A DNA stretch of 60,959 nt, taken from Stylophora pistillata (Eukaryota). Positions 1 to 60,959 of the stretch are shown here, piece by piece (position 1 is the first letter of the stretch; each line of letters starts with the position of its first letter). Both the position numbers and the translations under genes were made by a program. Below the pieces are notes generated by a model that was not told where the DNA came from, did not search any database, and saw only the letters and a program-made list of their open reading frames with translations. The DNA is taken from assembly GCF_002571385.2 (NCBI RefSeq), contig NW_019217869.1, positions 581,661-642,619 of the forward strand, in the 5' to 3' direction.

Positions 1-12508: not shown

Positions 12509-14294
12509 TCCTTTTTTGCGTTCAGTCACAAATCGCCGTCGCGCTGATAGCGCATGCGTAGATTCTATGTAGTGCGCATGCGTTGTAGTATGCTTTGTGA
12601 AAGCACATGGTCGACGAGTAACGAAGGATTGTCTCAAGGTCTTGTTGCAGATTGCGAAAACGATGGAGGGTAACACGCACAAAACACATGCAAACGCATA
12701 CAATTCTCGCGGTAGACCCACACTAAAAGATGTCGGAAGGGGTCGGTCCGCGACGTTTACGAGAGATTAATTTACGAGCGAACCATTACGAGTGAACCTT
12801 TTATCGTGAACGATGCTATAACTCATATCAAATGAACCATCTATAAAAAATCATGCTATATAAAATCGGCTATCTCATGTTAACCTACGTAGGAATCGTC
12901 GTGTGGTTAAACGTGATCGAGAACCCAACAGATTGTCAGTACGGAATCTGAGAAACAAAAGCAGAGATCTGAAGGAGTTTGTCTTCAAACGTATGCGTGC
13001 AAGCATACCGAAGTCTTTCAGGCTTTATTGTTATGTGAAGGTTAGACAACTTAAAAAACATGAATGTAATACTATGAGAATGAGCTTAAATAAAATCCCA
13101 CACTGACATGAAAAGAAAATTTTCTTTAATTGCTCTAGCAAGGTTTATCGAGGGATAATGAAGCTTAAATGTCGAGCAAATCGGTATTTATCATTGTTTA
13201 CCTGTAATAGTTTGATGTGCCTGTACAAAAGTCAGACCCATATATCAAATTATTGTAAATTTAAACTGAGCAGTGATGTGGAGAAGAACCCTAGGCCTGG
13301 TCTTGCTCCAATGTGCATTGACCCCAGCAAAACAATATCAGCCCCGTATGGCCAAGGTAATGGGCTGGTATTTGGACAGAATTCTGGACAAAAATGTGTT
13401 GCGATGAGTTTGTGCTCTTTGATTTACAATAACAAATAAGGAATTCATTCTACCAATGACCTCATGTTAATTACGGATATTGGAAATCAATTGTATTCAG
13501 GCTTGTCTCAATTAACAAGACAATCCCTTTTTTAATGCAGTCAGAATTACCACTGATGCTAAATGTATTTGACGCTGATTATGAACTTCAGTACAGTGAA
13601 AGCTACTCTAGTACTCATCAAGAAGCCACCATAGAAGAATATCAATACTGTTGTCCTTTGCAAAGAGCCTTCGAATCACTTATTGCTGAAAACTACACCA
13701 ATTTTGTATGAACAGTAGGGTGTACTGCTGTTGCCATCTATTGTAATGAACAGTAGGGTGTACTGCTGTTGCCATCTATTGTAATGGTATAAATGAGGGG
13801 TTCAAAATGTTTGATTCTCATGCTAGGGATTCATATGGTAGAAGCCATGCCCAAGCTACATGTGTGCTGCTTGAAGTATTGTCTCTTAGTGACTTAGTAC
13901 ATTATTTTCAGAGTATACATAAGGAGTAATAATTAATGAAGTAGGAACCCTGGTCCGATAGAGATCCTCAGCAGGGAAACATTTTCCTCGCATAAACTTG
14001 ATTTACACATTGTGCGTGTAGAAGATACATCGTCTTTCGTTATTTCTGCCTTTAGCGCACTACATACAGTACTACTGCATACCACAAATTCAGCAGCGAT
14101 TTTTATGATTTCCATCATAGTAAAGAATGGTGAAGAATTGACCTCTTAAGTTTTATTAAGGGCACCAAGATGGACGTGGCAAATGTTTATTTGGAAGGAT
14201 AAGACAAGATTAATTAAATTTTGAAAGTCGCCGCAAACATTGCTAATTCAAACGCACCCCATGAAAGCCCGAGTTCACGCAGTTATGCGTCTAG
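12509..14294 (+). mobile_element. Internally deleted Helitron/Helentron-like element
   Basis: Starts near TC in a T-rich site. Ends in a short hairpin (acgca-gtta-tgcgt, 14277-14290) followed by CTAG and then T. It carries a decayed C76/Herpes_teg_N-like domain of the kind reported in animal Helitrons. No Rep or helicase sequence remains, so the class is inferred. Confidence 0.55.
13158..13929 (+). pseudogene. Decayed ORF: 2A-like peptide followed by a herpesvirus-tegument-type cysteine protease/deubiquitinase (peptidase C76-like)
   Basis: Translates YCKFKLSSDVEKNPRP, then SAPYGQGNGLVFGQNSGQKCVAMSLCSL...VGCTAVAIYC...FKMFDSHARDSYG. It is broken by stops at 13437 and 13709, a frameshift near 13530 and a 38-bp tandem duplication (13708-13783). 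Confidence 0.7.
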
Positions 14295-16238
14295 TTATTA
14301 TTAGTATTATTATTAGAAAGTGTTCGTTAAAATTTGATCCATGCTAGCTTCGGCCTGATTGCTGCGAATTCGCTATTCAACGTAATAGATAACGGTAAGC
14401 CCCAATTAAAACTGACCTGAAAAAGAGCATGTCGCATAATTTGTGCGGTTTTAATTTCAGCATTAAAGTTAGATATTGTATCAGGTCAGCTGAAAATAGG
14501 ACACATTTTTTTTGAACCGAAGATCACTGTAAGTGCCAGTGTGACTTAAAGTTTGGTGTTCAAGTTACACTCTAAACTAAAACTTGCTTTAGGGTGCCAA
14601 AATCGCAGCGCAGTTGAAATATCTTTTCATGGATGCAATTTTTGATACCTCTGAATAGTTCTCAAGTCATTTGCGAGCTTTGGAGTTTCTGTGCGCAGCT
14701 CAATGTATGGTAGTTCAACACAGTTCAAAAAAAGAAAAAAGCTTGTGAACACGACGATCGCTATTGCAACTTGGACAGGACTCGGGAATTTCTAATCTTA
14801 TTTTTCCTTATCCTGTTGACACCATATAGGAGGAAACAAAATTTAATTCATTGCGGTTAAAATGGCGAGAGATAAGATTTTTCTTAAAACTAATCACCAA
14901 AAGGGACCGTGCTAGTGTGCAAACAGGTTAAAGAATATTACTGATTTACTGGTAAGTGGTAAACAAATATCAGCTTTGACAGCCTTGATAAAAATCCAAA
15001 TTACACGAGTGCCTAATAGTTGCTTTCTATTTTTTCCAATATCCTCCTTTTAGTGTATATGTTTATTGAGTACACCAGGTGTACTTTGTTTTCAAATTTG
15101 AATGAAGAGCTTAATCATTTTTTTATCCTAACGGAGATCTTAAAGTGTCTATCAGGAAAGAGTATTTTGAATTTCAAGAGATAAAATCCTCAGGTCCTGG
15201 ATAAAAAGGAAGATATTTTATTATTACGGCTTTTAATCTATGTATACAGCGTATGCTAACAAATTCGCTTTCCGGAATCAAACCTTTTATGGAAAAAATC
15301 TGATCATTCGACGAGACTGGCGCAGTAAATGCACTTCTGGAGGACTGTTTACATGGAGGAAGGTAGATCGTTTGCTTTCAGTTCACTTGCTAAAGGTTGT
15401 ATTGAACCGATTTCAAGTTCTTTGTTTTGATAACTCAGCTTAACCATAAAATGCGCGCCTCGCAAAATTTTCGTAAATCCGAGCAACAAAAATATGAGAA
15501 CTTCACTTCAGTGGAGAAAATGAGTGGACAGTAGCAAGTCGTCGACGGACAGAACTTTATATCGAAAACGTAACAAATCAGGTCAAGTACGAATGGTCCA
15601 ATACTTTCGTATTTGACCTGATTTTAGGAAACACACTCGAGGAAACGCTAGGAAACGTATTAGACCTTTGGTTCTCTCAGTTCGCCCTAAAATGGAAAGA
15701 GCTGTGGAAGTAGCAGTTTACCGAACAAAAATCGAGCCGTGAAAAGATGGAAACGTCGAAACACCTACTGCGTATGATCAGTCTCCTAATGACTTTCTAT
15801 TTTACATCTGATATCCAACAGTGTGGTGCCTAACGTGAGCAGACTGAAAGTGCTGTAAAAGCACCCGAGAACCTGTACAAACAATCTTGACAATTACACC
15901 TAAATAAAAAAAATATTGATGGGCAGCTTTTTTGAGCTAAATCTTGTTTACTGGGCATATAGCATTGATTTATTAAGAAGTCCGGTGACCACGATTTTCA
16001 CCGTTAGCGTAAGCAAGAAAAATAATACGATCACGAGGAAAAATTTGTCCATGGTACACTTAGCACAAAAATGCGTCGGTTCCACCTAATCTCAGTCAGT
16101 ATCTTACATCTGAGTTGGTGATAAAATCTTTGTTTACCTCAGTTACGACTTGTTGACTTTTATTTTACGGTATTCGTAATATATGCGAAAAGGAACGAAA
16201 AGAAGCATACACATAAATGTAAGACCGTGAATCAAATA

Positions 16239-16478
16239 AGTAAAAAGGCTGATAGTTTCTAAAGAAACTGTTTGGGGCTGCGTCAGTGGGGGTAACGAGA
16301 TAATTTGAATGTATCAACAAAGTTGAAATGGTAAATTGGCTACCGTTACGGTTATAAAAGTTGGACGTTTCGAGCGTTAGCCCTTCGTCATTCGCCCCGA
16401 CGAAGGGCTAACGCTCGAAACGTCAGCTTTTATAACCGTAACGGTGGCCAATTTACCATTTCAACTTTGTTGATACAT
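16239..16478. mobile_element. Short Penelope-type retroelement insertion with an inverted partial copy and a minimal hammerhead ribozyme motif
   Basis: 12-bp TSD gtgaatcaaata (16227-16238/16479-16490). ~80-bp inverted arms span 16309-16478. The + strand motif is CCGACGA-a-GGGC-taac-GCTC-GAAA-C-GTC (16397-16424). Confidence 0.8.
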
Positions 16479-17250
16479 GTGAATCAAATATGGTTTTTAC
16501 ACTTCCACTGTTGTTAATGTATCGATAAATGTATACACCGCGTGGTGAAGAAAATTCAAGGAAGCATGTGGGAAAGGTACACAGATCGTAGACACCACCG
16601 AACTTTTCTATTATGATGTACTGATCTGTTGCAATCTTAAAAGGGTTGTAACTTCATTCACATGTACATACAACAATACACTAACAGGGGAAAAGTTTTA
16701 CTCCATGTACTTCAGATTACAACCGGGTGAACCAATCGAATTTAACGGAAGAAACTCGTGGTACTATTTCACAGAGTTGCCTCTTACTCCACCCTGGGCT
16801 AATCACGAAAGTGATTTTGACAGCTGCTTACGTCGTCTTGTTAGTCGCAGCCTGCACGGAAAATATCATAGTTATATACCTGGCGAGGACATGCAAAGAT
16901 TTACGACAGTTCTCATTCAACTATCTTATTATCAATATGGCTGTGGCAGACATTATGGATGTCTGTTTTTCAACGATCATATCTATTTCCTTTTAACTGG
17001 ATTTCTGGCGATGGAGGTAAAGTCTCTTGCAAACTTGCATGTTTCTTTGTGAATAGTTCAGTCGGTCTCTCCATCTCCACGCTAGTGATGTCAGTGGATC
17101 GCTACAAGGCAATGATGCACGTGATGAAAATTCCAATATCCTCAGCAGCAACAAAAAAATTCATAGCCTTGAATTGGATAGTGTCAGTCCTAGTGGGTGC
17201 TCCCTGTCTTTACAAGATGGATACGAGAGAGAGTGAGGGCGGAAATACAA

Positions 17251-17700
17251 TATCAATCAATCAATCAATCAATCAGTCAGTCAATCAACTTTATTTAACG
17301 AAGGTAACACGGGACAGTGCTTCAACTGAGTAACTAGTAGGCCCTCAAACTAAATTTATAAAACAAAGTTAAGTAACAAAATACATGTCGTAAAGAAAGG
17401 AAGTATAAGTGTATGTATGAATAGGACTAACTTTAGTAAAAACTATATTACACTTATAAAAATATTCTTACAATGAATATCAACAAACTATAATTACAAT
17501 AAGAATACAGCTGGGATAGGTCGAGCGAGATGAAGGTTATGAAATGTTGGATTAGCATAAAACCATGAATAAAATTAAGTTTCAGTTATGCTAAAATGAT
17601 CAACGTCATTGTATTTGGTTAAAAAATGTCTATAAATAGCCTTTCTAGATGAGGTTACACATGTTACTTTCTTAAGGTTAACTGAATGGGCAGAGAGATA
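17251..17700 (-). mobile_element. 3' end of a LINE inserted antisense in the GPCR pseudogene
   Basis: The minus strand shows aataaa plus a (TGAT)n tail at 17251-17297 and an ORF2-like C-terminus (KKVTCVTSSRKAIYRHFLTKY). The boundary at the element's 5' end is approximate. Confidence 0.6.
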
Positions 17701-18006
17701 TTGACACCTGACTTTGAAAGGGTTTCCATTGTTTGCGCACTGGCGTGGTGCACAAAAATACAAAACATCTGGTTTCGCCCAGTGATTTGGTGGCTTTAGC
17801 TGTGATTCAAGAAAAATTCTCGAGGTACAATTAAAATTGCCGACGGTTCAAACGTGAGCGACTTACCTTGCTTTCCATTCCCTTAACAATGACAGTTCTG
17901 ACAGTTGACTTTAAAATGTCTTTCTTAAGGGCGCGCGTACGGAATAAAAACAAACAATAACATTGCCGTTTTAATTTCTTGTTTTCTTATTTTTATTCAG
18001 TTATGC

Positions 18007-18061
18007 GATTCAAGAAAAACTCACTACCTGACTCGTGAATTCCACGTTAAATTTCACTTGA

Positions 18062-18124
<63 letters not shown>

Positions 18125-18165
18125 ACGTGGAATTCACTCGTCAGGCAGTGAATTTTTCTTTAGAA
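18007..18165 (-). repeat. ~150-nt foldback hairpin with a GCGAAGC apex on the minus strand
   Basis: Arms 18012-18084 and 18088-18160 are complementary except for three 2x2 and two single mismatches. Confidence 0.85.
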
Positions 18166-19136
18166 TTAACACACAAAATCAAAAGATATATAAAATGTTA
18201 GTTGCCATCGTTCTCTTGATTGCTTTCTGTTGGCTTTTCGCCCATGTAAACCATTTGATGAGCGTCTTTAGCCCCTCAAAGTATTGTGCTCTCCCCATGG
18301 CCCGTCTCTCTTCCCTTCTTTTGGATTTCTCATACAAATGCTGCCATCAATCCCATTATATATTTTATATTCAATAACAAATTTCGACAAGGACTAAGAG
18401 GAGTCCTCAGAGTCACAGAGCCGGAAACAAGACCCCTTCAAACAAGACACGTTGTTCCTCAAGATAATTTTGCATTTGACAGAGTGGAGTTTACTGGAAA
18501 TATCGCCGTTAGGAAGTCGGTCGAAAAATCAAGGAAGCATAGGACGAGACAAAGATTTGGAATTTGACACAAAACTTTAAATCGATAATCTGTAGCTTGA
18601 GAATAACACTGCCTATAAAGCGTGTGGCTTTAGTTTCGTATTCCTCTCTAAGAACTTATATGTACGTGCTTTATTTCAGCCGACGGGTCAACTGACGTCA
18701 TCATTCAAGAATAAGACCTATTAAATCGCTGGCAGCGCACATAAATTGCGCGGAGTGGACTTAAAAGTTCGTAGTTCTTCTTTGATAATACTGGAGATGA
18801 AAACGTAAAAAGCGGCAGGAGAGAGTCAAATCAAAACAAAGAAATGTAAACGACTCTCGCGGGTTTATTGTGCCACAAACACGGATGGCTTTCTTTCCTG
18901 GCTCTCGAATTTTTAATGAAGCGAGATTCTTTTTCTATTCAATAAATTCTTGGTTGACCCAACATAAGGTCAAGGTGGTTGGATATTGGCCAAGTTCTTT
19001 CTTTCATAATTTCATATTTTTTATATGATAATTCTTCTATTAGCACGTAAATGGCTGTTCGTTATCTTTCAGCTAACGAGTCAATTGAGGTCATTATTCA
19101 ATATTAATACGTAAAAAAATCTTAAAACAATGGGAT

Positions 19137-20420
19137 ACACCTTTATCACGTAGCGCCATCTTGGATTGCGTGAGACACCAAATCGAGGCTGGACGGGCAT
19201 AAAGTTTGTGTTACACTGGTGTTTACAGTAGGGATATATGACAAGTAATAAGCATGGCCCACGAGCATTGCTCTGTTAACTACTGTACAAACGACAAGAG
19301 AAATCAGAGTAGCGAGCATTTATCCTTTTCCAACTTGCCTTCAAATTCTTTATTGAGATCGAAATGGATTGCCACTATAAAGCGAGATGAAGGGCTAGAT
19401 TTTGAGACAAGAATGGAGCCGTGACCGGCGAGTTGTCAGACGTACGTGTTACTAGCGACCGACTTTTTGCTTTAGATTGAAAACACAGCCACTACACGTT
19501 TTGCGAAATACCTACTTTTTTCGTATCCAGAACACTAGTCATTTCAGGAATCTACTAGTCTTTTACTTTATATTTTTCATTTTACTTTTGGCTCAAGTTG
19601 TCAAACGCACATGGCAATGTTTTGTTTGTTTTTAGTAACTCGGATTTTGTAATATGTACTAACTGAGATTCTCCGGCCCTCGTTTATTCGCGTTATAATT
19701 AAAAATAAAACTTGAATTACAACAAACTTGAACTACACGACAGAAAAATACTTAAAACTGCCCGAAACTAAAACAAAAAATTTTTCCCTAATATTGTTTA
19801 ATTTTAGTATGCAAAGCGAGGTTTAAATCAGATGGTCAAATAAATATCTGCAACCTCCAGGGCTCTTCATTTTTCCGCTGTGGCTTATAGCTTCGAGCTC
19901 TCACGACGGCTCCTGTGTCTTGTGTTTTCAGTGAAAGGGAAGGTGCGGATCAGTGTGACAACGTGGACACGCTACGAGTCATGGTTTCTAAAGCTTCATT
20001 TCATCACTTTTTTACATCGTTGGAAGTTTTTGATTAACGAATCCGGGCATAAATAAAAGATAAGAGCAATATAATATCTGTAAAAATGGTGTGAATGGCG
20101 TGAATCACGCAACTGTTCGAATAAAATATTTCCATCTTCATCTAGACTTGAGGCATCGACAACAACCACAGAACAACTCGTCGATATCAAAGATGTAGCC
20201 TTCAGAGAAATTGCTGTATATACGGGTTATCACTTTCTTTGGGACCTTTCTATCTTTCTCGAGCCATTTCTCGACCAAAGTTGAATCAAAATAAGGAATA
20301 TTCTTAAGAGATTTCGACCACGGAACAGAAGCTACAATCTCAGCCAAACAAACAGAATGCTCGTCCAGCCTGGATTTGGTGCGACACGGAATCCAAGATG
20401 GCGCTGCGTGATAAAGGTCT
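19137..20420. mobile_element. Internally deleted ISL2EU-like (Harbinger-related) DNA transposon
   Basis: ~64-bp imperfect TIRs (19137-19200/20358-20420) with AT on both flanks. The + strand has a THAP-like N-terminus from 19254 (MAHEHCSVNYCTND...LRSKWIATIKRDEG). A convergent - strand ORF remnant lies at 20347-20138 (WSKSLKNIPYF...NFSEGYIFDI). Confidence 0.75.
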
Positions 20421-21413
20421 ATTGAAACTTACTAGTTGATATATTTCTTCTCGACTGCAAGACCTTATAGCCATGACGTAAAAGAGAGCCGTTTTGAGTT
20501 TCTTAAAACTTTTGGTGAACGGGAAAGAAAACGCTGAGGAACTAGGCTTGGGCTCAGGTTGGACGATTTTTTAGAACTGTCAAAATTATTAAGCTTGTTC
20601 GTATAATTTAGGTGCCAACTTGGCAAGAAACAATTGATTAGATTTGGTTGTTGGCAAAAATAGAAAGTTAAATTTGGAGCAATTAATGAACTAGCGCTTT
20701 AGTACCTTGTTTTATTCTTGAAGTAAAAGATGCTTCGATACTTAACTCAGTCTACATGAGTTCTAGAACACAAACCGACGCTAGGCATGAACAAGTCCTT
20801 CGCCTTTATACGCAGCATGACTTGTATTATATTCTGTAGTGTACAGTGTGACATTTCCTAACTGATGAGTCATCATGCCATTATTCCTTGCGTGACGTCA
20901 TTATCTCGCGCTTGGACGTATTTTTATTGGCTTGCACGTAACACATCCGAGGCATGATATGAATGATTGAATTACCATAAATAAATATCAACGAAAACAA
21001 AATAATGCCTCGTCACAATTTTATATCACGACGTGGTTTGAAGGGCTGTAAGCATTATCGGTACTGAATCGTTTAAGATTGCAATTTGCTCACTTCTGAA
21101 CAAAACTTATAAAAGTTGAAAACGATATTGGCCTTGTTGGGTTGATAAATGGGCTTAATATAGCTTGAAGCTGTAAAAGGAAGTTTACGATCATAAGATG
21201 CTTTTGTTCGTTTGTTTTCGCTCCCATGACAATAAATAATAATATAAGTACGACACAGGTATTAACAGTCAAATTACTCGTGCATCGTGGTCGACTCTCT
21301 TATGTATATGTTCGGCTGTTCGCACACAGTGAGCCGGAGGCATTTTTTTGTTGTATGACTAGTTCATATCCTATTATTAATATAACAGAATTGTTCTTTC
21401 CGAAGAAAGGGCT

Positions 21414-24400
21414 ATGATCTCAAGAATGATGGTCTCAACCAAGGTAAGTAGAACAACACTTACGTATTTCCAAGTGTTTGAACGTGAAGGAAAGTTTTGC
21501 CGATCTTGATAAAGTACAATATTTGTATAATCAAAAGTTCATCAGCGACATTTGAATATAAGGAGTGACTGCAGTCAATTCTGACAGTAATTTTCTTCGA
21601 ACCGGGTTTAGATCTTACATGTCTTCAATCGCGTGATTTCCTCGTCGAAATAATTGTTAGCTTTAGTCATTGAAGTAGGGAAAATGTTAAATTTCAAGCC
21701 TTCTGATGGTTTCGTGGACATGGGTCAATATAAATATTTCAAGAAGGAAGAAATGCAAAGTTTTCGGCTTCACGCTCAACGAGCTTTGTCGGCTAAACTT
21801 AATTTCGATTCATCATCACAGTATCTTCAAAGTTGCTCGGAAAAACGAAGCTAAGTTGTTGGCATCTTTCAAAGATATCGTGTTTCAATGTAAGTAAATT
21901 GTGGTTTGGATCGAAGATTCACTGCAGGACATCAGTTTGATTTCTAAGGATGAAGAATCGATATTACTCTCTTACAATTATTTTGACAGGCTGAACGGGG
22001 TACTTTGCATATACTGTAAATTTTAACAGTTCAGTAAAGGTGTTTCAATTTTTTTTTCGTGCGACAACGTGCTTGGAGTGGAAAGTAAATAGTAACTCGG
22101 GGTCAGCACCTTCGCCAAACGAGAGTTACTTTAAATATGAAAAATAAAACATTTTCCCTCACCGAGAGAATGATACATCCACCTCGGCCATTGCCTAAAA
22201 ATAATAGGACTGCAAAAAACCAAACAAAACAAAACAAAACAGACACCTAAATCAAATATTGTTCCTTTGGAATGTACGGCAGCTTCCCTCTGTTATTCAG
22301 TGTTCGAAAGCGATCGAGCGCTGCCATGAACAACCATCAAACCATCAAAAGTTAATTAATTCAATCTCTTTCATCGCCAGCACATGCAACTGATTTTGTC
22401 TCTACTCATTCTGCTGTCAACCAATCTGCATTCTCTGACGGTAAGTACATTAACATGCATTGTGGTACCCCTACTGATTAATGTTAACGCAAAGTAGCGC
22501 CAATTTAGTCGATATTGAAAATGTCAATTCAATGGGCCTAACTGATCCACGTAATTTGTATTCAGAATAGCGGCGTTCTTTTGCCATTCGTACACAAGTC
22601 ATAGAAGTATTGTTTCCCTCCGTCGGCACCGAAGGGGAGGTAATGATTGTAAAGGTGATGATTGTGGCACACGCTCTAGTATAGATGGTAAACCACTACT
22701 CTGGGACTGGAAAAATGTCCCGACTAAAAATGTCCTAGCACTGAATTGAAGCAAAATGATAAAGAGATCATGTAGATTACATCAACCTGTACCCTATTTA
22801 GGAGGGGCTCCAAAGTAGAGTACTTACTGCTCTTTAACATCATAGTTAGTAAAGGGGACGCTTCTCGAAAGACAGCCGCCATCTTGAAAGCGTGTGCACG
22901 GTCATAACCACGTGATCACACTAAAACCATAACAATAAGTTACCCCTTTGAAGTTTGCCGGGTTTCCTAACCTGTCCCCTCTACTAGCTATGTTAACATT
23001 GATCAAACACCAGCNNNNNNNNNNNNNNNNNNNNNNNNNNNNNNNNNNNNNNNNNNNNNNNNNNNNNNNNNNNNNNNNNNNNNNNNNNNNNNNNNNNNNN
23101 NNNNNNNNNNNNNNNNNNNNNNNNNNNNNNNNNNNNNNAATTCGGAATACCTTCGACACCACTGAAAATCTTGCCAAAAAATTTCACAGAATAACCGATC
23201 AAAAATCATAAAGAGTATCACTGGAACCGGTAAATTCCGGAAAGCTTCGACGTAATGTAGTTATGAGAGTCACGTTGACGGTTAAAGGCTAAAAATGAGC
23301 CCTTTTGACCGTTGACGTTTAAATGTTAGGTCATGTCACGGTTGACGGTTAATTTTATGGAATGTCGTTTATAAAACGAACTAAACGCGCGAATTTGGCA
23401 GTAATTTTTTATAATGACGCGTTTGTAAAAAACTATTAATTCATAACACCTTTTATTAAATACATTACCGACGTTTTACGACACCAGAAGTGTTTCCACA
23501 GTGGAAGTCAGTTCTGTCGCTAACCACTTTTACTCGAGACTAGTAGTTAGAGGACTTACATAAATGTACTTCTGTGATATATCAAAACTTTTATTTATAA
23601 ACAACAAAGCTTGACCCGAATTAAGGCAATCGTTTGGTTCTTAATTTTAAGGATATTTGATACATTTGAGACTAACGTTGGCTTGCTTATTAGAGGTTGA
23701 CGGTGAAAATATTGCGTTTTAGACGGTTGACGGTTAATATTTTGGCCATTTCAACGGTTGACGGCTAACCCAATTGAGACCCTCAATTATGCCTTGTTAT
23801 TATTTTAATGTTTTGAATCTCTTCTCTTTTTAAATCATAGCCCGATACAGACATTCTTCTTTGCGCTAGTACCGAGGCGCTCAGTGGTCACTATTATGCT
23901 TCAGCTAAGGCAACTCCTACAAAAACAACTTCAGTAAGTACCAGCCCACAGTTTGTACAACTATCAAATTTACAGATCAATTCAAACACATAAAAATAGT
24001 TTTTGTGTGTAGCAACTTCCTGTTGACATGAATTACAATTTGCTCGCACGACAAATGACTATAAGATTCGTTTCTAGACGTGAGAGGGAAATTCTTGTTT
24101 CGTGCAGGTTCCGGCTTCAGCTGTGACGATTAGTGACCAAGACAGCGAAAATGGAATGGTCAAGTGCAGGTAGCTCTTTCCTTTATTGATAGTATGTAGC
24201 CAAATTTTCTCGTGAGCGGGATATGACTAAAGTACGGTTCAATCTATCAAGGGATGCTTGAGAATAAAGTACTGTAATTACTTGTCTCAATGCATGAGCA
24301 AAAACTAGACAGTTTTGGTCAATGTCTGCCTGGCCATAACAGTTTTTGTATCTTAGCACGCTGAGAAGAGATAACAAAGACTCCTGTCCCTTTGGTTTTG

Positions 24401-27400
24401 AATAACCATGATCTCACGAGACTTTAAAGCTAATTGTGTCTGCCTACAGCCGGTTGAGTATTCATAAAAGAAGTCATGATTACAAAATCGATGTCTGTGG
24501 TCAATTTTGTTTTCCAGAATCTCCAGGGATGTCAATCCAGGAATCGAAAATTTTAGAGATCTGAATCAACTTTGGTATCTTTTGGGAGCAATTGGGCCAG
24601 TAGGGGGTAAGATCAAAGACGGACCCTTATTTCACAAATGTGTAAGGTTAAGTTGGAGACGGGTAGCAAGCACTTCATCGAGCAAAGTACGATAGGTCTA
24701 TCCACGAAACAAAAAGACGTGTGTATATATGGCTACGACAAAGTCATACAATGATGCTTGCTATGCATAGCTACCTCATTCATTTATTTGCGGTTTCCTT
24801 GTACCTTGCCCCGTGAAATTGTTCAAAGTTGTCCGAAACTGAGAACTCGTAGCCGTTGAGTATTCACTATTTTGCCACATTATATAATCTTCTCTCTTTC
24901 ATTCAGTTGGTGAAATTAGGCAACATGGTCTCTCTGATAATGATCGCCAGTCTACAGGCTCCAGGGTCGATGTCACAGATGCGTCCGGAACGGCCGCGGG
25001 AGGGGGAAGCGGAATAAATAAAAACATTCTTGTCCACGGTAAAGTAGACACTGAATATGTATCCGAAAGTTAAGAAAAGATAGTTTACACCGACTTGCCT
25101 TATTGCTTTGAAACTGATAAGCTTCTCGTGCCTGGTTTGTTCGATGAAAATTGTCTCATTGGCTTTTAGCAGAAAATGTATTTTTGTGTGACGTTTTGTA
25201 ACTATGATATGACGGGTTCTAAATTAAGGTAATACTTTACAGCATGTTAGCAATGGAAAATTATGTTTAAAAAGGACTTGCTTCCATCGTAATGATCAAA
25301 GCAGGCAAAGAACCGTTAAGGTGGAAAATACTTCAGTATCATCGAGGACAAGATCAAATTGGAGTATGTGCATGAAAACTTTCTGCTGCTATTTACCAAT
25401 TTTACTTAGAAGTAGACTTTCAATGTCATTTTCCCCACCACAGGCGCCCTAATGACACTTGCTTGGCTTCTGTTTGCTTTTGTGGGTTTGTTCACTGCGC
25501 GGTACATGCGCCAGGCCTGGGAACCAAGAGAATTGTTAGGAAAGAAGGCCTGGTTTACGGTTGGTATACAATGCTTTTACGAAAAGACGAATTTTAATTT
25601 TTATAGAAATCAAACGCTAAGCAACCTTTGAAGATCACTCAGCCTCTCCTCTCTCTTCACTATATTAAAGTCACCTAGGGAATCAGAATTATGAAATGGT
25701 GATTGATTGACGGCTACAATTTTGTGTTTACCTTCATAAAACTTAAAACCGACTGCCGGTTGATTTAAACCTTACTGAGACCCTTTCACATTCTAATCCT
25801 CTATTCATTTGATGAATGATGGGTTTGAAGCGCCAGTAACTTTGCAATGAAGCTGTGACAAGCCTTGCCGGTTCACCGGCATCGGAAGAACTCATCATTT
25901 GGACAACTATTCAGATCGTTGAAAAAAAATTCATTTTTTTTTCATGGAAAAGACTTATCAAGACCGAAAGGATAAGGTGGTTCTTTCTGTCATTGTTACA
26001 GAAGAATGTTTACGATATACTTTATAACTGATTGTCTTTTTTTGGAAAGAAATTTCTATCGATTTCATTTTCTCCCCTAACAGGTTCATCGAATACTGAT
26101 GACGACAACAGTCCTGTTTACAATTGCCGGAATAATTGTCATCTTTGTTCACATGATGGCTTGGTCTTCGGTAAGATATCAACTGATAATCAATTGAAAT
26201 ATTAACGTTTTAAATCTACATAGAGAAGCTTAATTTTTGAAAGGTGTGCAAAAACATCTCATTATTTCTTTTTGGCTTAATTTTAAAAAACAACCTATTT
26301 AAAAGTGGGAAAAAAAAGAACTTCATTGCCACCATGAAAAGATGAGCTACATAAACCATCTGTTCTTAGCACCTTAGCGAGCCTACGATCAAATAGAACT
26401 TCGAATCAGGTGCACCTTGGCATGTCACATTTTTGGTCCATCCATTTATGTATTTAGTTTTGATTTGATTTTTATGTTTGATTAGTTCTTTTCCTGTTTC
26501 AATAGACCGCCGGCGCACATCCATACCTTGGTATCATTGTCCTCGCCTTCGCAATTGCACAACCAACTATGGCAGCATTCAGACCACATCCTGGCGAGCC
26601 CAGGTACATCTACTCAACTCAAGTACCGCTGTACTCTCCTTCAACAATTACACAATAGAAACTGAATCCGAGGAAACTCATTTCCAAATTCTTCAACCGT
26701 TTTAACCTGGGAGGCTTTTTTCAGTTTTTGACAAGAAAAATTTAATTTTGCTCACGATAATTTTTGGTTAAAAATAGTTCTGCCACTGTAAGCCAGGTAG
26801 ACAGTTTTATTTTTCGTTTTGCAAGAAAATGAGCTCAGGATTGATCATTTTTAAGTTGGCTTGGTAGCTTTTTTTCTTAGCCAAGCGAACGAAAATCGTA
26901 ACTGTTATTGCGAGTATCAGATAATCATACTAAGTATTTGAAAAGTTTGATATGTTAGACTTTCTCGAAAAGTTGGGGTCTAACATCCACCGATGAAGAT
27001 AAAACATAACGTTCAATTTCTTACATATGTTTTTTACAGGCGCAACATATTTAACTGGTCACATAGATGTGTTGGTTTCATTGCACTGATTCTTGGAGGT
27101 AATTTCCAGCTGCACTGCTGTATATCAGTAAATGATTTAACCAGTTCTTTAAAATCTTAATTCTTTTGAGGAATTCAGTAACAAGCGACGAAGAAGCTGA
27201 GCTTTGTTTTTATCACAGAAAAGAAAATCGATAGACAATTTTTTTTAAAAAAGGAATTGAAAATTATTAATCCGAAATAAATAGCATCGTTTTCTCGACT
27301 GGGACATTCAATTGTTAATTTTCCCTTTTCAGGGGTCACCATTTATTTTGGATTATGCTTGGTCGACTTGGGAAAGCCGAAAGGACGCTCTGCAGTGATT

Positions 27401-28485
27401 TGCTTCTATGTTGGGGTGTTTCTCGTTTTCATGTTTGAGCTGTATCTTATACTCTCCAAAAGCAGTCGTGCCATGAAGTCTGGGCCAATAAACGACAGAG
27501 GTAAGAATTGCTCCTTTTCTCTCCCTCTGCGGTGTAGTGGTGTTAATGATGGGGCATCATATACACAAAGATAAGCAGAACTGAGAAGTGGAGAAAATGT
27601 AAGAAAAAAGTTACAAATGCCATTTGTTCTAAATTCATTCACTACGATTACAGGGAAAAAAGTCGCGGTTCCGTTTACGGATCGGACTCCCTCATCTTCC
27701 ATACCGCAGTTCCATGCATATCCTACCCTTGGGTCATGGAGAGACTGATGAAGGGCTGTAAGCCATGTACCACGTTCTTATGAAAAACACTTGTTTAGCT
27801 GGCATACCTCTAGACCATGAGCCAGCAATGTCAGAAGCGTCCCAAGTGTCCTTAAAAATGTTAGCCTCGGTCGTTAAAATTTAATTCAGATATATAACGG
27901 CTTCCTACTGTACTTGCAAGCAAGTAAATTAATCATCAATTTCTCTTTATTTTCAAACTACCAGAGAAACTAACTCGTTAAACATATTTTAAACTCATTA
28001 CATACAGATTATCCCATGGATCAACCTGGACAAGCCAATCGAGCCCCACTGGAGCCTGAAATGCCAACAAAGGTACTTGTACATCTGAACATCTTTATAA
28101 TCCCTAAAGTTCCATACATGTGATCACAAAAATTACATGTACTCCTGCCTGACTGCTGAAGATTATAAACTCGTGGCACGTAATGTTTTGTCCAAAGACC
28201 ACACCGTGCTTTCTGTAGAGGTTTAGGGTATGAAAATCTACAGTCCAAAACCAGTAAGCCTACGAGTTTTCCAAACGTCATTTCCTCTTGAAAAGGTATC
28301 ATTTTCTATCGATAGACGTAATATCTATTTGTAACTCTTGAAATTCTAGTACAAATTGATCTTTGTTAATGTTCATTCTAATGTATATACAGGAAAAAAT
28401 GATTCATACCATGATGTTCACTTTTGTTGTACTTTTTGGAATAAGCGTGGCACTAACCATAATCTTGCTCATGGTGCTGAAATAG
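21414..28485 (+). CDS. FRRS1: Ferric-chelate reductase 1-like (signal peptide, DOMON, cytochrome b561, C-terminal TM); multi-exon, partial
   Basis: Phase-consistent GT-AG exons: 21414-21443, 22381-22440 (signal peptide), [missing exons, probably in the gap], 23841-23933, 24108-24169, 24518-24606, 24907-25038, 25444-25559, 26084-26170, 26506-26603, 27040-27098, 27333-27500, 28008-28072, 28393-28485. Spliced motifs: VHGALMTLAW, KKAWFTVHRILM, GAHPYLG, QPTMAAFRPHPGEPRRNIFNWSHR (all four b561 His ligands) and DOMON CRISR...DLNQLWYLLGAIG...QH. The two N-terminal exons are less certain than the rest. Confidence 0.88.
22841..22992. mobile_element. 152-bp MITE, P-element-superfamily-like
   Basis: 19-bp TIRs catagttagtaaaggggac/gtcccctctactagctatg (17/19 match) and a 7-bp TSD ttaacat (22834-22840/22993-22999). 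Confidence 0.75.
23015..23138. other. Assembly gap inside the FRRS1-like gene
   Basis: Run of N. Confidence 1.
23265..23784. mobile_element. Non-autonomous DNA element with GAG...CTC ends (Sola-like?) and subterminal repeats
   Basis: Ends gagagtcac/gagaccctc. Six same-orientation GTTGACGG-like motifs sit three near each end. The TSD is not clean. Confidence 0.45.
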
Positions 28486-30410
28486 TCTGCATCACAGCTG
28501 CGGTAAGTTTTATTTCAATGTTAAATAGCTATAACTTCAGTGTGTAGTAAGTGGGTGATACAGGGCAAGATAATTAGACCATTCATAGATTGTGGAAAAG
28601 TTATTTTTTTTTTTTTGCTTTAACCGGAACTTAGTACACCTTGGATTCTTGTTTTGTGGTTACGCGCTGGAAAATTTAATTAAACTTTCATGATTATCAA
28701 GTAGTTAAATGCAATGACATAATGCACTTCACGATTGACACGACTTGGAACTCTGAGGCAGGTCAACAGAGAGAAAGTGTAATAAAAAAAAAAACTTTAC
28801 ACAAAAATTTTAATATCATTCGCAGGTGATATCGATTTTGTTTGCAGTTTACAGATCTGAAGACATATTTTTGTGAGATATGTTTACTGGCGAATTATTA
28901 TTGGCGACTTTGCTATACTGAAATAAAGACGAAATTCTGTTAAAAAATTTATATAAAAATTATGTCCACGATTGGACTTTGTATTAGATTTTGATCGAAA
29001 GGTAGTCAGTCTGTCTGAGTTTAGTTGCCTGCGTAAATAATATCACAACAAATGTCTCTAAGCCTTGACGAATCCATGTCATTCATGATTAAAGATAAAA
29101 CAGTGCAGGGCAAACTCCAATTTGAATAAAACAAGAGTTTGGCATCTGTTTAAACAGGCAATCACTTACGGCGACTTCGAATGAGTTAACGCTGCATCAA
29201 TTAGTTATCTTATCTTTTTCTTTTTCAACAGACTCTGAAACAGTTCCATTTCGTGGACCTCGAAGAAAACGAAAACCAGTTTCCTTATTTGAAGGAAGTT
29301 AAGATGCGAATATTTACATATTATTGTAGAAATCCATTAAATTGGTTTTCAAACAAATTGTGAGATAGTTTTTTTTTATTTTTCTTTACCGCTGGAAAAG
29401 AACTGTGGAGGATTTAGTTTTATAATTATATTATGATAAACGTGTAAATTTTCAGTACCATTTTAAAGATTCACAGTTATATTTGCACTGCTGCTTTTCA
29501 CGCCTGACAATAACAGGTACATAGACCACAACCAAATAATGTTCTGTTTAAGGTTTTGCACTCGGGAAGTTTTTCATTGGCTATTGATTGACAACAGGTA
29601 TGACATACGGTCTCCTACAGCAAACTGATATTGACGGTGATACATTGCAAAGGAAGTTTGCAGTAAAATTGAGCAAAGCAAAACTTCCCCCTGAATTGAG
29701 ACTCTTTTTAAAATAAGTTTGATGTTTTACATCCTACAACAGTTTTAATATAGACAGAACATCACTTGAAAACATCTTGTTAACACGCGCGCTCACCTTT
29801 TCGAAAGAAAAGAAATCGCTCTCAACACAAGCTAAGAGATCGCTTTTGATAAGTAGTGAAAGCAGGTGTATCCACACAATTGTTCTTACATTGCCACTTC
29901 TTGTTCCTAATTTTTGGGCTTTTTTATTGTCAAGACTTGCTCTTTCGTATAGAGATGAAATTGGAGTTTTACAGTTTCGTTTTCTGTTAGATAAACATAG
30001 TGTGACAACAACAGTATTTAGTGGTTTCCCACGAGTTAACTCCATAGTTAAACTTTACGGCACCATGCATATTCAGATATATTCTGCTAAAAATTATCAG
30101 CCCCCAAAGAGTCAAGAAGAGTTAAATATTACTCGACTTGAGAGTTCGTAAATATGAGTAAACTGAACGGGGCGGCACGTTCTGTCAGGTTACTCTTGTT
30201 TAATGAAAGAGCTTTCAATGAATGGCATGTCCCTTTAGATGTCATAAGATTTGTTAAAGTTGTTTTGTTTACTGATGATAAATCGAATCTGCATTTATTT
30301 CCATTTAAAAGAAGATGCAAATATACGCGCCCCAGTTGAACAATTTACCGGTGTACAATCTAGTTATTGAAAGAAAATTAAGCGACGAACTGTTCTGGTC
30401 TAAAAACGGC

Positions 30411-32346
30411 ATGTTGAACGAAACTACAAATAATGGTAAGTAAAACTTCGAATGAAATTAAGATATTTAAGTAAGAAATCCATACCTTTTTTTTTATCAT
30501 TTTTTACGAACAACCCTAAATACAAAATACAGTGGGGTAGGGAATGATACCATAGACTCAAAGATGTCATAGCGCGTTAAAATTTTGAAATTTATTTTGT
30601 TTTCAATCTTAGTTAATCTCACTGTCTAAAACGAATGAGTGGATGATGAAAAACATAGAGCTTTTTTCTTCTCGCATAGCTACTTTATAGAATATCTAAC
30701 TAAAAACGCATGGCAGCTCAATGAGAAAAACAAAATTTTAACCTAATGAAACTCAGCGATGATGGTACAGATTAACATTTTTCTCGACAGTCTTGTTGAG
30801 CACTTATCGTTTCCGACTTTCAAGTTTAAGTCTGAATTAAAGCTGTTAGAAACTGTTTTGATCGGAAATTACCTTGGTCGGATCCTTTGAGAACAGAGAA
30901 GACAATTAGTTACTACGTAAAAAATGGAAAGCCTGTCAAGGCATAATCATGGCTGTGAGAACAAACGTTGGGAAAAAATCAGTTATTCCTCCATATTTAC
31001 CGCACGCACACGTATCATAATCCCCGCAAGAAGGAATCGCTTTGAATTTTGCTCACTTCATCTATATTTTTAGCAGACATTGTATTCAAGATATTCGATT
31101 ATCTTTTATCACTTAATGATGTGTTAATATCTAACACAGGTTTTCGTAACTGAGTTAATTCCATTCAGTTCATTTAACTCTTTCTATACGCTCTGCAGGG
31201 AGTCAAAATGCTTCCTTGGATTCCTCTTGGTATGGATATGACGTTGATGAAGTTCTACAGATAAGTCTCACGGTCGTGTATTCTGTCACATTAATTACAG
31301 CTCTACTTGGTAACATCGCGCTAATCCGCATAATTCGGTTGCGACGTCCTCTGACTAGCGTATCGATTCTTTTATCCAATATGGCAGTTTCGGATCTTCT
31401 CACCGCCTTATTTGCAATGCCCTATACCATCTGTTACTTATATGTGCAACAGGAATGGTTCCCAGGCATCTTTGGCGTTATAACTTGCAAATTTATTAAT
31501 TTTGTCTTCGGCACTACAATTGCTGTATCCATATTTGCACTGTTGACGATTTCCGTGGAAAGATACATGGCAGTTGTGAGGCCCGTGTTGTATCCTTCGT
31601 TCATAAAAAGGCCTCTTTTGTTATCCTCTGTCATATGGGTGTCATCTGCCCTGTTCATGAGTGTTTATCTTTACATTAACGACACATACACTATAGATGG
31701 AGTTACTCTATGTATCTCAGACTGGGAACCGATATTCAGCAACGAGTACAGTCCGAAAATCTTTTTTTCCTCTGTGGCCGCTCTTCTTTACGTCGTGCCA
31801 TTGTTGATCATTGCTTTATTCTCGTGCTTGATTATTAAAAAGCTCAACAAGACAAAGAAAGCTCTCAGCAGCGATCAGCCAGCAGAACACCTGTCTGACA
31901 CTTTCACAAAGCGCCACCAGCGCGTCATGCGAATGTTAATCGTTATCGTAGTGCTGTTTACCGTGTGTTGGCTTCCGGTTCACGTTGTGCACGTCTTGGT
32001 ATACTTCTATGGAGAGATATACATGTCGCTACCGCCATCTCTCCCACTGATCTTATTTTGGGTCTCGCATCTCAATAGCGCCCTTAATCCATGCGTAGTC
32101 ATTCTGTTAAACGATTCGTTTAGAAAAATTTTCAGGGTTATTGTTCAGAGCTTGTGCAGTGGGAAAATCCCAGACTTCAATCATGTACCCTCTTCCCAAA
32201 TTGGCAAAACCTGCAAGGGTGGGTGCTTACCACTCAAAAGAAAAAGACCAAGGACGTACTTGTTTGTTCAGTGGAGCAAGAGGGATAACGCGACACCAGT
32301 TACCGTTGTTGATGTCAGACATGAAGAGAACATTGCCAGTTATTGA
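30411..32346 (+). CDS. Class A GPCR, neuropeptide-receptor-like (GPCR-3); exons 30411-30435 and 31199-32346, ~390 aa
   Basis: Micro-exon ATG TTG AAC GAA ACT ACA AAT AAT G|gtaagt splices in phase 1 to ctgcag|GG, giving MLNETTNNGSQNASLDS. Motifs: GN, MAVSD, CK, ERY, CWLP, SHLNSALNP. Confidence 0.9.
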
Positions 32347-32810
32347 TGTAAAGGACGATGGAAATACGATTCGTCACCTAGTAGTTAATACAGTTTCCAG
32401 TGAATCTGTTAAGGGAAACATGTGAATCATAGCAACACAATTTTCTATTGATTTTCAACTACAGTAGCAAAAAATTACCATAAAGAACAACAACAAATAA
32501 ATAAACAATGTAAAAATAACAAAACGAAACAAACAATGTTAGACCTTCTCAGAGTTACATAATCTAGAAGAATAACTTTACCCCTCCATAATTTTTCCAA
32601 TTTACCTTACGTTTTCCTCGAGATAAAAGATGAGACGATCAAAAATAAATCCGAATGATAACATAGTTTGATATTACAGCCCTAAACTTAACTTTTATCT
32701 AGATTTTTATATAATCTAAAACGTTCATGTAATAAATAAATGCTTAGGTGTAAGGCTTTTCTACGATTTTAGCTGTGCAGCAATGAACCTTATCGGCGAT
32801 GAACAATCTG

Positions 32811-33275
32811 CACACGAGCCTGTATTTAGCGACACCGCCTTTTTTATTTAAGCGGTCATCCTGTATTGAGCGGTCAGTTGTCAAAGTCCCAAGTTTTTTT
32901 CCCCCTTCTTTTAATACTGTTATAGTTCACCTCTATTGAGTGTTCAACTATATGAAGCCGTCCTGTCACCCTTTACGGCATCTTTGTATGGTCTTCCACG
33001 TGCATTGAACGGTCACTTAAAACGCAACCACTTAAATAATACTAAAAATGATCTTATAAGTAAAATGTGATTTATGCTTATCTCCCGAAACCATTGTTTG
33101 TAGTATATTGGTGCAAGATTTTGTACATTAAGTGGTTAATTACGGGATAAAATGGCATTTTTTTAATCGTTTTTTATAATGAACCTATTCTGCCGAACAT
33201 ATGTTAAGTTGTCAACTTGTATTATGCAGTCACCCCACCATCCCAGTGGGTGACCGCATAAAACAGGTTCGACAG
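32811..33275. mobile_element. Degenerate Tc1/mariner-like MITE
   Basis: The right end ggtgaccgcataaaacaggttcgacag+TA loosely matches the left end cgagcctgtatttagcgacacc. Internal tatt(a/g)agcggtca repeats are present. Confidence 0.45.
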
Positions 33276-33649
33276 TATTTACAGTTTATAATCGGCTTGT
33301 TTGTATGTACATTTTCAATCTCCTACTTAGCAACACTTTTATAATAGTGATCATAGTCTTGTTTGTTGTGTAGGGACTCCGATTTGAAACAGTTTTTATT
33401 TTTTATCTACATTCAAGGTCCCTCACACACTCACAACTTTGTAACCACTTGCCATTAACAATAGTTAAGCGCATCAGAATACGTCACTTCAAAATACAGA
33501 AAAGTCTACAAATTAGTATACTTACAAGTAACTTCTGTTAATTAGAAGCAAGTCTGTCCATGTAATATTTGAATGAAACAAAAAGCGAATTAAAATTAGA
33601 TATGCTTCAACCTTACCCTCATTCTGGTGAATTCGGGTAATGCACATGC

Positions 33650-35995
33650 TCAAACTACAGTATCACTCTCATGATACCTGTCCTCCATTGTACTTCCTTG
33701 TTTACTTCCAAGAAGTGTAATGCGAGAGGCGGTGGCACTTCCGCTTATGGCCTCTGCTCTTGTGAAAGACAAGCGATCACTTCCGTTAGAAAGACGTCCA
33801 CTGAGCCTGTGATAAATCTGATGCTTGAATCCTTCGCGAAAAATCTCGTTGAATATGAAATAAAGGCACGGGTTGATAGCAGTGTTGGCATGCGTCAAAA
33901 AGAAAAAAGTTAGAATTAACGAAGTCGGTAAACAACTGAAGGCTCCAAAGTTGAACGTCAACAGGAAGTGATTGACGTGCGCTGGAAGCCAACATAGGGC
34001 GAAAAGTATTACTATGGTGACTAACATAGAAATCACTTTGCGTTTCTGTCTCTCGATTCGTTTTTGGTTTTTGTCGATGTGCTCGCCAGGTGCCTTTCTT
34101 CTCCACATATGCAGCACAATCTTTGAATACAGTACGGCCATGGCGAGAAGTGGAATGAGGTAGAACAGGACAAACCGGGCAATCATCTCATACAGTGATA
34201 TTTTATGAGAGGCGAGAAGATCGTCCACCCATCTAGGACCGCAGATTACTTGACCTGACTCATTGTAAAGCTTGTACTTGTAAAGTTCACTTGAAAACAC
34301 TAGGCTCGAAATGAGCCAAGTCAAGGTAATTGCCACGATTGTCAGTTTAAAAGACAGAGGCCTCTTCATCAGGTGCACAATTGCTAGATAGCGGTCAAAG
34401 GTCATAACTGTCAACGTCAGGACAGATGAACCGATGGAAATGAAGGCAAGGAATGGCAAAAATTTGCAGAGGAAAATACCAAAATTCCCTGGAAACCACT
34501 TTGCGCTTTCATACAAGTACACCAGGGACAATGGGATGGCAGTAATGACGTCTAGAATGTCGGCGGTAGCCATGTTGACTATTAGCATATTGAAGGTCGT
34601 TCGGCATTTTGGGTGACGGTGGATAACAAAAATGATCATTGAATTGCCTACCAAAGCCACAAGGAACACAATGAAATAGGCGATGGTCAAACCAACTTGA
34701 GTTGAGAATGTGGTGGGTTTCGGTACACAGTATAACACTGAATCACCAGACCCGTTGACTCTAGTTTCTAAAAGGATAACAAATGAACCAATTAGGGGGC
34801 GTTAACGGACAACTATTTTCGGTTGCGTCTGTGGTGAACGATTTGTACCGGGACAATGAAAAAAAGGTTAGGCTGTTTTGACGTCAGTTGTTCTACTAAA
34901 GAATAACATGGCTAGTCACATCGTGGTACTTAAGTCGAAAGTCGTCAGCGGTCACAACACTCTCTGAAACGTATATAGCGGAAGTTAACCTCTTCACTGG
35001 GTAGAGCCAGTGGCTGAAGCATTTCGCTAGAAAGGGGGATTAAGAAATTACAAAACTTAAGTTTCTTTGAGTTCGTGAAAAGTTGCTTTCAAGATTAATA
35101 CAAAGAAACCGCATTTCAACAAAAAGCAATTAATAAAAAAATACTTTTAACATCATGTTTTTTCAAAGGGTCCTTATCTGAAGCTTTAAGTTAGTGTCTC
35201 GGTTTCTTTATTAACAAAAGAGACTTCCTGAGATCGATCATCACAGGCGACAGCTTAAATGAGATCCTATGTTGTTCATTTTGTTGTTCGCACTCAGCTG
35301 CGTAGCTTTGTCTTGATGCAAGTTTCTCTTTGTTAAGTTCCTTAGTGGTAATTCGAAATAGTAATCTTCTCCGAACACACTATCTTTGAAAAAAGTTCTC
35401 CTTAGAGAAAACTAAGAGGAGGGATCCCCATATGATATGCCTTTATCAAAGGAGGAACTCTACATTTTCAAACGAAAGTAGCTGTGAAGATGTCTCTTAG
35501 CACGAATCATTGGGACTGTTACATTTCCATCAAACACATGCTAGCAGAAATCTCAAGCGAGACTTAAAAATTTTACTAGAGCTTGTGATGACCCCCTAAA
35601 TATCAAATTCGATGCTTCAAACATCTCCTATGATTTTGCCTGGAATCAGACAAGTACTACATTTCATGCTCAATCCATCTCAAGATTATTTTCTTTCTTT
35701 TAGTAGCTCGGCGATGTAATACCCAGTTAGAGCAAAAATTAATGAATTGTTTTGCTTCGTGGTTTCAAAATAAGTTTTTCGGACTGCCGCCAACATACAC
35801 CAAAAAATGAAAAACTCCTGGGAACCATCGGAAATTTATATTTGCAAATGAAATCTTTATCAGCTGTGTTGATGAAAGATAAGGAATATATCCACTTAAG
35901 CTGGTCTCTGGACGGGAAGGAGACAACCGCACAGATATACCCGAACAGAAAAATCAAGAATGATGGAAGTACTTACCAGTGTAGTTGGTCGACAT
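33650..35995 (-). CDS. Class A GPCR, neuropeptide-receptor-like (GPCR-4); exons 35995-35977 and 34767-33650, ~378 aa
   Basis: Micro-exon ATG TCG ACC AAC TAC ACT G|gtaagt splices in phase 1 to ttttag|AA, giving MSTNYTETRVNGSGDS. Motifs: GNS, MATAD, CK, DRY, CWLP, HANTAINPCLY. Confidence 0.92.
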
Positions 35996-38900
35996 AGAGC
36001 GCTCGCTTACTTTCTTTGCAAAAGGGTGCTTTGCTATTTGAAATAACCAATACACAAGGGAAACCGATTGGATTTTATATGCGTCGTATACGTGATAAAT
36101 GCAATCTTCGTACGTGTCATCCTAAGTACTTAACTGTCAACAAAATCAGGATACATCAGTGTTAGAAGTGTTTGGAAACAATGGAGTAAAATATCAAAAA
36201 AGTAATTATCTCAGCCGGATTGTATTGGTTATTACTGCCAACAATGGATTAAATTTTACGCCCTTAATTAAATTTTATTCAAACTGAAATGGTGAGTATG
36301 TCTCTTGAAAAATAAAGGATACTGATTCAAATGCTTTAACAATCTCTGTCGTCCCCCTCTGACTTGAAACAGATTGTGAATTACAAATATTATCTACGTA
36401 ATGTTGAAATGTCTTCCAGTTAAAAGTAGGTAATTTTTGAAAACGTAATTCATTAGATTAAATAAATGCAAGTAAACTGTGGCCAAATTCAAAGGGCGGG
36501 AGTGTTGCCCCCAAGGCAAAATTTTATATAAAAACCGTGATAACAAATATTGTATTTTAAAGAGGTTTTAAGGCGGGACTTATTTCACAACTACTTAGGC
36601 TGGTTTCTTTTTAAGTGCAAATCTATTTATTAGGCAGCACTTCGGATGCAAAAGGGAAATTTTAGTAAAAGTCAAAGCTGGGTTTCTCTAAAAAGATCCC
36701 GTAAAATTAGTTTCTCTTGATTTTATTTAGAAAGCAAATCTATGCATCAGACTAAGAATAATAGATAAAGACAATAGCCAAAAATTTAAGGGTGTAATTT
36801 AATTCGTATTTTCGGTAGATCATTCCAAATTTTCGACAATTTCTGAACGCAGAAAACCATTGAAAGTTCATCGAAGAACGCCATGATAAATGCAAAGGAT
36901 GAAAAGAGACCCAATTAGATTTTAAAAAAATGTTAAAATAAAGTGTCTTTCTTTCGGAAATCTTGAACGATTTGCATTAATTTGTTCGACTTGTGTATCA
37001 CTTTAAAACATTGATAGTGCGGATGTGGTATAATTATTTATTTTCAATATCTACTTTTCGATTAAGGACCCCATTGACTTAACCCTTCATTAAACTGATC
37101 TCAAACTGGAAACCTCAAGTTTACTGACGACTTGCTCAGTTGAACGGTCAAAACTTCATATGTAAACGAAAATCATCGAAAGTAATTTCATTATAGAGCT
37201 AAGATAATCACAGTGGTTTCTACAGGTATTGAACTTCATTTCATTATTCTCGATATGCGGAAATATTTATATCTGTATAGATAATAGTTCTTTACATACA
37301 AAATAAGACTATTGCATACATTGGAAGCAACGATAAAGTCAATGTTTTTCATTTCAAATTGGTCTTAAATGCCTTCATTTAAAACATATTCACGATGAAA
37401 AACGAAAACAGGTTCAGTACAAGAAAGATCTCAAATATTAACCATGCTATGCAAGTAGAGCTTCTTAACAAAGACACAAATGCCTCTTATGAAGATTGAA
37501 GGAGATTTTCTTCTTTTTTGACTTCGCTTTGAAGTGCAGCGCACAAAATGGAAAATTTGAGGTAAACTGGGACAGGATATTTTTTGAGTCAGGAAGCAAA
37601 CGTTTTGATAAATATCCTCGAAAGCTTTCGGAAATATTGCAGACCGCACTTATGTAAATTTCTTGTTTAGGAAAAGCATGACCTCGTGGTTAAAAGGGGA
37701 ACCAAATTAAAGTTTCTCGTTATCAAATCGCAATTCAATAACCTCGGCTTTATATAACATTATAACCTTGCCATAAACATGGTTTACTCTTTTAAATCTT
37801 TTTTAGGACCCATTTCGTTTCTTGTAATTTTTAATTAAAGTAAATGTATAAATTTCCTTATTCATAATCCACTTAGAGTATGAAATCTTAAATACCAGAT
37901 CTCTTTCTTTCTCCATTTCTTTTTCTTTTGTTTGTTTGTTAGTTTTTTTTTTTTTTTTGGTTAAACAGTTTCTGGTGTTTGGTCAAATCAACCTGGCGGC
38001 CATGAGTTTCCCGCAAAACTTTGTCAGGTTCATCATCATTATTTGTCTATCACCTTAGAGGGCTTTAAAAAGGAGGAGGGGAAGGGGTAAAACACGATAG
38101 TGTGAGGATTTTCATTCGAATGGTTATTACCTGTATGTGCCTGTATCTCCCTCGGGTCAAAGCTAGGTAGACAATCTTTCCTTCAGAAAATTTCTCTTGG
38201 TTTCCTTCCTTCTTTTCTGTTCAGTTATACTATGATGAAAGATCTCTGGAAATTGAACCTTTCTTCGTTGAATGTGCGATGGGCATTTTAAGGGGCCATA
38301 ATCGAGCCATATTATCCTATTTTTCTGCAAAACTCATGAAGGATATATCAAAGCTCTCTCCCTAAAAAGTGTCACTTGTGAAAAGGCAGTGCTAATATTT
38401 AAAGCAGTACTAAATTGTCGAATATTCGTCTGCAGTTGTACAGGATGATGTGGAAAAGCCAGAATACTGATAATTTTAAAACAAATGGCTTAAAAAACTG
38501 GTCTCATCCATGGTAAGCCACAAAAATTACAGATTACAGTAAGAATACAATCATACAGCAAAGTCGGAAACGTAGCCGTCTCGTAATCAGTCAATCAACC
38601 AATCATCCTCGGACATCTATGAAGGAACAAGGTTGCTGAAGCCACTTTGAACTTCGCAAATGCCACAGTTTCCTCTTAGTATCCTTACAAAGTGGATACT
38701 GTCAATTTGGGCTAAAATCAATTCGAAAAAATAATGTACGTTGGTGTATGTAGTACCTGAATGTTTGGATTGAACACCAGAGTGGCCGCTTAGATGATTG
38801 ACCCGCGAGTTAAACTGCAATACTATGTTGCCTACACAAAACTCATTCGGCTATTTTGATGTTGTATATGGGGTATTAATTAGCGCAGTCCATTCGAAGG

Positions 38901-41387
38901 GCCTCGATGAATTTAAAACATGCGTGAGCGATTTCTGAGCGCAAGTAAGAACTAACTGTGAGCAATGGCTATTCCAACTTACACGCACGTCGCAAGGGCG
39001 TTCTCGGCCATAGCTTGCTGGTACGCATGCTCGCTGGCCCGACTGGACGTAGGCCGTTGATGCTTCTTGGTTTAAGGCGTTTGTCCAAAGGGACTTAACA
39101 TCAGGAAAAACTGAAAGGAAAACACGAAGGCAAATATAAAGCTTTTAAAATAAAGTAAACAATTACCCTCCTGCTTCGCTTAATCGTCTTTCAAACAATC
39201 TAGCACGGAGAAAAGCAAACATCGTCATAAATCAAACGAGAAAAGAATTTTACATCGCGGAAAAAATTGAAATGATACTCCAGCATATCAAGAGTACATA
39301 GATACAACGACACTTCAGCTCTCAAATATTGATAACCTTCCTTTGCTAACCATTGGAAAAAACGTGTTTTCAGCATCATATCGATTGCTCTATTGAGCCC
39401 TTTGACTCGCTGAAATTTCTTGTTAGTCAAAGGCGCTAATCTGATGTCTCTCGAGCCAGGGGTCGCCACGAACAAGCAGCTGTCTATAATGGGATCATCA
39501 TAACTATAACAGAGCAGACTAAAAGTCGCCCGAGGTGAATGCCTTCATTGGGCTTGTCCGAGAGACACAACATGCCATCAAAGAATACTTTTTAATCGGA
39601 CAGAATCGCAGGCAAACTTAGTTTTTCTATAGATGAAAGACGAAAAGAAAAAGGCAATGATTACTGCATTATGTCGTAATGATAAGAATCATTTAATCCT
39701 TTGTATACATAATTTTCATCTTATTAAAATAGCCAGAAAGGGGGTTATCATTAAAGGCGGCTTAGGCTCATTAAAGATAAAACTCGTCTGGCCTCAGCTC
39801 CACTTACTTTTACAGTTAACAATACCTTAACCACGCTCTGCCGCTTCGAAATTGTATCTCATCGAAAATAACAGGTTAGTTTTGAAAAATCTGAACCTTT
39901 TTGTATCTGTGTTTGTTTCCACGTTGCCTTATTTCTTTGCTTTTGTTTGCTGTTTCATTTCTTTGCTCTTCCTTCACAAGAAATTGACCATGTTCGCTTT
40001 AAAAATAGTAACATTGCAATCATCATCAGCTGTAGTCGTAATATGTATCTCATGACCAAAAGTGTGCTCTGAATCAAAGATCGATCTGTTCCGCTTTTGC
40101 TGAATAATGTAATGTAGCGAAATATATTCACAGCCCGGCTGTCGACGATATTTCTCTATTTGGTTCGATTAAGCTGGTTGTAAAGAAGCTTAACCGCAAA
40201 AGTGCCGCGTACATCGCGCTCTTCAGTGACGTGTTTTTAGATTCTGCTCGAACTTTGAATCCAAACAAATTTGACCCGGCCTGTGTCGGTCTCCTCAACT
40301 ATTCGAGCTTGTTTTCGATCGAGTGAGTAACGTTTTTATTTTCTTTGAATTTCACTGATTTGGTTCTAGGGGGAGAATTTGTCTTCACCTCACTGTTTAC
40401 AAAATATTTCAGTTTAATTAGTGCAAAACTGTGCATTATTTGAAGCCGAATCGTGCTCATGGCATGGAATATCTACCGCTCAAACCCCGAGGGATAGATA
40501 TTCTGTTCAACTGACCACAGAAATTGAAAATGACCATTTAAAAGTGTCTGGCTACGACATAAATATGGAATTTGCACCTTGAAAAGAAACAAAATAAATG
40601 TGTGCAGTAAGTAAGCATCGATGACCTATAGAGTCTGGTACCGTTCATCCTTCCCTCTGTAAAATCTACTGTACAAAAAAGATCACATTAAAACCTATTT
40701 ACAGGTGCACATCCGCTCCATTTATCAAGATTCTTTTGAAACTAATTATAAGTGATTTAGCTGTAGATAAATAAGGCTGGCGTATGGACTCTGAGGTTTA
40801 TACGGCCGGGTGTCCGAAAGCAAGATGTAATACTGTAAAAACAGCAACTTACAACACTGCTCTAAGTATCTTGTCTATAATTAAGATATATTCATTATTC
40901 ATGCATTAATAAGCAAGCAAATGGCTCCCCTTTGCGAACATTACAGGTTACTTTCTCAAGTATTAGATGTAAAAAAAAAAAAAAAAAGAAAGAATAAAGA
41001 AAAGAAACACGAAGACAAAAATTTAAATCAAAGGCCCTTATGTATTAAAGGCATGATGAGAGATTTTTATAAAGGTACTGGAATTCTTTTCAGTAACCCT
41101 CGGTAACTAAGAAAGATATGTAAGCGATACTGTAAGATTAGCTTCCAGTTTTTTCTACTTCCCTTTTGAATTGGCATGCATGATAGCGAAGTTTACCGCT
41201 GCCAAATTAAAGATACATCGTAGAACTTTTTGTTTATGTAGCCTTGCTTGAGGTACACTGTAAGCAGATCGGATCTATAAATCTAATTATTGTGATCAGT
41301 TTTTATTTCCTCACAGTGTTTATGGTGATTGGATTTAAAACGCCTGAGTCATCGTGAATCTTGGAAAACTCAGCCTGAATTGTTCCG

Positions 41388-41487
41388 GAAATAATTTGAA
41401 TATATCAACAAAGTTGAAATGGTAAATTGGCCACCGTTACGGTTATAAAAGCTGACGTTTCGAGCGTTAGCCCTTCGTCGGAGCGAA
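41388..41487 (-). mobile_element. Copy of the Penelope-type repeat with a complete minimal hammerhead motif (41451-41487)
   Basis: The minus strand reads ttc-gct-CCGACGA-a-gggc-taac-gctc-GAAA-cGTC-agc. Confidence 0.78.
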
Positions 41488-42866
41488 TCAATTGTTCGAG
41501 TTCGCTATTTTCTTTCTTCCCAACTTTGATTGGCTAGAATCATCTGAGCTCCTTTTCGGTTTATTCATACCTAATTGACGTTTGACAACCAAATCGAAAG
41601 TTTTTACCTGAAGATTTCAACAAACACTGAAAAAAAAAAATCTTGAACCGTGAGCGCAAAGAGTCCGAAGGACTTTACAATTGAAGAACTCTCCCGAATC
41701 AAACGGAGTGAGATAGGGAAGCACTCCCACCACTCCAGACTAAGAGAACTGCTTCCACCACGTGGCATTTTGCCAGTGTCCACGATGATATCAAGAACAG
41801 CTTTAAACCGTCAGACCACGGCATTACCCAGAACTCAAGGTTGAACTAGAATTGAAGCTTTTGTTTCATTTCTACGATTCAAGTGTGCCTTCTTCCTTAA
41901 CTTGAATTTATTTTTGGACGTTTATTGTTATTTTTGGTGATGTATCAAGTGGTTAGCGTTCAGAAATAGCAGGATCACTGTTTTTCTTAACATGCTAGCG
42001 TCCCTCATACTCTTAATCTAATCTCAATATGAAGGAAATCCTGTTTTAGACGTCTTTTATAGTCCGGGACAACTGAGTAAGCTCAGCGTAGTTGTCATTA
42101 TTAGAATTTTGCCTCGAGAGCATTATAAAAAAAAATCATAGATAACCAGGCGTAGTGGTTAAGGTAAGAATCTTCTTTACTCATGTTTGCTACTGTCTAA
42201 CTTTATAAGTGCGACAATTTTCGCATAAAATACAAACGAGGACGGACATATCACTAATGAGGCACCAAATCGGATAGGAGTTACGAAGAACGGAAGTTTC
42301 CGTGTGTGATAAGCCTTTAGCCATCAACATAGGGTATGGGCTCCATCTGTTTTTGTCACGTATGACCTTAGAAGCCGAGATACTCTCAGTTATGGGTAAC
42401 AATACTCTGTGGCATTTAAAATTTTCACCCCCAAGAGAGTCAAGTCCCTCTCCTGCCTACTTCCGATAACCTCTTTCCAGATGCAAAAAAATGCAATTGT
42501 TTTTGCAAAACTTCACCGAGCTCGTCAAAGAACTTAGCAAAAGTTTTAATGAAGAATCATTTCGGAACCAGAAAAGAAAATTAAATGATGATGATGAATT
42601 TTACTTTTAAAAGTGTGAGTGGTGGAAAAGCCTCTGAGCACTTCATTTACATAAATTAATGATATCTGTTGTCATCCATGGTTTAAGATGCTATACATAT
42701 ATCGTGTAGCTCGGCGTTGTAGTTTAGATAGAACGGAAGAAGTGTGAGAAACACAAGGCATCGGAAGTACAGCTTTAAACAAAAATTACATTAGCATCTA
42801 TGATACATAGACAGTTGAAATCTTTTCCTTGACGTGATTAGAGTCAACTAAACAAATTTGAATTCC

Positions 42867-43156
42867 GATATAATGAATATATGAAGTTCATATATTTTGA
42901 ACTGCGGTATTAAATACGTATGATGCACGATCCTTCGCAAATCTGGNNNNNNNNNNNNNTCACGGGTTTATTACGAATCAACTTAACGGCCTGCTCCCAG
43001 TTGGCTTGTTAGCTCAATTGGTAGAGCGCTGCACTAGTATCGCAGAGGTCAGTGGTTCGAATCCCGTACAGGCCTGATTTTTTTCAGGTCTAATTTTCGC
43101 TATTGCATAAATAGCGCTATCAACTGCGAAGGATCGTGCATCATACATAAATTTAT
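42867..43156. mobile_element. tRNA-containing repeat insertion made of two oppositely oriented pieces around a 13-N gap
   Basis: 13-bp TSD aaatttgaattcc (42854-42866/43157-43169). Both pieces match the unit at 47524-47769. Confidence 0.75.
43003..43075 (+). pseudogene. tRNA-Thr(AGT)-like module inside a repeat, probably not a functional tRNA
   Basis: Cloverleaf GGCTTGT/ACAGGCC, D arm GCTC/GAGC, loop CT-AGT-AT, GGTTCGAAT B box and a T7 run just downstream. The T stem and anticodon stem are mispaired. Confidence 0.7.
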
Positions 43157-46100
43157 AAATTTGAATTCCATTGTCATGACATCCGGTGAAGGACCCAAAT
43201 GAATGTATCACAGCATGTTATCAAATTGAAGAGAAAAGTCCACTGTACAGGCCCCTGCAAAGATGCATATAGGTAACTGGGACCGAATAATTTGGCCAGA
43301 ACCGATTTTTCGAAGGTTTTTTTCCAAGTGGAAAAATATCTTTATTTCAGTTCAGTTAGGAAGAACATGAAGTTCTCGACTTTTGCCGATATAACGTGGC
43401 CATCGCGAATTGCCCCAAGGTTTAAGGTAATTACGTGTCCTGGATGTGCCTACACATTCTGGGTGATGTGAGGTCAAACAATTGATATCAGTCAGATTGT
43501 GGTAAAGGTTCTAAAAATTTACGCGAACTTTAATGAAGTACGTACGTCAAGGCTCCTTTTCGTAAAGAGCGCCCTCGGTTTTTATGCATATATTTTTTCA
43601 TTAACGTTGCTTCAAACATGTCTGTACTTAATAGGTGTCGATTACTTCTCATCGTCGGAAATTTCTTGATAAGCTATTAAAAGATCCTAATCAAAAAATA
43701 TATCCGCCACTCGTACCGGGTCACGCTATTTGTTTGAACCAGCTCACTTTTTCACGCAGACATCAATATTTACTGCAAAGATAAGTCGGGTTCATTTATA
43801 GGAACAAATACATACGAAACCCTAATATGTATCTGATAGGTCAGATAACTAACCAAAGCCAATTTGTATAGCAGCCAGGCTCAACACGGAAAAGATGTAG
43901 TGTAACAAGTTGCACTAAAGTTATCTGGAGTAAATTATTTGTATTTAATTTTTCTTTGCGTACGAAATATGTCGGAATTATTCATGATCAGGTGTAAGAG
44001 CTTATTCTTCAGCGTTACCCTTGTAGAGTTTCCTATACATAAGCGAGAAATGAAAACTGGAGCTAGAACACCACACAGTCACCTTTAGGTTGTCAATTTC
44101 GATTTGCATTTTGTCTTTTGCCTTCGCCTAGGATGAAAGTGTAGGAGTTTTGAAGACAAATGCAAATGAGAATTTGATGTGTTCAAGACAATCTCGAGAT
44201 GCTGAACGTCCAGAAGAGTGAGAAAAGGCCGAATTGGCGCCCAAATTTAACAGGAAATACCACTTTTATCGATTAAGAGCCTCATCAATTACTAATATAA
44301 CTTCCTTATTACAGCTGCATCTCCAGTCTAATTTTGCATGGCGGTTTCATCCTAATACATAAAAATTTGCATCACTAAGACAATTTCATTACTCTGATAT
44401 GATGAGGAAGTATCGCCCTTCATAAAAATCTTGTTTTCATAGCCCAGAATCCATTCGACTTTGGACGTCCAACCCACATCGCTGAGTTGTTTATTCAGGC
44501 TCGCTGGAGACTGGAATTTCCATTTCGTGATGTTCAAAATGAAAAAAAAGCTTGATATGTTCTAAAGGCTATGACATGAACGCTTGGAATTCACACTGGA
44601 GACGCAAAACGATATCCTGGAGTAATAAGTTCATGACAGAGGGCTGTTACGTTCACGCATTCGGGTGTTATTGTTTAATATGATTATCACGTTCATTGTA
44701 CAAGATTATGGTTAGGGGTCGACCATTTAACTTTTGAGGGGGGAGGGGTTTTGGGTAAAAAACTGAAGCAGCTCACCATGAGGTGTTTGAGTCTTCTGTC
44801 GGTTGGCACCATGACGTCGCATTGATATAACTAGTGCCCACAGTCGCCGAGGGCCGGGCTTTTTTAAAGAAAATGTCGATAAAGCAAACGAAATGGGTCT
44901 CGCTATAATCATTTGTAGCCCCTGCTAAGAACAGCCAATTTTTTAATAAATGAATAAATTTTGTCTTAGAATTGAAAGTGTTCCCATACCATTTCTTAAA
45001 GTAGCTTCCTAGTTTCCTCGTTAACTCCAATGGGAGCCTCCCCGCCTTCCCTTGAAAAGCAGTGCCAAACCTTAAGCCACCTGATGATACTTTCTGTTTT
45101 AGATAATCGTGATTTATTTCCATGAACGCGGAATTTTTTACGGAACCTGTTCTTATTATGTGTGATTTAAATTTATCTGAGTGCCATTTTTTCAAGACGT
45201 AAACTGGATTGCAGGTGATTCTTCTGCACCATTTAACATCACAGCATGTGCGCTCGGTTGTTACCAATTTGGCATCCTGAACTTCTCTCTGTTCCATAGA
45301 CCACTGAACAAAAACGTGCGCCATTTTTTCGCCGTGTCTTTGTGTGTTTCTCTTTCTGAGATAGACGACCTTCTTATTCACTTGATAAATATGTAATTCT
45401 TGTCGGAAAGATTACGAATTTAATGTGTTACGATGTCCGATGATGTCGTCATGTAACCACTCAATGTCTGTGCGAGTGATCATATTCAACTTACGATAAG
45501 CTATCTGTAGATAAATCCTTAGAGTGTCCATTGGTTATTGTATATAAATTGTATTGTTCACCAAGGGTATTTTTCCTCGACAAATGACTATCACAAGAAA
45601 GCGGTAAACTGGAGGATACGACAGATTAAAACGTTTCCCACCCTTGCGGCCGAGAACCAAAGGAACTTTTCAGGTATTTATTTATTCATTGGAATTTTTG
45701 ATTTCGAAGCATATTCCGTCGACAAAGATCTCACGCAGGAGTCCTAAACTTCTAAGTTTCTTAGTCCATATTGTTTGCTTAGTTACGATGTTCTGATGGA
45801 TACAAAATCATTAAAACAAACATCAAATAAACTCGTTCTCCTGGAAAACCCTACTCCTAAGGCTATAAATCATACCCACGGATCAGAATTGACGCTGCAG
45901 GCCACATGGGGTGACCCGTTCTTATTTACTGAAGAGCTACGTGCTTATGGTGTTTCCGGACAAATACGTACATTTTGCCTGAAATCCGAAATTGCTAACC
46001 TGTTTTAGCTGACTGATTGAAACGATATGCCTCTTAAAAAAGGCACGCAACAGAATGCATTTGACGTATGGTCACCTTTAGAGTATATGTAACTTTATCC

Positions 46101-47523
46101 GCTCATCCGAGCACGATTCAGTACTGCGGTGAAATCAAGCAAGCCGAGTCAGCCTGTTATGTTATGAATTGAGCACAGTCCTCGCGGGACATGATTTAAT
46201 CCCTATCAGAGACAACGCATTTTAACTGGTTGATAACTGAGTGCCGTGTGAATACAAGACAGCTCGTGGAGCCAATCCACTTTTTTTTTTAGAGGTTTTG
46301 CCCTTTGGCTTTCGGTAATCCTCTACCCAGGGAATTGTCTAACTGACGCCACGAGGCGACAACTGTGAGTATTCTTGCAATTGTACTCGGTTGTAAGTCG
46401 CAAGGGCACAAACGGAAGGTTAGATGTTTTTTGGTCACCATGTCGTGCGTATCGTTTAGTACATTAAGGGTGAAGAAAATTGTTTTCTGGCACTGATTTT
46501 ATGGAATATCATGGCTCTGAATTAGCAGTGATCATACAATTGGTACTGACAAGTGGCTCCTTTATCGAGAGATCAAACAGCAGGGATAGTCATAAGGCGT
46601 ATCACACTTAAAAGACGAAAGTTATTGAGCTGTTTAGCAATCTTATCAATCTTCCGTATTGAGCAAAAGTAAGTGATAAATTGATAATTGTTGTTCTGGA
46701 AATTTACATCGCTGAAGGTTACTGCGTGCCAGACGTTTTTCTTGTATTTAGACCCTGCCACGATCAAATTTGCCAGAGATTCGACCGTTTGGATAAGAGT
46801 CATATTTGGTGGTGATCCGATTTTGTTCTTAATTTTTGATTGCTTAGAAAGCGGATGTGGCGGACTTGTGAGAGATATAAACCACGCCGTTTCATTCTTC
46901 ATACTTTACTTGTCAATCGGAACCGCTTGTAGGCCAAAATACCGATGTAATTGCCATACCCGCATGATTAGCTAAATGGTTAGCAAATGAAAAAACAAAG
47001 TAATGCCCTCCATGTGGATATTATCTGACCTCAGCTTAATGGTATTTACTTGAACATTGGAGGGCTCAAGTTTCAAGTTATATTATTGAATTAATGGTCG
47101 GCGAATATAGGAACAACTGTTGAAAAAAATGGAACACGAGTGTTGTTTATATCGTGTTGCTGTGCCGCTTACTGGGACTTCTTTCTTTTCCTGAAATCAA
47201 ACATACATTATACAAATCATTTAAACATTTGGTTTGATTGTATATCAGTTCACTTTGGGATTCTTGAGACAACAACTTTTAAGGAGCCCCATTCATAACC
47301 GAATGGACATTCATAGAGTTTCTGAATGGTTAATAGCGTAACACTGATCAAGACTTCTATGTTTATTATACTGAATGCTTTTCATTTTTTTTGGACCGTT
47401 GGGAAACGGTGGTTAAGTCTTTCATGAATCGTTTGATATAGAAAACTGCATGCGAGGATATATGGATAAGAGGGCTATTAGTCGAATGGGTACAGCGTAA
47501 ATCGTCCTAACTAATGATACACA

Positions 47524-47853
47524 CGTATGATGCACGATTCTTCGCAGTAGATAGCGCTATTTATGCAATAGCGAAAATCAGACCTGAAAAAATCAGGCCT
47601 GTGCGGGATTCGAACCACTGACCTCTGCGATACTAATGCAGCGATCTACCAATAAGCTAACAAGCCAACTGGGAGCAGGCCGTTAAGTTGATCCGTAATA
47701 AACCCGTGATGATAAATCAGATACAATGAATATATGAAGTTCATATATTTTGAACTGCGGTATTAAATACGTATGATACACGATTCTTCGCAGTAGATAG
47801 CGCTATTTATGCAATAGCGAAAATCAGACCTGAAAAAAATCAGGCTTGTACGG
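47524..47853 (-). mobile_element. 1.3 tandem units of a 246-bp tRNA-containing repeat
   Basis: The unit restarts at 47770. The tRNA-like part is 47595-47666 (-). 8-bp TSD gatacaca (47516-47523/47854-47861). Confidence 0.8.
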
Positions 47854-50800
47854 GATACACAGTTGGGACTAGAAATGTATGCAGCATAGTTTAAAACCCT
47901 TCAATGACAAAGACTGGTAAAATTCCATAACAAGATTAGTTGCAGATATCAATTAAATGGTTATTTAATATATCATTTACTACGGTGAAGAATGGAACTT
48001 TGAAATAGAGCTATGAATCTTTATTATCACTTACTTTAATTATTTACATTTTCAAAGAGAGGTTCGTGATTAAAAGTCAGTGCATTCATTAGTGATATGA
48101 CATTTCCCCTTTTTGATGCTCTTGTTGTTTTCAAGTAATAACACATAAGGTAAGGTGCTATACGAAAAAAGCGGCGTCCTTGGACTATTTAGTAGGATAA
48201 TTATCGACAAATATGCGGCGCAAGTAATACTATGTGGGAACAAACTATATTTGACGTTGATCGATCGATCAATTTTTGACATGCACTTTTTAAGCATTAG
48301 CGCGACTCGTAAAGGAGCTGGCATTATGATCCTTTGATCCCTCTCTTTGTTGAATTTTAACTTTGCTCCATCTGAATGGAGCATAAAGATTTCATCTCTT
48401 CCGAAACGTTTTTAAAATGCGTGTATAAATCGCAAAGAGATCATATACGAAAAGATTGTCGATGAATATTAGTGTAATAAAAGTCTCATGAGGTTATTCT
48501 CTTGAGGTAGTTTTCCTTTGTATTCACTGGTAAACAAGTTTAATTGCTGGCTAAATCTCTTGAAATGTATCGTTACTAGAACAGAGGACTGCTTTTCACT
48601 CCCTGTCAGCTCTTTTGTGGTGGCCGATATCCTAATGGCTTTGGTGGTTTTCGTAAACAAAAAAAGTCTTTTAACTCCAGAGTAATTGAAAGTCAATAAA
48701 CCATGGATATCAGTGCTCGTCCATTCTAACCGTACTGATCGCCTCTAGATCAGATGCTTGGTGCACTATGAGTGTAAAAGGTGTGATAGACAGGAAAATT
48801 ACTCTTTTTTTGCAGAGTTAGGACCTACATACAAAATAAAACATAAAGGAAGGGAGGTTAAAGAAGGGAAGAACCTCGACAGCACCAATATTCCCAGAAA
48901 ATGACAAACTCCTCGTTAGCAAATGAAGGTAAGGAAGTTTTAATCTGGTTAAGAGGTTAGGCTTGTCATTTTTAGTCGTAATCCGATTGCTTTGACTTAT
49001 TCTGATGAAACCTTCCCTAGAATCTTTCACTCTAACCAACTGACATGTACATGCGGGAATTTCTTATATGTCTTTGTTTTTCTATATGTTAGAGTTCACC
49101 CTTTTTGCCACCGACATTAAAACACTTAAGTCGCTGATTTGTAAGTAAACTAAGCTTAGATTTGTTTCAAGCGATGTATGCATGACAAACATGAAAAACG
49201 GATAGAATGATTGCTCGATCTAAGTAATTTATAGTATGTCCAGTGACTGAGGTCTTAAGGCAACGCTATATTTCATCTCATTAAAGGCTTTTATTCTCTG
49301 CCAAAAGACTACGTAAATCTGCAATTTTTTTTTCGTCTTTCTCTATATTTAGTCATAGATGGGAGCCGTAAATTTTTAAAATGTCAAACTCATGAAGATT
49401 TGGTCAGCTGAACTGCATAATTTTAAGCTATTCTCAACAGTAATGTCAAAATATTTTCAGAGTAATGTAGACTGGTACGAATTGGTCATAGTGACCGATT
49501 CAATTCGGCAGAGAGCTGAAGGTTCCGCGTTTGCATTAGTGGCATTTAGCCTCAACTTTATAAAGTAATAAAATCTAACTAGAATCTCTAATTATATCAA
49601 CAAATATGTATGATAAAGCAAGCATAGCTGTTAAAGCTTCAGTCTACAAGTTCGCGTGCATGACGTTTGCAATATTGAAAGACTGACCAAATGGACATCG
49701 CAGAATAGCCCCGGGCTGATAAATGTAATATCATTCACATTTATCCGTTCCGATTACTCAACAGCTACAGAGATAAAATAGTGGCAAATGAGCAAACGCA
49801 ATGGTGTGTTGTGCTCCAGGGTATCGGATTGTCTACAGTTGGCATGCATACGAAATGGATCAGAGGTCGTTTCGGTGGATGAACAACTTCAAAGTGTAAA
49901 GACATTCCGCGTGCCGTGGACCTAAAAAGTCCTTTTGTGTGTTTGTTTTATTTACTAATAACTGCTATGACTGCTACCATAACTGCTATAACTGCAGCAA
50001 TTTATCTTCTCTTGTCTGTTTTCTCTTTTCTTTTCAAGTACATTAAAGTGTAAGGAATTAAAAGGAGACTTGATGAGCGCCGTGGGGTAGCTAGGCTGAG
50101 CCTGATGTGTAGGAACGTCGCTCAGAGAAAATCTGACACTTTCTCACACAAAAGTGCGGCTTTATACCATATAATAGAGGTAGAAATAATGATCATCATG
50201 AACATATCGAAAGCTGTAATCCTTACGGTATTAAATTAAGCGTGTAATTTGTGCATTCTGCGAATGATGAGAAGACAGTTTTATGATTTATCATGCTGAT
50301 AGTCATCTATTGTTGAAACCTTTCTGAGCTTCAGCTGACACCAGCAATCCAATATTAATCATCAATCTTACTCATTCAAAGTGACCGTTGCGTGGATAAA
50401 GAAGATCGTGATTAATGCAAATGATTTGATAGTTCCAAATATCAAACCCTCGGACTAAGATCGCAGAAAGACAAAATATATATTATGCAGTTATAACTTG
50501 TGACGATGGTCCATAAATTCCAAAAAGAAAAATATAAGAGCAAAATATTACTTCCGTAATTATCTTATGCGGTCAATACGAGTATATATTCAGGGATATG
50601 GATAGTACAGCTACAAAATGGAGCCCGAAGATATGGGTTATATTTTGCTTGTTGAAACTTCGGCATATCATTATTTAATCAGCCATTATGCTAATAATAG
50701 GGACAATTCCTCCATGGGTTATATCAAGTAGCCCCAGTAGGTTCGTCTAACACGCATGCTTTTGTCAGTTCACGAATTTACCGTTTGAGGAAGAAAGGAA

Positions 50801-60959: not shown

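Follow-up and report, generated by a model that had tools for sequence, protein, structure and literature searches.

A tandem repeat family with a tRNA-like module in the coral Stylophora pistillata: Penelope-type insertion ends and a possible use of host tRNA splicing

Introduction

How does a short repeat with a tRNA-like module come to stand in a coral genome as more than one head-to-tail unit, or as two pieces in opposite orientation, between target site duplications (TSDs)? The question was raised by two insertions, A and B, in a window of 60,959 nucleotides from Stylophora pistillata (GCF_002571385.2, contig NW_019217869.1, positions 581,661 to 642,619). An earlier note had described them as permuted, multimeric or inverted copies made from a circular or multimeric RNA, from which RNase P or RNase Z would release monomers. 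The reading preferred here is that the family is a tandem repeat copied by the enzyme of a Penelope-like element (PLE), and that its circle is cut out and closed by the host tRNA-splicing enzymes. Taken as a whole, this reading has about an even chance of being correct. Neither the family nor the use of tRNA splicing by a transposon is described in the literature surveyed; a Repbase or Dfam consensus may exist.

Results and Discussion

The two insertions

Inserts A and B (Table 1) were found to belong to a family of short, dispersed, non-coding head-to-tail units of 247-248 bp, with 7,032 genome matches to one 24-mer. Units were numbered from the first base of the tRNA module (u1). Insert B has the structure proposed for it, about 1.3 head-to-tail units with an internal tRNA-like module and an 8-bp TSD (GATACACA). 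The distance between its two partial copies is 246 bp and their similarity 95%; both carry the same rare base at u130. The tandem unit was thus correctly recognized; the 246 bp assigned to it is the length of this one copy. The TSD directly adjoins both ends of insert B; its 8 bp is below the family mode, and repeats of at least 8 bp were seen in 8/400 control flank pairs.

The two opposite arms of insert A and its 13-bp TSD (AAATTTGAATTCC) were confirmed. The strand switch appears to fall within called sequence, at about 42939/42940, with the N gap inside the direct arm; four sequencing runs showed no read depth at the flanks of insert A. In the tRNA-like module of insert A the T stem is interrupted by two mismatches, and positions 31 and 39 are unpaired.

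Table 1. Features of inserts A and B in the window.
Feature	Position	Strand	Remark
Left TSD, insert A, 13 bp	42854..42866	+	sequence
Inverted arm, insert A, u123-u195	42867..42939	-	outer end is the second ("tail") 3' end of the family
7 called bases like u193-198, then 13 N (42947-42959)	42940..42959	+	probable beginning of the direct arm
Direct arm, insert A, u206-u248 then u1-u144	42960..43146	+	terminates at the main 3' end of the family
Stretch that, by prediction, pairs with (masks) the D and T arms of the tRNA module	42960..43002	+	folding only
tRNA-like module, called Thr-AGT, with A/B boxes and cloverleaf	43003..43075	+	48.9 bits
Self-complementary anticodon-loop bases 32-35, CTAG	43034..43037	+	sequence
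T7 tract, Pol III terminator-like, in hairpin loop 3' of the tRNA module	43078..43084	+	
10 extra bases, partial repeat of the TSD start	43147..43156	+	precede right TSD
Right TSD, insert A	43157..43169	+	sequence
Left TSD, insert B, 8 bp	47516..47523	+	sequence
Insert B, about 1.3 units in a single direction, about u59, full unit, about u146	47524..47853	-	main 3' end at left edge
Decayed tRNA-like module, insert B, with D-loop deletion and C32>T	47595..47666	-	
Right TSD, insert B	47854..47861	+	sequence

Insertion ends and mobilisation

Ends were mapped on 43 gap-free insertions from contigs C1/C2. The 3' ends fell into two windows in 71 of 80 gap-free cases, and no fixed position was found for the 5' ends. 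The copies are not random permutations; their sense 3' ends fall on two sites separated by about 49 nt. Both insertions do end in mid-unit, but u144/u146 and u195 are fixed ends of the family and only the 5' ends are free. The arms were head-to-head in 27/43 insertions and tail-to-tail in 0/43; in 23 of the 27, one end lay at u141-155 and the other at u184-204. Head-to-head insertions mostly had TSDs of 12-14 bp, and flanking repeats of at least 9 bp were present at 30/41 of them, against 3/400 mismatched flank pairs. A TSD of at least 8 bp was found for only 5/26 one-directional inserts. The 3' ends pass directly into the TSD or flank, with neither poly-A nor a simple-repeat tail. Metagenome contigs of related families showed the same two 3' ends, and an independent RNA run had them as loose ends; contigs from three runs of poly-A RNA libraries also contained the unit. 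No circle, cut site or transcript strand showed in these contigs, in which the junction of a circle would be identical to that between tandem units of the genome. A search of viral contigs gave one match.

Two fixed 3' ends together with nearly strict head-to-head arms point specifically to a PLE enzyme. PLE reverse transcription is reported to start internally at two tail-defining sites, with both target strands cut and extended (PMC11167929), and head-to-head arms, junction palindromes and TSDs of 8-10 bp are described as PLE traits (PMC3846280). Young GIY-YIG PLEs of that design exist in the genome. The coral insertions very probably arose in this way: the PLE reverse transcriptase/GIY-YIG endonuclease would cut both target strands and begin copying at two sites inside the RNA, and the two cDNAs would then join at variable points, often by short homology. 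A partner PLE sharing the sequence of the start region was sought with blastn and nhmmer by comparing 30 + 40 GIY-YIG loci with the unit; none was found among these 70 loci from the 150 matches listed (1,590 candidates), and the significant matches were inserted copies of the repeat itself. The tails measured at GIY-YIG PLE loci were about 32 or 85-100 nt, compared with 49 nt for the repeat. Two other origins of the inverted arms were rejected: classical twin priming, for which the inner ends should track the start of the second arm and do not, and fold-back of a single cDNA, with which arm lengths varying independently by whole units do not agree.

The proposal of a circular or multimeric template was supported. 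Arms longer than one unit made up 33/90. Many long arrays are nearly identical and touch gaps, and their unit counts may be inflated. Private variants common to both arms of one insertion numbered 9 per 3,675 nt, against 12 per 45,355 nt for arms of different insertions (about 9-fold rarer), and the subfamily matched between the two arms in 34/34 insertions. The template is probably a unit-length circle that is read by rolling, which would regenerate multimers.

The tRNA-like module

It had been reported that the unit contains no ribozyme, and this was borne out. tRNA was the sole Rfam match for the unit, with no ribozyme, both in the window (E<=1) and in an 801-bp stretch of an array (E<=10), and the hammerhead core CUGANGA was absent on either strand. 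What the unit has is a cloverleaf. In an alignment of about five lineages 91% of the cloverleaf cells were paired, with two-sided changes in 6 pairs, compared with 29-45% in slid controls. The acceptor stem was 97.7% paired and the D stem 97.0%, and the anticodon stem followed in 4/5 pairs. The cloverleaf thus looks to be held by compensatory changes, with the tRNA fold under selection. A canonical T stem, a 31-39 pair and U33, which mark a functional tRNA gene, were not found: two mismatches break the T stem of the dominant young family, 31-39 is unpaired in 25/25, and C33 occurs in four families. The acceptor stem is 7, 8 or about 9-10 bp long, depending on the family. The A box, B box and T tract are present in every family.

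Bases 32-35 of the anticodon loop were found to be self-complementary (CCGG, CTGG or CTAG). Bases 33-34 can pair with themselves in 311/314 young modules (TA) and in 27/29 older modules (16 CG, 6 TG and 5 TA), and C32 and G35 are conserved around them. The metagenome matches are of no use for judging conservation of the loop, because positions 32-38 were fixed in the search pattern. CTAG and an unpaired 31-39 recur in a second tandem family, whose unit is 279 bp long and whose arm differs. Any A34-G35 tRNA is expected to have CTAG anyway, which makes the evidence from the second family less than fully independent. Further tRNA-bearing families were mostly variants of those described here, as judged from the first 100 of 138 matches.

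A two-unit fold with a unit-length intron

Folding predictions give a two-module transcript the shape of a pre-tRNA with an intron as long as the unit. In it, module n would supply a 5' half that pairs with a 3' half from module n+1, bases 32-35 of both loops would form the anticodon-intron helix, and the intervening 248 nt would fold as an intron with its own D and T arms masked. This split fold was the optimum, or within 0.6 kcal/mol of it, in 4/5 units tested, and changing bases 33-34 lowered its probability to <=0.01. For family alpha1 the probability ranged from 0.14 to 0.94, depending on which transcript ends and which temperature were assumed. In the 279-bp family, which counts against the scheme, the fold lay 3 kcal/mol above the optimum with a probability of <=0.11. 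When the masking arm was swapped between families, the family's own arm was best for the alpha families only.

The optimal loop-loop helix has 6 bp with a bulge at 37-39 and differs from the canonical 4-bp register; in 4/5 units tested the optimum is one base out of register, with 31-39 unpaired. An unpaired 31-39 departs from normal pre-tRNAs. The split fold predicted for each of the tested units would allow C32 to pair with an intron G, with a 3-nt bulge at the 3' site. Such a pair corresponds to the proximal pair described as required for tricRNA splicing (PMC6614914), and the acceptor and D stems are the parts reported to be gripped by TSEN54 (PMC10485636). A TSEN catalytic domain is encoded in the genome.

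From these predicted folds the following route can be drawn, which has roughly equal odds of being right or wrong. The two-module transcript would come from Pol III running past the first T tract, or from Pol II, and would adopt the split pre-tRNA fold; TSEN would cut both loops, at 37/38 or 38/39, and RtcB would seal the intron into a seamless circle, a role that the hammerhead has in retrozymes. The circle would then be copied by the PLE reverse transcriptase. The T6-7 tract behind the first module should halt Pol III, which counts against a two-module transcript.

Alternative explanations

An unlikely explanation is that a PLE moves the family while the tRNA module is simply a Pol III promoter or a folding element, unprocessed read-through multimers being the templates. 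The A/B boxes and T tract kept in every family would suit this, and 12/55 insertions combine, within one arm, an A box with the B box of the following unit and are potential sources. Variants common to both arms are also compatible with a single multimer, and PLE insertion in vitro is reported to be independent of hammerhead cleavage (PMC11167929). However, a promoter needs neither the acceptor nor the anticodon stem, and both covary here, whereas they are unpaired in an ordinary tRNA-SINE (zeta) of the same genome, which also has no loop palindrome. The palindrome of the coral unit is left unexplained by a promoter, and 5' truncation would be expected to shrink the arrays at every round unless they are regenerated.

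Release of monomers by RNase P and/or RNase Z at the tRNA boundaries, as the earlier note proposed, is improbable. The tRNA fold itself does look selected, with its covarying cloverleaf and acceptor stem; cutting at the boundaries fits poorly with the broken T stem of the most abundant family and the variable length of the acceptor. An excess of 5' ends was observed at u71-77 (14/107 against about 3 expected), a region close to the RNase Z site in which the U tract and hairpin lie as well. Exact 5' ends across the genome showed no dominant run-off position, with 22 at u1 (the RNase P site), 16 at u74 (the RNase Z site, from one subfamily only) and 14 at position 38; there was no spike exactly at u1 or u74. 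Both cuts together would divide the unit into two. RNase P and RNase Z are further weakened because the self-complementary anticodon loop, like the other features of the anticodon arm, is left unexplained. Their product ends also count against them because 5'-phosphate/3'-OH ends are not known to be substrates of RtcB. Splicing of the tRNA type would, on the modelled folds, fit the broken T stem, variable acceptor and loop palindrome better.

Equally improbable is that the palindromic loop serves to dimerise two RNAs as a kissing loop, or belongs to an undescribed protein-free ribozyme. In the predicted masked fold the anticodon hairpin does protrude, with a 6-nt palindrome in three families; a loop-loop duplex is predicted to be favoured over two hairpins, and the predicted fold of the single-unit circle is very stable (z -4.8 and -5.7). 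Position 36 has, however, changed to C in two lineages, where the 4-bp core alone remains. Both arms come from one template lineage, the entire cloverleaf is conserved, and the Rfam and hammerhead searches were negative.

A tRNA-derived SINE moved by a LINE, with inversions from L1-type twin priming, is very improbable. The tRNA-derived module, the TSDs and the short overlaps (microhomology) at 15 of 26 inversion junctions without N would agree with it, but the end maps contradict it, as there is neither a fixed 5' end nor a tail. No outer 5' end among 18 gap-free ones lay within 5 nt of the tRNA start, and the 22 exact ends there compare with 7,032 modules, which upholds the view that this is not an ordinary SINE; copies of the zeta SINE begin at a single point. 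The fixed end of the second arm is also unrelated to the stop point of the first, and multimers are common. Artefacts of a short-read assembly, as the N gap in insert A and the near-identical arrays at gaps might suggest, are hardly credible given the 26 inversion junctions without N, TSDs bracketing whole inverted structures, and the same orientation in 5/5 opposite-strand pairs from independent metagenome assemblies.

Relation to known elements

The family comes closest to several known systems. Animal non-LTR retrozymes are described as non-coding tandem units of 150-450 bp dispersed as monomers to multimers, with a stable predicted circle, RtcB circularisation and proposed PLE mobilisation (PMC7229834; bioRxiv 10.64898/2026.07.22.740005; PMC7761336). 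The coral family resembles them in its short, dispersed, non-coding head-to-tail units and stable predicted circle. Each retrozyme unit contains a type I hammerhead, whereas in the coral unit a tRNA-like cloverleaf that covaries and has a self-complementary loop takes its place, the circle being predicted, and no sequence link from the family to a PLE pLTR was found among the 70 GIY-YIG loci compared. Among tandem retroposons, Schistosoma Sm-alpha and Sj-alpha are likewise described with a Pol III-type promoter and a need for at least two units for propagation; their monomers are freed by a hammerhead (PMC6765202), and none was found in the coral unit.

EN+ PLEs and the non-autonomous MRC1 are reported to have two internal start sites (the tail), head-to-head arms, variable 5' ends, junction palindromes, TSDs and head-to-tail multimers (PMC11167929; PMC3846280; PMC8557442), all as in the coral. 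Unlike EN+ PLEs, the family has no ORF and carries a tRNA module. Its tail is about 49 nt, against 30-40 reported for PLEs in the same sources, and its TSDs are 12-14 bp, against 8-10 in rotifer PLEs (PMC3846280).

The predicted cloverleaf and its intron in the anticodon loop, with a possible C32-G proximal pair and 3-nt bulge, resemble those of tricRNAs, and metazoan tRNA introns are reported to reach about 250 nt (PMC4536317; PMC6614914; PMC10485636). In contrast to tricRNAs, the modelled coral intron would be the mobile element itself, would need two tandem units and would have seamless junctions; 31-39 is unpaired, with C33 in four families. A tRNA-derived internal promoter in a non-autonomous retroelement is also known from tRNA-derived SINEs and from the TRIMs Cassandra, Helenus and Ajax, whose LTR segments derive from small RNAs (PMC10886601). 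The coral family differs in having no fixed 5' end, 3' tail or LTR structure, and in its PLE-type ends.

New here are the compensatory cloverleaf, the self-complementary loop and the predicted two-module pre-tRNA fold with a unit-length intron. That at least two coral families form a class of elements of their own, ribozyme-free retrozymes whose RNA is its own tRNA intron, has slightly less than even odds.

Implications

Should the splicing route be correct, TSEN would, in animals, have a natural substrate that is not a tRNA, and a mobile element would have swapped its ribozyme for the tRNA-splicing pathway of its host, with two copies of one unit as a compact design for making circles. Copies of the family inflate the calls of tRNA-Thr genes in coral genomes. 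Even without splicing, thousands of young copies record the start sites and twin-arm joining of the PLE enzyme, which is poorly understood.

Structure of the insertions

A 24-mer of the repeat gave 7,032 exact matches in the 398-Mb genome, against none for a reversed control, and the 247-248-bp unit, present as two young subfamilies (alpha1 and alpha2), was also found in sequencing runs that carry either a coral metagenome label or a code. Fifty-five insertions were mapped from the first 100 matches listed (contigs C1 and C2), structure not being a selection criterion, and a further 43 were taken from the best-scoring arrays. Among the 43 C1/C2 insertions with both ends N-free, 27 were head-to-head, 16 one-directional and none tail-to-tail. 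Positions on the unit (u) take the first base of the tRNA module as u1. Among the sense 3' ends free of gaps (n=80), 40 fell at u141-155 and 31 at u184-204, and 23 of 27 head-to-head copies had one end in each interval. Flanking repeats of at least 9 bp, mostly 12-14 bp, were observed at 30 of 41 head-to-head copies, compared to 3 of 400 mismatched flank pairs; only 5 of 26 one-directional copies had repeats of at least 8 bp. None of 18 outer 5' ends lay near u1, which contradicts a reading of the repeat as a SINE. The reading of inverted and multimeric copies as assembly artefacts was also contradicted. The longest arrays often adjoin gaps and their unit counts are uncertain; gap filling may have lengthened long arrays. 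In the array L032:2797-6767, 14 of 15 complete units were identical, with one variant unit and an N gap at the end.

Both inserts of the window retained the structure first described for them, namely about 1.3 head-to-tail units in insert B and two opposite-orientation arms in insert A. The 3' ends of insert A, at u195 and u144, give the typical head-to-head form of the family, and that of insert B lies at the family's main site. A rare base is common to both passes through the unit in insert B. The 13-N gap of insert A is probably inside its direct arm. Ten bases (43147-43156) separate the 3' end of insert A from its target-site duplication (TSD) and partly repeat the TSD start, perhaps from repeated priming.

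Features of the window and loci of the second tandem family, eta
Feature	Location	Remarks
Insert B	47524-47853	about 1.3 units, single direction; 8-bp TSD
Insert A, inverted arm	42867-42939	within 13-bp TSD
Insert A, direct arm	42960-43146	within the same 13-bp TSD
Single-exon ORF cluster, rhodopsin-type GPCR-like	555-1595(-), 9945-11090(+), 16872-17333(+), 31159-32346(+), 33650-34801(-), 55280-56572(+)	judged by eye from translations
Long near-perfect palindromic repeats, MITE-like	16309-16478, 18012-18160, 4447-4605	
Partial copies of MITE-like repeats	36-117, 12424-12509, 41388-41488	
Fragments like LINE reverse transcriptase ORFs	59415-60353(-), 5119-5718(+)	
eta loci	L411-L440, L442-L461	e.g. 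G000:C8:9948-13035

Inserts A and B are flanked by single-exon GPCR-like ORFs, as labelled from their translations, and the one around 16.5-17.3 kb appears broken. Rfam miRNA and cis-regulatory matches on the MITE-like palindromes scored under gathering thresholds.

Mobilisation and template

Two internal start sites, head-to-head arms and TSDs are shared with Penelope-like elements (PLEs). PMC3846280 and PMC8557442 describe, as PLE hallmarks, head-to-head arms with a tail on one of them, junction palindromes and TSDs. The distance between the two neighbouring internal sites at which a purified PLE protein starts equals the genomic tail, and the protein cuts and extends both target strands (PMC11167929). 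In 26 N-free arm junctions, an overlap of at least one base was observed in 15, and 7 joined the arms at nearly the same unit position (2.2 expected). Young GIY-YIG PLE families of the same design are present in the genome, and their tails measure about 32 nt or 85-100 nt; no sequence shared with the repeat's start region was found in 70 GIY-YIG PLE loci. Judged by architecture, the repeat is likely mobilised by a PLE. Several young PLE families (L138-L167, L198-L237) carried GIY-YIG domains, minimal hammerhead-like cores and head-to-head arms; some insert into TA tracts, and in L206 and L207 long ORFs encode reverse transcriptase and endonuclease motifs.

Arms longer than one unit were found in 33 of 90 cases. 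In all 34 insertions compared, both arms belonged to one subfamily, and shared private variants amounted to 9 per 3,675 nt between arms of one insertion versus 12 per 45,355 nt between insertions. True 5' ends (n=107) lay near u1 twice, near u38 never and at u71-77 fourteen times. Genome-wide, exact 5' ends numbered 22 at u1, 14 at u38 and 16 at u74, where the pattern detects one subfamily only. Neither set held a dominant fixed run-off end. The circular or concatemeric template proposed earlier fits the long arms and the scattered ends, which do not separate a circle from long multimers.

The tRNA module

Rfam and hammerhead-core scans of the unit and array gave no ribozyme match, as the earlier note had stated. 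Four more related families were obtained from older genome copies and 120 metagenome loci; two of the four had the same two 3' ends, and all five opposite-strand pairs in metagenome loci were head-to-head. Cloverleaf cells were paired in 91%, with six pairs changed on both sides, compared to 29-45% in slid controls, for 25 distinct copies that are nearest their family lines and represent only about five lineages. Acceptor and D stems were nearly intact. Since bases 31 and 39 (tRNA numbering) never paired with each other, the T stem was broken in the young family and C33 occurred in four families, the module is not a decoding tRNA. In each family, folding also predicted that an upstream segment pairs with the D arm, the T arm or both; swapping this segment between families did not show a family-specific fit. 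The delta family of the metagenome contigs (L245, L254, L278, L311, L319, L349) shared the module, here with an acceptor stem of 8 bp, but differed in the 3' half and ended near u135-145 and near u177. One IMG/VR contig with the module motif (L394) is probably host DNA.

Bases 32-35 are self-complementary. In the young family they read CTAG, with TA at 33-34 in 311 of 314 modules. Among the older modules of the genome (n=29), 27 had CG, TG or TA there; metagenome matches were left out of the count because the search pattern fixed those positions. Transcripts that start at u1 and end at the second T tract, spanning two modules, were predicted to fold into a pre-tRNA-like structure, with the 5' half of one module paired to the 3' half of the next, the loops joined through 32-35, and the intervening 248 nt self-folded so that its D and T arms are masked. 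Such a split fold was the optimum for alpha2 (probability 0.77) and beta (0.99, a rotated real unit), and within 0.6 kcal/mol of it for alpha1 (0.25) and gamma (0.21, a joined family line). The alpha1 value ranged from 0.14 to 0.94 with the assumed ends and temperature. Changing 33-34 lowered the probability to 0.01 or less.

Leaving the anticodon arm unconstrained in the search brought up two repeats outside the family. Eta (279-bp unit, 527 matches) forms tandem arrays and head-to-head pairs, resembles alpha in the tRNA module only (72% over 57 nt) and has two 3' end sites near its T tract, with a spacing of about 25 nt. It contains no hammerhead core. Counts uncorrected for chance, over a wider search interval, gave TSDs of 11-13 bp at 11 of 29 loci, several of which had been chosen for paired matches. 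The eta anticodon arm is unlike that of alpha, yet it has CTAG at 32-35 and 31-39 unpaired. For eta the split fold is less stable than the optimum by 3 kcal/mol, a point against splicing. Since tRNAs with A34-G35 carry CTAG natively, the motif may be an inheritance in eta. The control zeta (L397-L405) is an ordinary tRNA-derived SINE with a fixed 5' start, no palindrome and a poorly paired anticodon arm.

Proposed release of the unit

Cleavage at the tRNA boundaries by RNase P/Z, as proposed earlier, agrees with the acceptor stem and with the 5' ends in excess at u71-77, but is at odds with a T stem that is broken, with an acceptor stem of varying length and with the anticodon loop. If the module were a promoter alone, its stems and loop palindrome would be unexplained. 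With low probability, the palindrome may instead serve as a kissing-loop or as part of an unknown ribozyme.

Under tRNA splicing, the favoured reading, one cut per anticodon loop would free a single complete unit whose ends suit RtcB and would leave no scar, which would account for the absence of a visible junction in DNA. According to passages of the cited papers, the splicing endonuclease TSEN holds its substrate by the acceptor stem and by the D and anticodon arms, and chiefly needs the proximal pair (PMC10485636), a C-G in every Drosophila intronic tRNA (PMC6614914); tRNA introns of metazoans can be as long as about 250 nt and end as circles (PMC4536317), and RtcB closed retrozyme monomers in vitro (PMC7229834). 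A two-module transcript could be templated by 12 of 55 insertions and by neither insert A nor insert B, and it would have to pass the T6-7 tract, a difficulty for the splicing reading. Circle formation by this route is about as likely as not.

Non-autonomous PLE-driven tandem elements are already known (bioRxiv 10.64898/2026.07.22.740005; PMC7761336, in part), and in Schistosoma repeats a hammerhead is reported alongside Pol III transcription (PMC6765202, in part). The portions of the literature covered, including those of PMC12070523 and PMC10886601 and leaving repeat databases aside, describe neither this family nor a transposon using tRNA splicing.
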